Shown piece by piece: positions 1 through 64,000 of a DNA stretch of 64,000 bases. This DNA comes from a phage. Positions within the stretch are counted from its first letter, which is position 1; each line of letters starts with the position of its first letter. The notes under the pieces were generated by a model. It searched no databases and was not told the DNA's origin. It saw nothing but the letters and a program-made list of their open reading frames with translations. Both the position numbers and the translations under genes were made by a program. The stretch is from the NCBI GenBank assembly GCA_036439915.1, contig GCA_036439915.1_3065.1; one strand, given 5' to 3'.

Positions 1-10
1 ATTTCCTCAG

Positions 11-18
11 TATAAATA
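11..18 (+). promoter_or_regulatory. T4-type late promoter TATAAATA upstream of uvsW
   Basis: exact TATAAATA about 30 nt upstream of uvsW ATG. Confidence 0.55.
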
Positions 19-47
19 TAGATATATTTATTACATGGTATTTAGAC

Positions 48-1559
48 ATGACTGACATTAAAGTACATTTTTATGATTTTAGTCACGTGAGAATTGATTG
101 TGAAGAAAGTACATTTCATGAACTCCGTGATTTCTTTAGCTTTGAAGCTGATGGGTATCGTTTTAATCCGAAGTACAAATATGGCCACTGGGATGGACGA
201 ATCCGTCTTTTAGATTATAATCGCCTTCTTCCGTTTGGCTTAGTCGGGCAAATTAAAAAGTTCTGTGATAACTTTGGCTATAAAGCCTGGATTGACCCGC
301 AAATTAACGAAAAAGAAAAATTATCAAGAAAAGATTTTGATGAATGGCTTTCTAAATTAGAAATCTATTCAGGAAATAAAAGAATTGAACCGCATTGGTA
401 TCAAAAAGATGCAGTGTTCGAAGGATTAGTTAATCGTCGTAGAATTCTTAATCTTCCAACATCCGCAGGTAAATCTTTAATTCAAGCTTTGCTTGCACGT
501 TATTATTTGGAAAATTATGAAGGTAAAATTCTTATCATTGTTCCAACAACTGCTCTGACAACTCAGATGGCTGATGACTTTGTTGACTATCGTTTATTCA
601 GTCATGCAATGATAAAGAAAATCGGTGGTGGAGCATCAAAAGATGATAAATATAAAAATGATGCACCGGTAATTGTTGGTACATGGCAAACTGTAGTAAA
701 ACAACCAAAAGAATGGTTCTCACAATTTGGAATGATGATGAACGATGAATGCCATCTTGCCACAGGAAAAAGTATTTCATCTATCATATCAGGTTTAAAT
801 AACTGTATGTTCAAATTTGGTCTATCGGGTTCATTACGTGATGGCAAAGCCAATATCATGCAGTATGTTGGAATGTTTGGTGAAATATTTAAGCCAGTAA
901 CGACTTCTAAATTAATGGAAGATGGACAAGTAACTGAGCTAAAAATTAATAGTATTTTTCTTCGCTATCCCGATGAGTTCACTACTAAATTAAAGGGAAA
1001 AACTTACCAAGAAGAAATAAAAATTATTACTGGACTCAGTAAAAGAAATAAATGGATCGCTAAATTAGCTATTAAACTTGCGCAAAAAGATGAAAACGCT
1101 TTTGTCATGTTTAAACATGTATCACATGGTAAAGCTATTTTCGATTTAATTAAAAATGAATACGATAAAGTTTATTACGTATCAGGGGAAGTTGATACTG
1201 AAACACGCAACGTAATGAAAACCTTAGCTGAAAACGGTAAAGGAATAATTATAGTAGCTAGTTATGGTGTATTTTCTACTGGTATTTCAGTTAAAAATCT
1301 GCATCACGTTGTTTTAGCACACGGTGTTAAATCTAAAATTATTGTATTGCAAACAATAGGTCGTGTATTACGTAAGCATGGTTCTAAAACAATCGCAACG
1401 GTCTGGGACCTCATTGACGATTGCGGTGTTAAGCCAAAATCTGCTAATACGAAAAAGAAATATGTTCATTTGAACTATCTTTTAAAACACGGCATTGATC
1501 GTATTCAGCGCTACGCAGATGAAAAATTTAATTACGTAATGAAAACAGTTAATTTATAA
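48..1559 (+). CDS. uvsW: UvsW SF2 helicase
   Basis: 503-aa ORF; Walker A LPTSAGKS and DECH box; recognised as T4 UvsW. Confidence 0.93.
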   Translation: MTDIKVHFYDFSHVRIDCEESTFHELRDFFSFEADGYRFNPKYKYGHWDGRIRLLDYNRLLPFGLVGQIKKFCDNFGYKAWIDPQINEKEKLSRKDFDEWLSKLEIYSGNKRIEPHWYQKDAVFEGLVNRRRILNLPTSAGKSLIQALLARYYLENYEGKILIIVPTTALTTQMADDFVDYRLFSHAMIKKIGGGASKDDKYKNDAPVIVGTWQTVVKQPKEWFSQFGMMMNDECHLATGKSISSIISGLNNCMFKFGLSGSLRDGKANIMQYVGMFGEIFKPVTTSKLMEDGQVTELKINSIFLRYPDEFTTKLKGKTYQEEIKIITGLSKRNKWIAKLAIKLAQKDENAFVMFKHVSHGKAIFDLIKNEYDKVYYVSGEVDTETRNVMKTLAENGKGIIIVASYGVFSTGISVKNLHHVVLAHGVKSKIIVLQTIGRVLRKHGSKTIATVWDLIDDCGVKPKSANTKKKYVHLNYLLKHGIDRIQRYADEKFNYVMKTVNL

Positions 1560-1577
1560 GGGCTTCGGCCCTTTGGA
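1560..1577 (+). terminator. UUCG-loop hairpin gggcttcggccc after uvsW
   Basis: perfect 4-bp GC stem with ttcg loop followed by ttt. Confidence 0.4.
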
Positions 1578-1815
1578 GAAAAAGATGTTACTAGAATTTA
1601 AACAATTTCTTTATGAAGCTTCTATTGATGAATTTATGGGTAAAATTGCCTCTTGTCAAACATTAGAAGGTCTAGAAGAACTTGAAGCTTATTATAAGAA
1701 AAGAGTTAAAGAAACTGAATTAAAAGATACTGATGACATCTCAGTCAGAGATGCTTTGGCAGGAAAAAGAGCTGAATTAGAAGATTCAGACGATGAAGTA
1801 GAAGAAAGCTTTTAA
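1573..1815 (+). CDS. uvsW.1: small acidic protein downstream of uvsW (UvsW.1-like)
   Basis: 80-aa ORF with acidic C-terminus; T4 synteny. Confidence 0.7.
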   Translation: MEKKMLLEFKQFLYEASIDEFMGKIASCQTLEGLEELEAYYKKRVKETELKDTDDISVRDALAGKRAELEDSDDEVEESF

Positions 1816-1868
1816 ATTAAAAAAGGCCCAACCAAAAAGGAAGGGCCAAAACTATAGACTAAAGGTCA

Positions 1869-2036
1869 CACTATAGCAAAAGTTGTGTTTCATTTAATTG
1901 TTCTTCAGAACTTTCTGAAACTGGTAGTTCTTTAATGTAATTATAGCAAGGCCCAGGATGTACAGGACCTTTGTCTGTTTCAACAACCAATGCAGAATCG
2001 ATTGGAGTTTTACAGACAACACAAATCTTATCTGAC
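1869..2036 (-). CDS. small Cys-containing protein (uvsY.-2 position)
   Basis: manually translated 55-aa ORF MSDKICVVCKTPIDS...; below ORF-track cutoff. Confidence 0.4.
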
Positions 2037-2066
2037 ATGATTGTCTCCTCTAAATTATATATCTAT

Positions 2067-2291
2067 TTATATAACTCTCATATGCATATCAATACCCATA
2101 TCTTTAGAATAAAAATATTCATCAAGATATCCGGCAAATTTTCCTTTAATATAAAGTACATCTTCACCGCATGGGTGGTCGGCCAGGATACGAATATCCT
2201 GACGCTTGAGATTATACTTTTTCATTAAGAATTGAATTTCCGTTTCGAATTCTTCTTCATAATTAAAAGCATCATCAATGCTATATTTCAT
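2067..2291 (-). CDS. hypothetical protein (uvsY.-1 position)
   Basis: 74-aa ORF; stop overlaps uvsY start. Confidence 0.65.
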   Translation of the reverse strand: MKYSIDDAFNYEEEFETEIQFLMKKYNLKRQDIRILADHPCGEDVLYIKGKFAGYLDEYFYSKDMGIDMHMRVI

Positions 2292-2704
2292 TATTTTCCA
2301 GCCTCAAATGCTCGCATGTCTTGAATATGCTTAATAGCAAATCCGCGTGATTTAATAGCATCAAGAGCTCCGCTACAGAAATCCAATAAAATTCCCCAAT
2401 ATTGTAATGAAGTATCAACTTTTAAAACGTCCTTATCAGCTGATAGAACTGTCTTCATTTCTGATTTTTCATAACGATCCATACTAAATTCATCACCATC
2501 TCCTCGTCCCGAGTAGTAGTCTAATTTAGCTTTAAGAGCAACTTTTTTCTGTGCTTCAATTCTAAGCATTTCCTTTTTAATACTTGAATGCTTATTGAGC
2601 CATTTACTATATAACATCACATTATTAGCTGCTTCATACTGTAATTTAGTCGAATCTATAAACACATCTTTCTTCAATTCTTCTTGAAGATCTTCTAATT
2701 TCAT
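2291..2704 (-). CDS. uvsY: UvsY recombination mediator
   Basis: 137-aa ORF recognised as T4 UvsY. Confidence 0.93.
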   Translation of the reverse strand: MKLEDLQEELKKDVFIDSTKLQYEAANNVMLYSKWLNKHSSIKKEMLRIEAQKKVALKAKLDYYSGRGDGDEFSMDRYEKSEMKTVLSADKDVLKVDTSLQYWGILLDFCSGALDAIKSRGFAIKHIQDMRAFEAGK

Positions 2705-2770
2705 ATTGTTCTCTATTCAATTGTTATTGGATGGACTTAGATTCATTATACCACGTTTATACGTGAAGCA

Positions 2771-3169
2771 TTATACTCTATTACTAGAAGCCAGTTGCAG
2801 TTTTATCTGCTCAATATCATCAGGGTTATCAATGACCGAAAAGCGTATTTCTACTATCAGAGTATAATCATCATAAACCGGTATTACATTAACTGCTAAT
2901 TTATCAATACGTGGCTCGTAGTTTCTTACTGCGCTTTCAATGTTACGCTCAACAGTATCAGCAGTAAGAGGAGTCATATTCTCAAAAAGTTGATCAGATA
3001 AATCGCATCCAAATTCTGGGTCAAATGGCCTTGACCCTTTCCTGGTTGTAATAATTCCCAAAAGGCTATTTTTAATTGACCTTAATCCAAGAGATCTGGA
3101 AACGTCTTTGTCCCAATCCATTTTCATTTCTGGGTCAATGTCAGAATAAAGCTTATTAATATTTGCCAT
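2771..3169 (-). CDS. 25: baseplate wedge protein gp25
   Basis: 132-aa ORF recognised as T4 gp25. Confidence 0.9.
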   Translation of the reverse strand: MANINKLYSDIDPEMKMDWDKDVSRSLGLRSIKNSLLGIITTRKGSRPFDPEFGCDLSDQLFENMTPLTADTVERNIESAVRNYEPRIDKLAVNVIPVYDDYTLIVEIRFSVIDNPDDIEQIKLQLASSNRV

Positions 3170-3795
3170 TACAATAGCTCAAAGAATTCTTTGAGTCCTC
3201 TTATTACATGAGCGTGAGTTTTTCCACACTCTGGACACTTAATTGGAACAGCCAAATAAACAGTAGGCTTTAAAAGCATATCTTTTATAGCTACAATATC
3301 TGACTCTGTGATGATAGAATATAAATCTTCCAACTCTTTTTCATTTAAGTCTTCAATTGGAATGCTTTCCCCGTTAGCATGAATTGTTTCTATACATGAT
3401 ACTATCATGTGGGCTATATTTTTATCATCAAAAATTTTAGGGTAATGGAACTTAATTTTAATGTCACCCAGTGTATACCAGAGGTCTTCTGGTGCATCTA
3501 TTTGCGTATGTAATAGATTTATATGGGTTGGTATTTCAGTTCCGCAGGTGCACTTCCAGGAGTTTTCGTGATTAACTTCCCCAAGAGAATGCGCCCATAA
3601 ATGAATCAACAAGAGTTCTGATTCTTGGCGGTTCAAATCTTTTGCATTTGTACAGTCTTTAATTAGCTTTTTAACGATCTCTTCGACTGAACCATTCTTT
3701 TTAGCAGTAATAAGTTCTAGATATTCTTTAAGAGTAAATGCGCGACAGTTGATTATTTTAGAACCAACTCTCACGTCAAATTTGTATTCATACAT
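3169..3795 (-). CDS. 26: baseplate hub protein gp26
   Basis: 208-aa ORF; position and length match T4 gp26. Confidence 0.85.
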
Positions 3796-3816
3796 ATTTA
3801 GCTCCTTTATTTATCA

Positions 3817-3824
3817 TATTTATA
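3817..3824 (-). promoter_or_regulatory. late promoter TATAAATA for gene 26 (minus strand)
   Basis: tatttata on + strand = TATAAATA on minus; overlaps + strand late promoter. Confidence 0.5.
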
Positions 3825-3828
3825 AATA
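3821..3828 (+). promoter_or_regulatory. late promoter TATAAATA for gene 51
   Basis: exact TATAAATA 18 nt upstream of gene 51 ATG with AGGAG RBS. Confidence 0.6.
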
Positions 3829-3845
3829 GAATAAAAGGAGCATCT

Positions 3846-4595
3846 ATGGCAAACATTATTCGTTGTAAATTACCAGATGGTGTTCATCGTTTTAAACCAT
3901 TTACGGTAGAAGATTATCGAGATTTTTTGTTAGTTCGAAACGATATAGAACATCGGTCACCACAAGAACAAAAAGAAATAATTGCTGATTTAATTGCCGA
4001 TTATTTTGGAGACTATCCGAAGACTTGGCAACCATTTATATTTTTGCAGGTATTTGTAGGATCAATAGGTAAAACTAAAGTACCGGTCACATTTGTATGT
4101 CCAAAATGTAAAAAAGAAAAGACAGTTCCATTTGAAATATATCAAAAAGAATTAAAGGAACCTGTTTTCGATGTAGCTAATGTTAAAATTAAATTAAAGT
4201 TTCCTTCTGAGTTTTATGAAAATAAAGCAAAGATGATTACTGAAAATATTCATTCTGTTCAAGTAGATGAAACATGGTATGATTGGAAGGAAATTAGTGA
4301 ATCAAGTCAAATAGAACTTGTTGATGCCATCGAGATAGAAACATTAGAAAAAATTCTCGATGCATTGAATCCTATTAATTTAACGCTACATATGTCCTGC
4401 TGTGATAAGTATGTAAAAAAATACACTGATATAGTAGATGTGTTTAAGCTATTAGTTAACCCAGATGAAATATTTACTTTTTATCAAATTAATCACACAC
4501 TCGTAAAAAGTAATTATAGCTTAAATTCAATAATGAAAATGATTCCTGCCGAGCGCGGATTCGTATTAAAACTGATTGAGAAGGATAAACAATAA
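3846..4595 (+). CDS. 51: baseplate hub assembly catalyst gp51
   Basis: 249-aa ORF; T4 synteny and length. Confidence 0.85.
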
Positions 4596-5770
4596 TGAGT
4601 ATGTTGCAACGCCCTGGATATCCAAATCTCAGCGTTAAATTATTTGATAGCTACGACGCTTGGAGTAATAATAGATTTGTTGAATTAGCTGCTACTATTA
4701 CCACATTAACTATGCGGGATTCTCTTTATGGCCGAAATGAAGGAATGCTGCAGTTTTATGATTCTAAAAACATCCATACAAAAATGGATGGAAACGAAAT
4801 AATTCAGATTTCTGTAGCTAATGCAAACGATATTAATAATGTTAAAACAAGAATTTATGGATGTAAGCATTTTTCCGTGTCAGTAGATTCAAAGGGTGAT
4901 AACATCATTGCTATTGAATTGGGAACTATTCATTCTATAGAAAATCTTAAATTTGGCAGACCGTTTTTCCCTGATGCAGGTGAATCTATAAAGGAAATGC
5001 TTGGTGTCATTTATCAAGACCGCACGCTATTAACTCCAGCGATAAATGCTATAAATGCTTATGTTCCTGATATTCCGTGGACTAGCACATTTGAAAACTA
5101 TTTGTCATATGTCAGAGAAGTTGCTCTAGCTGTAGGAAGTGACAAATTTGTATTTGTATGGCAAGACATCATGGGGGTTAACATGATGGACTATGATATG
5201 ATGATAAATCAAGAACCATATCCAATGATTGTCGGTGAGCCATCTTTAATAGGTCAATTCATCCAAGAATTAAAATATCCATTGGCATATGATTTCGTTT
5301 GGTTGACTAAATCGAATCCTCACAAACGTGACCCAATGAAAAACGCTACTATCTATGCTCATTCATTTTTAGATTCTTCATTGCCAATGATTACTACAGG
5401 AAAGGGCGAAAACTCTATTGTAGTGTCAAGGTCAGGTGCTTATTCTGAAATGACTTATAGGAATGGATATGAAGAAGCTATTCGTCTTCAAACTATGGCG
5501 CAATACGATGGCTATGCTAAATGTTCTACTGTCGGTAATTTTAACTTGACTCCTGGCGTTAAAATTATTTTTAATGATAGTAAAAACCAATTTAAAACAG
5601 AATTTTACGTTGATGAAGTTATCCATGAATTATCAAATAATAATTCAGTAACTCATCTATATATGTTCACTAATGCAACGAAACTGGAAACAATAGACCC
5701 AGTTAAGGTTAAAAATGAATTTAAATCTGATACTACCACTGAAGAAAGTAGTTCTTCCAATAAGCAATAA
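4595..5770 (+). CDS. 27: baseplate hub protein gp27
   Basis: 391-aa ORF; T4 synteny and length. Confidence 0.9.
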
Positions 5771-6248
5771 AGAAGTTTCTATTCCTAAAATGGGTCTTAA
5801 ACATTATAACATTTTAAAAGATGTTAAAGGTCCTGATGAAAATTTAAAACTTCTTATTGATTCTATTTGTCCGAATTTATCACCGGCAGAAGTTGATTTC
5901 GTTTCTATTCATTTATTGGAATTTAATGGAAAGATTAAATCTCGTAAAGAAATAGATGGTTATACTTATGACATTAATGATGTTTATGTATGCCAAAGAT
6001 TAGAATTTCAATACCAAGGAAATACATTTTATTTTAGACCTCCTGGAAAATTTGAACAATTTTTAACGGTGAGCGATATGTTATCTAAATGCTTGCTTAA
6101 GGTCAACGATGAAGTTAAAGAAATTAATTTTCTTGAGATGCCAGCATTCGTTTTAAAATGGGCAAATGATATTTTTACAACTTTAGCAATTCCTGGCCCT
6201 AATGGTCCAATAACTGGAATTGGCAATATTATTGGATTATTTGAATGA
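5715..6248 (+). CDS. 28: baseplate hub distal protein gp28
   Basis: 177-aa ORF overlapping 3' end of gene 27. Confidence 0.8.
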
Positions 6249-8017
6249 AAAAGCCACAAGAAATGCAAACGATGCGTAGAAAAGTTATTTCAGATAATAA
6301 ACCAACACAGGAAGCGGCTAAATCCGCTTCCAACACTTTATCTGGACTTAATGATATATCTACGAAATTGGATGATGCTCAAGCTGCTTCTGAATTAATA
6401 GCTCAAACTGTCGAAGAAAAATCGAATGAAATAGTTGGAGCAATTGGTAACGTAGAAAGCGCAGTGAGTGATACTACTGCTGGTTCTGAGTTAATTGCTG
6501 AAACTGTCGAAATTGGCAACAATATTAATAAAGAAATCGGTGAATCACTCGGAAGCAAATTAGATAAATTAACAAGTTTACTAGAGCAAAAAATCCAGAC
6601 AGCTGGAATTCAACAAACAGGAACTAGTTTAGCTACGGTTGAAAGCGCTATTCCCGTTAAAGTCGTTGAGGATGATACTGCTGAATCTGTGGGTCCTTTA
6701 TTACCAGCTCCTGAAGCAGTTAATAATGATCCTGACGCTGATTTTTTCCCTACCCCTCAGCCAGTTGAGCCAAAGCAAGAATCACCAGAAGAAAAACAGA
6801 AAAAAGAAGCATTTAACTTAAAATTATCTCAAGCTTTAGATAAATTAACAAAGACAGTTGATTTTGGATTTAAGAAATCCATTTCAATTACTGATAAAAT
6901 ATCAAGCATGCTATTTAAGTATACCGTCAGTGCTGCTATTGAAGCTGCTAAAATGACTGCAATGATATTGGCTGTTGTTGTTGGAATAGACCTGTTGATG
7001 GTTCATTTTAAATACTGGTCAGATAAATTTTCAAAAGCCTGGGATTTATTTAATACTGACTTTACTAAATTCTCTAGCGAAACCGGAACATGGGGCCCTT
7101 TATTACAGAGCATCTTTAGTTCTATTGATAAAATTAAGAAGCTGTGGGAAGCTGGAGATTGGGGCGGATTGACAGCAGCTATTGTAGAAGGGCTTGGAAA
7201 GGTTCTTTTTAATTTAGGAGAGCTTATTCAACTTGGAATGGCTAAATTATCTGCTGCAATTCTTCGAGTCATTCCTGGCATGAAAGACACTGCTGACGAA
7301 GTAGAAGGAAGAGCACTAGAAAATTTCCAAAACACTACAAATGCTTCTCTTAGCAAAGAAGACCAAGAAAAAGTTGCAAATTATCAATATAAAAGAATGA
7401 ATGGCGATCTTGGTCCAATAGCAAAAGGACTAGACAAAATTGCGAACTGGAAAACTCGCGCATCTAACTGGATTCGTGGTGTTGATAATAAAGAAGCACT
7501 AACGACTGATGAAGAGAGAGAAGAGGAAGAAGAAAAATTAAAGCAACTTTCTCCGGAGGAAGCTAAAATTGCTTTAATGAAAGCTAATGAAGCTCGTGCT
7601 GCTATGAATCGTTTTGATGAATACGCTAATTCGGCTGATATGAGTAAAGATTCAACAGTTAAATCAGTTGAAGCTGCCTATGAAGACCTTAAAAAACGGA
7701 TGGATGACCCGGATTTAAATAATTCACCGGCAGTTAAAAAAGAGCTTGCTGCTAGATTTTCTAAAATTGATGCTACTTATCAAGAGCTCAAGAAAAATCA
7801 GCCTAATGCCAAACCTGAAACTTCTGCTAAATCGCCAGAAGCAAAACAAGTCCAGGTTATTGAAAAGAACAAAGCACAACAAGCTCCTGTTCAACAAGCA
7901 TCTCCTTCGATCAATAATACTAATAATGTTATTAAGAAAAATACTGTCGTTCATAATATGACACCCGTAACGAGCACGACTGCTCCTGGTGTATTTGATG
8001 CGACTGGAGTTAATTAA
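6245..8017 (+). CDS. 29: baseplate hub / tail length determinator gp29
   Basis: 590-aa ORF; T4 synteny and length. Confidence 0.9.
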   Translation: MKKPQEMQTMRRKVISDNKPTQEAAKSASNTLSGLNDISTKLDDAQAASELIAQTVEEKSNEIVGAIGNVESAVSDTTAGSELIAETVEIGNNINKEIGESLGSKLDKLTSLLEQKIQTAGIQQTGTSLATVESAIPVKVVEDDTAESVGPLLPAPEAVNNDPDADFFPTPQPVEPKQESPEEKQKKEAFNLKLSQALDKLTKTVDFGFKKSISITDKISSMLFKYTVSAAIEAAKMTAMILAVVVGIDLLMVHFKYWSDKFSKAWDLFNTDFTKFSSETGTWGPLLQSIFSSIDKIKKLWEAGDWGGLTAAIVEGLGKVLFNLGELIQLGMAKLSAAILRVIPGMKDTADEVEGRALENFQNTTNASLSKEDQEKVANYQYKRMNGDLGPIAKGLDKIANWKTRASNWIRGVDNKEALTTDEEREEEEEKLKQLSPEEAKIALMKANEARAAMNRFDEYANSADMSKDSTVKSVEAAYEDLKKRMDDPDLNNSPAVKKELAARFSKIDATYQELKKNQPNAKPETSAKSPEAKQVQVIEKNKAQQAPVQQASPSINNTNNVIKKNTVVHNMTPVTSTTAPGVFDATGVN

Positions 8018-8025
8018 GGAATAAT

Positions 8026-9120
8026 ATGGCAATTGTTAAAGAAATAACTGCTGATTTAATTAAAAAGTCCGGTGAGAAAATTTCAGCCGGACAGAGCACT
8101 AAATCAGAAGTAGGAACTAAAACATACACTGCCCAGTTTCCAACTGGGCGTGCTAGTGGTAATGACACTACAGGGGACTTCCAGGTAACAGATCTATATA
8201 AGAATGGATTATTATTTACTGCATACAATATGTCATCTAGGGATTCTGGAAGTCTTAGATCGATGAGATCTAACTACTCTTCTTCATCTTCGAGTATTTT
8301 ACGTACAGCCAGAAACACTATCAGTAATACAGTATCAAAACTGTCAAATGGATTAATATCAGATAATAATTCAGGAACAATAAGTAAAGCCCCTGTTGCA
8401 AATATTCTTTTACCAAGATCTAAATCTGATGTTGATACATCATCACATAGATTTAATGATGTTCAAGAAAGTCTTATCAGCAGAGGCGGAGGTACTGCTA
8501 CTGGTGTGCTAAGTAATATTGCTTCAACCGCAGTATTTGGGGCACTGGAAAGTATAACACAAGGTATAATGGCTGATAATAATGAACAGATTTATACTAC
8601 AGCCAGAAGTATGTATGGTGGTGCTGAGAATAGAACTAAAGTGTTTACATGGGATTTGACTCCACGTTCCACAGAAGATTTGATGGCTATTATTAATATC
8701 TATCAATATTTTAACTATTTTTCTTATGGTGAAACGGGTAAATCTCAATATGCTGCTGAAATAAAGGGGTATTTAGATGATTGGTATCGTTCTACGTTAA
8801 TTGAACCTTTATCTCCGGAAGACGCAGCTAAAAATAAAACACTATTTGAGAAAATGACATCGAGTTTAACTAACGTTCTAGTAGTTTCAAACCCGACAAT
8901 TTGGATGGTGAAAAACTTTGGTGCAACATCTAAGTTTGATGGAAAAACGGAAATATTTGGCCCATGCCAAATACAGAGCATCAGATTTGATAAAACACCT
9001 AATGGTAACTTTAACGGATTAGCTATTGCTCCAAACCTCCCTAGTACATTTACTCTTGAGATTACTATGAGAGAAATTATCACGTTAAACCGTGCTTCTT
9101 TATATGCGGGGACTTTTTAA
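8026..9120 (+). CDS. 48: baseplate tail-tube junction protein gp48
   Basis: 364-aa ORF; T4 synteny and length. Confidence 0.9.
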   Translation: MAIVKEITADLIKKSGEKISAGQSTKSEVGTKTYTAQFPTGRASGNDTTGDFQVTDLYKNGLLFTAYNMSSRDSGSLRSMRSNYSSSSSSILRTARNTISNTVSKLSNGLISDNNSGTISKAPVANILLPRSKSDVDTSSHRFNDVQESLISRGGGTATGVLSNIASTAVFGALESITQGIMADNNEQIYTTARSMYGGAENRTKVFTWDLTPRSTEDLMAIINIYQYFNYFSYGETGKSQYAAEIKGYLDDWYRSTLIEPLSPEDAAKNKTLFEKMTSSLTNVLVVSNPTIWMVKNFGATSKFDGKTEIFGPCQIQSIRFDKTPNGNFNGLAIAPNLPSTFTLEITMREIITLNRASLYAGTF

Positions 9121-10085
9121 TGTATTCTTTAGAGGAATTTAATAATCAAGCAATAAACGCAGATTTCCAACGTAATAATATGTTTAGCTGCGTTTTTGCG
9201 ACAACTCCATCAACTAAAAGCTCTTCGTTGATAAGTTCAATTAGCAACTTTTCTTATAATAACTTGGGTCTAAATTCAGATTGGTTAGGATTGACTCAAG
9301 GTGATATTAATCAGGGAATTACCACGCTAATTACTGCTGGCACACAAAAACTGATAAGAAAATCAGGGGTTAGTAAATATCTTATTGGTGCCATGAGTCA
9401 ACGTACAGTTCAAAGTTTATTGGGCTCATTTACAGTTGGTACATATTTAATTGACTTCTTTAACATGGCATATAACTCATCTGGATTGATGATATATTCC
9501 GTAAAAATGCCAGAGAATAGATTATCCTATGAAACTGACTGGAACTATAATTCTCCTAATATTCGTATAACTGGGAGAGAATTAGACCCTTTGGTTATTT
9601 CATTTAGAATGGATTCAGAAGCATGTAATTATCGTGCGATGCAAGACTGGGTTAACGCTGTTCAAGACCCAGTAACTGGATTACGCGCTTTGCCACAAGA
9701 TGTCGAGGCAGACATTCAGGTTAATCTTCATGCTCGTAATGGATTACCTCATACTGCTGTGATGTTCACCGGATGCATTCCAGTGTCAGTGAGCGCTCCT
9801 GAGTTATCATATGATGGAGATAATCAAATAACTACATTTGATGTTACTTTTGCGTATAGAGTCATGCAGGCTGGAGCAGTTGATAGACAAGCTGCGCTTG
9901 AATGGCTTGAATCTGCTGCTATAAATGGCATTCAAAGCGTTCTCGGAAATAGTGGAGGTGTTACTGGACTATCTAATTCGCTTTCACGACTTAGTAGATT
10001 AGGAGGAACTGCTGGAAGCATTTCAAACATTAATACTATGACGGGAATTGTCAACTCGCAAAGTAAAATATTAGGAGCAATATAA
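9120..10085 (+). CDS. 54: baseplate tail-tube initiator gp54
   Basis: 321-aa ORF; T4 synteny and length. Confidence 0.9.
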   Translation: MYSLEEFNNQAINADFQRNNMFSCVFATTPSTKSSSLISSISNFSYNNLGLNSDWLGLTQGDINQGITTLITAGTQKLIRKSGVSKYLIGAMSQRTVQSLLGSFTVGTYLIDFFNMAYNSSGLMIYSVKMPENRLSYETDWNYNSPNIRITGRELDPLVISFRMDSEACNYRAMQDWVNAVQDPVTGLRALPQDVEADIQVNLHARNGLPHTAVMFTGCIPVSVSAPELSYDGDNQITTFDVTFAYRVMQAGAVDRQAALEWLESAAINGIQSVLGNSGGVTGLSNSLSRLSRLGGTAGSISNINTMTGIVNSQSKILGAI

Positions 10086-10089
10086 CAAT

Positions 10090-10119
10090 GGGGACCGAAA
10101 GGTCCCCATATTTTTATTT
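10090..10119 (+). terminator. intrinsic terminator after gene 54
   Basis: ggggacc-gaaa-ggtcccc hairpin followed by atatttttattt. Confidence 0.7.
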
Positions 10120-10404
10120 ACGGAACGAAATAAAAGCAGCAACTGAAGCAACTAAACTGTCTTCAATATAAACTTCAATTTTTACCGGAGCTTCTGACTC
10201 AAATTTGCCTGTTACTACACCTTGGAAAATGCTTTCAGTCTGTTCTGGCTTTGAAAAATTTTCAGAAGGAAAAATTCCGAACTTTTTATCTGTTCCAAAA
10301 ATTTTGATAAATTCATCGTAAACTGCTTCATTAAAAGCGTTATCAGCAGGAATAACGCCTTCAACTACGAGTTCTTGACCTAAAAAGCGCAAAGAAGATT
10401 TCAT
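10114..10404 (-). CDS. hypothetical protein (alt.-3 / alt.-2 position)
   Basis: 96-aa ORF with GAGGA RBS directly downstream of an early promoter. Confidence 0.6.
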   Translation of the reverse strand: MKSSLRFLGQELVVEGVIPADNAFNEAVYDEFIKIFGTDKKFGIFPSENFSKPEQTESIFQGVVTGKFESEAPVKIEVYIEDSLVASVAAFISFRK

Positions 10405-10424
10405 TTTGTGTTCCTCATGTTATG

Positions 10425-10466
10425 TCAGTAAGATTATTATAACACAACACGAGGGACTTGTAAACT
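10425..10466 (-). promoter_or_regulatory. T4-type early promoter (GTTTAC -35, TATAAT -10)
   Basis: minus strand reads GTTTACAAGTCCCTCGTGTTGTGTTATAAT; near-identical copy at 26220-26260. Confidence 0.6.
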
Positions 10467-12522
10467 ACATTTTGAACTTTTTAGACATTCCGTTGATATT
10501 AACCAAAGAAGCCAAGATTTGAGAAACTTCGTTTTCCTCTTCTTTTGATTCTTCTACAAGGAATTGATTAAATCCAGCCATTGGACGAACTTCACCAGTT
10601 TCCATTAGATGGTCGCCATCATATACCGATTCTTCTAATTGTTCAGAAGGAGGAACGATTGTGCCTTCGATTAGATACTTGTTATAAGCAGTTTCTTTCA
10701 TCATGTACGTACTCACTTTATTAATCTTCAGCAAAATTCCACGCGGTAGAATAACTTCAGCTTCTGATGGAAATCCTGATAAATGTCCTGGAACGATAAC
10801 TTTGATTCGCTCAGCTCCTTTAATTACCATACCCACGCTAGTTTCAGCATCTTCATTGGCATACGCAGAATGACTACCCATATGCATTAAATCTTCAGCG
10901 TCAACAGAACCTTCTCCTTCACCAGAAAATACTGCACTGGAATCATCTAGGGCCATATAGTTTTTACCATACTCACCGAAGATATTTGGTTTAAGCGATG
11001 TGGATACGAAGTTCTTGAAATAGAACATTTTATTTTCAATATTATGACGTAAAGTTTTAAAGGTAACTTCTTGGCCACGGTAAAGCGTAGTTCCTGGAGG
11101 AAGAACTGATCCTTTGGCAAAAGCAGAATCCATCGTCTCGATGTGTTTAATAGCTCGTTCCATATATTCTTCACGGGTAGAATCCGGTTTACCTAAAAGG
11201 AACGAGTTCATTTCAACATATGAATCTGCACAATAATCTTCAATTACATCAGACTCAGCCTGAGTTAATCCTTTTGGGGGTACTTCAGTACTTGCATATT
11301 CATACGCTTGAGAAGCAGACTCATTAATCAATTTATAAACGCCATTCATGACAAATTGAATAATAGCTACCTTTTCATCTGGCGTGGCTTTAGAACCTTT
11401 AACTAAATCATTGACAATTTTCTTAATAACATCAAAGCTATTAGAAATATTAATGTCAGCAAGATCACTTAAAATTTTATCAGTTTTATAATCAAAAAAT
11501 TCTTTATTCTTTAAATATTCTTGAGAACCTTGATATGATATATCGCTCTGTAACTTGATAGATGGATCACGTAAACGCGCATGAGCCAATGCAATATGAT
11601 TTCGGAAGCTTTCTAATTCATAATCACTAGATTTAAAACGGGAAGCACTTCTCATACCACCGATAGCTCCTTTGCTGAAGTTTGAACCAACCTGAATAAC
11701 GCCGGAGTTCATTGGTCCTTCTGCTTTATATACCGGAACTTTAGATTCAAACTCTTGGTATTTCTTAGCAGCGAAGCTATCACCCTGAAGCGAAGCATCG
11801 ACAGTAGAATATTGAGCTTGTGCTGCTAATCGACGACTAATTTTAGTTTTCTGAATAACAGCTTGATCCGTGCGCTTATCATTTTCTAAAGCAATAGAAG
11901 CGGCAACAGCGACAGCTTTAGGAACAGCATTACCTGTTTTAACATCTACATAAACATCACCAACCTTTGATTCAACTTTTGTGAATAACTCAGTTGAAAT
12001 AGGAGGTACACCTGGAATGTCTTCTAAATTGGCATTTTTACGGTAAACCATAATATATGCATATTTCTTATCATAGTCCCAGATTTCTTTTAAAAGAACA
12101 TATCGACCTGCTCCTTTAGTACGTACTAAACGGTCAGCAATAACTTGAATTTGTCGAGCTGCGCCATTTGTTTTACTCTTTAGTACGCGGAATAAGCATG
12201 CGTCAATTTTGTACTGTTTCATTGTCTGAAGAGCAGTATCAAAAACCGCATTAATGGCACCAATTGGATTTCCACCCAAGTTTTTAAGTTTAACTAATGA
12301 TAGTTTCTCATTGACACCTATCATTACGATATGCATCATTTTATCGCCTGGCTTAACGTTTTTGTTTGTATCACCGCCAGAGGTGTATGTACAAAATCTA
12401 AATCCAGGAAGCACGCTTTCTTCACCTGCTTGAATAGCAAAAATTTGAGGTATTTTATGCTTAGGATTTAAGTTAACAACCGGCGCCGAAGCGCCGTCAA
12501 ATAATTCTGTAATAAGTTCCAT
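10465..12522 (-). CDS. Alt-like ADP-ribosyltransferase, second paralog
   Basis: 685-aa ORF; N-terminal ~230 aa closely similar to adjacent Alt; R (LYRG), STS (FVSTSL) and ExE (SEAEV) motifs. Confidence 0.85.
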   Translation of the reverse strand: MELITELFDGASAPVVNLNPKHKIPQIFAIQAGEESVLPGFRFCTYTSGGDTNKNVKPGDKMMHIVMIGVNEKLSLVKLKNLGGNPIGAINAVFDTALQTMKQYKIDACLFRVLKSKTNGAARQIQVIADRLVRTKGAGRYVLLKEIWDYDKKYAYIMVYRKNANLEDIPGVPPISTELFTKVESKVGDVYVDVKTGNAVPKAVAVAASIALENDKRTDQAVIQKTKISRRLAAQAQYSTVDASLQGDSFAAKKYQEFESKVPVYKAEGPMNSGVIQVGSNFSKGAIGGMRSASRFKSSDYELESFRNHIALAHARLRDPSIKLQSDISYQGSQEYLKNKEFFDYKTDKILSDLADINISNSFDVIKKIVNDLVKGSKATPDEKVAIIQFVMNGVYKLINESASQAYEYASTEVPPKGLTQAESDVIEDYCADSYVEMNSFLLGKPDSTREEYMERAIKHIETMDSAFAKGSVLPPGTTLYRGQEVTFKTLRHNIENKMFYFKNFVSTSLKPNIFGEYGKNYMALDDSSAVFSGEGEGSVDAEDLMHMGSHSAYANEDAETSVGMVIKGAERIKVIVPGHLSGFPSEAEVILPRGILLKINKVSTYMMKETAYNKYLIEGTIVPPSEQLEESVYDGDHLMETGEVRPMAGFNQFLVEESKEEENEVSQILASLVNINGMSKKFKM

Positions 12523-12525
12523 GAT

Positions 12526-14622
12526 TTATCCTTGAACGAACTTGTAAGGCATGTTTGTAATATCTATGCAAGACGCAATAATTCCGAGAGATGATTCTGC
12601 TTTCTGTTTAACATTTGATGAAACAAATGATGCAAAGTCAACTCTGTCTTCTATTTCAATATCATCTGTCATTGCAACTACTTCACCAGTTTCCATTAGA
12701 CGGTCACCGTCATAAATTACTGATTCGGTGAGTTCTTCCGTAGTCATAACTTCAGTTTGAATGAGTTTTGTATTATTAGATGTTGTTCCGTCATTATTAG
12801 AAGCATCAGTTATTTTATTAACTTTGACCATCAATCCGCGTGGTAGAATTACTTCAGCTTCTGTTGCTATTCCGAGACTTCCTGGATATACAACATTAAC
12901 TTTATGAGCTCCATCAATTGCCCATCCTATTTGAACTTTAACGTATTCAGGATTTTCTTTATACGCTCTTATTTCGTTTGGATTAATAGTTATTCCTTCT
13001 TCATTTTTATCAACTGTTAATTCATTACGAGCTTCTGGTTCTAAAAGACCGATACCAGCATGTGTAATTCCAAAACGTCCAAAAATGATAGGAGTTAAAG
13101 AAGTAGATACAAAATTTCTGAAATAGAACACTTTATTTTTAACTAGCGCTTCGTATATAGGAGCAGTCATACTTTGAGCACGATAAACTGTAATGCCTTC
13201 TGGTATACGGTCACCATTTTCAAAAGCTGAATCTAAATTATTTATCGCAGATTCAATTTCTTTTTCACTCATTACATCATATCGTTCTGGATTGTAACGA
13301 CCCAAAAGAAGATTATTGATGTCAGTATATCCTGAACCACAATACTCTCTAATGCCGCGCTTTTGTGATGGAGTATATTTAGAACCATCACGGGCAATAG
13401 TAATATCAATCATTGGACCTGCACCAATTCCAGAAAAGCTATAAATCATTCGTTTGAGGAATTTAGTTTTTGCTGCGTTCCAGGAATTTTTAGTTATTTC
13501 TTCCCAGACTTCATCTGACTGCCCTTTACGGGTTTTATTATGTTTATCAAGCCAATTATCTTTATATTCTTCAAAGAATTTATTAATAGCTGCTGCATAC
13601 TTCTCTAAACATTTTATTGAAGTGGTTGGTTCATTTTTAATCGCATTGAGAATTACATCTTTAATTTTTTCAGAAACTTCATTAACCTCACTTTTTGAAA
13701 AGAATTTATAGTCATAGTGAAGTTCATCTGCGGTTCCTTCGGCAATAATTTTTGCTGCCTTAGTTTTAGAAGCTAATGAATTAATTCCAAGCTTCATTTC
13801 TTCTGCTTCGGGAATTAAAGGAGCTGTAGCAGGTTTATTGAAATTAGCTGCGGTAGATTCATATTTCTGGAATAATTCGCTTTCAAATCTAGAAGATTCT
13901 AATGACTGACTTTGCGCAATTGCTCTACGGGAAATTTTAACTTTAACGATTACAGCTTGGTCAGAACGTTTATCATTTTCTTGCGCAATAGATGCAGCAA
14001 TTGCCTCATTTTTAGTTACTTGAGCTCCAGTATCTTTATTGATATAAACATCGCCGACTTTCGATTCAACTTTAGTAAAGAGCTCGGTACTAATTTCCGG
14101 AACTCCTGGAATGTCTTCTAGTGATACATTTTTGCGATGTATAAGAATATATGCATACTTTTTATCATAATCCCAGAGTTCCTTAAGAAGGACGTATCTT
14201 CCACCTGAACGACTACGGATAAGTCTATCAGCAATAACTTGAATTTGTCGAGCTTGACCAGCAGTTTTAGACTTAAGAATACGGAGCATACAGGCATCAA
14301 TTTTATACTGACGCATCGTCTGCATTGCAACAGTAAAAACTGAATTGATGTAATTAATTGGGCTTGGACCGAGACCTTTTAATTTAGCAATTGAACCTTT
14401 AGCAGTTAATGTAAAAGGAACAATATGCATCATTTTATCGCCCATTTTTAAATCGCGATTAGTATCACCTCCAGATGTATAGGTACATAAACGAAAGCCT
14501 GGTTGTTCAATTGCGTCATCAACGTGAACTGAAAAAATTTGTGGTATTTTCTTCTTTGGATTTAAGTTTGTAATCGGAAGAGTAGTATCTTCGTCAAATA
14601 ATTCTGTAATAAGTTCCATCAT
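12526..14622 (-). CDS. alt: Alt ADP-ribosyltransferase (virion-packaged, modifies host RNA polymerase)
   Basis: 698-aa ORF adjacent to ligase as in T4; R (VYRAQ), STS (FVSTSL), ExE (TEAEV) motifs. Confidence 0.9.
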   Translation of the reverse strand: MMELITELFDEDTTLPITNLNPKKKIPQIFSVHVDDAIEQPGFRLCTYTSGGDTNRDLKMGDKMMHIVPFTLTAKGSIAKLKGLGPSPINYINSVFTVAMQTMRQYKIDACMLRILKSKTAGQARQIQVIADRLIRSRSGGRYVLLKELWDYDKKYAYILIHRKNVSLEDIPGVPEISTELFTKVESKVGDVYINKDTGAQVTKNEAIAASIAQENDKRSDQAVIVKVKISRRAIAQSQSLESSRFESELFQKYESTAANFNKPATAPLIPEAEEMKLGINSLASKTKAAKIIAEGTADELHYDYKFFSKSEVNEVSEKIKDVILNAIKNEPTTSIKCLEKYAAAINKFFEEYKDNWLDKHNKTRKGQSDEVWEEITKNSWNAAKTKFLKRMIYSFSGIGAGPMIDITIARDGSKYTPSQKRGIREYCGSGYTDINNLLLGRYNPERYDVMSEKEIESAINNLDSAFENGDRIPEGITVYRAQSMTAPIYEALVKNKVFYFRNFVSTSLTPIIFGRFGITHAGIGLLEPEARNELTVDKNEEGITINPNEIRAYKENPEYVKVQIGWAIDGAHKVNVVYPGSLGIATEAEVILPRGLMVKVNKITDASNNDGTTSNNTKLIQTEVMTTEELTESVIYDGDRLMETGEVVAMTDDIEIEDRVDFASFVSSNVKQKAESSLGIIASCIDITNMPYKFVQG

Positions 14623-14642
14623 ATCCTCTCTAGTGTTTATTC

Positions 14643-14650
14643 TATTTATA
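14643..14650 (-). promoter_or_regulatory. candidate late promoter TATAAATA upstream of alt
   Basis: tatttata on + strand about 20 nt upstream of alt start. Confidence 0.5.
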
Positions 14651-14656
14651 AAATTA

Positions 14657-14674
14657 AAGGCCCGAAGGCCTTTA
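14657..14674. terminator. GC hairpin aaaggcccgaaggccttt
   Basis: perfect inverted repeat with cgaa loop between 62-aa ORF and alt. Confidence 0.45.
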
Positions 14675-14860
14675 ATAATCTAGTGGTAAGAGAGTACGAT
14701 ATATTTCAAACTTTGGCCCTTTTTCATAGGCATCAAATGTTTCTGTAAATTTATTATAAGCATATGCATCTACAAATTCAAGAACGATTTGTGATACAGA
14801 AGTAGAAACATCTCCACCTTCTTTTTGAGCCACGACAATTGTTTCTAAGTAAGCTTTCAT
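14672..14860 (-). CDS. hypothetical protein between gene 30 and alt
   Basis: 62-aa ORF overlapping ligase stop by 4 nt. Confidence 0.6.
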   Translation of the reverse strand: MKAYLETIVVAQKEGGDVSTSVSQIVLEFVDAYAYNKFTETFDAYEKGPKFEIYRTLLPLDY

Positions 14861-16317
14861 AGACCAGTTACCTCATGAAAATCACCAAATACATCCTCGA
14901 ATGTATTAGCTTTAGTTTTATCTTCACGTAAACGAATCGCAATCGGAAGAAATAATTTAACGTAATCAGTGCGGCCATCAGATTTTAACCAACCGTTGCA
15001 TTCGCACTCTAGAATTTTTCCAATATAATAATTTTGTTTTTCCATAATGCGAGTACGGTCAAGTTCATGTGATTTTACGCCAGCTTTATCTTTTAAACCT
15101 GAACCGGCATTTACTTTAATTTTTCCACACTCTGATTCAAGAATAAATCCACCTGCTTTAGTAGGATCTTTACGGTGAGGATAAATTCCTACAATTTTTA
15201 AATCAACATCAATTACTTCTTTAAATTTATAGAGATTTTTTGAACGAGCATTTTCCCACAATCCATCGGTATTTTTGAGAATAATACCTTCAAGACCTTG
15301 GTCAATATATTTTTTATAAATTACCTTAGCTTCATCTAGGTTATTTACTACCTGGTTTTCAATTAAAATTACTTTATCATATCCTGATGTCATTTGTTCT
15401 AGTTTAGAAAAACGTACATCATATTTTAAACGAAACGCCGGAAGACCGTATATTTCTACCAACGGAACATAATCCCAGACCTGAAACTTCATGCATTTGG
15501 CTTCTTTTTCGGAAATGGTTCCTTTTAAGGATTTATTGGCGATTCCATTAGAAGCAGTACGAGATTCCGCTACTTCGGCGAATTCTTTAGCTTTACTAAT
15601 TTCAGGAGCATCAAAAAGAAAATCTAGGCCTTCTGGTTCCTTTTCAACTTGCTCATGGTATACCAATTCGCCATCAATTAACACACCTTCTGGATGAATC
15701 TGGCGGGCTTCAGCGGTCATTTTGATTAACTCTTCCTTAAGAAGATCTAATCCTAGGTATTCATTGCCAGCTCGCGATAAAAGACGAACATCATCTAATT
15801 CATCACCTCGGACTTCAGCAAAACACCGAGCTCCATCTGCTTTTAACTGCGCAAAAGCTGGAAATTTGATATTCTTACTAATGCCTTTTTCATCATAAGA
15901 ACTTGCAAGCATTTGAGGTTGTTCAGGAATTAAACCTGGCCAAACTTTGTTTGCAATAGATACTGATGCACCGCATTCAAGGTCTCGCATCATCACCCGA
16001 CGCAAAACTTCAACATCATCTTTTTTACCGTCAGTAATATATCCAGTTAATTCCTCAATTGCCGCATTTCCAGTCAATTTCCGAGTAGCTAATGTGAATT
16101 CAATGAAGTCAAGCATATCGGTAAGAGTCAACATTCCAAAACTCTGGGTAGCAATACCAGGTTTAGGCCATTTCTTGATATAATACTGTAACCCACGAGA
16201 ATAAGTCAGACGATATACTCGTTTGAGCAATTCATTATCTTTATTCTTTTCAAGAATTGCTTGCTTTTGCTTAGTTGAACCAATAGATGCTATTTCATTC
16301 AGAATTTTAAGAATCAT
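14857..16317 (-). CDS. 30: ATP-dependent DNA ligase
   Basis: 486-aa ORF recognised as T4 DNA ligase; KADG adenylation motif. Confidence 0.95.
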   Translation of the reverse strand: MILKILNEIASIGSTKQKQAILEKNKDNELLKRVYRLTYSRGLQYYIKKWPKPGIATQSFGMLTLTDMLDFIEFTLATRKLTGNAAIEELTGYITDGKKDDVEVLRRVMMRDLECGASVSIANKVWPGLIPEQPQMLASSYDEKGISKNIKFPAFAQLKADGARCFAEVRGDELDDVRLLSRAGNEYLGLDLLKEELIKMTAEARQIHPEGVLIDGELVYHEQVEKEPEGLDFLFDAPEISKAKEFAEVAESRTASNGIANKSLKGTISEKEAKCMKFQVWDYVPLVEIYGLPAFRLKYDVRFSKLEQMTSGYDKVILIENQVVNNLDEAKVIYKKYIDQGLEGIILKNTDGLWENARSKNLYKFKEVIDVDLKIVGIYPHRKDPTKAGGFILESECGKIKVNAGSGLKDKAGVKSHELDRTRIMEKQNYYIGKILECECNGWLKSDGRTDYVKLFLPIAIRLREDKTKANTFEDVFGDFHEVTGL

Positions 16318-16583
16318 TGTTCATCCTTTAGAGTTTGGTTTACAGCTCTATTATAAATCAATTCATCATTAAGCTCAGGCAAAGACTTATGATATGTAGT
16401 TCTAACTTTATTTCCTTGCATCCAGTGCTTGACGTAAATGAAACCTTGTTCTACACATTTTTTAAAAATTCGTTCGTCTTTTTGAGCACGGAATTCTGGA
16501 TTGCATCTAAAAAATTGATTTACGTGACCGTAATCACGTGTAGTATTACCTTCATTTTCATAAATAGTATGAACAACAAACAT
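16314..16583 (-). CDS. hypothetical protein (30.1 position)
   Basis: 89-aa ORF; synteny. Confidence 0.65.
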   Translation of the reverse strand: MFVVHTIYENEGNTTRDYGHVNQFFRCNPEFRAQKDERIFKKCVEQGFIYVKHWMQGNKVRTTYHKSLPELNDELIYNRAVNQTLKDEQ

Positions 16584-17419
16584 TAGAATGCTCCTTGAAA
16601 AATATTATCACCACTAGTAGGTCTATTATACAAATACTCTATGCCACCAGGTTTAATATAGTTCCATGTCTGAAACGGATATGGATGATATGGATGATAT
16701 AGATTATAAGGATTAAATCCAGGCGTTCTCCAGGTAGTGTTCCAAGGAAAAGAATCGTTTTTAACCATCTTCTCAATTACATCTTTTATAGCTTTTTCAC
16801 TATCAAAATTTTCTTTATTTTCCTTCGGTGAAAAAAGCTTATTTTCTACATCATTCCATGTATAAACTCGCTGAGCAGTTTTTGGAATATTGTCACGTTC
16901 TCCTCGAGCCATCCAATAAACCGGAACATTTAATATTTCACTCGCGTGGTCGCAGTGGTGAGCGAGATCGTCAATATAACAAATTACGTTATATTTCTCT
17001 TTTGCCTTTTTAAACAACTCTTCTTTTGAAGAATCATGACCACACATCATTACTTCTGAGAAGGCACCAGGAAAAAGAGCATTCAAATTAAATTGACGAT
17101 TTAATAGAGCATCAATAGAATCACCCAATGCTGTAACAGCTACAAAATTATAATCTTCTTTTAATTTGTTAATTACACACAGGGCATCTTTATACGGAGA
17201 CAAGTAACGAATAAAATCTGAACGATTGTATTTTTCAATTAACTTGACGCCAAGTTCTTCGTCACAATTAAAGAGTTTACCTGGAGAAATAAATTTCTCA
17301 TCTTGGATCATTTTTAAAATATGTTCTAATGGAAGATTATATTTCTGAGCAAAATAAGGAAGGCCTGATTGCCAGCTTAAACATACTCCATCAATATCAG
17401 TCAAAATAGTTGGCTTCAT
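16583..17419 (-). CDS. hypothetical protein with HAD-like DxDGV motif (30.2 position)
   Basis: 278-aa ORF; N-terminal ILTDIDGVCLSW resembles HAD motif I. Confidence 0.65.
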   Translation of the reverse strand: MKPTILTDIDGVCLSWQSGLPYFAQKYNLPLEHILKMIQDEKFISPGKLFNCDEELGVKLIEKYNRSDFIRYLSPYKDALCVINKLKEDYNFVAVTALGDSIDALLNRQFNLNALFPGAFSEVMMCGHDSSKEELFKKAKEKYNVICYIDDLAHHCDHASEILNVPVYWMARGERDNIPKTAQRVYTWNDVENKLFSPKENKENFDSEKAIKDVIEKMVKNDSFPWNTTWRTPGFNPYNLYHPYHPYPFQTWNYIKPGGIEYLYNRPTSGDNIFQGAF

Positions 17420-17880
17420 AGAGAGTCTCTTAATAGGTTTAACACATCAATAAATTCAGCTTCGGTTAGTATTGTATCATCTTTTGTTAGACCACTAGCC
17501 ATGCTGTGCTTCAAAACTTTTCCTTTCGAGGCTTGTAATGCATCACGAAAGCCCCTGTTTTGGATCGCTGCTTCAAAATATGCATTTGTGTATAATTCTT
17601 TCCATGCTGGAGAGTATCTTGAAAATGGAACTCCAAGCCAGAACAACGTGCCACGGTCCTGAGCTCTAGCATAAGACCTTCCAGCTTGTTGAGCGGCAAG
17701 CCCGGATAACCCAAATATACGTCTTTGCTGTTCAACATTTTTCACCTTACACCCTTGGAGGAATCCTTCGAGACCTCCAAATTGGATACCGTCCATAACA
17801 AAAGGCCATTGGGCGAAATTGCTTAATGCACATGATGGCCATCTAAAATTGCTTCTTATCTCTAGCTCAGACATTTTCAA
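17416..17880 (-). CDS. NADAR (YbiA/DUF1768)-like protein (30.3 position)
   Basis: 154-aa ORF; LSNFAQWPFVMDG...EGFLQGCK resembles YbiA FSNFAAWPIKVDG...EHYFQAQK. Confidence 0.6.
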   Translation of the reverse strand: MKMSELEIRSNFRWPSCALSNFAQWPFVMDGIQFGGLEGFLQGCKVKNVEQQRRIFGLSGLAAQQAGRSYARAQDRGTLFWLGVPFSRYSPAWKELYTNAYFEAAIQNRGFRDALQASKGKVLKHSMASGLTKDDTILTEAEFIDVLNLLRDSL

Positions 17881-18073
17881 TACTTATAATTTCAACATCA
17901 GCCCAATGACCATAGCAAGGAAGACGAAATTCAACTGGCCAGTTAGGGTCCTTTTCTAATATAATAGACTTAACTTGTGGTTCTTCATGTTCATCGGTAT
18001 ACGGACCTTTATACGTTACTTTATATGTGACCTTAATGTACTGAATTCCAAAAATCTTATTAATTATATTCAT
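17867..18073 (-). CDS. hypothetical protein
   Basis: 68-aa ORF in 30.x block. Confidence 0.55.
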   Translation of the reverse strand: MNIINKIFGIQYIKVTYKVTYKGPYTDEHEEPQVKSIILEKDPNWPVEFRLPCYGHWADVEIISIENV

Positions 18074-18267
18074 ACTAATTCCTTTAATCCGTAAATAGGA
18101 GACAATTCATCACCCATACGAAGGTCTTCATTTCCATCTACCCAGGAAACAATATAAGCCTCTTTTATTTGAACACCACTCCATTTAAATGGAGGTAGAA
18201 CCTTAGAAATTAATCCAGGTATACCAACTCCCTTTAATTCAACAGTTTGACCTAAAAAGAATTTCAT
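18070..18267 (-). CDS. hypothetical protein
   Basis: 65-aa ORF, 4-nt overlaps with neighbours. Confidence 0.55.
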   Translation of the reverse strand: MKFFLGQTVELKGVGIPGLISKVLPPFKWSGVQIKEAYIVSWVDGNEDLRMGDELSPIYGLKELV

Positions 18268-18554
18268 TAGAACCTCATCTGAAAACCATGCGATTTAACA
18301 TTACCGCCGCCAATATCAGAAATATTAATTTCACGCGCAATTGAAGGGTCAATGTCAATTTCACGATTAAGTTTAGCGATAGCTAAAGTATCACGCCCAT
18401 TTACTGTACGGAATTCTAAAGGACAAACCACATCAACGTAATTTTTAATCGATTCACTGGTAGGCTGCAAATGAGCAGGAAGGTCTTTAGGTGCCTTTGA
18501 GAAAACCACTTCACAAAAATTTTTGCGGGTGTCAAAATAAGTAGTCATAAACAT
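18267..18554 (-). CDS. hypothetical protein
   Basis: 95-aa ORF in 30.x block. Confidence 0.6.
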   Translation of the reverse strand: MFMTTYFDTRKNFCEVVFSKAPKDLPAHLQPTSESIKNYVDVVCPLEFRTVNGRDTLAIAKLNREIDIDPSIAREINISDIGGGNVKSHGFQMRF

Positions 18555-18595
18555 AATATTTTCCTCAGTAAGGGGCCGAAGCCCCTCATTTTATT

Positions 18596-18961
18596 TTAAA
18601 TATCAAATTCGTTAAGAACTACATCAAAGATTGCTTCAAGATGCTCAGGTTTAGCTCTGTTACTCAGAATATGACGAATCCAAGTTTTAACCAAAAGCTT
18701 GCGATTATCACCATTCCAGCAAGGATGAGTCCCTAAATCGCGTTGACGAAAATCATCATCTAAAGCGATTTTAAAATTTGAACCTTCCACTGTGATTGAA
18801 ACCGTGATGCCATTTTCAAATCGCATATAAACGTAGTTAGGAGTCATATACTGTTCAATTTCGCATACTGATCCATTTTGATGTTTCCAAAGGCAAATAG
18901 TATCAATAGAACCTGCAATACCATTAGAAACATATTTACGTTCAAAGTTGATGTAGTTCAT
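18596..18961 (-). CDS. hypothetical protein
   Basis: 121-aa ORF in 30.x block. Confidence 0.6.
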   Translation of the reverse strand: MNYINFERKYVSNGIAGSIDTICLWKHQNGSVCEIEQYMTPNYVYMRFENGITVSITVEGSNFKIALDDDFRQRDLGTHPCWNGDNRKLLVKTWIRHILSNRAKPEHLEAIFDVVLNEFDI

Positions 18962-19029
18962 TTTTGTTCTCCGAGATGTTTAATTGCGGTACAGGTATAT
19001 AATATCATATCCTGTACCAAAGTAAACAA

Positions 19030-19362
19030 TTATTTTACTACTTTCCAGTGCTTCATGTCAAGTTTACCGACTTTTTTCATCTTCTCAATTAAGCGTTCGG
19101 CACGTTGGCGAGCTGTAACATAATACCATTCACCTAATTCATTTTGTTCAATTTTTCCAACGATTACTGTATTCAATTCATAAATCCAACCAGTAAAGAA
19201 ATTATGAACTTGAATTGTAAAGGTGAAATCTGTTCCCATACCTTCTGTTGTTTCTACTTCAATAATATCACCTTCAACTGCTATTAAGAACCACATAGTT
19301 TCGTTATATTCACCATTGAAGCATTTAGCTTTAACTGCAGCGTTCAGATTAATCGTTTTCAT
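19030..19362 (-). CDS. hypothetical protein
   Basis: 110-aa ORF preceded by early-promoter-like GTTTAC/TACTAT. Confidence 0.6.
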   Translation of the reverse strand: MKTINLNAAVKAKCFNGEYNETMWFLIAVEGDIIEVETTEGMGTDFTFTIQVHNFFTGWIYELNTVIVGKIEQNELGEWYYVTARQRAERLIEKMKKVGKLDMKHWKVVK

Positions 19363-19440
19363 TTTATTCTCCTTTGTTTGTGTAAGATAATACTATCACA
19401 AAGGAACCATACTGTAAACAACTTTATGCAATCTTTGGAA

Positions 19441-19467
19441 AATAAAAAAGGACTCCCGAAGGAGTCC
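19441..19467 (-). terminator. intrinsic terminator downstream of 30.9-like ORF
   Basis: ggactcc-cgaa-ggagtcc hairpin followed on minus strand by T run. Confidence 0.75.
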
Positions 19468-19472
19468 TCAAC

Positions 19473-19649
19473 TTATGCTTTCTGCTTACCAAAACGAGAA
19501 GCATCATCTCGAAGAACCGCACGTGCTCGGCGCATGATCTTCTCAACAGTTTGATTGATACGAGAGTTCGACCCACGCTTGTAGCCAGCGCGTTTAGAAT
19601 CACCAACTTTCTTTTCAACTGCTTTCTTTGCTTTAGCTTGTTTTGCCAT
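19473..19649 (-). CDS. small lysine/arginine-rich protein (30.9 position)
   Basis: 58 aa from MAKQAKAKK; ORF-track 5' extension discounted. Confidence 0.55.
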   Translation of the reverse strand: MAKQAKAKKAVEKKVGDSKRAGYKRGSNSRINQTVEKIMRRARAVLRDDASRFGKQKA

Positions 19650-19892
19650 TATAAATTCTCTTTTAAATGAAAATGCAGGACTTATTGGCATTGCCTGCGC
19701 AAGCCCTCAAGGGGAACATAGGTTTTGGATATTTAACGACAGGATAACCATAAACCCGTCATCATTCACATTCAAGAGGTACACCATAAAACTGCCGGGG
19801 TCTTAAAACTATAATGATTCGCAAATCATTAATCAGACAGTTCGATGGCTCCTCGATTTTAGCTCACACTAAGGCAGTGAATCTCCAATAAA

Positions 19893-20141
19893 TTACTTCA
19901 GTGTTACCACAAAGTGACGAACTGCTTTTCGTGCAGCAGAAGCCAGAGGCTTAGCATACTTAAGTTCATCTTTTTCCTGAAGCTCAGCAGCTAATGCAGT
20001 TTGAGCAGGATTCAGATGTTTGAAATAACGCAGGATTTCAAGAGCTTCGGCTTCAACATCAATAGATGCGCCATAGTTTTCGTGACCATTATTCCATGCG
20101 TTTCGTTGCAGTTCAAGAGCGTGTTGTAATTGTTTAATCAT
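19893..20141 (-). CDS. rIII: rIII lysis-inhibition accessory protein
   Basis: 82-aa ORF recognised as T4 RIII. Confidence 0.9.
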   Translation of the reverse strand: MIKQLQHALELQRNAWNNGHENYGASIDVEAEALEILRYFKHLNPAQTALAAELQEKDELKYAKPLASAARKAVRHFVVTLK

Positions 20142-20288
20142 TTAAAAATTCTCGTTAGAGATTAAAACTCGGTAGTCACGTTCTTCTGAATTTCATCTTC
20201 TTTCGACAGATCTCTCAGTTGTAGACTACCACATAGAATTGTTCGGTTAACTTATTATTCCGACACCCAATTCATATTATTATTTATA

Positions 20289-20624
20289 TCACTTATAAAG
20301 ACACGGAATAGCTTTATAGTGACAAGTAACGAATTTTTGTTTAATTTCTTTTGGCTGCTTAAGACCCAGAGCTACAAAAGGATGCGGAACATTTCGAATT
20401 TGACCAACTGGAAGAGAAGTCAAATCACCAACTTCGCAGAAACCTTCAGGAACATCAGGACCAACAGAGTGAACTACACACAGTTCAGGAACTTCACCTT
20501 GAACACGTTTACCGATAATAAGTCCTGATTCTGTAACTTCTTCATCACCGGCTTGTGCAGGTTCAGAAACTAAAATAACATATTCACCGACAGCACGAAT
20601 TGGTAGCTGTTGTACTTCAGACAT
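20289..20624 (-). CDS. 31: gp31 co-chaperonin (GroES analogue)
   Basis: 111-aa ORF recognised as T4 gp31. Confidence 0.93.
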
Positions 20625-20680
20625 CGTTTTTCCTTTTTGTTAACAGATGAATTAATAATAACAAATAATTCTTAAAGCAT

Positions 20681-20989
20681 TTATTTACCAATAAATTGAA
20701 GCAAATGCTCAACTTTCATACCATTAACAGAAATCAATTTGTCAATAGAAAAACCTCGCCACTCGCCAAGCTCAACATCAAATACTGGAATCATATCAGT
20801 AGATTCTTTCCGAGCAGATTCAGTCAATTTACCAGTTTGCATGGTTGGCATAAAGTCAGCATCACGAGTACCTTTCATAGTACGAATAGTACCATCAGAC
20901 TTTTCAAAAACTACGTTTGAAACACCCATGGACAATTTAGTTTTCAAAATTTCACGAATTGCTACTTTCTTTTCAGTTGTCAGTTTCAT
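20681..20989 (-). CDS. hypothetical protein (31.1 position)
   Basis: 102-aa ORF; synteny. Confidence 0.65.
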   Translation of the reverse strand: MKLTTEKKVAIREILKTKLSMGVSNVVFEKSDGTIRTMKGTRDADFMPTMQTGKLTESARKESTDMIPVFDVELGEWRGFSIDKLISVNGMKVEHLLQFIGK

Positions 20990-21226
20990 TTATTTACCTA
21001 TTACAGTTTTAATATGAGTTGTTCCACGTTCTTTAAGGGTGGAAAGTAATTTTTGGCATTTTTCTAAATCAGATTTCCAACTATATGGTCTATCAATACT
21101 AGTCCAATCAGTTTTATAATACTGTTTCCATTTAGAGAAAAAATATTTCTTATACTCTACAGCAAACGAGATGTTCTCATTAGAATAAGAACTAATTGCT
21201 GTGAGCTGTACCAAACGAAATTTCAT
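20990..21226 (-). CDS. hypothetical protein (31.2 position)
   Basis: 78-aa ORF; synteny. Confidence 0.6.
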   Translation of the reverse strand: MKFRLVQLTAISSYSNENISFAVEYKKYFFSKWKQYYKTDWTSIDRPYSWKSDLEKCQKLLSTLKERGTTHIKTVIGK

Positions 21227-21807
21227 TATTCACCACAGAATTCGTTGATATTTTCCCAGTTTAACTTATTCAAGTTTTTCTTAGGAACATTAAACACTTC
21301 AATACCTGCATTTCGCAGAATATCATCCCAGCCAGGTTTATTTTTATCGTATGTTTCACAATAAACCAACTTTTTAATTCCAGATTGAGCTATTGCTTTT
21401 GCACAATCTGGGCAAGGAGAAAGTGTTACATACATAGTAGCACCTTCAATAGAAGAACCATTTCGTGCAGCAAACAAAATTGCGTTTAGTTCAGCATGAA
21501 TTTCATTTTTAGACGACCATTCAGAGTGAGCGCTACGGTGTTCTTTCGCCAAGACAAAGCGATCAGTTGAACCAAATGATACGCATTCAGGCTTATGGCC
21601 TTGGATAATAGTATGTTTAGGTTTATTCAGCAACCAACCTTGCTCAGCGGCATAATCACAACAGTTCACACCACCAGCAGGTGAACCATTATATCCGGTA
21701 GAAATAATACGTCCATTCTTTTCAATTACTGCTCCTACCTTCCAGGAGCAACATTTTGATTCTTGTGATACTAAATATGCAATTTGAAGTACTGTACTCG
21801 CTTTCAT
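21226..21807 (-). CDS. cd: dCMP deaminase
   Basis: 193-aa ORF; zinc-binding HAE...PCxxC motifs; recognised as T4 Cd. Confidence 0.93.
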   Translation of the reverse strand: MKASTVLQIAYLVSQESKCCSWKVGAVIEKNGRIISTGYNGSPAGGVNCCDYAAEQGWLLNKPKHTIIQGHKPECVSFGSTDRFVLAKEHRSAHSEWSSKNEIHAELNAILFAARNGSSIEGATMYVTLSPCPDCAKAIAQSGIKKLVYCETYDKNKPGWDDILRNAGIEVFNVPKKNLNKLNWENINEFCGE

Positions 21808-22142
21808 TTCATAATCACCAGATAAGCAGATTTAGCAGTTTCAACACGATAAATTTCATGACGAAGTTTAGTTATACTTTTAATAACAGAACTAATTATA
21901 TTCTGCCCATCTTTAAAGCGGTTTTTCTTATCAATAAAAATTGCACCAGTCATCTTTTTGTGAAGCTCAACTGGATACTTCGTCACAATAATAGCATCAT
22001 ACACAGAAGGATGAATACTATTCACCAGAGTATCATTCATTAAAGTTATTCTAATGAACTTTGCTGTTTCAGAGTCAAGCGCTCTATGATCGCCAGTATC
22101 ATTTTCAAGACAATTATCAATTATATCAGTTAAATTCATCAT
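21804..22142 (-). CDS. hypothetical protein (cd.1 position)
   Basis: 112-aa ORF. Confidence 0.6.
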   Translation of the reverse strand: MMNLTDIIDNCLENDTGDHRALDSETAKFIRITLMNDTLVNSIHPSVYDAIIVTKYPVELHKKMTGAIFIDKKNRFKDGQNIISSVIKSITKLRHEIYRVETAKSAYLVIMK

Positions 22143-22375
22143 AGTACGCCATACACCCTTTGTGCTTCAACTAATCCATCAAAATCTAATTTAAGATGCG
22201 ATATTTGATCGCCATCACCTGGATTCACAATTACTAATACTGAACGAGGAGTTTCGGTAATAACACGAACCGATGTTTCAGGAAATCGTTCAGAAATCCT
22301 ATTTACTAATTCCTGCGCAAATAGTTTAACTTTTTCTTGGAATTCTTTAACAGTAATTGGTTTTTCACTTAGCAT
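22139..22375 (-). CDS. hypothetical protein (cd.2 position)
   Basis: 78-aa ORF. Confidence 0.55.
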   Translation of the reverse strand: MLSEKPITVKEFQEKVKLFAQELVNRISERFPETSVRVITETPRSVLVIVNPGDGDQISHLKLDFDGLVEAQRVYGVL

Positions 22376-22896
22376 GTTGATCCCAGCTCCTTACTTTCAA
22401 CGTTTTTAACTAATTTGACAGAAACTAATTCAGCATCTTGGGTAATCATTACCGGACCTTCTTCATACTCTTCAAGATATTCTAGAGCTTTCTTTTTAGC
22501 TTCTTCCTTCGTATCAGTTTGAGCATAGATATAGAACATACAACCAGTAATACCTACTACTTTCCACTTAATTTCTTTATCAGTTTTAATTTCAAATTTA
22601 CTTACAGAATCATCTTTTTGAACTTCTTCGAAAAAAGAATATTCTAACATATAAGCAATTGAAAATAACGGGCTAACTTTATAGGATTCACCCATTACAT
22701 CAACAGCTTTATACCAGCAGTCATCAATTTCGCGTTTAATGCTAATAACATTTTTCGCAGGGTCAATTTTTACTTTAAATGAATTTTCCCCAATAAACTG
22801 GGCAATTCGTTTATTAGCCCCGCAAGTTTCATTAAAAATATCTTTATATCCAGCTTTAAAGCGATAAACCTTATCTTCTTCAAACCATTCGCTCAT
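22369..22896 (-). CDS. hypothetical protein (cd.3 position)
   Basis: 175-aa ORF. Confidence 0.6.
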   Translation of the reverse strand: MSEWFEEDKVYRFKAGYKDIFNETCGANKRIAQFIGENSFKVKIDPAKNVISIKREIDDCWYKAVDVMGESYKVSPLFSIAYMLEYSFFEEVQKDDSVSKFEIKTDKEIKWKVVGITGCMFYIYAQTDTKEEAKKKALEYLEEYEEGPVMITQDAELVSVKLVKNVESKELGSTC

Positions 22897-22958
22897 TTCA
22901 ATTTCCTCATTTGTTTTGGTAGAGCTATAATATCACAACTCTACCGTAAAGTAAACTA

Positions 22959-23234
22959 TTAAATTGCTTTGAATTCTGATGTCTGTGATTCAAAGCGAAT
23001 GTCGCCTTTGATAACTAGCTCAGCATCAAGACCGAATACGACAATGATATGCGCTGAACCTGGATACAACGTGATGGCAACAGAATCCACCTGGTCTGGA
23101 AGCAAAGTATTCAATACATGAGTCACTTGAGCATGGATTCGAAGCTCAGCTGCATTATCAAGTTTTTCAAACATATTATTAGCGATAATTTGGCTAAACA
23201 CTACTTCTACGATTTTAGAGTAAGTCGGAAACAT
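22959..23234 (-). CDS. hypothetical protein (cd.4 position)
   Basis: 91-aa ORF. Confidence 0.55.
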   Translation of the reverse strand: MFPTYSKIVEVVFSQIIANNMFEKLDNAAELRIHAQVTHVLNTLLPDQVDSVAITLYPGSAHIIVVFGLDAELVIKGDIRFESQTSEFKAI

Positions 23235-23236
23235 AT

Positions 23237-23429
23237 TTACCTCACATAATTTTCTTCAAGCCAATCAATAACATCCAAAGCGTTATCAAAAGTTGAACCA
23301 TCTACTCTGTCTTCTGTTTCATAATCAAGAACATCTAAGCCTACTCTTCCATCAACAATAGGCCATAAACAAAATAGATATTTCTTTTCTTTTTCAATTT
23401 TATCACAAAGATGATAAATCTTTTCTAGG

Positions 23430-23437
<8 letters not shown>
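23237..23437 (-). CDS. hypothetical protein (cd.5 position)
   Basis: 66-aa ORF. Confidence 0.5.
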
Positions 23438-24827
<1,390 letters not shown>

Positions 24828-24831
<4 letters not shown>

Positions 24832-25058
24832 TTATTTTTCTCAACCAATGATTGAATATAATCATGCAGGTCTTTAGATGCTTTACCCCACTTATTTTGA
24901 TATTCATTTTTGAGATTAGCGCGTGATTGAGCTAATAAAACATCATTAGTTGGAGGTAAAGATTCTAATCGTTGAATCTGTCGTCCATAAATCATTGCAG
25001 CCATCTCGGATTCATAAATTAATCCTTTTAGATGTTCAAATTGATACCATGAAATCAT
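24828..25058 (-). CDS. hypothetical protein (pseT.1 region)
   Basis: 76-aa ORF. Confidence 0.55.
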
Positions 25059-25354
25059 TTACATTTATCCTCTTTTAGCTCTTGGCGATAATAACATATC
25101 ATAGTTTTCTGGTCATGTACATATCGTTTTACATCATTAAGCCAAATACGAAATTCCTGAGAATCTTCAAATGGCATACCTACCCAAGCTTTACCATCAA
25201 TAACTTTAACTTGCCAAGATAGTTTAGCTTCGTCATATGACTTTATTTGCACAGGCCAATTAGGATGAACTGTTTCTTTCTTTACTTCTAGAGGCTTTGT
25301 CGAACAACCAACTAGAAGACCAATAGATAATATTACTGCAGATAATTTAATCAT
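25055..25354 (-). CDS. o-spanin-like outer-membrane lipoprotein
   Basis: 99-aa ORF; signal peptide with lipobox LVGC; 4-nt overlap with i-spanin-like gene. Confidence 0.7.
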   Translation of the reverse strand: MIKLSAVILSIGLLVGCSTKPLEVKKETVHPNWPVQIKSYDEAKLSWQVKVIDGKAWVGMPFEDSQEFRIWLNDVKRYVHDQKTMICYYRQELKEDKCK

Positions 25355-25704
25355 TTAGAAAGGTCCTGGATGTCTTCTGCGAACTTGTTGAAGGAGTTGT
25401 TGATTTGTTTTTCAACCAATCCTGGCTTACGAGCCACCACATCCGCCTTCTTTGCATCTTTGCGCAGTTTTTCATTTTCACGCTCAATAGCAGCAATCGC
25501 CTCACGATTTTTATTATTCATCGCATCAATATAATTATACTGAATTCGCAAATTATTTAATGCTAAGGCGTTTTCATTGGCCGTTTTTGTAATTTCTACA
25601 ACAGACGTTTCTAATCTTTCTACCTTATTTTTTAAAATAATAGATGTTCCGCCAAATGCTATTACAAGTAATAGCAATCCAGCTGTAAAATTACTTACAT
25701 GCAT
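25351..25704 (-). CDS. i-spanin-like protein
   Basis: 117-aa ORF; N-terminal TM helix then charged coiled-coil-like region. Confidence 0.7.
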   Translation of the reverse strand: MHVSNFTAGLLLLVIAFGGTSIILKNKVERLETSVVEITKTANENALALNNLRIQYNYIDAMNNKNREAIAAIERENEKLRKDAKKADVVARKPGLVEKQINNSFNKFAEDIQDLSK

Positions 25705-26201
25705 AAAGTTTTAATAACCTCTATAATATCGTCTTGAGAAAGACCGTTAATTAAAATATGATGTTCAGCTGGAGATTTAGAAATTTTAAAGCATGCCTCA
25801 ACATCTTCTGCCATATCCGATGCACTACGATTTGGATTACTAATTCCAAGACGATGTTTTCCCGTCAAAGGATTAACGATGATATAGCATTTGCAGCTAT
25901 TGATATGAACATTAGGCTGAGTCTGATTAATGAATACTTCGCACTCATACTTAGCGAGTTGATTTTCTAAAAAGACTTTCATCTCCTCAACCGCATCAGG
26001 AAGCATATCACGGGCTTGCTCAAGACGACGATTTCGATATTCTTTAATGGTCGTTTTCCGTTTGACTTGCTTAGCTAAATCTTTCTTAAGATCGGTGATA
26101 TATCCAACTCGACGATTTCCTTTAAATACAGAAATCCCATCCGTAGTATCACCGTATGCTTCAACAACCATTTCAGTAGTAATAAGCTGCAAATCCATCA
26201 T
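25695..26201 (-). CDS. alc: Alc transcription terminator protein
   Basis: 168-aa ORF recognised as T4 Alc. Confidence 0.85.
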   Translation of the reverse strand: MMDLQLITTEMVVEAYGDTTDGISVFKGNRRVGYITDLKKDLAKQVKRKTTIKEYRNRRLEQARDMLPDAVEEMKVFLENQLAKYECEVFINQTQPNVHINSCKCYIIVNPLTGKHRLGISNPNRSASDMAEDVEACFKISKSPAEHHILINGLSQDDIIEVIKTLCM

Positions 26202-26219
26202 AAAGTCCTCATGTTATGT

Positions 26220-26260
26220 CAGTAAAACTACTATAACACAACACGAGGGACTTGTAAACA
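26220..26260 (-). promoter_or_regulatory. T4-type early promoter upstream of alc
   Basis: GTTTAC -35 and TATAGT -10; near-identical to copy at 10425-10466. Confidence 0.6.
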
Positions 26261-26262
26261 GC

Positions 26263-27850
<1,588 letters not shown>

Positions 27851-27858
27851 AATAAAAT

Positions 27859-27872
27859 GGGCCTTGCGGCCC
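27859..27872 (-). promoter_or_regulatory. GCAA-tetraloop hairpin between nrdB stop and denA start
   Basis: gggcc-gcaa-ggccc 8 nt upstream of denA AUG; only SD-like AAGGAG lies 5' of the hairpin. Confidence 0.5.
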
Positions 27873-27877
27873 ACTCC

Positions 27878-29056
27878 TTAAAAGTATTTTTTAAAACTCA
27901 TCATAACTTTATCATCAACATCATTATCAATCTGTGCAACAAGATAAGATGACAGTTCTACTTCTTGTGGCGCGGATTGAACATTATCAGAATTAAGGTA
28001 TTCACGAATCCAAGGATATGGATGTTTAACCGGAGCATCGGTAATTGGGCATGGAAGACCACACTGTTTCATACGAGATACAGTTAAATAATCAATAAAG
28101 CTCCACATGCTATTTGTATTTAATCCAGGAACATCGCCATCTTTAAATAAATGAACTGCCCAATCTTTTTCTTGGCGGTTAACTTCCATGAAAATATCAA
28201 CTGCTTCTTGTTCACACTCTTGAGCAATTTTAACCCATTCATCACCATCAGTGCCAAGTTGAAGTTGACGAATAATATACTGGGTGCCTTTAAGGTGAAG
28301 CTGCTCATCACGTGCAATGAACTTCATAATCTTCGCATTACCTTCCATGATTTCCATATTTTTATGGAAGTTGAAAGTACATGCAAAGGATACATAAAAA
28401 CGAATAGCTTCCAGGGCATTGATAACATGAAGGCAGAGATAAAGCGACTTCATCAATGCATATTTACATTCTTCCACATGCATAAGACTATTTGAATATG
28501 CATCTAAATCATATTCATTTTCGGAAAAACATTTAAAAATTTCTTTTGCATTTTCCCATTCGCGCGTCTTAACCAGAACATCATCATAATAACGACCAAT
28601 AGATTCAGCACGTTTCATGATAGCTTTATCTAATACAATCTCATCAAATACCTTTGACGGATCAGTATAAAGATTTCGCATAATATGAGTGTATGAACGA
28701 CTGTGAATAGTTTCACTAAAAGTCCATGTAGCAACCCATGTATCAAGACTTGGGTCTGAAATTAACGACATAAGTACAGCAGACGGTGCACGACCCTGAA
28801 TGCTATCTAGAAGTGATTGATACTTCAGGTTATTAGTAAAAATATCTTGCTGATATTGAGGAAGCTTGTTAAATTGCGCAGCATCCATCATTAAGTTTAC
28901 TTCTTCAGGACGCCAGAAAAATGACAATTGCTTTTCGGTTAAATCTTCAAAAACTTTATGACGTTGAATATCATAACGCGCAATACCAAGACCTGAACCG
29001 AAGAACATAGGTTCTTTTAAAACATCAACTGGATTTGTATTAAAAACTGTGCTCAT
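27878..29056 (-). CDS. nrdB: ribonucleotide reductase beta subunit, intron-less
   Basis: contiguous 392-aa ORF recognised as T4 NrdB. Confidence 0.93.
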   Translation of the reverse strand: MSTVFNTNPVDVLKEPMFFGSGLGIARYDIQRHKVFEDLTEKQLSFFWRPEEVNLMMDAAQFNKLPQYQQDIFTNNLKYQSLLDSIQGRAPSAVLMSLISDPSLDTWVATWTFSETIHSRSYTHIMRNLYTDPSKVFDEIVLDKAIMKRAESIGRYYDDVLVKTREWENAKEIFKCFSENEYDLDAYSNSLMHVEECKYALMKSLYLCLHVINALEAIRFYVSFACTFNFHKNMEIMEGNAKIMKFIARDEQLHLKGTQYIIRQLQLGTDGDEWVKIAQECEQEAVDIFMEVNRQEKDWAVHLFKDGDVPGLNTNSMWSFIDYLTVSRMKQCGLPCPITDAPVKHPYPWIREYLNSDNVQSAPQEVELSSYLVAQIDNDVDDKVMMSFKKYF

Positions 29057-29107
29057 AAATTTTCCGCTTAGTTAATAGTTGGTGACTCGTCCGTGAGTCA
29101 AATTATA

Positions 29108-31372
29108 TCATAATTTACAGGATGAACAATCTTCAGCTTTTGGAGTTTCTATTTCATAATCATCAGTACCAGAACCGTCACGGGTATTATGATAATAGAA
29201 ATTTTTTCCGCCAAAATACCAAAAATACAAAAGGTCATCAATCATTATTGACATTGGAACCTTTCCTTTTGGAAAAATCTGTGGGTCATAATATGTATTC
29301 GCCGAAGCTGATTGACAAACCCATTTCAGCATAATAGCTACCTGCGTAAGATAAGGTTTATTACCTTTCTTAGCTAATTTCCATGTATAATCATAAAGGT
29401 CTATGTTATGCTCAATATTGGGCACGACTTGATTAAAGGAGCCCTCTTTTGATTCTTTAACAGAGACTGGTCCACGTGGAGGCTCGATACCGTTTGTACT
29501 GTTAGAAACTTGGGAAGATGACTCACATGGCATAAGTGCTGATAATGTGCTATTACGGATGCCAAAGAGCTTAAGGTCTTCCCGCAGCGACGACCAGTCA
29601 CAAACGTATTTTGGAGCTGCGATTTGGTCAATCTTTTTATTGTACCAGTCGATAGGTAATTCGCCTCGAGACCAACGAGTGTCTGAATAATATTCACAAG
29701 GTCCTTTTTCTTTGGCGAGTTTAATGGATGCTTTAATGAGTCCATACTGTAATCTCTCAAATAGTTCATGTGTTAAATCGTTAGCATCTTCATAAGAAGC
29801 AAAGTTACTTGCCAACCAAGCTGCATAGTTAGTAACACCTACACCGAGGTTACGACGCTTTTTAGCTTTTTCTGCTTCAGGAACTGGATATCCTTGGTAA
29901 TCCAAAAGATTATCAAGAGCACGAACCTGGACTTCTGCCAATTCATTAATTTTATCTTGGTCTTGCCAGTCAAAATTATCCAGTACGAATGCAGAGAGAG
30001 TACACAATCCAATTTCAGCATCAGGACTATTCACATCATTTGTTGGAATAGCAATTTCACAGCACAAGTTACTCTGACGAATAGGTGCCTTTTCACGAAT
30101 AAACGGAGTATAGTTATTCGTATTATCAATGAACTGTACATAAATCCTTGCTGTTCCTGAGCGTTCAGTCATGAGCAATTCAAATAGTTCACGAGCTTTA
30201 ATACGCTTTTTACGAATATTAGGGTCTTTTTCTGCGGCTTCATACAATTCACGGAAACGGTCTTGGTCTTTAAAATAAGAATAATAAAGCTCTCCGCCCA
30301 TTTCATGGGGACTGAACAAAGTAATGTAATCGTTCTTTCCGAATCGTTCCATCATCAAATCATTCAGCTGAACACCATAATCCATATGACGAATGCGGTT
30401 TTCTTCTACGCCTTTGTTATTTTTCAAAACAAGAAGATTTTCAACTTCCAAATGCCAAATAGGATAATAAGCAGTAGCAGCGCCGCCACGAATTCCACCC
30501 TGTGAGCATGATTTAACAGCAGTCTGAAAATGTTTCCAAAAAGGAATAACACCAGTATGGCGTACTTCACCCATGCCAATCTTAGAACCTTCAGCACGAA
30601 TCATACCAACGTTAATACCAATTCCAGCGCGTTTAGAGATATATTCAACAATTGAAGCGGAAGCCTTATTGATAGACTTTAATGAATCACCTGCCTCAAT
30701 AACAACGCATGAACTAAACTGCCGGGTTGGAGTACGGCAACCAGCCATAATAGGAGTTGGCAATGAAATCTGTCGAGTAGATACTGCTTCATAAAAACGG
30801 ATAACGTGTTTTAATCTATCAACAGGTTCATCTTGATGCAATGCCATTCCAATAGTCATAAATGCAAACTGTGGAGTTTCATAAATTTGACCAGTGGTTT
30901 TATCTTTAACTAGATATTTTTCTTTTAATTGCATCGCCCCGGAATAAGTAAATTCCATATCCCGCTCGTGCTTAATTTTTGATTCTAAAAATGTAATTTC
31001 TTCTGCAGAATATTTTGACAACAATTCAGGGTCGTATTTACCTTCATTTACACAGTAAGAAATATGGTCAATAAATGAACGTGGTTCATACTGCCCATAA
31101 ACATGCTTACGAAGAGCAAACATTAAACAGCGTGCAGCTACATATTGATAATCAGGTTCTTCAACCGAAATAGAATTCGCAGCGGCCTTAATGACAATAG
31201 TCTGAATATCATCAGTTGTCATTCCATCACGGAGATATGATTTAATATTTTCATATAATTCATAAGGATCTACAGATGTTCCTTCAGCTGCCCAAGATAA
31301 AACTTTAATAATTTTTTGCGGGTCAAAGCTCTGAGAAACACCACTACTTTTGATAACATTAATTAATTGCAT
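29108..31372 (-). CDS. nrdA: ribonucleotide reductase alpha subunit
   Basis: 754-aa ORF recognised as T4 NrdA. Confidence 0.95.
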   Translation of the reverse strand: MQLINVIKSSGVSQSFDPQKIIKVLSWAAEGTSVDPYELYENIKSYLRDGMTTDDIQTIVIKAAANSISVEEPDYQYVAARCLMFALRKHVYGQYEPRSFIDHISYCVNEGKYDPELLSKYSAEEITFLESKIKHERDMEFTYSGAMQLKEKYLVKDKTTGQIYETPQFAFMTIGMALHQDEPVDRLKHVIRFYEAVSTRQISLPTPIMAGCRTPTRQFSSCVVIEAGDSLKSINKASASIVEYISKRAGIGINVGMIRAEGSKIGMGEVRHTGVIPFWKHFQTAVKSCSQGGIRGGAATAYYPIWHLEVENLLVLKNNKGVEENRIRHMDYGVQLNDLMMERFGKNDYITLFSPHEMGGELYYSYFKDQDRFRELYEAAEKDPNIRKKRIKARELFELLMTERSGTARIYVQFIDNTNNYTPFIREKAPIRQSNLCCEIAIPTNDVNSPDAEIGLCTLSAFVLDNFDWQDQDKINELAEVQVRALDNLLDYQGYPVPEAEKAKKRRNLGVGVTNYAAWLASNFASYEDANDLTHELFERLQYGLIKASIKLAKEKGPCEYYSDTRWSRGELPIDWYNKKIDQIAAPKYVCDWSSLREDLKLFGIRNSTLSALMPCESSSQVSNSTNGIEPPRGPVSVKESKEGSFNQVVPNIEHNIDLYDYTWKLAKKGNKPYLTQVAIMLKWVCQSASANTYYDPQIFPKGKVPMSIMIDDLLYFWYFGGKNFYYHNTRDGSGTDDYEIETPKAEDCSSCKL

Positions 31373-31689
31373 AAGTCCTCAACTTGAAAATCGTCTTTAA
31401 ACAATCGGTTAACTATATGAGCTATTATATCACCATGACACGGCTTTGGTTTACATGTGCATCCTAGCCTCATTCCACGTAAAGGCTCTAAATGTGCTTT
31501 AGTTATTTCTCCGGATTTAATTCGACGTATAAAATCTTTTTTGAATAATTCAATGGCAGCCTCCCGGCTGCCAGCATCTTTACCGACGTAATTTCCCCAA
31601 AATGTACCACGGTGAATATTAACATCAAAGTCGGATTTATATTTATTCACTACCCGGCATAGACTGCCCGCGCGGTTGTAGGTGTTCAT
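31363..31689 (-). CDS. hypothetical protein (nrdA.1 position)
   Basis: 108-aa ORF. Confidence 0.65.
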
Positions 31690-31918
31690 ATTGTTCTTCC
31701 GTTAAAACAGTAATATCGTAGTAACAGTCAGAAGAAGTTTTAACTGTGGAAATTTTATTATCAAAATACTCACGAGTCATTTTATGAGTATAATATTTTT
31801 TGCCATAAATGATAATAGGCTGATTTGGTCCTGGAACTTCTAACTCACTTGGATTAGGAAGTGTAAAAAGAACTACACCAGAAGTATCTTTAAATCGTAA
31901 AATCATATATCCTCGCAA
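31643..31918 (-). CDS. hypothetical protein (nrdA.2 position)
   Basis: 91-aa ORF. Confidence 0.6.
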
Positions 31919-31926
31919 TAATAAAA

Positions 31927-32787
31927 TTACACCGCCATCTTTCCTTTAATAGGAGGATGTGATTCATAGTTGTTAAGAACAAAATTATGAGGCTTTGCAA
32001 ATTGACTCAACCAAAATACCTGCGATTCTGTGTCCCATTCATCAAATTCATCTGGAAATTTTAATTGTAATTCGCATAAATCCATAGGTTCACGACATAA
32101 AATTTCTTTACATTGTTCTACGTGATTCATATAGATATGAGTATTACCACCAGAAAATATCAAATCTCCCGGAATAAGATTACACATTTTAGCTACAATA
32201 TGAACTAACGTAGCATATGATGCAATATTAAATGGAAGACCGAGGAAAACATCTACCGAACGTTGATACCACTGAAGGTCAAGGTATCCATTACGCACAT
32301 TAAACTGATAGAACATGTGACAAGGCGGTAATGCCATTTGCTTGAGTTCAGCTGGATTCCATGCTGAAACAACTTGACGTCTATCATTTGGCAGTTTTTT
32401 AATACGATCAATAACTTCTACAATTTGGTCTACACCGCCAAAATCACGCCACTGTTTTCCATAAATTGGACCAAGTTCACCGCTATGGTATCCTAAATCT
32501 TTTGCTTGATTTTCGTAATTTTCATCCCAGACTGTTTTGCCTTGAATTAATGAATCATGTTGAATTAATCGCAAATCATTTACATTTGTGCTTCCTGATA
32601 AAAACCATATTAGCTCAGCAATGCATGCATTCCAGGCGAGCTTTTTAGTTGTTACTGCAGGAAAACCTTTAGTTAAATCCCAACGCAATTTAGTACCGAA
32701 CAGAGCAATTGTTCCTGTGCCTGTTCGGTCATCAGTTTCATAACCATTTTCAAAAATGTCTTTAATTAAATCTTGGTATTGTTTCAT
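31927..32787 (-). CDS. td: thymidylate synthase, intron-less
   Basis: contiguous 286-aa ORF recognised as T4 Td. Confidence 0.95.
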
Positions 32788-32832
32788 TTAGTACCTTATA
32801 TAAATTATAATACATTTTATGAAGCTAAATAA

Positions 32833-33180
32833 TCAATACGGTTTAGCATCAAATTTTCTCTCAATTTCAGGCGTGAAATATAATTCTTTACCGCGTTTGG
32901 AAAAGCGACCAATAATATGATAATTATTCTCATCAAACGTGATATTACCAATATCCATAGCTTTCAACCAAATATCGATATTTCTATCCAGCTTTATGTC
33001 AAAATTCCAATACGGAGAACTATTACCGAAAATACTACAAGCGGATTCAGTGAAACAACTGCTATAAATCTTGTCTTTAGGAACTACTAATTGATAGACA
33101 CCTTTAATAAACTGAGGACCCTGCCACTTTGGCTGTTTCTCATCTTTTTCTAATAGAATAGGGTAATAATTAAAATTCAT
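32833..33180 (-). CDS. hypothetical protein inserted between frd and td
   Basis: 115-aa ORF in a 412-bp spacer; no recognisable motifs. Confidence 0.6.
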   Translation of the reverse strand: MNFNYYPILLEKDEKQPKWQGPQFIKGVYQLVVPKDKIYSSCFTESACSIFGNSSPYWNFDIKLDRNIDIWLKAMDIGNITFDENNYHIIGRFSKRGKELYFTPEIERKFDAKPY

Positions 33181-33199
33181 ATTTCCGCCGCGCGTTATT

Positions 33200-34026
<827 letters not shown>

Positions 34027-34037
34027 ATTATCTCCTA

Positions 34038-34370
34038 TTAAAAAGGATCAGGAACATATCCGCTAGCTTTAATCATTTTAATTAACGTTAACATTCCTTT
34101 GTTAACTGCTCGTGAGATTTCATCAAAAACTTCATCACTAAAAAGTTCTAACACGCCCTTCTGAACTTTTAATTTACAGCCAACAATTTCTTCATCGCCT
34201 ATAGTAAATTCATTACCACCAATTCCACCGAAAAACTTAATTACACCAGTTAACTGTCTTCCACGAGAATATGGGTCGTGTGATAAAGTAATATGAGTCA
34301 CCCCGGGTACAGTTTTAAATTGACAGCGAATGTTTACTTGAGCAATTCCAGTTACATGAATGTCAGACAT
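34038..34370 (-). CDS. hypothetical protein (frd.2 position)
   Basis: 110-aa ORF. Confidence 0.6.
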   Translation of the reverse strand: MSDIHVTGIAQVNIRCQFKTVPGVTHITLSHDPYSRGRQLTGVIKFFGGIGGNEFTIGDEEIVGCKLKVQKGVLELFSDEVFDEISRAVNKGMLTLIKMIKASGYVPDPF

Positions 34371-34380
34371 AATATTTTCC

Positions 34381-34623
34381 TCAAACAGACTTTTTCACAA
34401 TTTTCCAGTCAGCTTTAAACTGATCAACGTCAGAGTGATAAATCCAAAATCCTGCACTTTCTCCATCTTCATAAAGCGGACATCCATCACATTCATCTTC
34501 CCATCCCATGCCACGTAAAAGATGTTCAGCTTTTTCAACAAGTTCAGAATCTTTACCGATAATATTAAAATACCATTTACCTCTAACTTCTGAATCTTTG
34601 ATGCTCTGACGTTGTAATCTCAT
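34381..34623 (-). CDS. hypothetical protein (frd.3 position)
   Basis: 80-aa ORF. Confidence 0.6.
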   Translation of the reverse strand: MRLQRQSIKDSEVRGKWYFNIIGKDSELVEKAEHLLRGMGWEDECDGCPLYEDGESAGFWIYHSDVDQFKADWKIVKKSV

Positions 34624-34724
34624 TTTATTCTCCTTAGCAAGCTTTAATCAAAAGATATAAACAAACTAACATAACTGCTGCCATAATATAAGGTGCGAAC
34701 ATTTTCTTTTCTCCATTAGTTTTG

Positions 34725-34765
34725 ATAGGGTAATAGTATCACACTACTACCCTGCTGTAAACTAC
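34725..34765 (-). promoter_or_regulatory. T4-type early promoter
   Basis: minus strand GTTTACAGCAGGGTAGTAGTGTGATACTAT. Confidence 0.5.
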
Positions 34766-35139
34766 TTTTTGAAAGTTTTTCGCAAAAGTTCAATGATTCG
34801 ATCTACATTGTTTTCGTCAACGATGCAGTGAATTTTTGTTACGCCAGAAATCGTGTCTTCGCCTTCATCTTCAGAAATCGGTTCTTTATACTCGCGAAAG
34901 CAATAAAATTCGTCTTCGCAAATTTCTGAAAGTCTATCACAAAAGTAAAAATGTTTTCCATTGGCGCATTCAATATGTTTTACTGCTTTAAATCCATTAT
35001 TAAAGAAAACTTCTTTAACTTCAAACCATCCACCATTTTCTTTGATAATTTTAACTATCGATCCATTAGAACGTGGGCTATGACTAATAAATGCGTCAAT
35101 GAGACTTGGAATAAGTTCATACTTTTTACCGATATACAT
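34762..35139 (-). CDS. hypothetical protein between frd.3 and gene 32
   Basis: 125-aa ORF. Confidence 0.55.
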   Translation of the reverse strand: MYIGKKYELIPSLIDAFISHSPRSNGSIVKIIKENGGWFEVKEVFFNNGFKAVKHIECANGKHFYFCDRLSEICEDEFYCFREYKEPISEDEGEDTISGVTKIHCIVDENNVDRIIELLRKTFKK

Positions 35140-35184
35140 TTTCTTTTCCTCATTTTTAAGGGGCTATCAATAACCCCTTGATAA

Positions 35185-35412
35185 TTATCGTTCAATCAGT
35201 CCCATGTAAAACTCTGCGTCTTCGGCATCCATACCATCACAGTATTCATTAGCCATAAAGCGTTCAAGAACTTCTAAAGGACCTTCAACAACAATTTGAA
35301 TACTCCAAAATTTAGAATCTTGCACACTTGTGATGCTAAGTTCAGGATAACGATTACGAATAATTTCTTCGATGTATTCAAAATCAACGATGTCAATATC
35401 AACTTTAGCCAT
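35185..35412 (-). CDS. hypothetical protein between frd.3 and gene 32
   Basis: 75 aa from MAKVDIDIV with AAGAGGAAAA RBS; ORF-track extension overlaps the promoter. Confidence 0.5.
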
Positions 35413-35447
35413 ATTATTTTCCTCTTTAATCATCAACAGTATTGCCG

Positions 35448-35490
35448 ATAGTTGTATAGTACCATGGAACGACAAGGATGTAAACAGTTT
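35448..35490 (-). promoter_or_regulatory. T4-type early promoter with upstream A/T tract
   Basis: minus strand GTTTACATCCTTGTCGTTCCATGGTACTATACAACTATC. Confidence 0.55.
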
Positions 35491-35499
35491 TGTGAAAAA

Positions 35500-35537
35500 A
35501 TTTTTGAAATAAAAATGGGGACCTCTAGGGTCCCCGA
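35500..35537 (-). terminator. intrinsic terminator downstream of gene 32
   Basis: ggggacc-ctaga-ggtcccc hairpin followed on minus strand by T-rich tract. Confidence 0.75.
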
Positions 35538-35557
35538 TTAATTAGTAATATAATCTA

Positions 35558-36466
35558 TTAAAGATCATTCAAAAGATCATCCAGATCCGTGTCATCAGCA
35601 CTAGATGAACTGTTAGAGCTTGAACTCATAAAATCATCTTCAGTTTTTGTGTTAAAATCATCAACATTGAATGCATCCAAATCATCAGCAACTTTATCGG
35701 CTTTCTTAGCAGCTGTTGCCGCAGCACCACCCATAATAGCAGTTCCCATAACTTGACTAAATTTAGTATTCAGTTCTTCAAATGATTTGAACTTATCTTT
35801 AGAAGTCATTTCAGAAAGATCAACCATTTGCTCAAACAGTTCTTTCTGGAAAGATTCATTATCAATGTTTGGAATTGCAGACTGATTCAAGAATTTAGAT
35901 TCGTCGTAATTACTGAAACCAGAAACCTGTTTGACTTTCAGTACAAAGTTAGCACCTTCCCACGGACAAGTTACATCAACCGGAGTTTCACCCATTTCAA
36001 CATCAACTGCAATCATTGCATTGATTTTATCCCAGATTTTCTTACCGAAACGGTATTTAAATACTTTACCTTCATTTTCTGGAGCAGCTGGGTCTTTTAC
36101 TACAAGAATGTTAGCCCAGTAAGAAGTTTTACGTTTAACAAGACCGTACTCTTTATTGTCAGTGTTGTATAAATCATTTTTACTGATGTACTGACATACT
36201 GGACAAGAATCGTAATCACCGTGGGTAGATGAACAGTTTTCAATATACCATTTACCATTTTTCTTGAAACCGTGATTTACAAGAATTGCGAATGGTGCTT
36301 GTTCATCATTTTTAGACGGAAGAAAACGAATTACTGCTTGACCGTTACCCGCATTGTCGAGTTTCAGTTTCCACTCGCCTTTATCTTCAGAAGAAAAACC
36401 ACCTTTATTTCCAGCCAGTTTAGCCATTTGTGCAGCGAGTTCAGCAGTAGATTTACGTTTAAACAT
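35558..36466 (-). CDS. 32: gp32 single-stranded DNA-binding protein
   Basis: 302-aa ORF recognised as T4 gp32; acidic Ser/Asp-rich C-terminus. Confidence 0.95.
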
Positions 36467-36565
36467 TTTTATTTCCTTTTTAATTTAATTAACAGTTGGT
36501 GCTATGACGATGTATGACCTCATAGCTGGTCAGTGAGATAATTATAATTTATTTATAATAAGCAA

Positions 36566-37219
36566 TTAATACTTACAAGATTTCACAGTTTCAATAAAAA
36601 CTTTTTTAGCTTCCTGTGAATCGATATTTAAAATTTTTCTATAAGCTTTTAACTTTATAGAATAATTATTCCAGACTAAATTATCAGTCTGTTCATCGTG
36701 TTTATCAATTATATTTAAAAATGAATCAAGCAAGATAAACGTCTCAAACGAAATTATGTTCGATTGCAGAAGTTTAAAAATATAACTTGACTGAACCTTT
36801 GGATTATATTCAAAGATTTCTTTAAAAGCAGAAACTTCAACTTTTTTACTAAAATAATAAATGTTGCGAATATCTTCTTCAAACTTAAATTTAATTTGCT
36901 TTAAGCGTCCGATATATTCACGATAAAACACAAGTGCATCAGCGTCAGAGATGTCACCAATCCAAGCATCCTGGTTAGCAACAAGATTGCTTATAAAGAT
37001 TAAAGCAAGTTCCTTTAATTTATATTTTTCTGATAACTTCTGGAAAAAATACTTATCCCTTCGCTTTTGATAAGCGGCATCAGACACCCGCATGCACCAA
37101 TTATACTTAATAACATCATACTTTCCATTCATATGTTGTTTTATCATTAAGTATAATTTATAAACTGATTTACCATCAATATATCTTTCACCACCAGCAG
37201 GCATGCGGAGTTTAATCAT
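36566..37219 (-). CDS. 59: gp59 helicase loader
   Basis: 217-aa ORF recognised as T4 gp59. Confidence 0.93.
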   Translation of the reverse strand: MIKLRMPAGGERYIDGKSVYKLYLMIKQHMNGKYDVIKYNWCMRVSDAAYQKRRDKYFFQKLSEKYKLKELALIFISNLVANQDAWIGDISDADALVFYREYIGRLKQIKFKFEEDIRNIYYFSKKVEVSAFKEIFEYNPKVQSSYIFKLLQSNIISFETFILLDSFLNIIDKHDEQTDNLVWNNYSIKLKAYRKILNIDSQEAKKVFIETVKSCKY

Positions 37220-37554
37220 AGTAGAAAATCTAATGTATTAGTTTTTTCACAACGAACAACAGAAGGACGTAAAAGATTTTCGTCAATAGCTTCTGACTGA
37301 ATTTTTTCAATTATACCCGAAGGAATAAATTTAGCAAATTGAGTTTCAGGAATAGAATTTTCTTCTAAGAATGCTGTTGTAGCTTCAAGATAACTCATTC
37401 CAAACTCTTCTACCATTTTTTCAATAATAAATCCATTTTCTTGACGGTCAAGAAGCTTTGCAATTTCATCCTTTTCTTTCTTAATTGAAAGTTCTTTTTC
37501 TGAAAGACCGGTCTCATCGACCGGACGAATATCATTTAGAGAAAACTGTGTCAT
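37216..37554 (-). CDS. 33: gp33 late-transcription co-activator
   Basis: 112 aa from MTQFSLND; recognised as T4 gp33. Confidence 0.85.
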   Translation of the reverse strand: MTQFSLNDIRPVDETGLSEKELSIKKEKDEIAKLLDRQENGFIIEKMVEEFGMSYLEATTAFLEENSIPETQFAKFIPSGIIEKIQSEAIDENLLRPSVVRCEKTNTLDFLL

Positions 37555-37801
37555 AAAGTTCAACTACCTCTTCGGTTTCAGCTTCAAACACATCACGGTT
37601 ATCTTTATGATACAAAGCTAATAGACGATTAAACATCTTACCATCAACGCCAAGTTCATCTTTGGCACGAATTCGAATATCTTTAATCAATTCATTATAA
37701 CCGGAAATTTTCAGTTTATGATCAGATGCTTCTTTAATAAATTTAGCCAAGTCTTCGCCATGGATAGCTTCATCAAATTCAACCATTTCTTTTTTAGCCA
37801 T
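37532..37801 (-). CDS. dsbA: DsbA dsDNA-binding protein
   Basis: 89-aa ORF recognised as T4 DsbA. Confidence 0.85.
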   Translation of the reverse strand: MAKKEMVEFDEAIHGEDLAKFIKEASDHKLKISGYNELIKDIRIRAKDELGVDGKMFNRLLALYHKDNRDVFEAETEEVVELYDTVFSK

Positions 37802-37809
37802 TATTCACC

Positions 37810-38727
37810 TCAAAATTCATTAATGCTATTAGTTAATTTAGAAAGACCCGCTTTTACAAAATATGAATAAATTTTGCCACGCGGTGGTAATTTATATGAA
37901 TTATAGTAATTCACAATGTTTGAAGCAATATTATCAGGAATATAATCAAAATCAATTAGAACTAAATTTTCTTTATAACGATTATATTCAGATTCTGTGA
38001 GAAGCACCTTAGCTTGCTCACGGTCATTAGCAATAGCTTCAACGATTGAAGTTTTCATTGAAGGAGTTCGTTCACCTTCAACTTTGGTAAACCAAAAGTC
38101 AGATCGTACTTTAACTGAAGCAACGTTATCCTTTTTGTCGCCTTTAAGGATTTTAGTCATACAGTCAATTTCAGCAGAACCGCTTTTAATTTTAACCCAT
38201 TTCTTATGCATCGGTGACCATTGCTTAACATTTGGGTATTTGTGAAGCTGTGTAAAGTCACCATCCGACGAAATGATTAAAATTTTATGTCCTTCTAAAG
38301 AGAACTTTTTAACAAGAACAGCAATGTGGTCATCTGCTTCATACTTATCAATATCCATAACAATGTATGGCATATAAGCTTTCAATTCATCTATAACTTT
38401 ATGACTGGATTCAAAATAACCTTCCCAGTCCCAAGTAGATTCTTCTCGTGCTTTTCCGCGGTTTTTCTTATAATAATACGCGAAATCACGACGCCAGTAT
38501 CCAGATTTCGCGTTATCAATACACAGTACAATTTTAGTGTATCCAAGCGTTTTTGCTTTTTTAACATTAAACTTAATTGAGTTCAATATCAAATGACGAA
38601 CCATTGATAAATTAATTTTTTCTTTATCTGGGAAGTTTACCAAAGCAGTTGAAAGCGCAATTTGACTAAAGTCAATTAAGCAGATTCCTTCTTTGTAATC
38701 TTCATCCAGCATCATTTCTAAATCCAT
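37810..38727 (-). CDS. rnh: RNase H (5'-3' flap exonuclease)
   Basis: 305 aa from MDLEMML with GAGG RBS; recognised as T4 RNase H. Confidence 0.9.
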   Translation of the reverse strand: MDLEMMLDEDYKEGICLIDFSQIALSTALVNFPDKEKINLSMVRHLILNSIKFNVKKAKTLGYTKIVLCIDNAKSGYWRRDFAYYYKKNRGKAREESTWDWEGYFESSHKVIDELKAYMPYIVMDIDKYEADDHIAVLVKKFSLEGHKILIISSDGDFTQLHKYPNVKQWSPMHKKWVKIKSGSAEIDCMTKILKGDKKDNVASVKVRSDFWFTKVEGERTPSMKTSIVEAIANDREQAKVLLTESEYNRYKENLVLIDFDYIPDNIASNIVNYYNSYKLPPRGKIYSYFVKAGLSKLTNSINEF

Positions 38728-38789
38728 ATGAACCTCGTTCAATTAGTGAGATTTCTATTATATACCATCCGAATCTTAAAGTAAACAAG

Positions 38790-38797
38790 TATAAATA
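38790..38797 (+). promoter_or_regulatory. late promoter TATAAATA for gene 34
   Basis: exact TATAAATA about 35 nt upstream of gene 34 ATG. Confidence 0.6.
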
Positions 38798-38831
38798 CTT
38801 ATTATTGAAAACACAATAGGAGCCCGGGAGA

Positions 38832-41800
38832 ATGGCCGAGATTAAAAGAAAGTTCAGAGCAGAAGATGGTCTGGACGCAGGTGGTGATAAAATAATCAAC
38901 GTAGCTTTAGCTGATCGTGCCGTAGGAACTGACGGTGTTAACGTTGATTACTTAATTCAAGAAAACACAGTTCAACAATATGATCCAACTCGTGGATATT
39001 TAAAAGATTTTGTAATCATTTATGATAACCGCTTTTGGGCTGCTATAAATGATATTCCAAAACCAGCAGGAGCTTTTAATAGCGTACGATGGAGAGCGTT
39101 ACGCACTGATGCAAACTGGACAACTGTTTCGTCAGGACCTTATCAATTAAAATCAGGCGAATCGATTTCAGTTAACACCGCAGCGGGTAATGACATTACA
39201 TTTACTTTGCCATCTTCTCCAATTGATGGTGATACTATCGTTCTCCAAGATATTGGAGGAAAACCTGGAGTTAACCAGGTTTTAATTACAGCTCCGGTAC
39301 AAAGCATTGTAAACTTTAGAGGTCAACAAGTACGCTCAGTACTAATGACTCATCCAAAATCACAGATAGTTTTAATTTTTAGTAATCGTCTGTGGCAAAT
39401 GTATGTTGCTGATTATAGCAGAGAAGCTGTAGTTGTAACACCGGCGAGTCTTTATCAGGCGCAATCAAACGATTTTATCGTGCGTAGATTTACTTCTGCT
39501 TCAGCAATTAATATTAAACTTCCTAGATTTGCTAATCATGGGGATATTATTAATTTTGTTGATTTAGATAAATTAAATCCGTTATATCATACTATCGTTA
39601 CTACATACGATGAAACGACTTCAGTACAAGAAGTTGGAACTCATTCCATTGAAGGCCGTACATCTATTGATGGTTTCTTGATGTTTGATGATAATGAGAA
39701 ATTGTGGAGATTGTTTGACGGGGATAGTAAAGCACGTTTACGCATTATAACGACTAATTCTAATATTCGTCCAAATGAAGAAGTCATGGTATTTGGCGCG
39801 AATAATGGAACAACCCAAACAATTGAACTTCAGCTTCCAACTGATATTTCTATCGGTGATACTGTTAAGATTTCCATGAATTATATGAGAAAAGGACAAA
39901 CAGTTAAAATCAAAGCTGCCGGTGAAGATAAAATTGCTTCTTCAGTTCAATTGCTGCAATTTCCAAAACGTTCAGAATACCCACCTGAAACTAAATGGGT
40001 GACTGTTCAAGAATTAGTTTTTAATGGCGAAACCAATTATGTTCCAGTTTTACAGCTTGCTTATATCGAAGATTCCGATGGAAAATATTGGGTTGTACAG
40101 CAAAACGTTCCAACTGTAGAAAGAGTAGACTCTTTAAATAATTCTACTAGAGCAAGATTAGGCGTAATTGCTTTAGCTACACAGGCTCAAGCTAATGCTG
40201 ATCTAGAAAATTCTCCACAAAAAGAACTGGCAATTACTCCAGAAACGTTAGCTAATCGTACTGCTACAGAAACTCGTAGAGGTATTGCAAGAATAGCAAC
40301 AACTGCGCAAGTAAACCAGGATACCACATTCTCTTTTGCAGATGACCTTATCATCACTCCTAAAAAGTTGAATGAAAGAACTGCTACAGAAACTCGTAGG
40401 GGTGTCGCTGAAATTGCTACGCAGCAAGAAACAAACACAGGAACAGATGATACAACCATCATTACTCCTAAAAAGCTTCAAGCTCGTCAAGGTTCTGAAT
40501 CATTATCTGGTATTGTAACTTTTGTATCTACTGCAGGTGCTACTCCGGCTTCTAGCCGTGAATTAAATGGTACAAATGTTTATAATAAAAACACTAATAA
40601 CTTAGTTGTTTCGCCAAAAGCTTTGGACCAGTATAAAGCTACGCCTACTCAACAGGGTGCAGTAATTTTAGCAGTTGAAAGTGAAGTAATTGCTGGACAA
40701 AGTCAGGAAGGATGGGCAAATGCTGTTGTAACGCCAGAAACGTTACATAAAAAGACATCAACTGATGGAAGAATTGGTTTAATTGAAATTGCTACGCAAA
40801 GTGAAGTTAATACAGGAACTGATTATACTCGTGCAGTCACTCCTAAAACTTTAAATGACCGTAGAGCAACTGAAAGTTTAAGTGGTATAGCTGAAATTGC
40901 TACACAAGTTGAATTCGACGCAGGCGTCGACGATACTCGTATCTCTACACCATTAAAAATTAAAACTAGATTTAATAGTACTGATCGTACTTCTGTTGTT
41001 GCTCTATCTGGATTAGTTGAATCAGGAACTCTCTGGGACCATTATACCCTTAATATTCTTGAAGCAAATGAGACACAACGTGGTACACTTCGTGTGGCTA
41101 CACAAGTTGAAGCTGCTGCTGGAAAATTAGATAATGTTTTAATAACTCCTAAAAAGCTTTTAGGTACTAAATCTACTGAAGCACAAGAAGGTGTTATTAA
41201 AGTTGCAACACAAACCGAAACTGTTGCTGGAACATCGGCAAATACTGCTGTATCTCCAAAAAATTTAAAATGGATTGTGCAGAGTGAACCTACTTGGGCA
41301 GCTACTACTGCAGTAAGAGGCTTTGTTAAAACTTCATCTGGTTCAATTACATTCGTTGGTAATGATACAGCCGGTTCTACTCAGGACTTAGAGCTATACG
41401 AGAAAAATAGCTATGCAGTATCACCATACGAATTAAACCGTGTATTAGCAAATTATTTGCCATTAAAAGCAAAAGCTGCAGATAGTAATTTATTGGATGG
41501 TCTAGATTCATCTCAGTTCATTCGTAGGGATATTGCGCAGACGGTTAATGGTTCACTAACCTTAACTCAACAAACGAATCTGAGTGCCCCTCTTGTATCA
41601 TCTAGTACTGCTACGTTCGGTGGATCAGTTTCAGCAAATAGTACATTAACTATTTCTAATACTGGAACAGCAACTCGATTGATTTTTGAGAAAGGACCTC
41701 AAACTGGAACAAACCCAGCCCAAACGATGACTGTTAGAGTGTGGGGAAATCAATTTAGTGGGGAATTAGATACAACACGTTCTACCGTATTTGAAGTTAG

Positions 41801-42701
41801 TGATGAAACATCTAGTCATTTTTATTCTCAGCGCAATAAAGCCGGAAATATAACATTTAATATCAACGGTACAGTAACACCGATAAATGTTAATGCTTCA
41901 GGAACATTGAATGCAAATGGCGTAGCAACATTTGGTAATTCAGTCACTGCAACTGGTGAAATTATTTCTCGAAGCGCAAATGCTTTCCGTGCTATTAACG
42001 GAAATTACGGTTTCATTGTTCGCAATGATGGATCAGTAACGAATTTTATGCTTACTGCATCGGGTGATCAGACTGGTGGATTTAATGGATTACGCCCATT
42101 AGCTATTAATAATGCATCTGGCCAAGTAACGATTGGTGAAAGCTTAATCATTGCCAAAGGTGCTACTATAAATTCAGGTGGTTTGACTGTTAACTCGAGA
42201 ATTCGTTCTCAAGGTACTAAAACATCTGACTTATATACACGTGCGCCAACATCTGATACTGTAGGATTCTGGTCAATTGATATTAACGATTCAGCTACTT
42301 ATAACCAGTTCCCAGGTTATTTTAAAATGGTTGAAAAAACTAATGAAGTGACTGGTCTTCCATATTTAGAACGTGGCGAAGAAGTTAAATCTCCTGGTAC
42401 ACTGACTCAGTTTGGTAACACACTTGATTCGCTTTACCAAGATTGGATTACTTATCCAACAACGCCAGAGGCGCGTACCACTCGCTGGACACGTACATGG
42501 CAGAAAACCAAAAATTCTTGGTCAAGTTTTGTTCAGGTATTTGATGGAGGTAACCCTCCTCAACCGTCTGATATCGGTGCTTTACCATCTGATAATGCTA
42601 CAATGGGTAATCTTACTATTCGTGATTTCTTACGAATTGGTAATGTTCGCATTATTCCTGACCCAGTGAATAAAACTGTTAAATTTGAATGGGTTGAATA
42701 A
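38832..42701 (+). CDS. 34: long tail fibre proximal subunit gp34
   Basis: 1289-aa ORF, same length as T4 gp34; internal tandem repeats. Confidence 0.93.
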   Translation: MAEIKRKFRAEDGLDAGGDKIINVALADRAVGTDGVNVDYLIQENTVQQYDPTRGYLKDFVIIYDNRFWAAINDIPKPAGAFNSVRWRALRTDANWTTVSSGPYQLKSGESISVNTAAGNDITFTLPSSPIDGDTIVLQDIGGKPGVNQVLITAPVQSIVNFRGQQVRSVLMTHPKSQIVLIFSNRLWQMYVADYSREAVVVTPASLYQAQSNDFIVRRFTSASAINIKLPRFANHGDIINFVDLDKLNPLYHTIVTTYDETTSVQEVGTHSIEGRTSIDGFLMFDDNEKLWRLFDGDSKARLRIITTNSNIRPNEEVMVFGANNGTTQTIELQLPTDISIGDTVKISMNYMRKGQTVKIKAAGEDKIASSVQLLQFPKRSEYPPETKWVTVQELVFNGETNYVPVLQLAYIEDSDGKYWVVQQNVPTVERVDSLNNSTRARLGVIALATQAQANADLENSPQKELAITPETLANRTATETRRGIARIATTAQVNQDTTFSFADDLIITPKKLNERTATETRRGVAEIATQQETNTGTDDTTIITPKKLQARQGSESLSGIVTFVSTAGATPASSRELNGTNVYNKNTNNLVVSPKALDQYKATPTQQGAVILAVESEVIAGQSQEGWANAVVTPETLHKKTSTDGRIGLIEIATQSEVNTGTDYTRAVTPKTLNDRRATESLSGIAEIATQVEFDAGVDDTRISTPLKIKTRFNSTDRTSVVALSGLVESGTLWDHYTLNILEANETQRGTLRVATQVEAAAGKLDNVLITPKKLLGTKSTEAQEGVIKVATQTETVAGTSANTAVSPKNLKWIVQSEPTWAATTAVRGFVKTSSGSITFVGNDTAGSTQDLELYEKNSYAVSPYELNRVLANYLPLKAKAADSNLLDGLDSSQFIRRDIAQTVNGSLTLTQQTNLSAPLVSSSTATFGGSVSANSTLTISNTGTATRLIFEKGPQTGTNPAQTMTVRVWGNQFSGELDTTRSTVFEVSDETSSHFYSQRNKAGNITFNINGTVTPINVNASGTLNANGVATFGNSVTATGEIISRSANAFRAINGNYGFIVRNDGSVTNFMLTASGDQTGGFNGLRPLAINNASGQVTIGESLIIAKGATINSGGLTVNSRIRSQGTKTSDLYTRAPTSDTVGFWSIDINDSATYNQFPGYFKMVEKTNEVTGLPYLERGEEVKSPGTLTQFGNTLDSLYQDWITYPTTPEARTTRWTRTWQKTKNSWSSFVQVFDGGNPPQPSDIGALPSDNATMGNLTIRDFLRIGNVRIIPDPVNKTVKFEWVE
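40200..41320 (+). repeat. intragenic tandem repeats in gene 34
   Basis: repeated peptide motif (I/V)TPKKL..R.ATE(T/S)..G.A.IATQ at least 7 times. Confidence 0.7.
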
Positions 42702-42709
42702 GAGGTATT

Positions 42710-43825
42710 ATGGAAAAATTTATGGCAGAGTTTGGACAAGGATATGTCCAAACGCCATTTTTATCGGAAAGCAATTCAGTAAGATATAAAATAAGCATAG
42801 CGGGTTCTTGCCCGCTTTCTACAGCAGGACCATACGTTAAATTTCAAGATAATCCTGTAGGAAGTCAAACATTTAGTGCAGGTCTTCATTTAAGAGTTTT
42901 TGACCCTTCTACAGGAGCATTGGTTGATAGTAAGTCATATGTTTTTTCTACTTCAAATGATACAACATCTGCTGCTTTTGTTAGTTTCATGAATTCTTTT
43001 TCAAGCAATAGACTTGTTGCTATATTAACTAGCGGAAAGGTTAATTTTCCTCCTGAAGTAGTATCTTGGTTAAGAACGGCAGGAACATCTGCTTTTCCAT
43101 CTGATTCTTTATTGTCAAGATTTGACGTATCATATGCTGCCTTTTACACTTCTTCTAAAAGAGCTATCGCACTAGAGCATGTTAAACTGAGTAACAGAAA
43201 AAGCACAGATGACTATCAAACTATATTAGATGTAGTATTTGATAGTTTAGAAGATGTTGGAGCGACAGGATTTCCTAAAAGAACATATGAAAGCGTTGAG
43301 CAATTTATGTCAGCTGTTGGTGGAACTAATAACGAAATTGCATGTCTACCTACAGCATCTGCAATAAGTAAACTTTCTGACTATAATTTAATTCCTGGAG
43401 ATGTTCTTTATCTTAAAGCACAACTATATGCTGATGCTGATTTATTAGCGTTGGGAACTACTAATATTTCAATTCGTTTTTATAATGCGTCGAATGGATA
43501 TATTTCCTCGACACAAGCTGAGTTTACCGGACAAGCTGGGTCTTGGGAATTAAAAGAAGATTATGTAGTTGTTCCAGAAAATGCAGTTGGATTTACGATA
43601 TACGCACAGAGAACTGCACAAGCGGGTCAAGGCGGTATGAGAAATTTAAGCTTTTCTGAAGTGTCAAGAAATGGTGGCATTTCAAAACCTGCTGAGTTTG
43701 GCGTCAATGGTATTCGAGTTAATTATATCTGTGAATCTGCTTCACCTCCGGATATAATGGTACTTCCTACGCAAGCATCGTCTAAAACTGGTAAAGTGTT
43801 TGGACAGGAATTTAGAGAAGTTTAA
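42710..43825 (+). CDS. 35: long tail fibre hinge protein gp35
   Basis: 371-aa ORF; synteny. Confidence 0.88.
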   Translation: MEKFMAEFGQGYVQTPFLSESNSVRYKISIAGSCPLSTAGPYVKFQDNPVGSQTFSAGLHLRVFDPSTGALVDSKSYVFSTSNDTTSAAFVSFMNSFSSNRLVAILTSGKVNFPPEVVSWLRTAGTSAFPSDSLLSRFDVSYAAFYTSSKRAIALEHVKLSNRKSTDDYQTILDVVFDSLEDVGATGFPKRTYESVEQFMSAVGGTNNEIACLPTASAISKLSDYNLIPGDVLYLKAQLYADADLLALGTTNISIRFYNASNGYISSTQAEFTGQAGSWELKEDYVVVPENAVGFTIYAQRTAQAGQGGMRNLSFSEVSRNGGISKPAEFGVNGIRVNYICESASPPDIMVLPTQASSKTGKVFGQEFREV

Positions 43826-43830
43826 ATTGA

Positions 43831-43856
43831 GGGAGCCTTCGGGTTCCCTTTTTCTT
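43831..43856 (+). terminator. hairpin plus T tract after gene 35
   Basis: gggagcc-ttcg-ggttccc then tttttcttt. Confidence 0.6.
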
Positions 43857-43862
43857 TATAAA
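43855..43862 (+). promoter_or_regulatory. late promoter TATAAATA for gene 36
   Basis: exact TATAAATA 25 nt upstream of gene 36 ATG. Confidence 0.6.
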
Positions 43863-43887
43863 TACTATTAAAATAAAGGGGCATACA

Positions 43888-44544
43888 ATGGCTGATTTAA
43901 AAGTAGGTTCAACAACTGGAGGCTCTGTCATTTGGCATCAAGGAAATTTTCCATTGAATCCAGCCGGTGACGATGTACTCTATAAATCATTTAAAATATA
44001 TTCAGAATATAATAAACCACAAGCTGCTGATAACGATTTCGTTTCTAAAGCTAATGGTGGTACATATTTAAATAAAGTAATTTTTAATAAAGGAATGACT
44101 GTTCCTGGTGCTGGGTCAGGTGACAACGGTATTTTTGCCGGTCCTGGTGATAATGCTACATATGATACTACAAATATGGATATTGTTTCATGGTATGGTA
44201 TCGGCTTTAAATCATCACAAGGGGCAGCAGGTAGAACTGTAGTAATTAACACACGAAACGGAGATATTAGCTCAAAGGGTGTAATTGAAGCATCACAAAT
44301 ACGCGCAACTTCGTTATCACCAGTAAATAATTATGACCTTACGAGAAAAGATTATGTTGATGGAGCAATAAATATTGTTACAACAAATGCAAACTCTAGA
44401 GTATTACGCTCTGGAGACACTATGACAGGAAATTTAACTGCGCCAAACCTTTTTTCACAGAATCCTGCATCTCAACCCTCGCATGTTCCGCGATTTGACC
44501 AAATCGTAATTAAGGATTCTGTTCAAGATTTCGGCTATTATTAA
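43888..44544 (+). CDS. 36: long tail fibre distal connector gp36
   Basis: 218-aa ORF; synteny. Confidence 0.88.
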   Translation: MADLKVGSTTGGSVIWHQGNFPLNPAGDDVLYKSFKIYSEYNKPQAADNDFVSKANGGTYLNKVIFNKGMTVPGAGSGDNGIFAGPGDNATYDTTNMDIVSWYGIGFKSSQGAAGRTVVINTRNGDISSKGVIEASQIRATSLSPVNNYDLTRKDYVDGAINIVTTNANSRVLRSGDTMTGNLTAPNLFSQNPASQPSHVPRFDQIVIKDSVQDFGYY

Positions 44545-44552
44545 GAGGACTT

Positions 44553-47500
44553 ATGGCTACTTTAAAACAAATACAATTTAAAAGAAGCAAAACGGCAGGT
44601 CAACGTCCAGCTGCTTCAGTATTAGCCGAAGGTGAATTGGCTATAAACTTAAAAGATCGTGTACTTTTTACTAAAGATGATCAAGGAAATATTATTGACT
44701 TAGGTTTTGCTAAAGGCGGTAGTATTGATGGGAATGTTATTCATAAAGGCAATTATAACCAAACTGGCGATTATACTTTAAACGGTACATTCGCCCAGAC
44801 TGGTAATTTTAATTTAACCGGTATTGCTCGAGTAACTCGTGATATTATTGCTGCTGGGCAGATTATGACTGAAGGCGGAGAACTTATTACAAAAAGTTCA
44901 GGAACGGCACACGTTCGTTTTCATGATTCCGCCGACCGTGAACGCGGTATTATTTTTTCTCCTGCTAATGACGGTTTAACTACACAAGTAGTTAACATCA
45001 GAGTTCAAGATTACAAAGCTGGTTCAGAAAGCACTTTCGCTTTTAATGGAAATGGTTTGTTTTCTTCACCAGAAGTTTTTGGGTGGAAATCTGTATCAAC
45101 TCCGGTAATTTATACCAATAAAGTTATCACCAATAAAAAAGTTAAAGATGATTATGACATCTATTCGATGGCAGACAATGTTCCATTGTCTGAAAGCACT
45201 ACTGCTATTAATCATCTTCGTGTTATGCGTAATGCAGTTGGTTCTGGTATTTTCCATGAAGTTAAAGATAATGATGGAATAACATGGTATAGTGGAGATG
45301 GATTAGACGCTTATCTTTGGTCATTTACTTGGAGCGGCGGAATTAAATCAAGTCACTCAATTTCCATCGGTTTAACACCCGGACCTAAGGATTACTCAAT
45401 ATTAGGACCGTCTAGTATCGCTTTAGGAGATAATGATACTGGATTTAAATGGCATCAAGACGGATATTATTTCAGTGTTAACAATGGCACAAAAACGTTT
45501 TTATTTAGTCCCAGCGAAACAACTAGCCTAAGAAAATTTGTAGCTGGATATTCTACTAACGGAACCGATTTAACTACTCCTCCAACTGAAAATTATGCTC
45601 TTGCTACTGTAGTGACATACCATGATAATAACGCGTTTGGGGATGGTCAGACTCTTTTAGGATATTATCAAGGCGGTAACTATCATCATTATTTCCGCGG
45701 CAAGGGCACTACAAACATTAATACTCACGGCGGTTTGTTAGTTACTCCAGGCAATATTGACGTTATTGGTGGTTCTGTTAATATCGATGGTAGAAATAAT
45801 GCTTCTACAGCGATGTTTAAAGGTAACACAACAGGTAGTAGTTCTGTGGATAACATGACAATTTCTGTGTGGGGTAATACATTTACTAATCCTAGCGAAG
45901 GTAATCGCAAAAATGTCATGGAAATTTCCGATGCAACTAGCTGGATGAGCTATATTCAAAGACTTACTACTGGTGAAGTAGAAATGAACGTTAACGGTTC
46001 ATTTGAATCATCTGGTGTTACTGCTGGAAATAGAGGAGTTCACACAACAGGCGAAATTTCATCTGGAGCAGTGAATGCTCTTCGCATTTGGAATGCAGAT
46101 TATGGAGCCATTTTTAGACGTTCAGAAGGTAGTCTTCATATTATTCCAACTGCTTATGGTGAAGGCAAAAATGGTGATATTGGTCCACTTCGTCCATTTA
46201 GCATAGCTTTAGATACTGGTAAGGTTGTTATTCCAGATTTAGAATCAAGTTATAACACGTTTGCTGCAAATGGCTACATTAAATTTGCTGGTCATGGGGC
46301 TGGTGCCGGCGGTTATGATATTCAGTATTCACAAGCTGCTCCTATTTTCCAAGAAATCGATGATGCTGCTGTAAGCAAATATTATCCTATTGTTAAACAG
46401 AAGTTTTTAAACGGTAAAGCTGTCTGGTCTTTAGGTACTGAAATTAATTCAGGTACATTTGTTTTACATCATCTAAAAGAAGATGGTTCACAAGGCCATA
46501 CATCAAGATTTAATGCTGATGGTACAGTTAATTTCCCCGATAATGTTCAAGTCGGCGGCGGTGAAGCTACTATTGCTCGTAATGGTAATATCTTCTCTGA
46601 TATTTGGAAAACATTTACTTCTGCCGGAGAAACCACAAATATTCGCGATGCAATAGCTACTCGTGTTTCTAAAGAAGGCGACACGATGACTGGTAAATTG
46701 ACTTTATCAGCAGGCAATGATGCTCTCGTTTTAACTGCGGGCGAAGGTGCTTCATCACATATCCGTAGTGATGTAGGTGGTACAAATAACTGGTATATAG
46801 GCAAAGGTGGCGGCGACAGCGGTCTAGGTTTTTACAGTTACATTACACAGGGTGGTGTATACATAACAAATAACGGCGAAATATCGCTTTCTCCTCAAGG
46901 TCAAGGAACATTTAATTTTAATAGAGATCGCATTCATATAAATGGCACACAATGGACTGCACACCAAGCTGGTGATTGGGGAAACCAATGGCGACAAGAA
47001 GCGCCGATATTTGTAGATTTTGGCAATGTCGGTAATGATAGTTATTACCCGATTATCAAAGGAAAATCTGGTATTACTAATGAAGGATACATATCGGGTG
47101 TTGATTTTGGTATGCGACGCACTACTAACCAATGGGCTCAGGCTATTATCCGTGTTGGTAACCAGGAAAATGGTTCTGACCCACAAGCTATCTATGAATT
47201 TCACCACAATGGAGTTCTGTATGCTCCTAATATGGTTCAAGCTGGAGCAAGATTATCAGCTGGCGGTGGTGACCCTGTATGGACCGGCCCGTGTCTTGTT
47301 ATTGGTGATAATGATACTGGATTAGTTCATGGTGGTGACGGCCGAATCAATATGGTTGCAAATGGTGTGCATATTGCTTCGTGGTCTTCATCTTATCAGT
47401 CTCATCCTGGCCTTTGGGATTCAAACGGTGCTTTTTGGACAGAAGTTGGAAGAGCTATCGTTTCTCATGGGCATCTCGTTCAGGCAAATGATAGTTATTC

Positions 47501-47864
47501 AACGTTTGTCCGTGATGTTTATGTCCGTTCTGATATTCGTGTTAAAAAGGACCTAGTTAAATTTGAAAATGCTTCTGAGAAGCTTTCAAAAATTAATGGT
47601 TACACTTATATGCAGAAGCGAGGCCTAGATGAAGAAGGTAATCAGAAATGGGAACCAAACGCTGGGTTAATTGCTCAAGAAGTTCAAGCTATTTTACCTG
47701 AATTGGTTGAAGGCGATCAGGATAGTGAAGCTTTACTTCGTTTGAACTATAACGGTGTAATTGGTTTAAATACAGCTGCAATCAATGAGCATACTGCAGA
47801 AATTGCAGAACTTAAGTCAGAGATTGAAGAGCTTAAAAAATTAGTTAAATCATTGTTAAAATAA
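44553..47864 (+). CDS. 37: long tail fibre distal subunit gp37 with C-terminal intramolecular chaperone-like domain
   Basis: 1103-aa ORF; C-terminal ~110 aa has SDIRVKK then coiled-coil, resembling self-cleaving peptidase-S74 tails. Confidence 0.9.
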
Positions 47865-47869
47865 AATGA

Positions 47870-47883
47870 GGGGCTTCGGCCCC
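47870..47883 (+). terminator. UUCG-loop hairpin between genes 37 and 38
   Basis: ggggc-ttcg-gcccc directly before GGAGG RBS of gene 38; no T tract. Confidence 0.4.
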
Positions 47884-47895
47884 TTGGAGGTTTAT

Positions 47896-48669
47896 ATGGC
47901 AGTTGAAGGACCGTGGGTAGGATGGTCTGCGAGGGTACAAACTGGAGACCCTTGGATGGGTGGTGCCGCACAGAGATTGAGAATGGGAATTCCGTTTTGG
48001 ATGAGTAATATGATAGGTCGATCTGTTGAAGTAATTCACACGCTTGGAGCAGACCATAACTTCAATGGTCAATGGTTCCGAGATAGATGTTTTGAGGCAG
48101 GTAGTACACCTATAGTGTTTAATATCACTGGAGATTTAGTATCATATTCTAAAGATGTTCCTTTATTCTTCATGTACGGAGATACACCGAATGAATATGT
48201 TCAGTTGAATATACACGGCGTAACGATGTATGGACGTGGCGGGAATGGCGGTAGCAATAGTCCCGGATCGGCTGGGGGTCATTGTATTCAAAATGATATT
48301 GGTGGAAGACTAAGAATTAATAATGGCGGAGCTATTGCAGGCGGCGGTGGCGGCGGCGGCGGCGGTAACTACGGTAGACTATCATTTGGTGGTGGTGGTG
48401 GTCGCCCATTCGGTGCTGGCGGGTCTTCCTCTCATATGGGTGCTGGTGCAACCGCTGGCACCATTTCCGCTCCGGGTGCAGGATCTGTCGGTAAGGGGTC
48501 TCTTTGGGTATATACAGGCGGGAATGGCGGTGAAGTTGGCTCAGCAGGAGGTAGATGTAATATTCATGGGAACGGTACAGAATATAACGGTGGTGCTGCT
48601 GGTTATGCCGTCATAGGGTCTACACCGACATGGCAAAACGTTGGAGCAATATATGGTCCAAGAGTATAA
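47896..48669 (+). CDS. 38: T2-type receptor-recognising adhesin gp38
   Basis: 257 aa from MAVEGPW; conserved N-terminus, glycine-rich motifs, poly-Gly run. Confidence 0.85.
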
Positions 48670-48699
48670 TTTGAATAAATATCCTTAAAAGGAGGGTCT

Positions 48700-49356
48700 A
48701 TGGCAGCACCTAGAATATCATTTTCGCCCTCTGATATTCTGTTGGGTGTTCTAGATCGCTTGTTCAAAGATAACGCTACCGGGAAGGTTCTTGCTTCCCG
48801 AGTAGCTGTCGTAATTCTTTTGTTTATAATGGCGATTGTTTGGTATAGGGGAGATAGTTTCTTTGAGTACTATAAGCAATCAAAGTATGAAACATACAGT
48901 GAAATTATTGAAAAGGAAAGAAATGCACGCTTTGAATCTGTCGCCCTGGAACAACTCCAGATAGTTCACATATCATCTGAGGCAGACTTTAGTGCGGTGT
49001 ATTCTTTCCGCCCTAAAAACTTAAACTATTTTGTTGATATTATAGCATATGAAGGAAAATTACCTTCAACAATAAGCGAAAAATCACTTGGAGGATATCC
49101 TGTTGATAAAACTATGGATGAATATACAGTTCATTTAAATGGACGTCATTATTATTCCAACTCAAAATTTGCTTTTTTACCAACTAAAAAGCCTACTCCC
49201 GAAATAAATTACATGTACAGTTGTCCATATTTCAATTTGGATAATATCTATGCTGGAACAATAACCATGTACTGGTATAGAAATGATCATATAAGTAATG
49301 ACCGCCTTGAATCAATATGTTCTCAGGCGGCCAGAATATTAGGAAGGGCTAAATAA
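48700..49356 (+). CDS. t: holin T
   Basis: 218-aa ORF recognised as T4 T holin; single N-proximal TM. Confidence 0.93.
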   Translation: MAAPRISFSPSDILLGVLDRLFKDNATGKVLASRVAVVILLFIMAIVWYRGDSFFEYYKQSKYETYSEIIEKERNARFESVALEQLQIVHISSEADFSAVYSFRPKNLNYFVDIIAYEGKLPSTISEKSLGGYPVDKTMDEYTVHLNGRHYYSNSKFAFLPTKKPTPEINYMYSCPYFNLDNIYAGTITMYWYRNDHISNDRLESICSQAARILGRAK

Positions 49357-49629
49357 TTATTTGTTTGTATACATCTCTAGATATCGATATACACCCTCAA
49401 AACCCTCGTTGAATTCGTCGATGAGGGTTTTCTTATCTTCTTGGGTTAATTCAGAAACAATTTTACGGAATGAATTCTGATTTAACTTTCTACCTTCATG
49501 CGTTACTCCAATCTCATTCAGAAATGCAATAAAATTAGCACGATTCTCAACAATATCTTCTCTGGAAAATTTAATCAAAATAGATGCAACAGTAATAATT
49601 TCACGAACTGTATCAATGTTTTTATTCAT
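49357..49629 (-). CDS. asiA: AsiA anti-sigma-70 factor
   Basis: 90-aa ORF recognised as T4 AsiA. Confidence 0.95.
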   Translation of the reverse strand: MNKNIDTVREIITVASILIKFSREDIVENRANFIAFLNEIGVTHEGRKLNQNSFRKIVSELTQEDKKTLIDEFNEGFEGVYRYLEMYTNK

Positions 49630-49641
49630 TAACTATACCAC

Positions 49642-49794
49642 TCAATTAGTTGACTTTATTATAATATCATCAGACACTCGATTTGTAAACTGGTCTGTGT
49701 TATTTTCTTCAAAAATTTTTTCTACGAATTCCTTGAACGACTCGCGTTCCTGAGCTACATTATGCTCGATTACCTTTTCAAGATTATGACTCAT
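49642..49794 (-). CDS. possible small ORF between arn and asiA
   Basis: manually translated 50-aa ORF, ATGA overlap with arn stop; contains the asiA promoter. Confidence 0.3.
   Translation of the reverse strand: MSHNLEKVIEHNVAQERESFKEFVEKIFEENNTDQFTNRVSDDIIIKSTN
49655..49690 (-). promoter_or_regulatory. T4-type early promoter for asiA
   Basis: minus strand GTTTACAAATCGAGTGTCTGATGATATTATAAT. Confidence 0.55.
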
Positions 49795-50069
49795 TCGAAA
49801 TAATCTTCAATTTCGTAATCATGGACGTAAAACATTATAGTTTTTAATACATCATCAATACTTTTTCCTGGAGCTGGAATTACATAAAAATATCCCGCCT
49901 TTGAGTTATCTTTATAAGTTCCAACCAAGAAATCATTATTCTCGAGATGTAGTTCTTCAACTAATTCATTAACAATTGAGTGGTATAAATTTGGTAGAAA
50001 CTTATACAGCTTTTCTAGAATATCAATTTTGATTGTGTATTGAACCACAGACTGAGAATCAATAATCAT
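49791..50069 (-). CDS. arn: Arn anti-restriction (McrBC inhibitor)
   Basis: 92-aa ORF recognised as T4 Arn. Confidence 0.88.
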   Translation of the reverse strand: MIIDSQSVVQYTIKIDILEKLYKFLPNLYHSIVNELVEELHLENNDFLVGTYKDNSKAGYFYVIPAPGKSIDDVLKTIMFYVHDYEIEDYFE

Positions 50070-50152
50070 AGACCTTCCCCTTATGTTTCTGTTTGCGATT
50101 AGATTCTTTAAACGCTTTCTTCTTATCCTTATGAACAGAAGCTTTATTAAAA

Positions 50153-50371
50153 TTATGTTTTGCGACTAAATTGTTCATAATGCTGAATTACCTCTCTTAA
50201 ACATTTGCATGTGAATGAGAACTTTTTAGCTACACCACATTCAAATATATGTTCTCTTAAATCACGTGTATCAGTATATCCCATCTCAACAATAAAATGC
50301 CTTATTAGATTTTTATCTTTATCATTGAGAGAATTAAAATAATCAGATTTTGAATTAATTTCCCTGGCCAA
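50153..50371 (-). CDS. hypothetical protein (arn.1 position)
   Basis: 72-aa ORF. Confidence 0.55.
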   Translation of the reverse strand: MAREINSKSDYFNSLNDKDKNLIRHFIVEMGYTDTRDLREHIFECGVAKKFSFTCKCLREVIQHYEQFSRKT

Positions 50372-50651
50372 ATTGAATCACCTTCAGTTGACGTTTTAAT
50401 TCTTTTATCATTTCTTCGTTCATCGCAATATAAAGATCGCGTAAAGCAGGTTTTAGCATTCCATTTACCGGAGAACTAAATGGGCATACATAATCTTTTC
50501 CTACAAGCTTTTTGGTAAATTCCATATCACAAAATTTAAATGCTGGCTCATTCGCATAAATTCCCCAATTAGTTGACATCATTTTATTGGCATATTCCAG
50601 TGCCTGAATTTGATTCATAATTCCATCGATTTGAAACTTTTTAATATTCAT
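50355..50651 (-). CDS. hypothetical protein (arn.2 position)
   Basis: 98-aa ORF. Confidence 0.55.
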   Translation of the reverse strand: MNIKKFQIDGIMNQIQALEYANKMMSTNWGIYANEPAFKFCDMEFTKKLVGKDYVCPFSSPVNGMLKPALRDLYIAMNEEMIKELKRQLKVIQFGQGN

Positions 50652-51112
50652 TAGTAAAGGTCCTCAGAGTAAAGTTCTTTTTCACTACCACCCCGTTCAA
50701 TACGTACTTGTCCAGCGTAAGTTGCAATAATCATTGCTTCTTCACGTGTCCAATAATTACTATATTGGTCAATAAACCCTTGGTCATCATCACAAACTTG
50801 TTGAGTAACTAATTGAGGTTTAACTACATCTAAAACTTCGGCCATATCTTTAGAATAATGACGAGCACCTGGAATAATAAGAGTTCGTCCATCTTTTAAT
50901 TTAAAACGGTTGGCCGCGCAGACAATTCGTCGTTGATACTTTTGGTTTTCATCCCAATATGCAGTCTGCCAACATATTTCAGGAACTTCTTTTAGAATAT
51001 CTTCTTCTGTGCATTTATAACCATGCGCTTTAAATTTTTCAGCAAGACTTTCTGGAGTTTCACGAGATAAAGGAACATTCAGCATTTTTAAACGATTGAT
51101 AAATGGGTTCAT
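50651..51112 (-). CDS. hypothetical protein (arn.3 position)
   Basis: 153-aa ORF. Confidence 0.6.
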
Positions 51113-51438
51113 TTAAACCATCCTTTAATACGTTGCCACAAAGTTTTCTGTTGAGCTTTGTTAACACCGATTGAGCGAATAACTGGTTGAGATTCCTGGA
51201 ATTCTTTATAATCGGCAAGGTAAATTTCGTAAGCTGCATCTGTAAAGGAACTTATCGCTGCCATGAAATTATTGCGAATACCTACTGGAGCATCTTTACT
51301 TTCACGAATAATCATGTATTTACCAGTCTTAATCTTTACAATAGTTCCAAGATAAGCTCCATGGTACCAAATATCCCAACCCTCTTGAGTAGGTTCTGCA
51401 CAACGACGAAGTTCATTGATAATTTCTAACTTGTTCAT
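51109..51438 (-). CDS. hypothetical protein (arn.4 position)
   Basis: 109-aa ORF. Confidence 0.6.
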
Positions 51439-51448
51439 TATTTATTCC

Positions 51449-52084
51449 TCACAGTTCAGATGCTACAGTGATTACTGCTTCAATGTTTTCTTCCGAGCGT
51501 TTAATGTCAAGATACACATTACCGTTTTTAGCGATTTTACATGACATTCCGATATCAGTAAATTTCTGAATATGATGTTCCATCATTTTGTATCCAAAAA
51601 TTCGCATATTTCCATTGTTGTTAATTTCAAAATTACGAATTCCGTGAGTGCGTTTTTCTAAAATAGCGAGATAGTTACTACGATAAGTTTCGACCTTTTT
51701 AAGAACAAATCCATTTTCATCTAAAAGTTTTAACATGAGGTCTTTATCTTCTTCCATATCAGAAGTAATCTCACGAGCTTTACGAGTTGCTCGTTTTTTC
51801 AGTAGTTCCGGAGCATTTTCCTGTGCGTATAAAGTTGCTGCATTTGAAATAATATCCTGAGCTTCACCAGTAATGATTAATCCATCACCTGATTTCTCCA
51901 CCAGGCCTTTTTTAATCAACACCCCAATATTACTATTAACTACTGCGTTACCTAAATCTGGATGCACCTCACGAACTTCTGCAGCTGTAATGAAATCTTT
52001 CTTAGCAATAGTAATTAAAATCGCAGCAGTTTTTTCATTCAAAACATCGTTAGAAGCTTTGATGATGTAAGTTACTTTAGACAT
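51449..52084 (-). CDS. motA: MotA middle-transcription activator
   Basis: 211-aa ORF recognised as T4 MotA. Confidence 0.95.
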   Translation of the reverse strand: MSKVTYIIKASNDVLNEKTAAILITIAKKDFITAAEVREVHPDLGNAVVNSNIGVLIKKGLVEKSGDGLIITGEAQDIISNAATLYAQENAPELLKKRATRKAREITSDMEEDKDLMLKLLDENGFVLKKVETYRSNYLAILEKRTHGIRNFEINNNGNMRIFGYKMMEHHIQKFTDIGMSCKIAKNGNVYLDIKRSEENIEAVITVASEL

Positions 52085-52109
52085 TTTCTAATCTCCGTAA
52101 TTCTGTATC

Positions 52110-52160
52110 AGTAGTTGATAGTTGTATAGTACCACAGTATGCTTTGGTTGTAAACCGTTT
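52110..52160 (-). promoter_or_regulatory. T4-type early promoter for motA
   Basis: minus strand GTTTACAACCAAAGCATACTGTGGTACTATACAACTATCAACTAC with upstream A/T tract. Confidence 0.6.
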
Positions 52161-52181
52161 TGTGAAAAAAATTTTTGAAAT

Positions 52182-52207
52182 AAAAAAGGGAGAGCCTCGG
52201 CTCTCCC
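52182..52207 (-). terminator. intrinsic terminator
   Basis: gggagagcc-tc-ggctctccc hairpin followed on minus strand by TTTTTT. Confidence 0.75.
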
Positions 52208-52213
52208 TAAAAA

Positions 52214-52363
52214 TTACTGCATGACTGTGATAACTGTCATGATAACACGTTGAATGCCGAACGCAAGAAGACCTCCTGCTACGGCTGGAACAACACCTAA
52301 ACCCGCCAGTAAAATGCTACCGGATACTAATGCAGCGCTTGTAATACCTATGAATGGACTCAT
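52214..52363 (-). CDS. small hydrophobic membrane peptide (motA.1 position)
   Basis: manually translated 49-aa ORF MSPFIGITSAALVSG...; ATGA overlap with gene 52 stop. Confidence 0.5.
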   Translation of the reverse strand: MSPFIGITSAALVSGSILLAGLGVVPAVAGGLLAFGIQRVIMTVITVMQ

Positions 52364-53688
52364 TTGATTTCCTCTAAATCTTTAGTGTATTCGGTAACTA
52401 CATTAGTAGTTTTCCAATATTCGTTTTCTTCTTTCTTAGCTTTAGCTTCTTCAGCAAGTTTCTTTGCTTCGTCGGAAGTCATATGAAAAATATTCATTCC
52501 AACTAGTTTATCAACATAAGAAGAATACATATCGATTTTCGAAAGTTCTTCGGTCAGTTCTTTGCGAGTTTTACCTTGCACAACGATTTCACCTGAAATT
52601 ACTTTCTTAATGAAATGTGCCTTGGCAAAGGCTAAACGAAAAGCTGACTCAGTTTCTTTGATTTTGTTATCAATTCGTTTTTGGACATAAGTTTTACGAA
52701 CTTCAACAAAGTCTTTAATTAAATCGACTACGTTATCGTAAACTTGTAGTTTTCCTTTCTCATTAATAACCGTAATATTCTGAGAACGGCGCTCAATTAA
52801 CCCAAAGTCTTTCATAATTTTTGCATGGCGTTCTTCTTCATTATCGCTCAAAGAATATTCTTTACGGAATTTAACTTTAAAGCCAAAACCATGCTCACCA
52901 CAAGCATCATCCCATGTAATGAAGCCTTTATCTTCAAGTGGGTCTAAGATTTTACTCACATAAGTTTCACGATCATACTTATACGGAATCTCAGTGATAT
53001 GCATTTGAGTTCGTGAAGTAAACTTATATGTTCCACGAATTTCATATTGCCCATCAATCTCAACGACTTCACCACGAAATTCTGGGAATTCTACCTTCGG
53101 TTTAGTTACTTTCTTTCCTTGAAGAGCTTGTAATACAGCTTTCTTAACAGAAGAAACACTATGAGGAAGAATGTAAGTTGCATAACCAGTTGCAATACCG
53201 GAAACACCATTAAGAAGAACAGTAGGAATAATAGGCAAATAGAAAGCAGGCGGAATGTGTTCTTTATCTTGATGTACCGGAGCATATTCAGTATCTTTAT
53301 ATACGTTATAGAAATTTTTACTTACACGAGCAAAAATATAACGACTTGCTGCTGCTTTTTGGACGGTACGAGAACCAAAGTTTCCTTGACCATCTAACAG
53401 AGGAAAATTATTATTCCAAGTGTTAGCCATCAAAGCACCTGCGTCTTGCGCAGAGTTTTCACCATGATGATATCCAAGGTCCGCTACACCACCTGCAATA
53501 GAAGCGAGTTTGTGAAACTTATCTTTATTTCCTCGTGCCAAATCAAGAGCTCGAGCAATAACAAATCGTTGAACTGGCTTAAATCCGTCAATCATATTTG
53601 GAATGGCACGATTTTCAACCGTGTACATAGCATAAGCCAATGCTTCATTATCAATGATACTTTTTAAATCGCGATTATTCAGTTGCAT
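52360..53688 (-). CDS. 52: DNA topoisomerase II medium subunit gp52
   Basis: 442-aa ORF, same length as T4 gp52. Confidence 0.93.
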   Translation of the reverse strand: MQLNNRDLKSIIDNEALAYAMYTVENRAIPNMIDGFKPVQRFVIARALDLARGNKDKFHKLASIAGGVADLGYHHGENSAQDAGALMANTWNNNFPLLDGQGNFGSRTVQKAAASRYIFARVSKNFYNVYKDTEYAPVHQDKEHIPPAFYLPIIPTVLLNGVSGIATGYATYILPHSVSSVKKAVLQALQGKKVTKPKVEFPEFRGEVVEIDGQYEIRGTYKFTSRTQMHITEIPYKYDRETYVSKILDPLEDKGFITWDDACGEHGFGFKVKFRKEYSLSDNEEERHAKIMKDFGLIERRSQNITVINEKGKLQVYDNVVDLIKDFVEVRKTYVQKRIDNKIKETESAFRLAFAKAHFIKKVISGEIVVQGKTRKELTEELSKIDMYSSYVDKLVGMNIFHMTSDEAKKLAEEAKAKKEENEYWKTTNVVTEYTKDLEEIK

Positions 53689-53692
53689 AAAT

Positions 53693-53839
53693 TTACCATA
53701 CTAGTGAATGTAGTGCCATAATAACATCAGAAATGAAAAGCACGACTTGAATTAATCCGAACATTACTCCATAATATAGTGCTACTAATAAAGTAGCAAG
53801 GGTTAATGAATAGCCCAAGATTTTCTTAATCATTTTCAT
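53693..53839 (-). CDS. small membrane peptide (52.1 position)
   Basis: manually translated 48-aa hydrophobic ORF MKMIKKILGYSLTLATLL... Confidence 0.4.
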   Translation of the reverse strand: MKMIKKILGYSLTLATLLVALYYGVMFGLIQVVLFISDVIMALHSLVW

Positions 53840-53978
53840 TTAATAGCCAAAACAATGATAAAATTGCTAATACGCCTTGAGCTGTTGCTTGTAAAAATAC
53901 TGAAGTTTCTCCAGTTATTACTGTTCCGGCGAATAAAAAGGACCAGCAGAAAAAGGCTATACCATAAACAAATTTCAT
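53826..53978 (-). CDS. small membrane peptide (ac-like position)
   Basis: manually translated 50-aa ORF MKFVYGIAFFCWSF... with GAGGAAAA RBS. Confidence 0.5.
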   Translation of the reverse strand: MKFVYGIAFFCWSFLFAGTVITGETSVFLQATAQGVLAILSLFWLLNEND

Positions 53979-53985
53979 ATTTTCC

Positions 53986-54066
53986 TCACTGGCGTCCGAA
54001 GACGCCTTTAGTTTTAAAATTATTACGATAGAACTGCATCACATGTTCGTTATGGAAATTACTCAT
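53986..54066 (-). CDS. stp: Stp peptide (activator of host PrrC anticodon nuclease)
   Basis: manually translated 26-aa [29 protein letters not shown] recognised as T4 Stp; start overlaps ndd stop. Confidence 0.8.
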
Positions 54067-54524
54067 TAATATGCCTGCAAAACGAATTTAAAGTTATCAG
54101 CCAACATACGGTTCATTTCTTCAAGTGTTTGATACTCAGAATGATGATTACGAGTAAACGCTAAAGCTAACTGTCCTTTTCCAAATCCCGTCGTCAGAGG
54201 TTTCATCTTAGAAGCAGGCAGATAAAACACTGTGTATGGAACATTGTTATTTGCAATAGTACGTGCAAGCTGAGACCGACGTTGACGAATATGACTTAGA
54301 ACTGCACTGAATCCTTGCTTAGAACGCTGATTACCTACATAAAATCGTGCTGACACACATGGATTACTAAATGGACGACCATCTAATTTACTCACTAAAA
54401 AGTAAAATCCAGGTTTAGATAAAAAGTCTTTATGTGGAACTCCCAAAAACCATTCACCGTTCTTGATTGTACCAATAACAGTAGCGCCCGCATTATTCAG
54501 ATCAGTAACAGTCATGTATTTCAT
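54066..54524 (-). CDS. ndd: Ndd nucleoid disruption protein
   Basis: 152-aa ORF recognised as T4 Ndd. Confidence 0.9.
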
Positions 54525-54583
54525 ATTAATTTCCTCTAATTATTTTCTACTCCAAGGCCGCATGAATACGCGCGGCCATTAAA

Positions 54584-54799
54584 TTAATCGTCGCAGTCGA
54601 CGCTCAATTCCCAAAACTCTTCTACAGTATAAGTTTCAGTATCATTTTCAATACAGAAACGTTCATTACTGTTATTTGCTAAAGTAGCGTTAACTGTCAT
54701 TTTCTCGCTGGCGCTCTTAAGAGGTGAAATACGAATTAACTGATCACCGTTATCTAAACAGAAAATTTCACCAACTTTTACATCTTTAAAGATTTTCAT
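54584..54799 (-). CDS. hypothetical protein (ndd.1 position)
   Basis: 71-aa ORF. Confidence 0.6.
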   Translation of the reverse strand: MKIFKDVKVGEIFCLDNGDQLIRISPLKSASEKMTVNATLANNSNERFCIENDTETYTVEEFWELSVDCDD

Positions 54800-54914
54800 A
54801 ATTCACCTCAAGGAGTATAAAATCCGAATGCAGTTGTTGACCATCCCATCCAATATGGGAAATTTGCACCAATGTAAAACATAAGAATATAAAACCAACC
54901 GCTCAGTAAATTCA

Positions 54915-55133
54915 TCATTTTACACCATTCCAAATTGTTTCAACTACGGATTTTAAACCATTTTGATGAATATCCATTCCGACTACCGCCATCAAATAGA
55001 TTCCAACTACAACTGAACCTAAGGCAAAAATCAGCATGAAAATGAATAAAGCCGGAAAAATATTATCGAAAAACCATTCAATAAATGTAAAAGCACTGCG
55101 TTTACGCTTCATATTTTCCTCACATAAATCCAA
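54915..55133 (-). CDS. small membrane protein
   Basis: 72-aa ORF with long hydrophobic segment. Confidence 0.5.
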   Translation of the reverse strand: MDLCEENMKRKRSAFTFIEWFFDNIFPALFIFMLIFALGSVVVGIYLMAVVGMDIHQNGLKSVVETIWNGVK

Positions 55134-55233
55134 AGTAAACGTTTAATACATCAATCATTAAAACGATTGGGAATATACTCAAAACTATTAGTATTATAAC
55201 TACATTCCATATAGCTTTAACAATCTTTTTCAT
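55120..55233 (-). CDS. small membrane protein
   Basis: 37 aa from MKKIVKAIW; ORF-track extension is translated promoter sequence. Confidence 0.45.
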   Translation of the reverse strand: MKKIVKAIWNVVIILIVLSIFPIVLMIDVLNVYFGFM

Positions 55234-55475
55234 TTTCTGTTCCTCCGTAGTTGATAGGGTAATAGTACCACGGAAGAACAGTCTTGTAAACAACTTTTTA
55301 AAAATATTCGTAATAAATGTGAATACCAACTACTACCGCTGAAACCTGTGCAACCCACCACGCGCAAGCAATAAGTACAGAATTCATAATTTTCATAATA
55401 ACCTCATTACAAAAGTAAATGTTAAACAAATTACTGGAATACTAATTAACCAAACAAAACACCACCACAGTGAAC

Positions 55476-55739
55476 TCATAGCTCAATCTCAGCGATTTTC
55501 ATTTCATTACTATTAATAGCCGCTTTAAGACTATCTGAAAGAATTACATTCCAATGGTCATTCATATGACCACTAACTAAGCGTGTAATTTCTTCGGGAG
55601 TTGAAAAATAAGGCGTATCAGACTCCCAATGCGATAATCCTAAGCGAGTATAAATCATACCTTCATCATCGCTAGAATATTCAACTGACACAAACTCATC
55701 AGTTATTTTATGTTTAGCGTAATGAAATTTAAATTTCAT
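55476..55739 (-). CDS. hypothetical protein
   Basis: 87 aa from MKFKFHYAKHK with GGAGGAGCGGAAA RBS. Confidence 0.55.
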   Translation of the reverse strand: MKFKFHYAKHKITDEFVSVEYSSDDEGMIYTRLGLSHWESDTPYFSTPEEITRLVSGHMNDHWNVILSDSLKAAINSNEMKIAEIEL

Positions 55740-55813
55740 TTTCCGCTCCTCCGTAGTTGATAGTTGTATAGTACCACGGTCCTTGTGGTATGTAAACCGT
55801 TTTGTGAAAATTT

Positions 55814-56371
55814 TTAAATGGAAAGATACCATCCGTTGTAGTTGCTTTTTCTTACAACCTTACGAAGGTCTTCTCTGTCACCGATGAACTTCGGAGTGTA
55901 CTGGATGACACCTGGGTGAATTTCTTTAGTGTTGAATATAATTATACAGTCAGCGACTTGATGATTTAGAATGGGCCCTAAATTTATTCCAGAACCATAT
56001 GGATACTCTCCGCTGCATCCCGTTGTTACCGAAATCCAACGCGAGTCAGTTTGATGTGTCTTAACTTCTACACGAAGCCCGCAGTATCTTGGATGCGCCA
56101 ATACATCCCATGCGTATGTATACGGGTCATTAACGTCCTCTTGGCCTTTGTTAACATACCCGCTTAGCCAATCTGCCACAAAAAACTCTGCGTACACCGC
56201 GATACGGCATCTTTCGATAACTTCTGCTTTATCCTGGTTCGGGTTTTGTTTTAAAGAGTATCTTGCTGTATCAGCAATTTTGACCTTCATTTCACTAGTC
56301 AAGTCACTGTTCGATAGGGTAAATGTCGGAATCTGAAATAGTCTCTGTAAACCCGGATTCGTTTTCTGCAT
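55814..56371 (-). CDS. denB: endonuclease IV (position-assigned)
   Basis: 185-aa ORF between the ndd cluster and rIIB; length matches T4 DenB. Confidence 0.7.
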   Translation of the reverse strand: MQKTNPGLQRLFQIPTFTLSNSDLTSEMKVKIADTARYSLKQNPNQDKAEVIERCRIAVYAEFFVADWLSGYVNKGQEDVNDPYTYAWDVLAHPRYCGLRVEVKTHQTDSRWISVTTGCSGEYPYGSGINLGPILNHQVADCIIIFNTKEIHPGVIQYTPKFIGDREDLRKVVRKSNYNGWYLSI

Positions 56372-56633
56372 TTAGACTTTCCTTTTTACCGCTGAGATAA
56401 GCGTTATATACTTTAAGAGTGCCGTAATAAATTCGGTCATTTTCATCTAAAGACTCACGGTCAAGTTCATCGAGTTCCTTTTTATCCATGACTATAACAT
56501 CATTGCAATAAAGAAACCCAAGTTTTTTGTGTCCAAACTCAAATTTATTACAGTACACAATATTAGCGTGATGATTACCATGTAGAGAAATTTCTTTTAT
56601 GTCGGAATCACCGATATTCATACAATAAATCAT
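56304..56633 (-). CDS. hypothetical protein (denB.1 position)
   Basis: 109-aa ORF. Confidence 0.55.
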   Translation of the reverse strand: MIYCMNIGDSDIKEISLHGNHHANIVYCNKFEFGHKKLGFLYCNDVIVMDKKELDELDRESLDENDRIYYGTLKVYNAYLSGKKESLNAENESGFTETISDSDIYPIEQ

Positions 56634-56644
56634 AATTCACCTTA

Positions 56645-56680
56645 AAACAAAAGGGCCGAAGCCCTTATTTTATTTGAATT
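56645..56680. terminator. bidirectional hairpin aagggccgaagccctt
   Basis: GC stem with cgaa loop flanked by T/A runs on both strands; a near-identical hairpin occurs about 220 bp downstream. Confidence 0.6.
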
Positions 56681-56864
56681 GTGCAATTCTTTTCTCTAGA
56701 CACTCAGCATAAGATTTCATTGAGATGAACTGTGAAAGCAGCAGTTCTTGCTCAACTGCACTAACCGTTAGAAACTTTGCGCTTTCTAAAAATTTGCTCA
56801 GTGCATTAATTTTGAGCATTAATTGGTCGTATTCTTCTTTTACTCGTGCTTGATAACCTAACAT
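56670..56864 (-). CDS. hypothetical protein
   Basis: 64-aa ORF between rIIB and denB.1. Confidence 0.5.
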   Translation of the reverse strand: MLGYQARVKEEYDQLMLKINALSKFLESAKFLTVSAVEQELLLSQFISMKSYAECLEKRIAQFK

Positions 56865-56892
56865 AATTTTCCTTAGTTAAGGGCCGAAGCCC

Positions 56893-57831
56893 TTATTTAA
56901 ATTGTTCAGTAACGTCTTCAATTACTTCGTATTGGCAGGTACGCATTTTAGCGTCGTTGTAATCAATCGGAATTGATACTACATCACGAGGATGAACTTT
57001 AACTTTTACAACTCGGCTGGTTGAACCACCGAAGTGACGAATATAAGATTTAGAACACACATGCAGACCACGAGAACAAGTTTGTGTATCATCGTCATTC
57101 ACACGAGTACGCGGCATTTTAACTACTTTACCAGGACTGTTATCAAAGGTATTTGAGTGACAGTCAAAGTAATTGCTACGAACTACTTTCCAAGCATAGA
57201 AGTAACCATCTTCTGTAATTTCAATATCGTTTGCTACCAAGAAATCAAAAAGTCGAGATACCGCTTTCTGGCTTGGGTTTTCCAGCAGATTTTCCAAGAA
57301 CGGAAAATAAAATTCAAAGTTTTCGCCTTTTTCCATCGAATCAAGAATACGATCAACCAAACCAGACCGCAATTCAATATTTTGATAGAATAAGCTTCCA
57401 CCTTCAATTCGAACTTCGCCGGAAATATATTTTTCAACAGCGCGACGAACATTAATTTTTTGTGCCGCTTCTTCCAGCTTATCCGCTACAAGCAGATTGA
57501 GAATTTCCTGGAAGTTTGAATGAGTATTAGGCGTTGCATTATAAGTTACACCATCAACAGTAATCGAAATGAATTTTTTAGATGCATTCCAAATAATGTC
57601 AGATTTAGCAACTGGAGCAATAACTGCATCGCTATTAACTTTAACTGTAATATCACCGCTAATAGTAATTTTAGAGTGTTTAGCTTCTTCAGCATTTTTC
57701 AAAACACGACGGATTGTATCAACCGATACACCTTGCCAATCAGCCAATTCTTGCTGAGTATAATTACCGCTTGAATACAGTTTAACAATTTCAGCTTGTT
57801 CATTTTTGGTCAGGCATTTAATATTGTACAT
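56893..57831 (-). CDS. rIIB: rIIB membrane-associated protein
   Basis: 312-aa ORF, same length as T4 rIIB. Confidence 0.9.
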   Translation of the reverse strand: MYNIKCLTKNEQAEIVKLYSSGNYTQQELADWQGVSVDTIRRVLKNAEEAKHSKITISGDITVKVNSDAVIAPVAKSDIIWNASKKFISITVDGVTYNATPNTHSNFQEILNLLVADKLEEAAQKINVRRAVEKYISGEVRIEGGSLFYQNIELRSGLVDRILDSMEKGENFEFYFPFLENLLENPSQKAVSRLFDFLVANDIEITEDGYFYAWKVVRSNYFDCHSNTFDNSPGKVVKMPRTRVNDDDTQTCSRGLHVCSKSYIRHFGGSTSRVVKVKVHPRDVVSIPIDYNDAKMRTCQYEVIEDVTEQFK

Positions 57832-57842
57832 AATTTTCCTTA

Positions 57843-60020
57843 TTAGGCCGCAAGGGCCTTCATAGTTTTAGCGATTTGGGAGACTTCATCATCGCTTAAA
57901 GAGCTGCGATAACCGATGAAGTCGGAAACAATACGGAATTTCTTGGTAAACTCAGCAACCATTTTATCACTGTTTTTTGAAGCATTATTTGATAATACAT
58001 CAAAAAGATTAGTTACTGTCCAGATGTCATGACCGATGGTATCTTTTCCACCATTAAAATATACACCGCGCAATGAACTAACTATATTAGCGAGTCGTGT
58101 ATATTCTTCAGAAACTTCATCTGTACTGAAGTACTTCATCATAAAATCTAATTCAGGATGCTTGATAATTTTATCAATATATCGTTGAGCTGAACTTGAA
58201 TAACCTACATACTTATCATAATCTACATCATCAAAAGCATCTACATATAAATCACGCAAAGCTTCAAAAATACATTGGCACTGACCGAGTTCTTTTACCT
58301 TTTTCTGTAAAAGCGGACGAATAACATAAAATTCATTAATGCCAATAAGATTAGCCATACGAATCAAAATATTCATAGATGGATGACAAAGCGATGTAGT
58401 ACCATCCATAGAGAAAATATCAGAACGATGCATGTACGCTACATAACCAGTAATTTCATCTGCTTCTGACGTAAGTGTAAATAGTTCCTCTTTTTCCCAT
58501 CGCCCATCTTTAATTTCAAACTTAAATGCTGTAGCAGCTTTAGGACGAGGAGCTTTACTTTTAACTACCTTTGGAATATAGCTTTTAACTAAAGCTTCAA
58601 TTTCTGACAAATAATGAATGTTAACTTCATCACTTTCAAACATTGCCATAATATCAGGTAGTAAATCAATCTGCGATTCTACTTCCGGATTAATAAACAG
58701 AAGACGCTCATTGTGATGAATATTTAAAGTGTTATTAAATTCACTATCATCTAGCGCATGTGCTAATCCACGGACAATATTAACACGATTTTTAATATTA
58801 TCAATAACAATATTAATTTTTGTTGTATTAATGCCAAACAGACGATAACTTGATGCAACGGCTGAAGTTTCATGACTTTGCTTAATGCGTTTCAGTCGAG
58901 GGTCAAGATTTACTTCATACACCACGCCTGCATTACATAACTTACTGTCAGGTTCAAACATGCTCTGCATCTTTTTATATGACAGATTTTTAGTCGTGAA
59001 TTTGACTGAATTACTAATCATATAATCTCGAGCAGAATACCCCATCTTCATCAATTCACGATATGTGTGACGGGGAGATGTAGATTCTTTAAATCGTTTT
59101 ACATCTTCATTAAATGCTTTCTCACTAAGCTCTTTAACTCGTTCAATAATATTTTTACGAGTACGATCATCCAATGAAAGAGCTTCACGTGATGGAGCAA
59201 TATCAAGTGAACCCATTGGAAACTTAATGTAATTCACTTCATTGCGAATGCTTAGCCAGTTACGGTCTCTAATAACACCATCGATAGGATAAACAATACC
59301 GCCGTAGATAGCATATAATCCACCACGATCTGGCCAGTATCTTTCTGGATTTACACCGTAATAATCATCAAAATCCGGAAAATAATCAATTTCACGGTCA
59401 AGACCATTAATAATAGCCAAATCTTTGAACGGTCGCATGATATAAGAAACTTCATAAGCAAAGTTTCTAAAGTCTTTTTCTTCAACTGGAACTACGATTT
59501 CAATACCAGTTTTATCATCTGGACCCATTTCTTTCACGAATGTAGGTTTAATTTGTGGACCATCGCCATCCATGTAAGCTACATAACCACGAATTTCACC
59601 TTTATGATACGAAGTAATACTAAATGTATCAGTATAACTAAACGGAGATTTAGAACCTAAACCAAATCCGCCAATGAAATCGTTAGATTCAGCCTTAGAT
59701 GAACTGAAGTATGAATTATACAAACCAGGAGAATTATCATCACCTTGAATATCAAAATCACTCATACCCGGACCAAAATCTCGGCAAACAAATCGTGGAT
59801 CTAAACGTCCAGGAACTTGAATGATAAATTTTTCAGGATTTCCATTGAGTGCATGGGCATCAATCATGTTAGTAATCAATTCACGGACTACTGCGCGAAT
59901 TTTGTTTGTATACAAATCAGATGACAGAATTTTAAATACTTTAGGAGATGCTGTGATGCTAAATGCTTTTGATTTAGAACCATTACCAAGAATTGTTTCT
60001 TTTTCAGTGGTGATAATCAT
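57843..60020 (-). CDS. rIIA: rIIA protein
   Basis: 725-aa ORF, same length as T4 rIIA. Confidence 0.9.
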
Positions 60021-60030
60021 AATTTCCTCA

Positions 60031-60234
60031 TTAATTCATATTACGCTTAATAACTTCAGCAACTTCTAGTAGTTCATCTTTAGTTGCGGTGTCGGATTGA
60101 ATTTTATCTCTAATATCTTTAAAGCGGTTTTTAAATTCTTCGGCTTCTCCCATATCGAAAAAGCGTTGAATGATTCTATATTCTCGATGAACTGCTTTAT
60201 CAAAAAGTTCTAAATTTACTTTATATGATTTCAT
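60031..60234 (-). CDS. hypothetical protein (rIIA.1 position)
   Basis: 67-aa ORF. Confidence 0.6.
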
Positions 60235-60288
60235 TCCAATATCCTCATTTGCCCAATTAATTATACCACATCCTTGTGGTAAAGTAAA

Positions 60289-62109
60289 CTACTGGCTCAT
60301 CCATTCTTTACGAAGGTCAGCATTATCTCCCATGAGCATTTCAAAAAGCTCTTTCCAGTTCTCAGGAAGTTTAACAACATCATATACTGGGTTTTGAATC
60401 ATCTCACGATATTCAGATTTTTCCAAAGAGCCAAGTCCCTTAATATAACGGATGCTATGTTTAGGTAGAGCATCTTTGGCACTCTCATATTCAGCGACTG
60501 TATAAAACCATTCTTGTTTTTTACCGACCTGAGCGATGATTACAGGAGTTTTGACAAAGCGAATTCTTCCTTGTTCAAACAGTTCTGGCCAATTACTAAA
60601 AAATCCGAGCAGAGAAGGATAAATGCTTCCTAAACCATCATGGTCAGCATCGGTCATAATAGCAATATTATGATAATTCAAGTTTTCAGCTTTTTCACCA
60701 AGAACTAATCCAGTGATTGCGCAAATATCAAATAGTTCTTTGTTTTTAAGCATATCAGCATATGACATACCCCAACTGTTGAGAACTTTACCACGCAATG
60801 GATAACCACCATGAAGTTCTTTATCACGAACATCAATAAGATATCCGATAGCAGAATCACCCTCAGTCAAGAAAAGAGTAGTGTCAGCATCTTTACCACA
60901 AAGATTCGCTTTGATATGTTTATGAACCTTAGCTTTAGAAGCCTTTTTAGCTGCTTTAGTTTCTGCTGCTTTTTCTGCTGCTAATTTACGTGCTAAAGCA
61001 GCTTCAATAATCGGCATTAAAATTGCTTCATTATTTAGAATAGCGCGTGAAATCTTTTTAGCATCAAGTTGAATATGACTACGAATTTCACCAAAAGGAG
61101 AAGTAAGTCGTTCTTTAGTTTGAGAATCAAATCGCATGTTTTTCATATCACGAACAAACATAACGATAGTCAAACATTCTTTGACACGTGCTTTAGTTAC
61201 ATCAATTTTGAACTTACGTTTGATTTGTGGAATAAGGTCTTCACAAATATCATCCATAACACAGTCAATGTGATGGCCACCATTCTTAGTGTGAATGTTA
61301 TTCACATAAGTTAATTGACGAAAACCATCAGGTGAACGACCAACCGCAATAGAACAATTTTCTTGTTCTTGAACAATAGCATGTTCATCATACTGCCGTG
61401 CATATTTCTTAAAATTGCCCTGAACCTTTTTACCATTAAAAGTAAATTGAATATCAGGATAAACAACAGCAAGTGTCTGAAGACGATCTAGTGTAATGTC
61501 AAGATAAACTTGGGACAGCTCATTAGTTTCAAATGACATAAAATCAGGAATGAAAGTAACACGAGTTCCTTTCCATTTTCCTGGAATAGTTTCCCATGAT
61601 TTATTTTCCATGCCATTTGAACAACGAACTACAATATTATTTTGACCATCGCCAGTTTCACCGACAAACATCACAGAAAAAATGTTAGTTAAACTAGAAC
61701 CAACACCATTCATACCACCGGTGACACGTTCTTTATCATCACCAAAGTTACCACCTGCTTTTGGAATAGTCCAGGCAGCAACAGGACCAGGAATTTCTTC
61801 ACCGGTAGGTGTTTTAACCATCGCTTGTGGAATACCACGACCGTTATCTTCAACTGTTACCTGATTATTTTTAATGGTAACATTAATTTTATTCGCGAAT
61901 TTAAACTTAGTACGAATACCTTCATCGACTGAGTTATCGATAATTTCATCAATAAGCTTAACAAGACCAGGTACATACTGAACACTTTCCCATTTACCAA
62001 ACAGAAAGCGCTCATGCATTTCATTAGCAGAAGAGCCAATATACATGCCGCTACGCTTTTTGATATGTTCAATATCGCTCAGAATTTTAATTTCATTCTT
62101 AATCATCAC
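60289..62109 (-). CDS. 39: DNA topoisomerase II large subunit, uninterrupted
   Basis: 606-aa ORF spanning the ATPase and the region T4 encodes in gene 60. Confidence 0.93.
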   Translation of the reverse strand: MMIKNEIKILSDIEHIKKRSGMYIGSSANEMHERFLFGKWESVQYVPGLVKLIDEIIDNSVDEGIRTKFKFANKINVTIKNNQVTVEDNGRGIPQAMVKTPTGEEIPGPVAAWTIPKAGGNFGDDKERVTGGMNGVGSSLTNIFSVMFVGETGDGQNNIVVRCSNGMENKSWETIPGKWKGTRVTFIPDFMSFETNELSQVYLDITLDRLQTLAVVYPDIQFTFNGKKVQGNFKKYARQYDEHAIVQEQENCSIAVGRSPDGFRQLTYVNNIHTKNGGHHIDCVMDDICEDLIPQIKRKFKIDVTKARVKECLTIVMFVRDMKNMRFDSQTKERLTSPFGEIRSHIQLDAKKISRAILNNEAILMPIIEAALARKLAAEKAAETKAAKKASKAKVHKHIKANLCGKDADTTLFLTEGDSAIGYLIDVRDKELHGGYPLRGKVLNSWGMSYADMLKNKELFDICAITGLVLGEKAENLNYHNIAIMTDADHDGLGSIYPSLLGFFSNWPELFEQGRIRFVKTPVIIAQVGKKQEWFYTVAEYESAKDALPKHSIRYIKGLGSLEKSEYREMIQNPVYDVVKLPENWKELFEMLMGDNADLRKEWMSQ

Positions 62110-62154
62110 TTATCCTCGTTTGGTTTCGGGAATATTATACTCCGGCAATCATAA

Positions 62155-62185
62155 AGCTAAAGGCCCGAAGGCCTTTTATTTAAAA
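62155..62185. terminator. GC hairpin aaaggcccgaaggccttt
   Basis: perfect inverted repeat with flanking T/A tracts, between lipoprotein ORF and gene 39. Confidence 0.55.
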
Positions 62186-62445
62186 CGAATAGTTGAATCC
62201 TTAAAGAACAGCCCAGAACATACTGTTCCTTCTACTTTCTGCCCGGTAGGTCCAATAGCACGAAATCCAGTATGTTGGAAATCATTTTCAGAGCAACCGA
62301 ACCAGTTATATCCAGTGATTTCAATATTCGTAAAACCACTTGATGATAAAATTTTAGTTGCATTATCAGCATCAGTACATCCTACTAAAGATACTGCTAA
62401 TACTAATGCTGCAATAGAACGATTAATATATTTCATAATTTTCAC
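62176..62445 (-). CDS. putative lipoprotein
   Basis: 89-aa ORF; signal peptide with lipobox LVGC. Confidence 0.6.
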   Translation of the reverse strand: MKIMKYINRSIAALVLAVSLVGCTDADNATKILSSSGFTNIEITGYNWFGCSENDFQHTGFRAIGPTGQKVEGTVCSGLFFKDSTIRFK

Positions 62446-62813
62446 TTAAATTTAATGGCTTGAAGAAGACTAATAATTCTCAAACGACTTCTTTCATCTT
62501 TAACTGTAAAAGAAAGAGGGTCGCCAGATTTCATAGTAATAGTGCATTCAAAATCAAAGTTTTCTGTAACTTCTTCAAAGAAGTCAAATTCTTCATCATA
62601 AATTAGAACACTACTTTGCATACTATGAAGAGTTTTTCCATCATTTCCAGTTGCTGTACCAATCATCGTAACATTACGACCTTTCATATCTTCAACGATA
62701 AATTCGCTTGTCGATATTACAACATTAATAGAACTATTTCTATGAATAGCAGAAAATAGAAATTTCTTTTCTTCACCTTCACGAATACGATATTTCTTAC
62801 CGATTTTAAACAT
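62442..62813 (-). CDS. hypothetical protein
   Basis: 123-aa ORF. Confidence 0.6.
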   Translation of the reverse strand: MFKIGKKYRIREGEEKKFLFSAIHRNSSINVVISTSEFIVEDMKGRNVTMIGTATGNDGKTLHSMQSSVLIYDEEFDFFEEVTENFDFECTITMKSGDPLSFTVKDERSRLRIISLLQAIKFK

Positions 62814-62815
62814 AA

Positions 62816-62992
62816 TTATCCCTTAAGTAAGTCGTAAAATCCGCCATTCACATGCTTAGGAGCAGAAGGCCGACGAGTAGACAAACGATGACATTTAGGG
62901 CAAACATCATTTTCTCGTTCAGAAATCTTTTTAATTTTTTCATATTCATGCCCGCAATCTTCGGATTGGCATTTATAATCATACATTGGCAT
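62816..62992 (-). CDS. FmdB-like zinc-ribbon small protein
   Basis: manually translated 58-aa ORF MPMYDYKCQSEDCGHEYE...CPKCH; two CxxC pairs. Confidence 0.5.
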   Translation of the reverse strand: MPMYDYKCQSEDCGHEYEKIKKISERENDVCPKCHRLSTRRPSAPKHVNGGFYDLLKG

Positions 62993-62994
62993 AA

Positions 62995-63420
62995 TTATTC
63001 CTTAAAATGGGCTTTCAGCATCTGATACAAAGACCACGCCTGTTCATTATTTTCAATAGTAACTTTCATGACCGGGAATTCTGTGAAATCTTCTATCTGT
63101 TCTTGCTCTTTCTCTTCCTGCTCTTGCTCTTCGGCTGCCTGGTATGGATTTTCCACTTCATCAAAGAACACAGCTTCGCTCGTTGAAAGCCAGATAAAAT
63201 CTTCATCCAAAATATCTTTATCAGAAGATAACGCCAATTTTCCACTAGATGTCACAAGTTTAGTAGGACGACCAAGATAGTCAATATCTGTAACTCTAAA
63301 AGGTTCCATACCAAGACGACGTGCATAAATTCCGTTTTCAGTATGGTCCTTGATAAAATCTTCTTGAGCTTGTTTATTTTTAAATTGATACCATTTATTA
63401 ACTTCAAATTTAATAGCCAT
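62995..63420 (-). CDS. hypothetical acidic protein
   Basis: 141-aa ORF with [12 protein letters not shown] tract. Confidence 0.6.
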
Positions 63421-63635
63421 TAATAAGTTTCCTTCCAGTAAGTTGTGCCATCTTCAGTAATTTCACGGAATACACCATAAATCGGTTGTTTATCACCAAC
63501 CTTTTCATACACATAAACCGAAGTCAAATGAGTAAACTTATTAGTATGTTCCTTTTGAACTACTACAAGATTTGGATCAAATAATACATCTTCAAATTCG
63601 TCATTAGTGCAATTCTGAACAATTTTACGTTTCAT
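63420..63635 (-). CDS. hypothetical protein
   Basis: 71-aa ORF. Confidence 0.55.
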
Positions 63636-63648
63636 TACAATTTCCTCA

Positions 63649-63930
63649 TTAATTGAACAGTGGAGCGATGCGTTTCAGAAGAGTAGCAGCACCTTTAGCG
63701 AATTTTACATCATGAAAAACAGTTTCTTCTTCCGTTACAACACGAGCTTTAATGTTTTCACAATCCCAATTTTTGCGAACAATCTTCAAAAGCTGCAGTA
63801 AATCTTTACATTCAGCAATATCGATAACACATCCACGAGAATCTTCCATTATCGCACGATAACCGTAAGCCATACCATAATCGTTGAAAGATTGCTCGAT
63901 GATAATTAAGTTTTCCATTTTATTCTCCAA
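63649..63930 (-). CDS. hypothetical protein
   Basis: 93-aa ORF followed upstream by early-promoter-like sequence. Confidence 0.6.
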   Translation of the reverse strand: MENKMENLIIIEQSFNDYGMAYGYRAIMEDSRGCVIDIAECKDLLQLLKIVRKNWDCENIKARVVTEEETVFHDVKFAKGAATLLKRIAPLFN

Positions 63931-64000
63931 GTTATTTTCTGTATCAGTAGTTGATATTGATATAGTACCATAATCAACTACTGATGTATATAGTTTTATG

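Follow-up and report, generated by a model that had tools for sequence, protein, structure and literature searches.

A tandem pair of Alt-family ADP-ribosyltransferase genes at the alt locus of a T-even phage

The alt locus of this phage, contained in a 64,000-nucleotide stretch of DNA (the window), carries two adjacent genes resembling T4 alt, which raises the question of whether the second copy sets the phage apart from T4 or is a regular part of the locus, and what it does. Our analysis indicates that this is very probably a normal Tequatrovirus (T-even) alt locus, with two tandem, co-oriented genes for arginine-type mono-ADP-ribosyltransferases (ART) of the R-S-ExE class, whose NAD+-dependent products would be packaged and injected.

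Architecture of the gene pair

The two genes, AltA and AltB, lie between DNA ligase/alt.1 (PF24647) and alt.-3 (PF17602)/gp54, antiparallel to the baseplate genes (Table 1). A sequence-only reading of the window had proposed two adjacent full-length minus-strand Alt-like genes with a 4-nt spacer; both ORFs are present where it placed them, and the spacer measures 3 nt (TAA-ATC-ATG). AltA has 698 residues when read from the first ATG (14622) and 697 from the second (14619), which is the start annotated in T4, PP01, T2 and T6; its stop codon occupies 12526-12528. The two proteins are 42% identical (BLASTP, E=2e-163). Identity reaches 69% over residues 1-238 but drops to ~18% for the centre and to ~34-40% for the ART region, in agreement with the earlier description of a common N-terminal ~240 residues and a diverged remainder. 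Both match the phrog_802 profile end to end (E 8e-272 for AltA, 5e-255 for AltB), and AltB matches the families of the T4 alt.-1/alt.-2 fragments (phrog_23015/15247) better than AltA does. Precomputed annotation assigns PF26846 (Tevenvirinae_ADPRT) to a cluster representative with 98% identity (P0001) and to every full-length relative listed. NCBIfam gave no family match for AltA or AltB, and Rfam and ARAGORN gave none across the whole window.

Table 1. Features of the alt locus, in coordinates of the window
Feature	Position	Strand	Description
Early-type promoter	10436..10464	minus	TTTACA-17-TATAAT with TG before it; 11/12 matches; in front of alt.-3
AltB	10465..12522	minus	685 aa; second full-length Alt-family ADP-ribosyltransferase; ORF list
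AltB predicted C-terminal propeptide (aa 632-685)	10468..10629	minus	Aligns with the T4 Alt 63-residue propeptide
AltB segment deleted in T4	10485..12174	minus	Short repeats CTAAAGAGT and CTAAAAAGT on either side; T4 compared with the window by blastn, and junction sequences
AltB ART domain (aa 421-631)	10630..11262	minus	Ends at the LEE-631 protease-type site
AltB N-terminal module (aa 1-238)	11809..12522	minus	Same MELITELFD start
26-nt identical stretch, AltB copy	12135..12160		Encodes ARQIQVIAD; identical to 14229-14254
AltA	12526..14622	minus	T4 gpAlt orthologue; ORF list
AltA predicted C-terminal propeptide (aa 633-697)	12529..12723	minus	Almost identical to that of T4 Alt
AltA ART domain (aa 421-632)	12724..13359	minus	From motif positions; ends at the LTE-632 protease site
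AltA N-terminal module (aa 1-238)	13906..14619	minus	69% identical to the AltB module; contains the ITE-6 site
26-nt identical stretch, AltA copy	14229..14254		Identical to 12135-12160
T4-type late promoter box	14643..14650	minus	TATAAATA, consensus match only; upstream of AltA
Hairpin followed by T-run	14656..14673	minus	AAAGGCC-TTCG-GGCCTTT; terminator-like, read from sequence; after alt.1

PF03496 (ADPrib_exo_Tox) scores 129.6 bits in AltA and 72.9 bits in AltB, above the curated cut-off of 23.4. The catalytic residues align as R480 (Y-R), F-V-S-T-S 503-507 (S505-T506-S507) and E587-A-E589 in AltA, and as R482 (Y-R), F-V-S-T-S 505-509 (S507-T508-S509) and E587-A-E589 in AltB. The R-S-ExE signature ascribed to both genes is thus confirmed, and a check for lost catalytic residues found R / S-T-S / E-x-E retained in each copy. 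Across the family alignment (n=18), the arginine, both serines and both glutamates are invariant; the threonine between the serines varies in two sequences. The T4 Alt mutant E577A is inactive (PMC11404850), and the residue concerned is most plausibly the second glutamate of ExE (E576 in RefSeq, E577 when counted from the upstream ATG).

A phmmer search of PDB sequences with AltB returned nothing at E<=0.01; with no Alt-family structure for comparison, only distant toxin folds could be used. In the AF2 model of AltB (mean pLDDT 71.6, moderate confidence), the predicted ART fold, including its NAD+-binding core, superimposes on solved members of the C3-like and binary-toxin families. The C3-like enzymes, Vis and the binary toxins (iota, CDTa, VIP2) appear to share this fold and the R / STS / ExE active site, but are just 14-25% identical to the Alt pair and have unrelated delivery modules.

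AltA shares with T4 gpAlt (NP_049811) its position (alt.1 to alt.-3), late box, catalytic motifs and gp21 sites. The two proteins are 70% identical and match at 239 of their first 240 residues, but AltA residues ~247-590 represent a different allele (centre ~32%, ART ~66% identical). AltB resembles gpAlt in architecture and motifs and differs in its centre, ART surface and C-terminal propeptide, with 42% identity overall. ModA and ModB, the other ADP-ribosyltransferases of T4, are early proteins of ~200 residues, made after infection and not known to be packaged, that have neither the N-terminal module nor propeptides. AltA and AltB are not of this type, with ~690 residues, the Alt N-terminal module and a late promoter box ahead of the pair; ModA and ModB do belong to the same R-S-E ART clade (the Alt/VIP2 clade) as Alt (PMC5512222).

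Proposed expression, delivery and function

The late promoter box sits 20 nt upstream of the first AltA ATG, and T4 carries TATAAATA at the corresponding position ahead of alt. Within the window, the octamer occurs at chance level (10 observed, 8.5 expected). The stretch 10465-14640 contains no further exact copy, leaving AltB without a box of its own, as the sequence-only reading had noticed. With a box ahead of AltA only and just 3 nt between the genes, late co-transcription of both genes from one promoter is the simplest reading; AltB may also have a weaker internal promoter. The terminator-like hairpin after alt.1 would isolate the alt transcription unit, and a terminator upstream of alt is reported to be kept in five of six T4-like genomes (PMC1524935). 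At the other end, the early-type promoter directly follows the AltB stop codon and marks the 3' limit of the unit.

T4 Alt is cleaved at ITE-6 and LTE-619, which removes a 63-residue C-terminal propeptide (PMC5694885). Candidate motifs for gp21, the prohead protease, are found at the equivalent places in the alignment: ITE-6 in both proteins, LTE-632 in AltA (equivalent to T4 LTE-619) and LEE-631 in AltB. The same site mapping applied to T4 Alt reproduces the published 68.2 kDa. The AltB model is disordered from residue 629 on (pLDDT < 50), and the C-terminal propeptide of AltB carries the family-invariant motif E-S-x-YDGD-x-x-x-E-x-GE.

We propose that each protein consists of an N-terminal module of ~240 residues, headed by the six-residue propeptide MELITE, a variable helical centre, a C3/Vis-like ART domain and a C-terminal propeptide of ~55-65 residues. 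The lone TATAAATA promoter would drive late transcription of both genes, and AltA and AltB would be incorporated into the prohead core and trimmed by gp21 at I-T-E-6 and between E and S of L-x-E-S, giving mature forms of ~70.2 kDa and ~69.1 kDa, respectively. Carried in the head, both would be injected with the DNA and would mono-ADP-ribosylate host proteins on arginine, in an NAD+-dependent reaction, immediately after infection. T4 Alt is present in the virion, is injected, and ADP-ribosylates RNA polymerase alpha at Arg265 as well as other host proteins (PMC2988021). AltB, too, is apparently active and injected, and the target sets of AltA and AltB are most likely different, possibly overlapping, since their centre and ART parts are only ~20-40% identical.

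Membership of one family, a common ExE arginine-type catalysis, the same predicted delivery route and the precedent of T4 ModA, which also modifies Arg265 (PMC2988021), would all suit an AltB that is active and packaged but redundant with AltA, sharing its main target (RNA polymerase alpha Arg265) and adding dosage only. We consider this unlikely: the centre and the ART region show ~18% and ~34-40% identity, respectively, between the two proteins, each effector type is kept on its own under strong purifying selection across genera, and the position-1 gene (AltA) itself exists as two distinct alleles, the window type in ~330 records and the T4 type in ~175. Given this divergence, the separate maintenance and the two position-1 alleles, diversified specificity fits better than dosage. 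It is more improbable still that AltB is made late, stays unpackaged and acts inside the producing cell. The literature, in which terms such as 'alt.-2' are not searchable, yielded neither virion proteomics nor biochemistry of the second Alt, but in AltB the N-terminal module is complete and both gp21-type motifs persist, features sensible only inside the prohead, and phages PST and ECML-134, in which AltA-N is fused to the AltB effector, are viable isolates. A point against the preferred reading of two injected enzymes with different targets is that neither is essential: T4 and ~91 related records thrive with AltB missing, and the AltA effector part is absent from some isolates; T4 alt is likewise non-essential (PMC9026906).

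The second gene in T4 and its relatives

The sequence-only reading described T4 as having a single alt. T4 does have one full-length alt, but it also contains a deleted and frameshifted AltB remnant. Its alt.-1/alt.-2 (NP_049810, NP_049809) correspond to the first ~348 nt and the last ~20 nt of AltB, at ~91% DNA identity; ~1.7 kb is gone, with CTAAARAGT microhomology at the junction, and the reading frame is split by a 1-bp deletion (a frameshift in the DNA alignment). Judged from this alignment, AltB, which is whole in the window, is evidently the intact form of the gene left in T4 as the alt.-1/alt.-2 fragments. We find the T4-type deletion junction in 91 phage records (~18% of ~500 relatives).

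AltB-specific DNA was found in 402 phage records, with 93.5-98.4% identity among the records listed, and AltB is encoded at >=80% amino acid identity in 403. T2 and T6 have the same 697+685 aa pair, and AltB is intact in T2, T6, RB6, RB14, RB27 and RB68. The second Alt of T2, T6, RB6, RB14 and PP01 ('alt.-2' or 'Alt-like RNA polymerase ADP-ribosyltransferase') is the same gene as AltB: it has 685 residues and the 3-nt spacer, is 96.8-99.3% identical at the amino acid level among the orthologues listed, and differs in nothing material. Publications of 2006, 2014 and 2026 (PMC1524935, PMC4177764, PMC13600099) refer to the alt duplication, and the T4 RefSeq note already describes alt.-1/alt.-2 as an old duplication of alt. 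The tandem pair is already known, being annotated in hundreds of genomes. The suggestion of a lineage-specific duplication as the origin of the second copy had to be given up, with the pair in T2, T6 and ~400 records and a remnant in T4; that reading had itself named the same pair in T4 and most T-evens as grounds for dropping it, and this is essentially what we find.

AltB is intact at 685 residues in all seven genomes sampled, and its pairwise dN/dS among them (n=7) is 0.024-0.068, with every region below 0.12; these values indicate a functional gene under strong purifying selection. A decaying or catalytically dead AltB, kept for instance just as a structural core protein, is very improbable, although the gene was lost independently in T4 and phage sutha and its PF03496 score is below that of AltA (72.9 vs 129.6 bits). 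That AltB is a recent lineage-specific alt duplication distinguishing this phage from the T4 type is scarcely credible: the single full-length alt of T4 and N-terminal modules that resemble one another (69%) more than those of any other genus (~45%) would agree with it, but the deleted remnant in T4, the presence of AltB in T2, T6, RB6, RB14, RB27, RB68 and ~400 other records, the near-saturated synonymous divergence of the N-terminal modules (pS 0.65, dS ~1.5) and the grouping of the AltB centre+ART part with Dhakavirus altb (100% bootstrap) all contradict it.

Recombination in the common module and probable exchange between genera

The N-terminal module of AltB (aa 1-245) is modelled with good scores (AF2, pLDDT 82.6, pTM 0.81). 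The module DNA of the two genes is otherwise 67% identical, yet contains two 27-nt identical runs (the 26-mer extended). The 26-mer, which the sequence-only reading had named as one of several identical stretches, is indeed in both genes; it has exactly two occurrences, where shuffles expect none, and a run of 27 nt was reached in 5 of 2000 codon-position-preserving shuffles. We rejected a recent gene conversion as the origin of the module similarity, since synonymous sites in the two modules have diverged almost to saturation (pS 0.65).

We found five natural AltA-N::AltB-C hybrids of independent origin, among them those of phages PST and ECML-134; each is the sole alt gene at its locus and has its breakpoint inside the N-terminal module (codons ~100-222). 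The existence of such single-gene hybrids supports the earlier idea that the common N-terminal DNA is a substrate for unequal crossover. Compared with the window sequences, the crossover intervals have just 2-12 identical bases in common, which is not enough to mislead a k-mer assembler, and PST and ECML-134 are complete genomes of cultured phages; on these grounds an assembly artefact was rejected.

In trees, the N-terminal module clusters by phage genus (100% bootstrap), with modules ~45% identical between genera; the centre+ART part, in contrast, forms groups that cut across genera. The AltA ART is 93-94% identical to that of Dhakavirus 'alta' at a dS of 0.38, where neighbouring genes are saturated; the AltB ART is 54-56% identical to that of 'altb', with saturated synonymous divergence. 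Dhakavirus (IME08, JS98 group) has tandem 'alta'/'altb' genes at the same locus, and WG01 has a three-gene array there, but its two N-terminal modules are not grouped together in the tree, and the modules are genus-specific. Since the AltB effector part groups with Dhakavirus 'altb' at saturated synonymous divergence, the AltA/AltB paralogues appear older than the genus.

This arrangement, with a module that tracks the genus, effector parts apparently exchanged across genera and recombination in the common module that reshuffles them, recalls the logic of polymorphic toxins and polyvalent proteins, in which the delivery module stays conserved and effectors are swapped. The likeness is an analogy only; a single effector class (ART) is seen at the alt locus. 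Tentatively, and with less than even confidence, we suggest that alt may be a polymorphic injected-effector locus, in which a genus-specific head-targeting module (the N-terminal ~240 residues plus the propeptides) is joined to centre+ART cassettes that move between genera and are gained or lost by recombination in the shared module, and that the targets of AltB differ from those of T4 Alt, possibly being a defence or stress system.

As a discovery the pair is unremarkable, annotated as it is in hundreds of genomes and with its remnant flagged in the T4 record. However, phage-injected ADP-ribosylation is known nearly entirely from T4, which belongs to the minority (~18%) with a deletion of the second enzyme. 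If the targets of AltB differ, they would be invisible to T4-based work, because T4 has deleted AltB; T2 and T6, in which AltB is conserved, could bring to light host targets overlooked in the T4 literature, the more so as the gene at position 1 has at least two effector alleles.

Gene pair, catalytic signature and flanking signals

The window comes from a T-even phage (Tequatrovirus); a search with the 5 kb surrounding its alt pair hits 540 phage records, with 98% identity in the best one. The sequence-only reading had described two adjacent minus-strand genes of 698 and 685 aa with a 4-nt spacer; both ORFs are found in place, but only 3 nt separate the stop codon of AltA from the start codon of AltB (TAA ATC ATG). 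AltA counts 697 aa from its second ATG, the start used for alt in the T4, PP01, T2 and T6 annotations. Both proteins score over the curated threshold of Pfam PF03496 (ADP-ribosyltransferase exoenzyme) and give full-length matches to PHROG 802 ("Alt-like RNA polymerase ADP-ribosyltransferase"). They share 42% identity overall (E=2e-163), and the proposed pattern of a common N-terminal part with a diverged remainder holds: identity is 69% over residues 1 to 238 but falls to ~18% in the central part and to 34-40% across the C-terminal enzyme region.

The R-S-ExE signature attributed to both copies is present in each, as an arginine, S-T-S and E-A-E. Across an alignment of 18 family members the arginine, both serines and both glutamates are invariant, and the threonine differs in two. 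The catalytically dead T4 Alt mutant is E577A (PMC11404850); since the ExE of T4 Alt occupies 574/576 by RefSeq numbering, E577 is most plausibly its second glutamate, counted from the upstream ATG. That glutamate aligns with E589 of both AltA and AltB. The first of the two in-frame ATGs fits the E577 numbering and the quoted '7-residue' propeptide (PMC11404850, PMC9026906), and the second fits 'ITE-6' (PMC5694885). Judged by sequence, AltA and AltB display all the Alt-family features that could be tested, and they are not enzymes of the ModA/ModB type.

A hairpin after alt.1 is followed directly by TATAAATA, 20 nt upstream of the first AltA ATG, and the same box lies upstream of alt in T4. 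No such box stands in front of AltB, in agreement with the late-promoter-like signal originally noted upstream of AltA only. An early-type promoter adjoins the AltB stop ahead of alt.-3, whose expression is therefore probably timed differently from that of the alt genes. Beyond alt.-3, a hairpin between convergent genes resembles a bidirectional terminator. In T4 the corresponding part of the map contains group I introns; neither a tRNA gene nor an Rfam family was found in the whole 64-kb window, and on that Rfam search T4-type group I introns would be absent from it.

Features of the alt locus and of the encoded proteins
Feature	Sequence	Position	Strand	Detail
AltA	window	12526..14622	minus	ORF; 698 aa from first ATG
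AltB	window	10465..12522	minus	ORF; 685 aa
Paired start codons	window	14617-14622		ATGATG, in frame at AltA start; likewise in T4
Late-promoter-like box	window	14643-14650	minus	upstream of AltA
AltA ART segment	window	12724-13359		compared with IME08 "alta"
Segment missing in T4	window	10485-12174		1.7 kb
Early-type promoter	window	10436-10464	minus	strong match, TTTACA-17-TATAAT with preceding TG, 11/12 positions
alt.-3	window	10114-10404	minus	DUF5498
Hairpin	window	10088-10109		perfect 9-bp stem, T-runs on both strands, between gp54 (plus) and alt.-3 (minus)
Three tandem Alt-like genes	Dhakavirus WG01 (L003)	1012-7124		631, 693 and 707 aa
Hybrid alt	Yersinia phage PST (L019, NC_027404)	3377-5437		breakpoint codon ~100
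Hybrid alt	E. coli phage ECML-134 (L020, NC_025449)	3155-5215		breakpoint codon ~157
AltA and AltB remnant	phage sutha (L023, PV245934)	5635-7838		complete AltA, then directly the last ~128 nt of AltB
Catalytic residues	AltA	R480; 505-507; 587/589		Arg; S-T-S; E-A-E
Catalytic residues	AltB	R482; 507-509; 587/589		Arg; S-T-S; E-A-E
Processing sites	T4 Alt	ITE-6; LTE-619		mature 68.2 kDa (published)
Processing sites	AltA	ITE-6; LTE-632		predicted mature 70.2 kDa
Processing sites	AltB	ITE-6; LEE-631		predicted mature 69.1 kDa
N-terminal module	AltB model	11-230		alpha/beta
Centre	AltB model	250-470		all-helical
ART domain	AltB model	480-625
Tail	AltB model	from 629		disordered

T4 deletion and distribution of the pair

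AltA is orthologous to gpAlt of T4, with 70% identity overall and 239 of 240 N-terminal residues matching; AltB and T4 Alt share 42% identity. In T4, two small ORFs, alt.-1 and alt.-2, instead fill the place of AltB. The T4 RefSeq note attributes them to an ancient duplication of the beginning of alt, and their DNA aligns specifically with AltB, not AltA. T4 retains the first ~348 nt of AltB, in which a 1-bp deletion breaks the frame, and then jumps to the final ~20 nt; short repeats, CTAAAGAGT and CTAAAAAGT, flank the missing segment. With an AltB-specific remnant interrupted by a 1.7-kb gap, the T4 state is derived by deletion, and the arrangement with two genes is the older one. The junction left by the T4-type deletion is shared by 91 records.

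The 1.3 kb specific to AltB turns up in 402 phage records (93.5-98.4% identity among those listed), and tblastn detects AltB at at least 80% amino-acid identity in 403. Carriers include the classical phages RB14 (labelled "alt.-2") and RB68, and the same 697+685 aa pair is found in RB6, T6 and T2, the T6 gene being annotated "apparent insertion in alt.-2; also similar to alt". The proposal of a lineage-specific duplication relative to T4 is thus refuted, by the criterion that the sequence-only reading had itself set: the reference T-even phages widely carry the same pair, and T4 itself holds an AltB remnant. Being common and annotated in T-even phages, the arrangement is already known. Nolan et al. 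(2006) listed T4 alt.-1/alt.-2 and a full-length duplicate in phage 44RR (PMC1524935), Jin et al. (2014) the duplication in JS98, Bp7 and Acinetobacter phages (PMC4177764), and a 2026 paper a Tequatrovirus with two paralogous Alt-like proteins at 43% identity (PMC13600099).

At the same locus, Dhakavirus IME08 encodes "alta" and "altb", FB two copies and WG01 three; the ART region of the first WG01 gene groups with no Tequatrovirus type. Extra copies or fragments also occur in Aeromonas phage 31 and Krischvirus, and single copies in a Jiaodavirus and in phage NHEP36 (a record without genus assignment). For two further proteins, P0009 and P0018, comprising a more divergent AltB (74% identical to that of the window) and an AltA-like protein, the longest contig on record is in both cases 14,051 nt; the two may thus share a contig of a more distant lineage that keeps both genes.

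Effector exchange and hybrid genes

Domain-wise trees conflict. The N-module tree (N-terminal ~238-240 aa) follows phage genus, uniting AltA, AltB and T4 Alt with 100% bootstrap at ~45% identity to other genera, whereas the groups of the centre+ART tree span genera. In the latter, window AltA falls with Dhakavirus "alta" (ART 93-94%), T4 Alt with the second gene of Dhakavirus FB, and AltB with Dhakavirus "altb". Since the effectors of window AltA and T4 Alt belong to different groups, position 1, the AltA locus, is polymorphic within Tequatrovirus (window-type in ~330 records, T4-type in ~175), and both types are found alongside an intact AltB (HP3, ESCO58 and ES26 are examples).

Between the window and IME08 (L004), synonymous divergence is saturated in ligase, gp48, gp54, alt.-3, the N-modules and all of AltB (pS 0.66-0.83), against only pS 0.30 and dS 0.38 for the AltA ART segment (Nei-Gojobori estimates, rough near saturation). 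This low value on a saturated background indicates that the segment passed between genera relatively recently. The AltA and AltB N-modules of the window phage differ at pS 0.65; their likeness is therefore old, which rules out recent conversion as its source.

The sequence-only reading had also pointed to identical DNA stretches as a substrate for unequal crossover. The quoted 26-mer occurs exactly twice, and the N-terminal DNA, 67% identical between the genes, holds two identical runs of 27 nt, a length reached in only 5 of 2000 shuffles. Three metagenome-derived proteins (L016, L017 and L018, Logan contigs) are clean single-breakpoint hybrids joining an AltA-type N-terminus to an AltB-type remainder, with breakpoints at codons ~109, ~185 and ~222. 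On L016, which reaches beyond the gene, no alt gene other than the hybrid lies between alt.1 and alt.-3; on the other two it lies directly 3' of alt.1 and the contig ends just past the gene. The cultured phages PST and ECML-134 show the same architecture in complete genomes. All five hybrids are single 684-686-aa genes replacing the two-gene array, each removing the AltA effector and the AltB N-terminus. With their five different breakpoints they represent five independent events, all of the kind that recombination between tandem homologous modules would produce, and they support the crossover suggestion. A third way of losing AltB is seen in phage sutha, where a separate deletion has taken nearly all of the gene and the remnant is annotated as a 38-aa 'Alt-like' ORF.

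Predicted virion route and significance of AltB

T4 Alt is a prohead core component (~40 copies) that is trimmed by the prohead protease gp21 and injected with the DNA, ADP-ribosylating Arg265 of one RNA polymerase alpha subunit and other host proteins (PMC9958956, PMC9026906, PMC2988021). Mass spectrometry placed its cuts at ITE-6 and LTE-619, with loss of 63 C-terminal residues to give a 68.2-kDa protein (PMC5694885), numbers that the site mapping in the present study reproduces. AltA and AltB have cleavage motifs at positions aligned with the T4 sites. The predicted C-terminal propeptide, preceded by a family-invariant E-S-x-YDGD-x-x-x-E-x-GE motif, corresponds to the disordered tail of the AltB AlphaFold2 model (mean pLDDT 71.6). 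From the T4 route and these aligned motifs, the same route is inferred for both proteins: they would be synthesized late from a single promoter, incorporated into the prohead, processed at both ends and injected, then acting on arginine residues. For AltB, packaging, injection, activity and targets are predictions drawn from this comparison.

AltB is an intact 685-aa ORF in all seven genomes sampled across the hit diversity, with pairwise dN/dS of 0.024-0.068 and values below 0.12 in each region; AltA shows the same selection behaviour. AltB is a conserved protein, probably both injected and active.

The observation of a tandem pair is upheld with small corrections only, namely the spacer. To the extent of our searches, no publication explicitly describes modular effector exchange or the natural hybrids, which constitute an incremental advance. 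The literature search found no experimental study of AltB; although conserved, AltB has escaped characterisation owing to its absence from T4, the model phage.

Follow-up and report, generated by a model that had tools for sequence, protein, structure and literature searches.

Do a NADAR-like gene, the HAD-like gene beside it and two Alt-like ADP-ribosyltransferase (ART) genes nearby form a single ADP-ribose module, and what would each of them do for the phage? An initial annotation had raised this possibility for the 64,000-nucleotide phage stretch analyzed here (the window), which belongs to a Tequatrovirus (T4-like phage) and contains the T4 early-gene string 30.4-30.3-30.2-30.1-30. Both ORFs that it singled out are real and lie on the minus strand, as do all the genes described below, where it had placed them; they correspond to gene 30.3, or adfN (17416 to 17874), and gene 30.2 (16583 to 17419, 278 aa). 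Directly upstream of 30.3, and sharing 8 nt with it, is 30.4 (17867 to 18073, 68 aa, phrog_2042, named from the T4 annotation). On the other side, the start of 30.1 (16314 to 16583, 89 aa, DUF3045, PF11243 with E = 5.6e-63, also named from the T4 annotation) overlaps the stop of 30.2, and the string ends downstream with gene 30, the ATP-dependent DNA ligase (14857 to 16317, 98% identity to T4 gp30). The two Alt-like ARTs had been recognized correctly as well, since both match PF03496. The nearer one, at the T4 alt position (12526 to 14622, 698 aa, E = 1.2e-37), is separated from 30.2 by 2.0 kb and from 30.3 by 2.8 kb, and the second (10465 to 12522, 685 aa, E = 2.9e-20) shares 42% identity with it. 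The window phage thus has two full-length Alt paralogs near adfN, whereas T4 has one and, at the second position, only the remnants alt.-1 and alt.-2 according to the notes of its record.

The 154-aa ORF produced by mechanical calling (17416 to 17880) begins at TTG, but an ATG two codons further in, at 17874, gives a protein of 152 aa, and it is this start that is used in the T4 annotation and in the E36/K43 residue numbering. The motif region reads L17-SNFAQWPFVMDGIQFGGLEGFLQGCK-43 and contains all the elements of the proposed NADAR pattern (SNFA.WP, DG, E, F, Q, and K) in that order, with a spacing slightly different from the one first described: six residues separate DG from E, and the element around the glutamate is E-x-F rather than E-x-x-F. 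Over residues 1 to 152, the protein is 98.7% identical to T4 gp30.3 (NP_049816), with two amino acid differences, and it covers the complete Pfam profile PF08010 (Phage_30_3; positions 1 to 138 of 138) with 234.1 bits and E = 5e-70, the curated cutoff being 36 bits. Both E36 and K43 (motif E-x-[FY]-x-Q-x-x-K) were invariant in 10 homologs down to 40% identity, and so was H123 (LKHSM, in the last strand) among the homologs. The residue at this last-strand position separates the families: phage NADARs have His there, YbiA has Glu, and DarG1 has Asp (PMC11125620, PMC11543638). About 1,500 phage records carry 30.3 and about 1,500 carry 30.2; given these numbers, the PF08010 E value, and the invariant motif residues, the motifs seen in the two genes are not due to chance. 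Single-sequence searches of 30.3 and 30.2 against PDB and NCBIfam gave no meaningful match, and PADLOC returned no result for either.

The fold points to the same family. The AlphaFold2 model of 30.3 (pLDDT 83, pTM 0.81) has the YbiA-type alpha+beta architecture, with a helical core and two small flanking sheets. Its top three Foldseek matches in PDB, the only ones with probability >0.9, were all NADAR structures, namely YbiA (2b3w; E = 1e-4, TM 0.63), the Geobacter lovleyi protein (8bat), and that of P. nicotianae (8bau). A profile search of PDB had already placed YbiA on top, marginally (E = 0.056), a match later borne out by the fold search, and in the profile alignment E36 and K43 pair with the Glu and Lys of YbiA. 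The C-terminal helix, modeled at residues 138 to 151, is intact. In RB69, 30.3 is frameshifted and annotated with 414 nt; lacking the C-terminal helix, it is an inactive allele. Pfam, the predicted fold, and the conserved catalytic residues therefore agree in making the shorter ORF a NADAR, and the structural check suggested with the initial annotation found both the fold and the catalytic residues in place.

The window gene 30.3 is AdfN, a phage-type NADAR DNA ADP-ribosylglycohydrolase, and this part of the story has already been published: T4 gp30.3 is the anti-DarT factor NADAR (Johannesman et al., Nat Commun 2025, PMC11825919), an established phage counterdefense. AdfN-T4, acting alone, strips ADP-ribose from DarT1-modified DNA in vitro, and the evidence for it combines genetics, E36A/K43A mutants, and in vitro de-ADP-ribosylation (PMC11825919); both T4 and T2 require it to plaque on DarTG1 hosts (PMC11825919; HIDEN-SEQ preprint). 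The guanosine specificity of NADARs has been shown in vitro (PMC11125620, PMC11833690). In the T4 Tn-seq on DarTG1 (HIDEN-SEQ Data S6), insertions in 30.3 dropped from 261.0 to 0.7 (log2FC −7.25, adjusted p 0), and genome-wide the only other significant conditional gene was 30.4 (log2FC −1.79, adjusted p 0.014). AdfN-T4 does not rescue uninfected cells from DarT1 toxicity and rescues T5 or Bas25 only weakly, and a further, T-even-encoded factor was postulated for its full activity (PMC11825919).

Activity was assayed on the T4 protein, and the window allele is known from its sequence; from the 98.7% identity and the intact catalytic residues, we infer that it too would hydrolyze guanine-linked ADP-ribose on DNA and protect against DarTG1. 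Locus and neighbors are the same as in T4, and the window protein has E36, K43, and H123 as well as the C-terminal helix. On a DarTG1 host, DarT1 would ADP-ribosylate guanines of the phage DNA and AdfN would hydrolyze the ribose-guanine N-glycosidic bond, restoring the base, freeing ADP-ribose, and allowing replication to proceed. The suggestion that the locus counters host DarT-like toxins was thus right, as T4 AdfN de-ADP-ribosylates DarT1-modified DNA and is needed on DarTG1 hosts. The DarG1/DarT1-associated NADAR antitoxins, among them the G. lovleyi NADAR (8bat; Schuller et al. 2023, PMC11543638), resemble the window protein in fold (Foldseek probability 0.97), in the conserved Glu and Lys, and in the guanine-ADP-ribose hydrolysis carried out by the T4 ortholog. 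However, the phage protein is a bare core without the N-terminal extension of DarG1, has His in the last strand where DarG1 has Asp (and YbiA Glu), and has no paired DarT, and AdfN-T4 fails to neutralize DarT1 in uninfected cells.

Gene 30.2 begins MKPTILTDIDGVCLSW, with the DxDGV motif that had suggested a HAD protein. All four catalytic motifs could be located (I, D8-x-D10; II, T96; III, K132; IV, D150-D151), and their positions coincide with strand ends of the model (E4-7, E91-96, and E145-150). Across 64 homologs, D8, D10, and K132 were invariant and T96 and D150-D151 at least 90% conserved. The model has a confident Rossmannoid HAD core with a C1 cap inserted after motif I. Together, motifs and predicted fold support the assignment of 30.2 to the HAD-superfamily phosphatases. 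The phosphatase domain with its helical C1 cap comprises residues 1 to 195 (16835 to 17419), and the rest (residues 196 to 278 plus the stop codon, 16583 to 16834) consists of a single helix and, after it, a poorly conserved tail rich in aromatic residues and proline. Over most of residues 201 to 278 pLDDT is 42 to 61, with a block at 211 to 220 reaching 83; the alignment is heavily gapped past residue ca. 200, and many homologs are tail-less (196 to 230 aa). An exhaustive phmmer search of the family retrieved 445 representatives, mostly stand-alone proteins of 190 to 230 aa, and the few longer or multidomain members that were scanned contained neither a NADAR nor any other informative domain.

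Within the superfamily, the sequence leans nearest to the 5′(3′)-deoxyribonucleotidases (NT5C), an affinity below family thresholds rather than membership. The window protein matched no Pfam family at E ≤ 1, and hence not the NT5C family PF06941, whereas 12 of the 64 homologs gave weak PF06941 matches (best E = 1.2e-4); the top match of the 30.2 profile in PDB was, marginally, cdN (2jao, E = 0.14), a lead that the fold search later backed. With NT5C enzymes (cdN/mdN 2jao and 2i7d; Staphylococcus epidermidis 3bwv) it shares the HAD core, the helical C1 cap, and an alignable D-x-D-G-V-L-x-x-[WF]-x-S-G-L motif, in which W16 of gp30.2 occupies the column of the Phe in cdN DGVLADFESGL. It differs in falling below any Pfam NT5C threshold, in its larger cap, and in the extra C-terminal tail of ca. 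80 aa. Searches of the accessible literature for gp30.2 by gene name and by accession retrieved nothing relevant and no biochemical data. Presumably, gp30.2 dephosphorylates a small phosphomonoester of nucleotide or ADP-ribose metabolism, candidate substrates being a mononucleotide, ribose-5-phosphate or AMP derived from freed ADP-ribose, or a phospho-ADP-ribose derivative.

How closely are the two genes linked? The stop codon of 30.3 and the start codon of 30.2 overlap in an ATGA (17416 to 17419, reading ...CTCTATGAAGCCA...), an arrangement that, judged from the nucleotide sequence, is a translational coupling. The junction is at the same position in 13 complete Tevenvirinae loci (L001 to L005, L007 to L013, and L015), the overlap is lost in RB69 with its frameshifted 30.3, and a promoter and terminator scan between the two genes detected nothing above background. 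Adjacency is kept in Tevenvirinae, Morganella phage MP1, Acinetobacter phage Ac42, and Aeromonas phage phiAS5, and in such near relatives it may be inherited synteny only. The pairing was absent within 4 to 6 kb in six IMG/VR loci (L018 to L020, L022, L025, and L026), and gp30.3 homologs outside the Straboviridae (CcrColossus, RHph_N34, and RSP15) had no HAD neighbor within the same distance. In KVP40-like Vibrio phages, the 30.2-like (35% identity) and 30.3 matches lie ca. 100 kb apart, as listed in different, related genomes. A divergent T4-like contig (L021) has a 30.2-family HAD gene <700 bp from the NADAR gene, in inverted order. As for genetics, 30.2 is nonessential in the T4 Tn-seq, and its insertions behaved neutrally on DarTG1 (71 TA sites; 271.5 to 249.8, log2FC −0.12, p = 0.61, adjusted p 1.0), on DarTG2 (log2FC 0.00), and in M9 versus LB (−0.10). 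Genetic evidence for 30.2 in the known job of AdfN is therefore nil, and a functional connection between the two is suggestive but unproven.

These data bear directly on whether gp30.2 could be the T-even factor postulated for full AdfN-T4 activity, the pair being then an obligate counterdefense module. The gene has the right distribution (T4, T2-like phages, and RB69, mainly Straboviridae among the matches listed), overlaps 30.3 through the ATGA, and has a parallel in NADAR-HAD fusions known elsewhere. However, if AdfN depended on it, 30.2 should have dropped out on DarTG1 as 30.3 and 30.4 did, unless it is redundant, and AdfN is active by itself in vitro. The proposal is largely refuted by Data S6 and we consider it improbable; loss of 30.2 does not sensitize T4 to DarTG1, and the gene was rejected as an obligate partner of AdfN. 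Even harder to credit is a writer-eraser arrangement in which the NADAR, with or without the HAD protein, reverses or tunes the ADP-ribosylation made by the phage's own Alt, ModA, and ModB. It would fit the two Alt paralogs 2 to 3 kb away and the early coexpression of T4-like NADARs with ARTs (PMC9503650). Yet all reported NADAR substrates are base linked (guanosine, or cytidine in some families, on DNA or RNA), thymidine- and phosphate-linked ADP-ribose is not processed, and Alt carries the annotation of an ART that modifies protein (RNA polymerase). Neither alt, modA, nor modB interacted with DarTG1 in the T4 Tn-seq, host DarT1 fully accounts for the adfN phenotype, and for RB69, with its single alt and disrupted 30.3, no defect has been reported on ordinary hosts. 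Given the lack of a DarTG1 phenotype for 30.2 and alt and the action of NADARs on base-linked rather than protein-linked ADP-ribose, the proximity of the ARTs looks like shared early-gene synteny and not like a reversal pair. The neighboring Alt paralogs would be independent, virion-injected protein ADP-ribosyltransferases. The joint module first proposed thus stands in part, through the translational coupling and the NADAR-HAD fusions found elsewhere, while the absent DarTG1 phenotypes and the base-linked substrates speak against it.

More serious is the possibility that gp30.2 is simply a dNMP/NMP phosphatase of the nucleotide pool, like NT5C, located beside adfN through T4 early-region gene order and with no link to ADP-ribose; we regard it as a real contender, if somewhat doubtful. 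Its NT5C-like affinity, the neutral DarTG phenotype, and the 30.3 relatives without a HAD neighbor outside the Straboviridae are all consistent with it, as are the near-equal genus counts of the two genes, which would follow if the two were just common throughout the phage family. Against it stand the translational coupling, the short distance kept in L021 despite the inverted order, and the finding that, in unrelated bacterial settings, gp30.3-type NADARs are repeatedly joined to HAD domains of the NT5C type. This fusion (PF08010 to PF06941) occurs in L023 and L024 and in >100 protein clusters of gut Bacteroidales (120 of the 120 best clusters listed, ca. 20 of them also with KptA), within ADP-ribose/RNA-repair islands whose other genes encode ADP-ribosylglycohydrolase, RNA ligase, and PNK-like proteins. 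Its N-to-C order matches the T4 order, 30.3 then 30.2. The fusions differ from the window in being one polypeptide, with an optional N-terminal KptA/Tpt1, instead of two genes, in being mostly bacterial, and in a HAD domain with no more than a remote relationship to the 30.2 family. The fused HAD is a canonical NT5C and, by sequence comparison, is not a 30.2 ortholog (hhalign of the 30.2 family against it: 71% probability, E = 3.6e-5, motifs I and II only).

We therefore favor with good confidence a reading in which 30.3 is AdfN, reversing DarT1 marks, 30.2 is a coupled accessory HAD phosphatase, and the Alt paralogs are independent. Under this favored reading, gp30.2 would perform an accessory or clean-up step outside the core DarT1-reversal reaction. 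The fusions, with or without KptA (an NAD-dependent RNA 2′-phosphotransferase), the need of AdfN-T4 for a T-even factor, and the exclusion of 30.2 as that factor by Tn-seq under the standard DarTG1 challenge suggest that the role of 30.2 is to be sought in the downstream handling of ADP-ribose products or against ART toxins of other kinds. Coupling of ADP-ribose-removing enzymes to phosphatases, including a HAD 5′-nucleotidase, has been proposed as a principle (PMC9503650). Quite tentatively, as an idea that we rate as unlikely, gp30.2 could be the dedicated second enzyme of an evolutionarily recurrent two-step ADP-ribose detoxification, represented by the 30.3-30.2 pair in T4-like phages and by NADAR-NT5C (with or without KptA) in Bacteroidales. 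Its substrate would then be one that AdfN cannot remove by itself, either a phosphorylated derivative of ADP-ribose or a mononucleotide carrying ADP-ribose.

The initial inference was supported, its main part having already been published. AdfN is an expected find in a T4-like genome, and what the published work on it leaves over is the role of 30.2, a conserved HAD phosphatase coupled to AdfN. If the two-step pathway were true, gp30.2 would matter against ART-based defenses and toxins beyond the one DarTG1 system used so far.

The genes 30.3 and 30.2 lie in a minus-strand run of closely packed ORFs, in a region ~97% identical to Tequatrovirus (T4-like) genomes that shares with T4 the gene order 30.7-30.6-30.5-30.4-30.3-30.2-30.1-30-alt.1-alt. 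The NADAR-like ORF, the HAD-like ORF and the two Alt-like ADP-ribosyltransferases pointed out in the initial annotation are all present. The mechanical ORF of gene 30.3 (17416-17880, minus strand) runs from a TTG to the stop and encodes 154 aa; every element of the NADAR motif described initially occurs in SNFAQWPFVMDGIQFGGLEGFLQGCK, with slightly different spacing. The T4 annotation adopts the ATG at 17874, two codons in (152 aa), and this start reproduces the published residue numbering. An internal out-of-frame ORF of 75 aa (17511-17738, minus strand) corresponds to the T4-annotated gene 30.3', described in the T4 record as "internal translation, in a different reading frame." Gene 30.4 (17867-18073, minus strand) overlaps the start of 30.3 by 8 nt, while the stop codon of 30.3 overlaps, in an ATGA, the start codon of gene 30.2 (16583-17419, minus strand; 278 aa, N-terminus MKPTILTDIDGVCLSW). 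Genes 30.2 and 30.1 overlap by one base. The Alt-like ADP-ribosyltransferases (12526-14622 and 10465-12522, both minus strand) match PF03496 and are 42% identical to each other. Unlike T4, where the second alt position holds only alt.-1 and alt.-2, remnants of an alt duplication according to the T4 record, this phage has two full-length tandem copies.

The NADAR identity of gp30.3 is supported by the agreement of family, fold and conserved residues. The full-length match to Pfam PF08010 (Phage_30_3) scores 234 bits, and identity to T4 gp30.3 is 98.7% across all 152 residues. E36, K43, and H123 are invariant among homologues with identities down to 40%, and the best PDB match of the homologue profile is E. 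coli YbiA, whose E and K align with E36 and K43. When the AlphaFold2 model (pLDDT 83, pTM 0.81) was compared with the PDB, exactly three entries exceeded a probability of 0.9, YbiA (2b3w) and the NADARs of Geobacter lovleyi (8bat) and Phytophthora (8bau); all others had E >2. A fold other than NADAR or missing catalytic residues, named initially as grounds for rejecting the assignment, were checked for and do not apply.

The NADAR assignment is right, and the literature already contains it. Johannesman et al. (Nat Commun 2025, PMC11825919) traced the resistance of T2 and T4 to DarTG1, a bacterial defense whose toxin DarT1 ADP-ribosylates phage DNA, to gene 30.3, which they renamed adfN. Its deletion abolished plaquing on DarTG1 hosts, its expression rescued RB69, and the E36A and K43A variants were weakened; purified AdfN stripped ADP-ribose from DarT1-modified DNA in vitro, while the E36A variant was inactive. 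In RB69, a frameshift deletes the last 15 residues and leaves the allele inactive (PMC11825919), in agreement with its short annotation; the allele in the window, unlike that of RB69, is full length. In HIDEN-SEQ, a T4 transposon screen (preprint), 30.3 insertions were wholly lost on DarTG1 (log2FC -7.25). The guess that the locus counters host DarT-like toxins is thus borne out for the T4 orthologue. Earlier work had assigned gp30.3 to a phage NADAR family, with His where YbiA has Glu and DarG1 has Asp, and found it guanosine specific in vitro on DNA and RNA (PMC11543638, PMC11125620, PMC11833690). One construct, "E. coli T4 phage NADAR (gp30.3)," is listed as residues 1-208 (PMC11125620, Toxins 2024), whereas gp30.3 of T4 and of the window has 152 aa.

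Our literature searches gave no paper on gp30.2. The protein had no Pfam, NCBIfam, or PADLOC match and was assigned to phrog_420, which has no annotated function. In an alignment of 64 homologues, the first ~195 residues form a conserved domain and the tail beyond it is highly variable; D8, D10, and K132 are invariant and T96 and D150-D151 nearly so. In the AlphaFold2 model (pLDDT >90 for residues 1-190), these residues are predicted at the ends of core strands, as expected for HAD motifs I to IV, and a helical insertion after motif I forms a C1 cap. Motifs and modeled fold thus agree with the HAD identity proposed initially. The top PDB profile match was the deoxyribonucleotidase cdN (2jao, E = 0.14), through D-x-D-G-V-L-x-x-[WF]-x-S-G-L, and PF06941 weakly matched 12 of the 64 homologues. 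By sequence, the closest specific affinity is to 5'(3')-deoxyribonucleotidases, below family thresholds, so we do not class gp30.2 as an NT5C member. One homologue (P0037, 302 aa) carries PF11243 (DUF3045, the gp30.1 family), which suggests occasional 30.2-30.1 read-through or fusion.

Genomic context speaks partly for a link between the two genes. The ATGA overlap is retained in the 13 complete Tevenvirinae loci examined, and the adjacency recurs in Morganella MP1, Acinetobacter Ac42, and Aeromonas phiAS5. In a divergent T4-like contig of 166 kb (L021), where the order is inverted relative to T4, 700 bp separate a 30.2-family HAD from the NADAR. There (4736-6456) the HAD is upstream, and the space between the two holds two ORFs without a Pfam match, one of 155 aa with a HELMH (HExxH-like) motif and one of 81 aa. 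Against the link, gp30.3 homologues have no HAD neighbor in several distant myovirus contigs, Caulobacter CcrColossus, Rhizobium RHph_N34, and Ralstonia RSP15, and in KVP40-like Vibrio phages the 30.2-like and 30.3 matches are ~100 kb apart, in different but related genomes. Genus counts of 30.3 and 30.2 are near identical (1,511 and 1,453 phage records for the two genes), as would be expected anyway of two genes common to Straboviridae.

What stands out among the evidence for the link is that gp30.3-type NADARs are elsewhere fused to a C-terminal NT5C-type HAD, as in the IMG/VR loci L023 (5914-6966) and L024 (3478-4440), with PF06941 above cut-off (39 and 55 bits). A database search with the fusion gave 1,831 matches; all of the best 120 clusters (P0123-P0242) carried PF08010 and PF06941, and ~20 of them (proteins of 503 to 508 aa) also an N-terminal KptA/Tpt1 RNA 2'-phosphotransferase domain (PF01885). 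These fusions come largely from Bacteroidales (L031-L033), next to genes for ADP-ribosylglycohydrolase, RNA ligase, HD/kinase (PNK-like), methyltransferase, further NADARs, WYL, and phosphatase. Outside Straboviridae, gp30.3 homologues adjoin RNA-related genes, a nucleotidyltransferase and an RNA ligase in CcrColossus (L028) and a tRNA cluster and an "RNA-binding protein" in RSP15 (L030), a context that echoes the RNA-repair setting of the Bacteroidales fusions. However, the fused HAD domain is a canonical NT5C that aligned weakly with the 30.2 family (hhalign probability 71%, motifs I-II), and no NADAR fusion turned up among the multidomain proteins scanned from the 30.2 family itself.

AdfN of T4 reportedly needs an as-yet unnamed T-even factor for full activity (PMC11825919). 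The obvious candidate, 30.2, is ruled against by HIDEN-SEQ (Data S6), in which its insertions (71 TA sites) were neutral on DarTG1 (271.5 to 249.8, log2FC -0.12, p = 0.61), as also on DarTG2 and in minimal medium; the gene is nonessential. Apart from adfN, only 30.4 was significantly DarTG1 conditional (log2FC -1.79, adjusted p 0.014). Since 30.4 overlaps the adfN start, this result is most simply read as a polar effect, although 30.4 is also a formal candidate for the potentiating factor; RB69 carries 30.4 too.

In the mechanism we propose, AdfN cleaves the bond between ribose and guanine in phage DNA modified by DarT1, the activity shown for its orthologue, and gp30.2 may be an active phosphomonoesterase of the HAD type whose substrate is a nucleotide or a phosphoester derived from ADP-ribose, in an accessory, nonessential step. 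Coupling of ADP-ribose-removing enzymes to phosphatases, including a HAD 5'-nucleotidase processing released ADP-ribose, has been proposed by Iyer, Aravind et al. (PMC9503650). A role of gp30.2 purely in the nucleotide pool has roughly even odds with that of an accessory phosphatase. In this mechanism the Alt paralogues are unrelated to AdfN; the reported NADAR activity is confined to base-linked ADP-ribose, and alt showed no DarTG1 interaction. The joint module envisaged in the initial annotation stands in part: adjacency, the ATGA overlap and the fusions favor it, while the lack of a 30.2 phenotype on DarTG1 and the unrelated Alt count against it. The initial reading of the raw sequence was accurate, and since its core is published, the finding is already known. 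The cited passages of these papers make no mention of NADAR-NT5C(-KptA) fusions, and the remaining interest lies in these widespread proteins and in the uncharacterized gp30.2.

What the first reader, a model, noticed from the sequence alone, without database searches (positions are those of the whole stretch)
19650..19892. 240-bp GC-rich noncoding region between rIII and the 30.9-like ORF
No ORF of meaningful size lies on either strand. The stretch is visibly more GC-rich than the surrounding AT-rich genome and holds local inverted repeats (attaatgatt-tgcg-aatcattat; ccct-caa-gggg). A long structured leader or a small RNA is possible.
Basis: seen in the sequence. Interest (0 to 1): 0.5.

Follow-up and report, generated by a model that had tools for sequence, protein, structure and literature searches.

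The report
Conserved structured RNA spacer after rIII
The 243-base gap between the T4-type genes rIII and 30.9 is not junk or a promoter but a chain of conserved, independently folding RNA modules, including an undescribed pseudoknot and a worn copy of a bacterial antitoxin RNA (ToxI); this hints at an RNA-based counter-defence locus in the best-studied phage family.

Summary
The window is a T-even phage, 100% identical here to RB51. Bases 19650-19892 are the rIII-30.9 spacer, read on the minus strand and unannotated in T4.

- **Observation:** No ORF is conserved and both inverted repeats are real. The GC excess is trivial (0.39 vs 0.36).
- **Modular structure:** Homologous spacers are 120-416 nt long and built from shuffled RNA cassettes.
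- **Pseudoknot (PK):** One ~53-nt H-type pseudoknot (19766-19715) occurs exactly once in every spacer examined and in 777 phage records. Both helices covary. It has no Rfam match. In more distant T4-like phages it sits inside tRNA gene clusters, so it folds and travels independently.
- **ToxI-like unit:** The first ~37 nt after rIII (19890-19854) are a diverged single copy of the type III antitoxin ToxI. Sister phages carry nearly intact copies.
- **Other parts:** An ~80-nt covarying hairpin and two small hairpins before the 30.9 ribosome site complete the interval.
- **Best reading:** Autonomous structured RNAs, probably decoys or antitoxin mimics, carried on the rIII-30.9 transcript.
- **Rivals:** A leader for 30.9, or an mRNA stability or termination element.

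Function and expression are untested.

The parts
19893..20141 (-). rIII gene (82 aa), upstream neighbour; its stop codon begins the spacer
   Evidence: ORF list; T4 and RB51 annotation; PHROG 1457, lysis inhibition accessory protein
20281..20288 (-). TATAAATA, T4 late-promoter consensus between gene 31 and rIII; probable start of late transcripts that read through the spacer (inferred from the motif)
   Evidence: Pattern search; the same site is annotated as a late promoter in phage SA35RD
19854..19890 (-). Single, diverged ToxI-like pseudoknot unit (UUGGAGAUUCACUGCCUUAGUGUGAGCUAAAAUCG). Stem S2 is CAC 19879-19877 with GUG 19867-19865, intact. Stem S1 is GGA 19886-19884 with GCC 19875-19873; its third pair is A.G, broken.
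   Evidence: It is the positional homologue of the near-intact ToxI-like units in L013-L016 (34-35 positions identical to ToxI). The real toxI array was verified on an E. coli plasmid next to a ToxN/AbiQ toxin gene. Window against ToxI: 29 of 35 aligned positions identical, shuffle p about 0.0015. Stems are kept in the joint alignment. The unit is not significant in an unguided scan of the window.
19776..19854 (-). Module A2, an ~80-nt extended imperfect hairpin. GAGG 19854-19851 pairs with CCUC 19779-19776. Middle helix: GCCAU/AUGGU and GAACUGUC/GGCAGUUU, within 19849-19836 and 19796-19784. Apical A-U hairpin: 19833-19811. The module contains a GGAG motif.
Evidence: RNAalifold on 12 relatives: 25 pairs, 5 with compensatory double changes. 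It is lineage-specific, present in the T4 group and L009-L018 only.
19715..19766 (-). Universal H-type pseudoknot ('PK'). 5' tail AAUGAU; P1 GACGGG 19760-19755 with CCUGUC 19743-19738; L1 UUUAU; P2 GGUU 19749-19746 with AACC 19724-19721; L2 AU; A-rich L3 GUUAAAUAUCCAA 19737-19725.
   Evidence: Exactly one copy in each of the 34 distinct spacers over 50 nt. Covariance model R1 finds a single window hit at 65.3 bits, 43 loci hits and hits in 38 of 40 30.9-bearing loci. 777 phage records hold it, one place each. Covariation in both helices. Further P2 variants are GGUGUU/AACACC, GUAG/CUAC and GAUGG/CCAUC. No Rfam match.
19704..19714 (-). D1: small hairpin CCCCUUGAGGG followed by the conserved CUUG. 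It is a sequence-conserved cassette that sits 5' of PK in other lineages.
Evidence: Alignment; module map.
19675..19698 (-). D2: hairpin GCAGG-[CAAUGCCAAUAAGU]-CCUGC with a conserved loop, followed by the U-rich tract AUUUUCAUUU (19674-19665). Terminator-like but weak in this phage.
   Evidence: The stem covaries with the L017/L032 type (CAGG/CCUG against CUGG/CCAG) while the loop is kept. It was not called by the terminator scan. Other lineages carry stronger hairpin-plus-U-tract structures at the same place.
19650..19663 (-). Shine-Dalgarno-like AAAGAG (19663-19658) and spacer before the 30.9 start codon at 19649
   Evidence: Sequence; the T4 annotation starts 30.9 at this ATG
19473..19649 (-). 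Gene 30.9: a 58-aa, very basic protein of unknown function; downstream neighbour
   Evidence: ORF list; no Pfam family; PHROG 1427, unknown function
19448..19469 (-). Strong intrinsic terminator after 30.9 (9-bp stem, UUCG loop, U tract); end of the transcription unit (inferred)
   Evidence: Terminator scan. The sub-threshold Rfam hits at 19434-19517 are driven by this hairpin.

Best explanation
The interval is a transcribed, non-coding, modular RNA spacer inside the rIII-30.9 transcription unit. That unit runs from the late promoter at 20288 to the terminator at 19469-19448.

Reading 5' to 3' on the minus strand, it is a string of independently folding cassettes:
1. one worn copy of the ToxI antitoxin pseudoknot;
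2. an ~80-nt extended hairpin;
3. a ~53-nt H-type pseudoknot (PK) that is the invariant core of this locus in T-even phages;
4. two small hairpins and a U-rich tract ahead of the 30.9 ribosome-binding site.

Shown here: the structures are conserved with compensatory changes. The cassettes are gained, lost and reordered between related phages. PK also occurs on its own inside tRNA gene arrays of more distant T4-like phages. Sister phages carry near-intact ToxI units at this locus.

Inferred: the cassettes act as RNAs in their own right. After transcription, and probably nuclease processing, they would work as small structured decoys. These would be mimics of type III antitoxin RNAs that bind and blunt host RNA-targeting defence nucleases of the ToxN type. 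This would repeat the pseudo-ToxI strategy of phage PhiTE.

In this particular phage the ToxI-like unit is probably weak or vestigial. PK, with its target unknown, would be the active element.
For: - **Locus identity:** 100% identical to RB51 and 97.6% to T4, and unannotated in T4.
- **Non-coding:** Only 25-26-aa ORFs, broken by 1-nt indels.
- **No internal promoter; unit bounded by a late promoter and a terminator**.
- **PK occurrence:** One copy in each of the 34 distinct spacers over 50 nt. One hit in the 64-kb window. 777 phage records, one place each.
- **PK covariation:** 80% of cells paired, score 0.379 against 0.146 in shuffles, 0/500 shuffles as high, slid controls at most 0.14. P2 alone scores 0.315 against 0.158. 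At least nine different P2 sequence pairs are seen.
- **PK autonomy:** It lies co-oriented within or next to tRNA genes, without rIII or 30.9, in L046, L048, L084, L114 and L068. In L048 it fills a 58-nt slot between tRNA-Asp and tRNA-Pro. 30.9 exists without PK in L221. The distance from PK to the 30.9 start varies from about 55 to about 430 nt, with other cassettes in between.
- **Cassette shuffling:** The order of the ToxI-like unit, A2, B, E, PK and D1 differs among lineages.
- **ToxI link:** The L025-type unit is 93.5% identical to toxI repeats on 68 enterobacterial plasmids. That array was verified next to a ToxN/AbiQ toxin gene. L013-L016 carry 34-35 identical positions at the window's exact position. 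The joint alignment keeps both stems, with compensatory changes in S2.
- **Precedent:** A phage pseudo-ToxI RNA neutralises ToxN (PMC3475682). tenpI and cptI antitoxins are described as H-type pseudoknots with an A-rich stretch, which is the same architecture as PK (PMC12283969).
Against: - No expression or processing data for this interval were found or could be generated.
- The window's own ToxI-like unit is single-copy. It has one broken stem pair and lacks a 5' AAAU site. It is not distinguishable from chance in an unguided scan: 109 of 4262 window tiles score as high.
- Wild-type T4, with the same unit, is restricted by E. coli toxIN and escapes through the protein TifA (PMC9391042). The unit is therefore not sufficient protection against that system.
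- No bacterial or plasmid counterpart of PK was found by any route: blastn against plasmids and 5,426 E. coli genomes; a pattern scan of 185,579 species genomes, which gave only 6 chance hits; and a covariance-model search of a Yersinia plasmid reported to carry tenpIN.
- PK precedes 30.9 in 38 of 39 evaluable 30.9 loci, which also fits a cis role.
- P2 is only 4 bp in this phage, and an unconstrained longest-helix test does not beat shuffles.
Confidence: 0.42

Rival explanations
1. Cis-acting leader of gene 30.9. PK, with or without a ligand or a protein (for example the basic gp30.9 itself), controls the D1/D2 hairpins and the U-rich tract. This would attenuate transcription or mask the weak ribosome site, as riboswitches and autoregulated leaders such as T4 gene 32 do.
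For: - PK lies upstream of 30.9 on the same strand in 38 of 39 evaluable loci.
- Every lineage keeps a stable hairpin followed by a U/A-rich tract 9-27 nt before the start codon.
- In the window two mutually exclusive folds are possible for D1/D2: CCC..GGG against AGGGCUU/AAGUCCU.
- The H-type pseudoknot with an A-rich L3 has the topology of small riboswitch aptamers.
Against: - PK occurs without 30.9 in tRNA arrays, and 30.9 occurs without PK.
- 150-300 nt of unrelated cassettes (ToxI-like unit, module B) can lie between PK and the 30.9 site. That is unlike an aptamer coupled to an expression platform.
- No Rfam riboswitch match even at E = 10.
- The alternative AGGGCUU/AAGUCCU stem is not supported by covariation, whereas GCAGG/CCUGC is.
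- The terminator scan calls nothing in the spacer.
Confidence: 0.22
2. 3' untranslated region of rIII. The hairpins would serve as (leaky) terminators, RNase E, RNase G or RegB processing sites, and 3'-exonuclease barriers that set rIII and 30.9 mRNA half-lives.
For: - The spacer begins at the rIII stop codon.
- It contains two GGAG motifs (the RegB recognition motif, from the literature, PMC9409239) at 19886-19883 and 19851-19848.
- Annotators of phage SA35RD called the PK P1 hairpin a rho-independent terminator.
- Several lineages have convincing hairpin-plus-U-tract terminators before 30.9.
Against: - The invariant tract after P1 is GUUAAAU or GUAAAAC, which is A-rich and not a U run.
- Stability elements do not need a conserved pseudoknot with a covarying second helix, nor 20 or more conserved unpaired positions.
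- The same PK inside tRNA arrays has no rIII to stabilise.
Confidence: 0.2
3. Non-functional debris: remnants of cassettes left by recombination and mobile-element traffic at a recombination hotspot, with no present function in this phage.
For: - Presence/absence polymorphism of modules between near-identical phages.
- The window's ToxI-like unit is degraded.
Against: - PK is retained once per genome in 777 records at 80-100% identity and shows compensatory substitutions.
- A2 shows compensatory changes among very close relatives.
- T4-type genomes are tightly packed (general knowledge), so 243 nt of retained non-coding sequence is unusual.
Confidence: 0.1

Closest known systems
ToxI, the RNA antitoxin of type III toxin-antitoxin system ToxIN, and the 'pseudo-ToxI' of Pectobacterium phage PhiTE
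   Same: - A 36-nt pseudoknot unit with the same two short stems and the conserved GCUAC...AGUG core.
- It is phage-encoded and non-coding, with no toxin gene alongside, like PhiTE pseudo-ToxI (PMC3475682).
- Sister phages at this very locus carry 34-35 positions identical to ToxI.
   Different: - The window has one diverged copy, where toxI arrays have 2-5.6 tandem repeats and wild-type PhiTE has 1.5 (escape mutants have more) (PMC3401426, PMC3475682).
- One stem pair is broken, and the 5' AAAU processing site is missing.
- T4 with the same unit is still restricted by toxIN (PMC9391042).
- The unit is embedded among unrelated RNA cassettes rather than standing alone.
tenpI / cptI antitoxin RNAs (type III TA families TenpIN and CptIN)
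   Same: - PK is about 50 nt, against a tenpI repeat mean of 51 nt (PMC3401426).
- It is an H-type pseudoknot with stem 1, stem 2 and a conserved A-rich stretch in the 3' half. That stretch is placed to contact stem 1, as described for tenpI and cptI (PMC12283969).
   Different: - There is no tandem repeat and no adjacent toxin gene.
- No sequence similarity to anything in plasmids, E. coli genomes or 185,579 species genomes.
- No tenpI sequence could be obtained for a direct comparison, so this is a resemblance of architecture only.
T4 stable RNAs C and D (species 1 and 2) of the tRNA gene cluster
   Same: They are small phage-encoded RNAs of unknown function, co-transcribed with tRNA genes. 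PK occupies exactly such slots in other T4-like phages.
   Different: There is no PK match in the T4 tRNA/rnaC/rnaD region with model R1. The sequences are unrelated by eye. In T-even coliphages PK lies at rIII-30.9, not in the tRNA cluster.
Small H-type pseudoknot riboswitch aptamers (preQ1-I, SAM-II) and the T4 gene 32 autoregulatory leader pseudoknot
   Same: A compact H-type pseudoknot with an A-rich third loop, located upstream of a small gene.
   Different: No Rfam hit. The distance to the gene is variable and interrupted by other modules. PK occurs away from any regulated gene. Recalled sequences of these elements show no similarity (my own knowledge, not tested).

Membership tests
ToxI (type III antitoxin RNA, ToxIN family) | Sequence similarity to the 36-nt toxI repeat | tested here: inconclusive
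   For the window unit taken as a pre-specified segment, 29 of 35 aligned positions are identical, shuffle p about 0.0015. In an unguided scan of the window, 109 of 4262 tiles score as high, and blastn of the spacer finds no toxI. The feature is clearly met by the positional homologues in L013-L016 and by L025-L031 (34-35 and 29-30 identities; 93.5% identity to plasmid toxI).
ToxI (type III antitoxin RNA, ToxIN family) | Pseudoknot: two short interlocked stems kept by covariation | tested here: inconclusive
   In the joint alignment of plasmid ToxI and phage units, 95% of cells are paired and stem 2 is 100% paired, with two covarying pairs. In the window stem 2 is intact, but stem 1 has 2 of 3 pairs (A.G at the third). 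The stem assignment is my inference from covariation. It was not checked against the crystal structure.
ToxI (type III antitoxin RNA, ToxIN family) | Tandem array of about 2 or more repeats between a promoter and a terminator, followed by the toxin gene | tested here: not met
   The window has a single copy, no repeat and no toxN-like gene; the neighbours are rIII and 30.9. This is expected for a phage mimic but rules out membership as a TA locus.
ToxI (type III antitoxin RNA, ToxIN family) | ToxN processing sites (AA^AU) flanking a 36-nt unit | tested here: not met
   The 3' site is present (GCUAAAAUCG). The 5' side reads UAAUUUAUUGG, with no AAAU. Phage L198 has both sites. The cleavage motif is taken from the literature and my own knowledge.
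ToxI (type III antitoxin RNA, ToxIN family) | Binds and inhibits ToxN | not testable with these tools
   This needs co-expression or biochemical assays. Published work shows that wild-type T4 is restricted by toxIN (PMC9391042).
TenpI / CptI-type antitoxin RNA | H-type pseudoknot of 40-57 nt with a conserved A-rich stretch after stem 1 | tested here: met
   PK has a P1 of 6 bp, a P2 of 4 or more bp and a 13-nt A-rich L3, with about 53 nt conserved in total. The feature description comes from PMC12283969 and PMC3401426. It is an architectural feature only.
TenpI / CptI-type antitoxin RNA | Tandem repeats upstream of a TenpN or CptN toxin gene, or sequence similarity to such repeats | tested here: not met
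   PK is present once per genome. No similar sequence was found in plasmids, E. coli genomes, GTDB species genomes or Yersinia plasmid p153kb. No bona fide tenpI sequence was available for direct comparison.
Intrinsic (rho-independent) terminator | G+C-rich hairpin immediately followed by a U run | tested here: not met
   The scan finds terminators only at 19469-19448 and 19511-19495, and none in the spacer. The PK P1 hairpin is followed by GUUAAAU or GUAAAAC. D2 is a 5-bp stem with a 14-nt loop followed by AUUUUCAUUU.
Any Rfam 15 family (riboswitches, sRNAs, ribozymes, tRNA-like) | Covariance-model match | tested here: not met
   There are no hits in the spacer at E <= 10 apart from one noise hit (enod40, E = 3.9). 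ARAGORN finds nothing. Caveat: Rfam 15 has no ToxI model, because a genuine toxI array gives no hit.
Promoter region (sigma-70, T4 late) | -35/-10 hexamers or TATAAATA on the transcribed strand inside the interval | tested here: not met
   There are no sigma-70-like sites in 19650-19892. The nearest TATAAATA is at 20288-20281. MotA-box middle promoters were checked by eye only.

The most novel reading that the evidence does not exclude
The rIII-30.9 spacer of T-even phages is an 'RNA anti-defence island'. It would be a recombination-shuffled array of heterologous decoy RNAs: ToxI mimics, the universal PK, the 139-nt module B and others. Each would neutralise a different host RNA-binding or RNA-cleaving immune protein.

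PK would then be a new class of phage small RNA. It is excised from mRNA or from tRNA arrays, and it is conserved from coliphages to Pectobacterium phage PM2 and, probably, Aeromonas-type T4-like phages.
Probability: 0.28. Interest if true: 0.85.

Novelty: new variant of a known kind. Interest (0 to 1): 0.66.

Why it matters
T4 and its relatives are the reference system for phage biology, yet this 243-nt interval is blank in the T4 annotation.

- **If the modules are functional RNAs:** T-even phages would carry a previously unrecognised class of non-coding genes. One of them (PK) is present once in each of 777 sequenced phages.
- **The ToxI link:** It gives a concrete, testable hypothesis that RNA mimicry of type III antitoxins is widespread in T4-like phages. 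So far this is known from a single Pectobacterium phage. It may also extend to other defence nucleases.
- **Experiments it opens:** The covariance model and coordinates given here make the question directly testable by northern blots, deletions, toxin-rescue assays and RNA pull-downs.
- **Module B:** This 139-nt module, found in sister phages, is a further strong candidate structured RNA with no known family.
- **Practical use:** The modules explain much of the length polymorphism (120-416 nt) at this locus, and they should be annotated.

Tried and rejected
- **Rfam.** Scans of the window region and of eight related loci gave nothing real. Rfam cannot see ToxI, as the control shows.
- **Replication origin.** T4 oriE lies near repEA/repEB, not here (PMC3016281). 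Rejected.
- **T4 stable RNAs C and D.** They are unrelated in sequence, and model R1 finds no hit in that region.
- **Long-range pairing.** The single-sequence fold pairs the 5' end with the D2 loop. The 5' part is deleted or changed in relatives without compensation. Rejected.
- **Short ORFs and a leader peptide (AUGAUG before P1).** Frames differ between relatives. Rejected.
- **PK P1 hairpin as a terminator (SA35RD annotation).** The tail is A-rich. Rejected.
- **Direct ToxI-versus-window scan.** Not significant. The two better-scoring sites (42121-42240 on the plus strand, about 12190 on the minus strand) look like chance matches; the first lies inside a 1289-aa ORF, and the context of the second was not checked.
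- **Bacterial counterpart of PK.** I tried blastn against plasmids and E. coli genomes, a pattern scan of species genomes, and Yersinia plasmid p153kb, which is reported to carry tenpIN. In that plasmid the tenpIN locus was not identifiable from annotation or tandem-repeat search, and R1 found no hit.
- **Module B against plasmids.** No match.
- **Longest-helix shuffle test for P2.** Uninformative, because short A/U/G-U helices arise by chance and my instance finder picked up false positives. I relied on fixed-column covariation instead.
- **Literature.** Ten searches found no paper describing this spacer, a T4 RNA here, or ToxI-like sequences in T-even phages. Supplements with tenpI sequences were not held.

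Full report
**Identity of the locus.** The interval 19650-19892 is 100% identical to phage RB51 and 97.6% identical to T4, and 768 phage records hold a related sequence. All genes here lie on the minus strand. rIII is 19893-20141 and gene 30.9 is 19473-19649. T4 carries no annotation in the gap. RB51 annotates 30.9 with a 14-codon N-terminal extension into the gap. The start codon of that extension is lost in related phages.

**Check of the observation.**
- No ORF longer than 26 aa lies in the gap. Single-base indels between close relatives (window against L003 against T4) shift every frame. The sequence is therefore non-coding.
- The GC claim is weak. GC is 0.391 against 0.356 for the window, 17% of equally long tiles are as rich, and both neighbouring genes are richer.
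- Folding of the single sequence is only marginally better than shuffles: z = -1.94 on the sense strand and -1.55 on the antisense strand.
- No sigma-70-type promoter, late promoter, intrinsic terminator, tRNA or Rfam family is found inside the gap.

**Transcription context (inferred from motifs).** A late-promoter consensus lies at 20288-20281, upstream of rIII. The same site is annotated as a late promoter in phage SA35RD. A strong terminator follows 30.9 at 19469-19448, and an early-promoter-like site for 30.8 follows at 19418-19390. The gap therefore sits inside a unit of rIII, spacer and 30.9.

**Comparative anatomy.** I fetched 40 loci through the rIII protein. From these I extracted the rIII-30.9 spacers, which gave 34 distinct sequences over 50 nt, ranging from 120 to 416 nt. 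The alignment shows blocks that are present, absent or reordered between lineages:
- a ToxI-like unit;
- an ~80-nt hairpin (A2);
- a 139-nt module B, absent from the window;
- a ~45-nt module E, absent from the window;
- the pseudoknot PK;
- the small hairpin D1;
- a final hairpin with a U/A-rich tract before the 30.9 ribosome site.

**The pseudoknot (PK).** Every one of those spacers has exactly one copy of a ~53-nt motif anchored on an invariant CGUWAAA. In the window it lies at 19766-19715:
- P1: GACGGG with CCUGUC;
- loop: UUUAU-GGUU-AU;
- A-rich linker: GUUAAAUAUCCAA;
- AACC, which pairs with the loop GGUU to form P2.

A covariance model built from 29 sequences finds one hit in the 64-kb window, 43 hits in related loci, and hits in 38 of 40 loci fetched through the 30.9 protein.

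On the model-based alignment, 80% of cells are paired. Eight of 13 pairs show changes on both sides. The covariation score is 0.379 against 0.146 in shuffles (0/500 as high), and 0.07-0.14 when partners are slid. P2 alone gives 0.315 against 0.158, and its pair at columns 20 and 49 switches between G-C (24 sequences) and A-U (11).

Relaxed pattern scans added members with new P2 sequences: GGUGUU/AACACC, GUAG/CUAC and GAUGG/CCAUC.

Two caveats apply. The sequences are related, so shuffle counts are not probabilities. P2 is only 4 bp in this phage, and an unconstrained helix search does not beat chance.

PK is found once per genome in 777 phage records, including T4 at 130603-130661, and is almost never annotated.

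**PK is autonomous.**
- In viral contigs without rIII or 30.9 nearby, PK lies co-oriented within or beside tRNA genes. In L048 it fills the 58-nt slot between tRNA-Asp and tRNA-Pro. In L084 it directly follows tRNA-Met. In L046, a 173.6-kb genome that I believe is an Aeromonas phage, it lies inside a 16-tRNA array. L114 and L068 are similar.
- Conversely, L221 has a 30.9 homologue directly after gene 31, with neither rIII nor PK.
- The distance from PK to the 30.9 start ranges from about 55 to 430 nt, with other cassettes in between.
- These facts argue against an aptamer-plus-platform design. They favour a self-contained RNA that can be released, for example by tRNA-processing enzymes.
- The tight linkage of PK with 30.9 inside the Tevenvirinae (38 of 39 evaluable loci) keeps a cis or partner role open.

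**The ToxI link.**
- In L025-type phages the stretch immediately 3' of PK is 93.5% identical to a repeat present 3-10 times on 68 small enterobacterial plasmids.
- In pNMEC-O75B this repeat is the 36-nt toxI array (AGGTGATTTGCTACCTTTAAGTGCAGCTAGAAATTC), followed by a terminator and a ToxN/AbiQ toxin gene.
- L013-L016 carry a unit with 34-35 identical positions directly after the rIII stop. The window carries its diverged positional homologue at 19890-19854.
- The window unit shares 32 of 36 aligned positions with the L014 type and 29 of 35 with ToxI, shuffle p about 0.0015.
- A joint alignment of plasmid and phage units keeps two interlocked 3-bp stems in 95% of cells. Stem 2 is always paired, through UGC/GCA, CGC/GCG, CAC/GUG, AGC/GCU and UAC/GUA.
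- In the window stem 2 is intact, one pair of stem 1 is broken, and the 5' AAAU site is missing.
- Taken alone, the window unit is not distinguishable from chance, and blastn finds nothing. Its identification therefore rests on the intermediates.
- Rfam has no ToxI model.
- Published work shows that a phage pseudo-ToxI RNA can neutralise ToxN (PMC3475682). It also shows that wild-type T4 is nevertheless restricted by toxIN and escapes through the protein TifA (PMC9391042, PMC10853763). None of these papers, nor a study of T4-like Serratia phages (PMC5449768), mentions this locus.

**Other parts of the window.**
- Module A2 (19854-19776) folds into an extended hairpin with 25 consensus pairs, 5 of them with compensatory changes among 12 close relatives.
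- D1 (19714-19704) is conserved more in sequence than in pairing, and it moves to the 5' side of PK in other lineages.
- D2 (19698-19675) keeps its loop while its stem covaries (CAGG/CCUG against CUGG/CCAG). A U-rich tract follows it. Stronger terminator-like hairpins occupy this place in other lineages.

**Interpretation.**
- Shown: a conserved, non-coding, modular, structured RNA region; a new pseudoknot motif specific to T4-like phages; and a degraded ToxI homologue.
- Inferred: the modules act as RNAs in their own right, most plausibly as decoys for host RNA-targeting defence nucleases. The grounds are the ToxI homology at this locus, the antitoxin-like architecture of PK (an H-type pseudoknot of about 50 nt with an A-rich stretch, as described for tenpI and cptI in PMC12283969 and PMC3401426), and the cassette-like turnover typical of counter-defence loci.
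- Against this reading: no bacterial counterpart of PK was found, T4 is sensitive to toxIN, and there are no expression data.
- I put this reading at about 0.42, a 30.9 leader at 0.22, an rIII 3'-UTR, processing or termination element at 0.20, and functionless debris at 0.10.

**Novelty.** Nothing corresponding to PK, A2 or module B exists in Rfam 15. I found no paper in the held library that describes them or a ToxI-like RNA in T-even phages. The library lacks much of the older T4 literature, so prior description cannot be excluded. I rate the finding as a new variant of a known kind: phage-encoded structured or antitoxin-mimic RNAs.

Noticed in passing
L025:2366-2504 (also L012, L013, L015, L019, L021, L023-L031, L061, L089, L095, L102, L198); absent from the window: Module B is a ~139-nt, highly conserved RNA (GGCAAGUGCAUGCUACC...GCUAACGGUGUGCAACAGAUAAGAG) inserted in the rIII-30.9 spacer of many sister phages. 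RNAalifold gives 40 pairs, 16 with compensatory changes, in a multi-stem junction. It has no Rfam hit and no plasmid match. It is present or absent between near-identical phages. It is a strong candidate for a new structured ncRNA.
   Followed up: partly
L003:2350-2420, L008, L009-L018; loop of the last hairpin in L020: Module E is a ~45-nt cassette (AUCAYGCGUCAGMAAAAGGUUAKCUGUSUAAG) that occupies the same insertion point as module B. It contains a small covarying hairpin, CAGA/UCUG against CAGC/GCUG.
   Followed up: no
L048:6797-6849, L046:2099-2144, L114:9146-9178, L084:831-884, L068:1359-1411: The pseudoknot motif sits inside or beside tRNA gene arrays of more distant T4-like phages. In three cases it is next to tRNA-Pro(UGG). 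In L046 it is followed by a sequence that starts like the ToxI-like units (UUCAGUGCC...).
   Followed up: partly
window 19650-19691: RB51's annotation starts gene 30.9 at 19691, giving 72 aa. T4 starts it at 19649, giving 58 aa. The upstream ATG is lost (ACG) in L009-type phages and lies inside the conserved D2 hairpin loop, so the long form is probably a mis-annotation.
   Followed up: partly
L221:1100-1400: A divergent T4-like phage has a 30.9 homologue (44% identity) directly after gene 31. The spacer is 50 nt, with no rIII and no pseudoknot.
   Followed up: no
L198:880-925: A ToxI-like unit lies directly after the rIII stop and has AAAU motifs on both sides, about 36 nt apart (AAAUCAGGUGAUACGCUACCUUAAGUGCGAAGCUAAAAU). 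It is the best candidate in the set for a unit that ToxN could process.
   Followed up: no
L041 and L042:1918-1970: In the 149.5-kb contig the pseudoknot lies upstream of a match to only the C-terminal half of rIII (residues 43-82). This suggests a rearrangement or an assembly artefact.
   Followed up: no
L048:3462-3704: There is a group I intron match (59 bits, above the gathering score) in the same metagenomic T4-like contig that carries the tRNA array.
   Followed up: no
window 19390-19418 and 19448-19469: An early-promoter-like site (TTTACA-17-TAGTAT with TG) for gene 30.8 lies immediately after the strong terminator of 30.9. This is a tidy unit boundary. The sub-threshold Rfam hits Atu_C8 and Phe_leader at 19434-19517 are driven by this terminator.
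   Followed up: no
H11 and H20 (phages EC101, NBEco003): In two GenBank records the homologous spacer is annotated as '1,4-alpha-glucan branching enzyme, GH-13-type'. This is almost certainly an automatic mis-annotation of the non-coding region.
   Followed up: no

What the first reader, a model, noticed from the sequence alone, without database searches (positions are those of the whole stretch)
27851..27880. Split ribosome-binding site for denA bridged by a GNRA hairpin
The only Shine-Dalgarno-like sequence for denA (AAGGAG, overlapping the nrdB stop) lies about 23 nt upstream of the AUG, with a perfect hairpin gggcc-gcaa-ggccc in between. Folding would bring the SD to normal spacing, the mechanism reported for some T4 genes. 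Followed by AUUUUAUU, the same hairpin could also act as the nrdB terminator, coupling termination and denA translation.
Basis: inference. Interest (0 to 1): 0.4.

Follow-up and report, generated by a model that had tools for sequence, protein, structure and literature searches.

The report
Hairpin-bridged ribosome site for denA
Between the ribonucleotide reductase gene nrdB and the nuclease gene denA of this T4-like phage, a small and very stable RNA hairpin sits between denA's ribosome-binding sequence and its start codon, the same layout already proven for two other T4 genes, so it is a probable third example of a known trick, not a new mechanism.

Summary
On the minus strand the RNA reads UAAGGAG-U-GGGCC-GCAA-GGCCC-A-UUUUAUU-AUG. 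The nrdB stop overlaps a strong Shine-Dalgarno (SD) sequence. A 6-bp GNRA hairpin follows at once, and the denA AUG lies 23 nt from the SD, or 7 nt if the hairpin is looped out.

The hairpin is under selection. In 23 distinct nrdB-denA junctions from about ten Tevenvirinae genera, 95.6% of pair cells are paired and 4 of 6 pairs show compensatory changes. An AGG/GGA motif always sits 0-3 nt 5' of the stem. No SD-like motif ever lies 3' of it. Effective spacing stays at 6-13 nt (median 7).

The layout is almost a twin of the T4 gene 37-38 junction. A blind scan of the window recovers only denA and gene 25, a published split ribosome-binding site.

The tail after the stem is also U-rich (64% against 31% background), so a leaky terminator or 3'-stabiliser role for nrdB is likely as well. 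No promoter-like site lies within about 420 nt upstream of the denA AUG, so termination cannot be complete.

The AUG start, not the GUG used in the T4 reference record, is the conserved one.

Verdict: a new member of a known kind. Interest is modest.

The parts
27878..29056 (-). nrdB coding sequence (ribonucleotide reductase small subunit, 392 aa, no intron); stop codon UAA at 27880-27878
   Evidence: ORF list; annotation of the identical JY01 region
27874..27880 (-). UAAGGAG: Shine-Dalgarno sequence overlapping the nrdB stop codon. Duplex with the 16S rRNA 3' end is -7.8 kcal/mol. It lies 23 nt upstream of the denA AUG.
   Evidence: Sequence; duplex energy and spacing; UAAGG nearly invariant across 23 junction variants
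27858..27873 (-). Hairpin UGGGCC-GCAA-GGCCCA: 6 bp, of which 5 are G-C, with a GNRA tetraloop at 27867-27864; -11.6 kcal/mol
   Evidence: Folding; covariation in 23 junction variants: 95.6% paired, 4 of 6 pairs with double changes, 0 of 500 shuffles as good
27851..27857 (-). UUUUAUU: the 7-nt U-rich spacer between hairpin and AUG. It serves as the effective SD-AUG spacer and also looks like a short terminator U tract.
   Evidence: Sequence; 64% U in 24 junction variants against 31% in other genes' -8..-1; spacer length 6-10 nt in all variants
27440..27850 (-). denA coding sequence (endonuclease II, a GIY-YIG nuclease, 136 aa), starting at AUG 27850-27848
   Evidence: ORF list; PDB 2WSH uses this N-terminus; N-terminus conserved from M-K across genera
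27872..27874 (-). In-frame GUG used as the denA start in the T4 reference annotation (144 aa); judged not to be the real start
   Evidence: AF158101.6 and T4T annotation. The GUG abuts the SD with zero spacing and lies in the stem. An in-frame start at -24 is present only in Tequatrovirus (GUG) and one other clade (AUG).

Best explanation
The element is an intercistronic hairpin that has been built into the denA ribosome-binding site.

nrdB and denA are transcribed together. The only usable SD for denA (UAAGGAG) overlaps the nrdB stop codon. A fast-folding, very stable tetraloop hairpin follows it directly. When the hairpin is folded, its 16 nt are looped out of the 30S mRNA track. The SD then sits about 7 nt from the AUG instead of 23 nt, and initiation can occur. 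This is the mechanism shown experimentally for T4 genes 38 and 25.

The same hairpin plus its U-rich tail most likely also acts as a weak, leaky intrinsic terminator or 3'-end stabiliser for nrdB mRNA. That would make denA, a nuclease, less abundant than NrdB.

Shown here: the sequence layout, hairpin stability, covariation, conserved SD position, conserved effective spacing, absence of any alternative SD, and identity of layout with the proven cases.

Inferred: that translation of denA actually depends on the folded hairpin, and that partial termination occurs there.
For: 1. Layout and energies.
2. Covariation: in 23 distinct junctions from Tequatro-, Mosig-, Slopek/Jiaoda-type, Kagamiyama-, Gelderland-, Winkler-, Gapriver- and Kanagawavirus plus unnamed IMG/VR lineages, 95.6% of cells are paired and 4 of 6 pairs carry compensatory changes. 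The covariation score is 0.50 against 0.17 in shuffles (0 of 500) and at most 0.24 in slid controls.
3. The loop is always an extra-stable type or a near variant: cUUCGg in most, GCAA or GUAA in Tequatrovirus, and UUUG, UUAG or a pentaloop in single lineages. This argues for a structural role and against a sequence-specific protein site.
4. An AGG/GGA motif lies 0-3 nt 5' of the stem in every variant. It survives even where the stop changes to UAG (L092).
5. No segment 3' of the hairpin pairs with the anti-SD (duplex energy never better than -0.1 kcal/mol).
6. Linear spacing is 22-27 nt. Effective spacing is 6-13 nt, median 7.
7. Complementary distribution: where the hairpin lies further from the AUG, a canonical SD appears downstream of it (Karamvirus L012, Krischvirus L013). 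Where there is no hairpin, the genes overlap as AUGA (L040, Aeromonas phages).
8. The T4 gene 37-38 junction, a proven split site, reads UAAGGAG-A-GGGGC-UUCG-GCCCUUC-UAAAU-AUG, almost the same design (PMC3014915).
9. An unbiased scan of the window finds only denA and the published gene 25 site, with 0.1 expected.
10. DenA protein is listed with a 'late' protein class in published T4 proteomics tables, which implies it was detected, so the gene is translated (PMC9697503 supplement).
11. Terminator side: the tail is 64% U against 31% background. A rough terminator score is +24.7 in this phage. Terminators are annotated here in some GenBank records.
Against: No experiment on this junction was found or could be run.

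In naked RNA, the predicted minimum-free-energy fold pairs GGAG with UUUU and part of the AUG region with the end of nrdB. The predicted probability that the SD is unpaired is 0.20, and 0.02-0.77 in relatives. The structure could therefore mask the site instead of presenting it.

The SD overlaps the nrdB stop, so re-initiation by terminating ribosomes could explain denA translation without any need for bridging.

Sequences in the comparison are related, so some conservation of spacing may reflect shared ancestry. However, the flanks themselves vary freely.

The terminator score is positive in only 8 of 23 variants. Two lineages have no U tract at all.
Confidence: 0.55

Rival explanations
1. 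The hairpin is only the intrinsic terminator or 3'-protective hairpin of nrdB mRNA, one of many such intercistronic hairpins in T-even genomes. denA is translated at a low level from read-through transcripts by ribosomes that terminate at the nrdB UAA and re-initiate 27 nt downstream. The SD retains them, but the hairpin's folding is not required.
For: The window holds 17 such hairpins, most directly after stop codons. The tail is U-rich and the terminator score is positive here. GenBank terminator annotations exist. The stop codon overlaps the SD. In lineages without the hairpin, denA is coupled to the upstream gene by an AUGA overlap, which shows that coupling is a normal way to express denA. 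A similar short-U-tract hairpin in T4 mobE terminates 30-50% of transcripts (PMC2790892).
Against: Every other stop-proximal hairpin in the window that precedes a gene is followed by its own SD. Only here is the SD on the 5' side, and this holds in every one of the 26 junction variants seen. The hairpin-to-AUG distance is held at 6-10 nt, a constraint a pure terminator would not need. L045 and L046 keep the hairpin but have no U tract. The terminator score is negative in 15 of 23 variants.
Confidence: 0.25
2. The structure is inhibitory. An extended helix (GGAG paired with UUUU, CUUUUA paired with UGAAAG) masks the SD and AUG. denA is translated only when a ribosome finishing nrdB melts it, that is, translational coupling by unmasking. 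This keeps the nuclease strictly proportional to NrdB.
For: The minimum-free-energy fold of the 44-nt junction is -18 kcal/mol against -11.6 for the core hairpin, with SD and AUG partly paired. In several lineages AAGGA can pair with CUUU or UUUAUU. A ribosome at the UAA would cover the 5' arm; this follows from general knowledge of the ribosome footprint.
Against: The extension consists almost only of G-U and A-U pairs, and its partners change from lineage to lineage with no compensatory pattern. Predicted SD accessibility ranges from 0.02 to 0.77. The proven enhancer case, T4 gene 38, shows the same kind of weak flanking pairing, so this pairing does not distinguish the two models.
Confidence: 0.12
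3. denA starts at the GUG inside GGAGUG, as in the T4 reference annotation, giving a 144-aa protein. The hairpin would then be coding sequence and there would be no split ribosome-binding site.
For: AF158101.6 and T4T annotate it this way. The GUG is in frame.
Against: The GUG shares its G with the SD, so spacing is zero, and its U and second G are paired in the stem. An in-frame upstream start exists only in Tequatrovirus and one other clade. Several lineages have in-frame stops at -9 to -24. Protein conservation begins at M-K. The crystallised, active-site-numbered enzyme is the 136-aa form.
Confidence: 0.03
4. The GGAG or the AU-rich tail is a processing site, for RegB within GGAG or for RNase E in AUUUUAUU next to a hairpin. 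Cleavage would separate nrdB from denA and inactivate denA mRNA.
For: RegB cuts GGAG/U in intergenic regions of early transcripts, mostly at translation initiation regions (PMC3014915). The hairpin would protect the new nrdB 3' end.
Against: Strong RegB sites match GGAGRAYARAA, which this site does not, and secondary structure protects against RegB (PMC3014915). GGAG is replaced by GGAC, GGAA or GGAU in most genera while the architecture persists.
Confidence: 0.05

Closest known systems
T4 gene 38 translation initiation region (gene 37-38 junction)
   Same: The stop codon of the upstream gene overlaps UAAGGAG. A GC-rich extra-stable tetraloop hairpin follows at once, and the AUG lies 5-8 nt after the stem. 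Linear spacing is 22 nt against 23 nt here. Both pass the same objective scan. Reported to reduce spacing from 22 to 5 nt and to need the structure for efficient initiation (PMC3014915).
   Different: The loop is UUCG in gene 38 and GCAA here, although denA junctions of other genera use UUCG. Gene 38 is a late gene and denA a pre-replicative one. The tail is UAAAU there and U-rich here. The denA case has not been tested experimentally.
[quoted passage not shown]
   Same: The SD (GAGG) lies 27 nt from the AUG and is bridged by a hairpin. The site is present in this very window (about 3200-3167, minus strand) and was recovered by the same scan. Its conservation is restricted to T-even-type phages, as here (PMC3014915).
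   Different: The gene 25 hairpin is AU-rich (CUCAAAG-AAUU-CUUUGAG, -6.4 kcal/mol) and lies inside the coding end of gene 26. It has no terminator-like features.
T-even intercistronic cUUCGg/GNRA hairpins and weak intrinsic terminators (for example the T4 mobE internal terminator)
   Same: Same kind of short GC stem with an extra-stable tetraloop placed just after a stop codon and often followed by U residues. There are 17 in this window. The mobE hairpin terminates 30-50% of transcripts (PMC2790892).
   Different: In the other cases the next gene's SD lies downstream of the hairpin. At denA the SD lies upstream, so the hairpin sits inside the ribosome-binding site.
Translational coupling by overlapping stop and start (AUGA)
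   Same: This is used for denA itself in lineage L040 and in Aeromonas phages. Here too the SD overlaps the upstream stop.
   Different: Here stop and start are 27 nt apart, with a stable hairpin between them.

Membership tests
Split (hairpin-bridged) Shine-Dalgarno site, as in T4 genes 38 and 25 | A good SD lies too far from the start codon to work in linear form (more than about 15 nt) | tested here: met
   UAAGGAG, -7.8 kcal/mol, 23 nt from the AUG
Split (hairpin-bridged) Shine-Dalgarno site, as in T4 genes 38 and 25 | No alternative SD at normal spacing | tested here: met
   The best 6-mer at 4-12 nt scores -3.0 kcal/mol (AAGG inside the stem). Nothing 3' of the hairpin scores in any of 23 variants.
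Split (hairpin-bridged) Shine-Dalgarno site, as in T4 genes 38 and 25 | The intervening sequence forms a stable local hairpin that brings effective spacing to about 5-11 nt | tested here: met
   16-nt hairpin at -11.6 kcal/mol; effective spacing 7 nt; median 7 across variants
Split (hairpin-bridged) Shine-Dalgarno site, as in T4 genes 38 and 25 | Structure maintained in relatives by compensatory changes | tested here: met
   95.6% paired, 4 of 6 pairs with double changes, 0 of 500 shuffles as good
Split (hairpin-bridged) Shine-Dalgarno site, as in T4 genes 38 and 25 | Destabilising the hairpin lowers translation and compensatory changes restore it | not testable with these tools
   Needs reporter fusions or toeprinting. 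No publication on denA was found.
Split (hairpin-bridged) Shine-Dalgarno site, as in T4 genes 38 and 25 | The start codon downstream of the hairpin is the true start | tested here: met
   The AUG is conserved in all lineages and the upstream GUG is not. PDB 2WSH uses the 136-aa protein. No direct N-terminal data for the native protein were found.
Rho-independent (intrinsic) terminator | GC-rich hairpin immediately followed by a U tract | tested here: met
   6-bp stem followed by UUUUAUU. The rough d'Aubenton-Carafa-type score is +24.7. The tool's own scan missed it, probably because G-U extension of the stem consumes the U tract; that reason is my inference.
Rho-independent (intrinsic) terminator | The U tract is conserved together with the hairpin in relatives | tested here: inconclusive
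   The tail is 64% U against 31% background. But the score is positive in only 8 of 23 variants, and L045 and L046 lack a U tract.
Rho-independent (intrinsic) terminator | Transcript 3' ends map to the U tract | not testable with these tools
   No 3'-end map of T4 transcripts was found. Complete termination is excluded by inference, because the scans found no promoter-like site closer than about 420 nt upstream of the denA AUG.
Rfam RNA families | A match above the gathering score | tested here: not met
   Only a chance-level L20_leader match: 24.7 bits against a gathering score of 58.7, E = 0.14

The most novel reading that the evidence does not exclude
The hairpin is a single device that couples three events. 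A ribosome sitting on the nrdB stop codon covers the 5' arm and so suppresses intrinsic termination. When that ribosome leaves, the hairpin snaps shut. The 30S subunit, still held by the stop-overlapping SD, is placed directly on the denA AUG. Nuclease synthesis would then be set by how tightly nrdB translation follows transcription. The same design at the T4 gene 37-38 junction would make this a reusable module in T-even phages.
Probability: 0.15. Interest if true: 0.55.

Novelty: new member of a known kind. Interest (0 to 1): 0.33.

Why it matters
If confirmed, denA would be the third T4 gene with a hairpin-bridged ribosome-binding site. It would be the first in a pre-replicative gene, and the first where the bridging hairpin also looks like the upstream gene's terminator.

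The architecture is kept, with compensatory changes, across about ten genera. That gives a ready-made natural mutant series for studying how a structured spacer is accommodated on the 30S subunit.

In practical terms, the evidence argues that the T4 reference annotation of denA (GUG start, 144 aa) is wrong. It also shows that gene finders and ribosome-binding-site calculators that use linear SD spacing will mis-score such starts.

Tried and rejected
- **Rfam.** A scan of 26000-32000 gave only chance-level matches.
- **Tool terminator scan.** It did not flag the site. The likely reason, which I inferred, is that G-U extension of the stem uses up the U tract. A hand-made score with the Watson-Crick core does flag it.
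- **First automated feature table.** The table was unusable, because minimum-free-energy folding swallowed the SD and the tail. I replaced it with a core-stem definition.
- **Stop-codon read-through giving an NrdB-DenA fusion.** The stop is in frame with the AUG here, but the frame relation is not conserved across genera. Rejected.
- **GUG start.** Rejected.
- **RegB site.** It does not match the strong-site consensus, and GGAG is not conserved (PMC3014915).
- **Promoter between hairpin and denA.** None was found: no late promoter, no middle-promoter-like pattern, and no sigma-70-like site closer than about 420 nt upstream of the AUG.
- **Literature.** Searches for any statement on the nrdB-denA junction, on denA translation, or on 3'-end maps of T4 transcripts found nothing specific. 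The T4 genome review (PMC150520) and the nrdA/nrdB transcript paper (PMC526816) are not held.
- **Proteomics intensities for DenA.** They could not be read because the stored supplementary table is cut.
- **JY01 annotation.** Its coordinates could not be transferred to the whole window because of insertions and deletions elsewhere. Only 36 of 70 gene starts mapped exactly.

Full report
**What is there.** The window is a Tequatrovirus. Positions 27650-28100 are 100% identical to Escherichia phage JY01 and 96.5-99% identical to most of the roughly 500 close T4-type relatives, including T4, T2 and T6. nrdB (29056-27878) and denA (27850-27440) lie on the minus strand. The junction RNA reads UAAGGAG-U-GGGCC-GCAA-GGCCC-A-UUUUAUU-AUG.
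- The nrdB stop is at 27880-27878.
- AAGGAG is at 27879-27874.
- The hairpin is at 27873-27858, with the GNRA loop GCAA at 27867-27864.
- The U-rich tail is at 27857-27851, and the AUG at 27850-27848.

Twenty-three nucleotides separate the SD from the AUG. Seven remain if the 16-nt hairpin is looped out. The core hairpin is worth -11.6 kcal/mol and the SD-anti-SD duplex -7.8 kcal/mol.

**Is the hairpin real?** I collected nrdB-denA junctions from annotated phage genomes and from IMG/VR contigs.
- Twenty-three distinct variants were aligned. Three more turned up later.
- The six-pair helix is paired in 95.6% of cells, and four of six pairs show changes on both sides.
- The covariation score is 0.50, against 0.17 +/- 0.03 in shuffles (0 of 500 reach it) and at most 0.24 when the 3' arm is slid.
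- Stems differ freely: GGGCC, GGGGC, GGGAC, GGGAGAC, AAAGGGC and GAGGGC.
- The loop is almost always cUUCGg. It is GCAA or GUAA in Tequatrovirus.

Selection is therefore on a compact, very stable hairpin, not on a sequence that a protein might read.

**Which other features are conserved?** In every variant an AGG/GGA motif, usually UAAGGA, lies 0-3 nt 5' of the stem.
- It persists in L092, where the stop codon has become UAG.
- No segment between hairpin and AUG pairs with the anti-SD. The best duplex energy there is never better than -0.1 kcal/mol.
- Linear SD-AUG spacing is 22-27 nt. After subtracting the core hairpin it is 6-13 nt, median 7. The stem-to-AUG distance is 6-10 nt, although the tail sequence varies (UUUUAUU, CUUUAGU, UUGCCC, GUAAAGCU).

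The distribution across lineages is complementary.
- In Karamvirus CkP1 and Krischvirus MIZ4 the hairpin is further from the AUG, and a normal SD (GAGG, GAGGAAAGGA) lies downstream of it.
- In lineage L040 and in Aeromonas phages there is no hairpin, and denA overlaps the upstream gene as AUGA.

**Comparison with the proven cases.** The review PMC3014915 names two T4 genes, 38 and 25, in which a hairpin between SD and AUG reduces the spacing (22 to 5 nt and 27 to 11 nt). In both, destabilising mutations lower initiation.
- The T4 gene 37-38 junction reads UAAGGAG-A-GGGGC-UUCG-GCCCUUC-UAAAU-AUG. Like denA, it has a stop-overlapping UAAGGAG, an immediate GC tetraloop hairpin, and an AUG a few nucleotides later.
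- The gene 26-25 junction is in this window (GAGG at 3200-3197, AUG at 3169-3167, 27 nt apart).

I then ran a blind scan of both strands for ATG-initiated ORFs of at least 60 codons. The criteria were: no SD at 4-12 nt; a Watson-Crick hairpin of -5 kcal/mol or better ending 4-11 nt before the ATG; and an SD of -5 kcal/mol or better within 3 nt of the stem.
- Of 454 ATGs, 371 lacked a canonical SD.
- Exactly two met all criteria: denA and gene 25.
- Shuffled upstream regions gave 0.1 hits per replicate.
- The T4 gene 38 leader passes the same test.

**How this hairpin differs from its neighbours.** Perfect GC-rich tetraloop hairpins are about 9-fold enriched in the window: 17 against 1.9 +/- 1.3 in shuffles. 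Those that precede a gene show the order stop-hairpin-SD-AUG. Examples are the starts at 1585, 18535-side, 47896, 53978-side and 56640-side. This phage's T2-type gene 38 is among them: AGGGGC-UUCG-GCCCCU-UGGAGGUUUAU-AUG. Among the hairpins that directly precede a gene start, denA is the only one with the SD on the 5' side, and it is the only hairpin with a GNRA loop. Of 36 gene starts that could be mapped, 28 have a canonical SD. denA is one of eight that do not.

**Terminator component.** The tail between stem and AUG is 64% U in 24 variants, and 71% in its first four positions. Other genes' -8..-1 are 31% U and the genome is 32%.
- A rough d'Aubenton-Carafa-type score is +24.7 for this phage. 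It is positive in only 8 of 23 variants, and L045 and L046 have no U tract.
- Two GenBank records annotate a terminator on the hairpin.
- No sigma-70-like site lies on the minus strand between 28272 and denA. There is also no late promoter or middle-promoter-like pattern near the junction. denA must therefore be transcribed through the hairpin.
- DenA protein appears in published T4 proteomics classification tables.

Termination, if it happens, must be partial. The 9-bp, short-U-tract mobE hairpin of T4 terminates 30-50% of transcripts (PMC2790892). That suggests a 6-bp stem with four U residues would be no stronger; this is my inference.

**Start codon.** The T4 reference record AF158101.6 and T4T start denA at the GUG inside GGAGUG, giving 144 aa.
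- That GUG shares its first G with the SD, and its U and second G are paired in the stem.
- An in-frame upstream start exists only in Tequatrovirus and one other clade. Several lineages have in-frame stops 9-24 nt upstream of the AUG.
- Protein conservation begins at M-K.
- The crystallised enzyme (2WSH, numbering E118) is the 136-aa form.

The AUG is the supported start. No direct N-terminal data for the native protein were found.

**Points against, and rivals.** In naked RNA the minimum-free-energy fold extends the stem by pairing GGAG with UUUU through G-U pairs. It also pairs CUUUUA at the end of nrdB with UGAAAG at the start of denA (-18 kcal/mol).
- The predicted probability that the SD is unpaired is 0.20 here and 0.02-0.77 in relatives. 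The pairing partners change between lineages and show no compensatory pattern.
- The proven gene 38 leader shows similar weak flanking pairs, so this pairing does not separate 'presenting' from 'masking'.
- Because the SD overlaps the nrdB stop, re-initiation by terminating ribosomes may contribute or even suffice.
- RegB cleavage is unlikely. The strong-site consensus GGAGRAYARAA is not met, and GGAG is not conserved.

**Verdict.** The hairpin is real and under selection; I rate this near certain. I put a probability of about 0.55 on its being the bridging element of a split ribosome-binding site for denA, very probably combined with a leaky terminator or stabiliser role for nrdB. The main alternative, at about 0.25, is a terminator hairpin with denA expressed by re-initiation that does not depend on the fold. 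This is a new member of a known kind. The held literature names only genes 38 and 25, and my searches found nothing on denA.

Noticed in passing
window 27872-27874 (minus strand); L053 (T4 AF158101.6) 1218-1652; L004 (T4T): The T4 reference record and T4T annotate denA from a GUG 24 nt upstream of the conserved AUG, giving 144 aa instead of 136. The GUG lies inside the SD and hairpin and is not conserved in other genera, so this looks like a mis-annotated start.
   Followed up: yes
window about 3167-3200, minus strand: The published gene 26-25 split ribosome-binding site is present: GAGG, then the hairpin CUCAAAG-AAUU-CUUUGAG, then the AUG 27 nt from the SD. I used it as an internal positive control.
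   Followed up: yes
window 47869-47898, plus strand: This phage carries the T2-type gene 38. The gene 37-38 junction keeps a GGGGC-UUCG-GCCCC hairpin, but the SD (GGAGG) lies downstream of it. In T4, the same junction is a split site with the SD upstream. The hairpin has stayed while the gene and the SD position changed.
   Followed up: partly
whole window; for example 1558-1573, 14653-14676, 18571-18586, 19449-19468, 52187-52208, 53991-54006, 56651-56666, 56878-56895, 62159-62176: There are 17 perfect GC-rich tetraloop hairpins (mostly cUUCGg on the coding strand) against about 2 expected. Most sit right after stop codons and just before the next gene's SD or a late promoter. Several share the same stem (AGGGGC/GCCCCU or AAGGGC/GCCCUU), so they could also serve as short recombination repeats.
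   Followed up: partly
L040 / L085 (IMG/VR contig 2974786931), denA start: One lineage with 73% DenA identity has lost the intergenic hairpin entirely. There nrdB and denA overlap as UUAUGA, that is, classical translational coupling.
   Followed up: partly
window 29057-29107 and nrdB 27878-29056: nrdB has no intron here, and the nrdA-nrdB gap is only 51 nt. This phage therefore lacks the group I intron with I-TevIII, and also mobE and nrdB.1, all of which T4 has.
   Followed up: no
window 10442-14596, minus strand (JY01 annotation, coordinates approximate): Two adjacent genes of about 2.1 kb each are both annotated as Alt-like RNA polymerase ADP-ribosyltransferases. The T4 gene table I saw lists one alt gene at the corresponding place.
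   Followed up: no
window 27843-27969, minus strand: A weak Rfam match to the ribosomal protein L20 leader: 24.7 bits against a gathering score of 58.7, E = 0.14. I treat it as chance.
   Followed up: no
window 27848-27880: The nrdB stop codon is in frame with the denA AUG (30 nt apart) in this phage and in several other lineages, but not in all. Read-through fusion was considered and rejected.
   Followed up: yes
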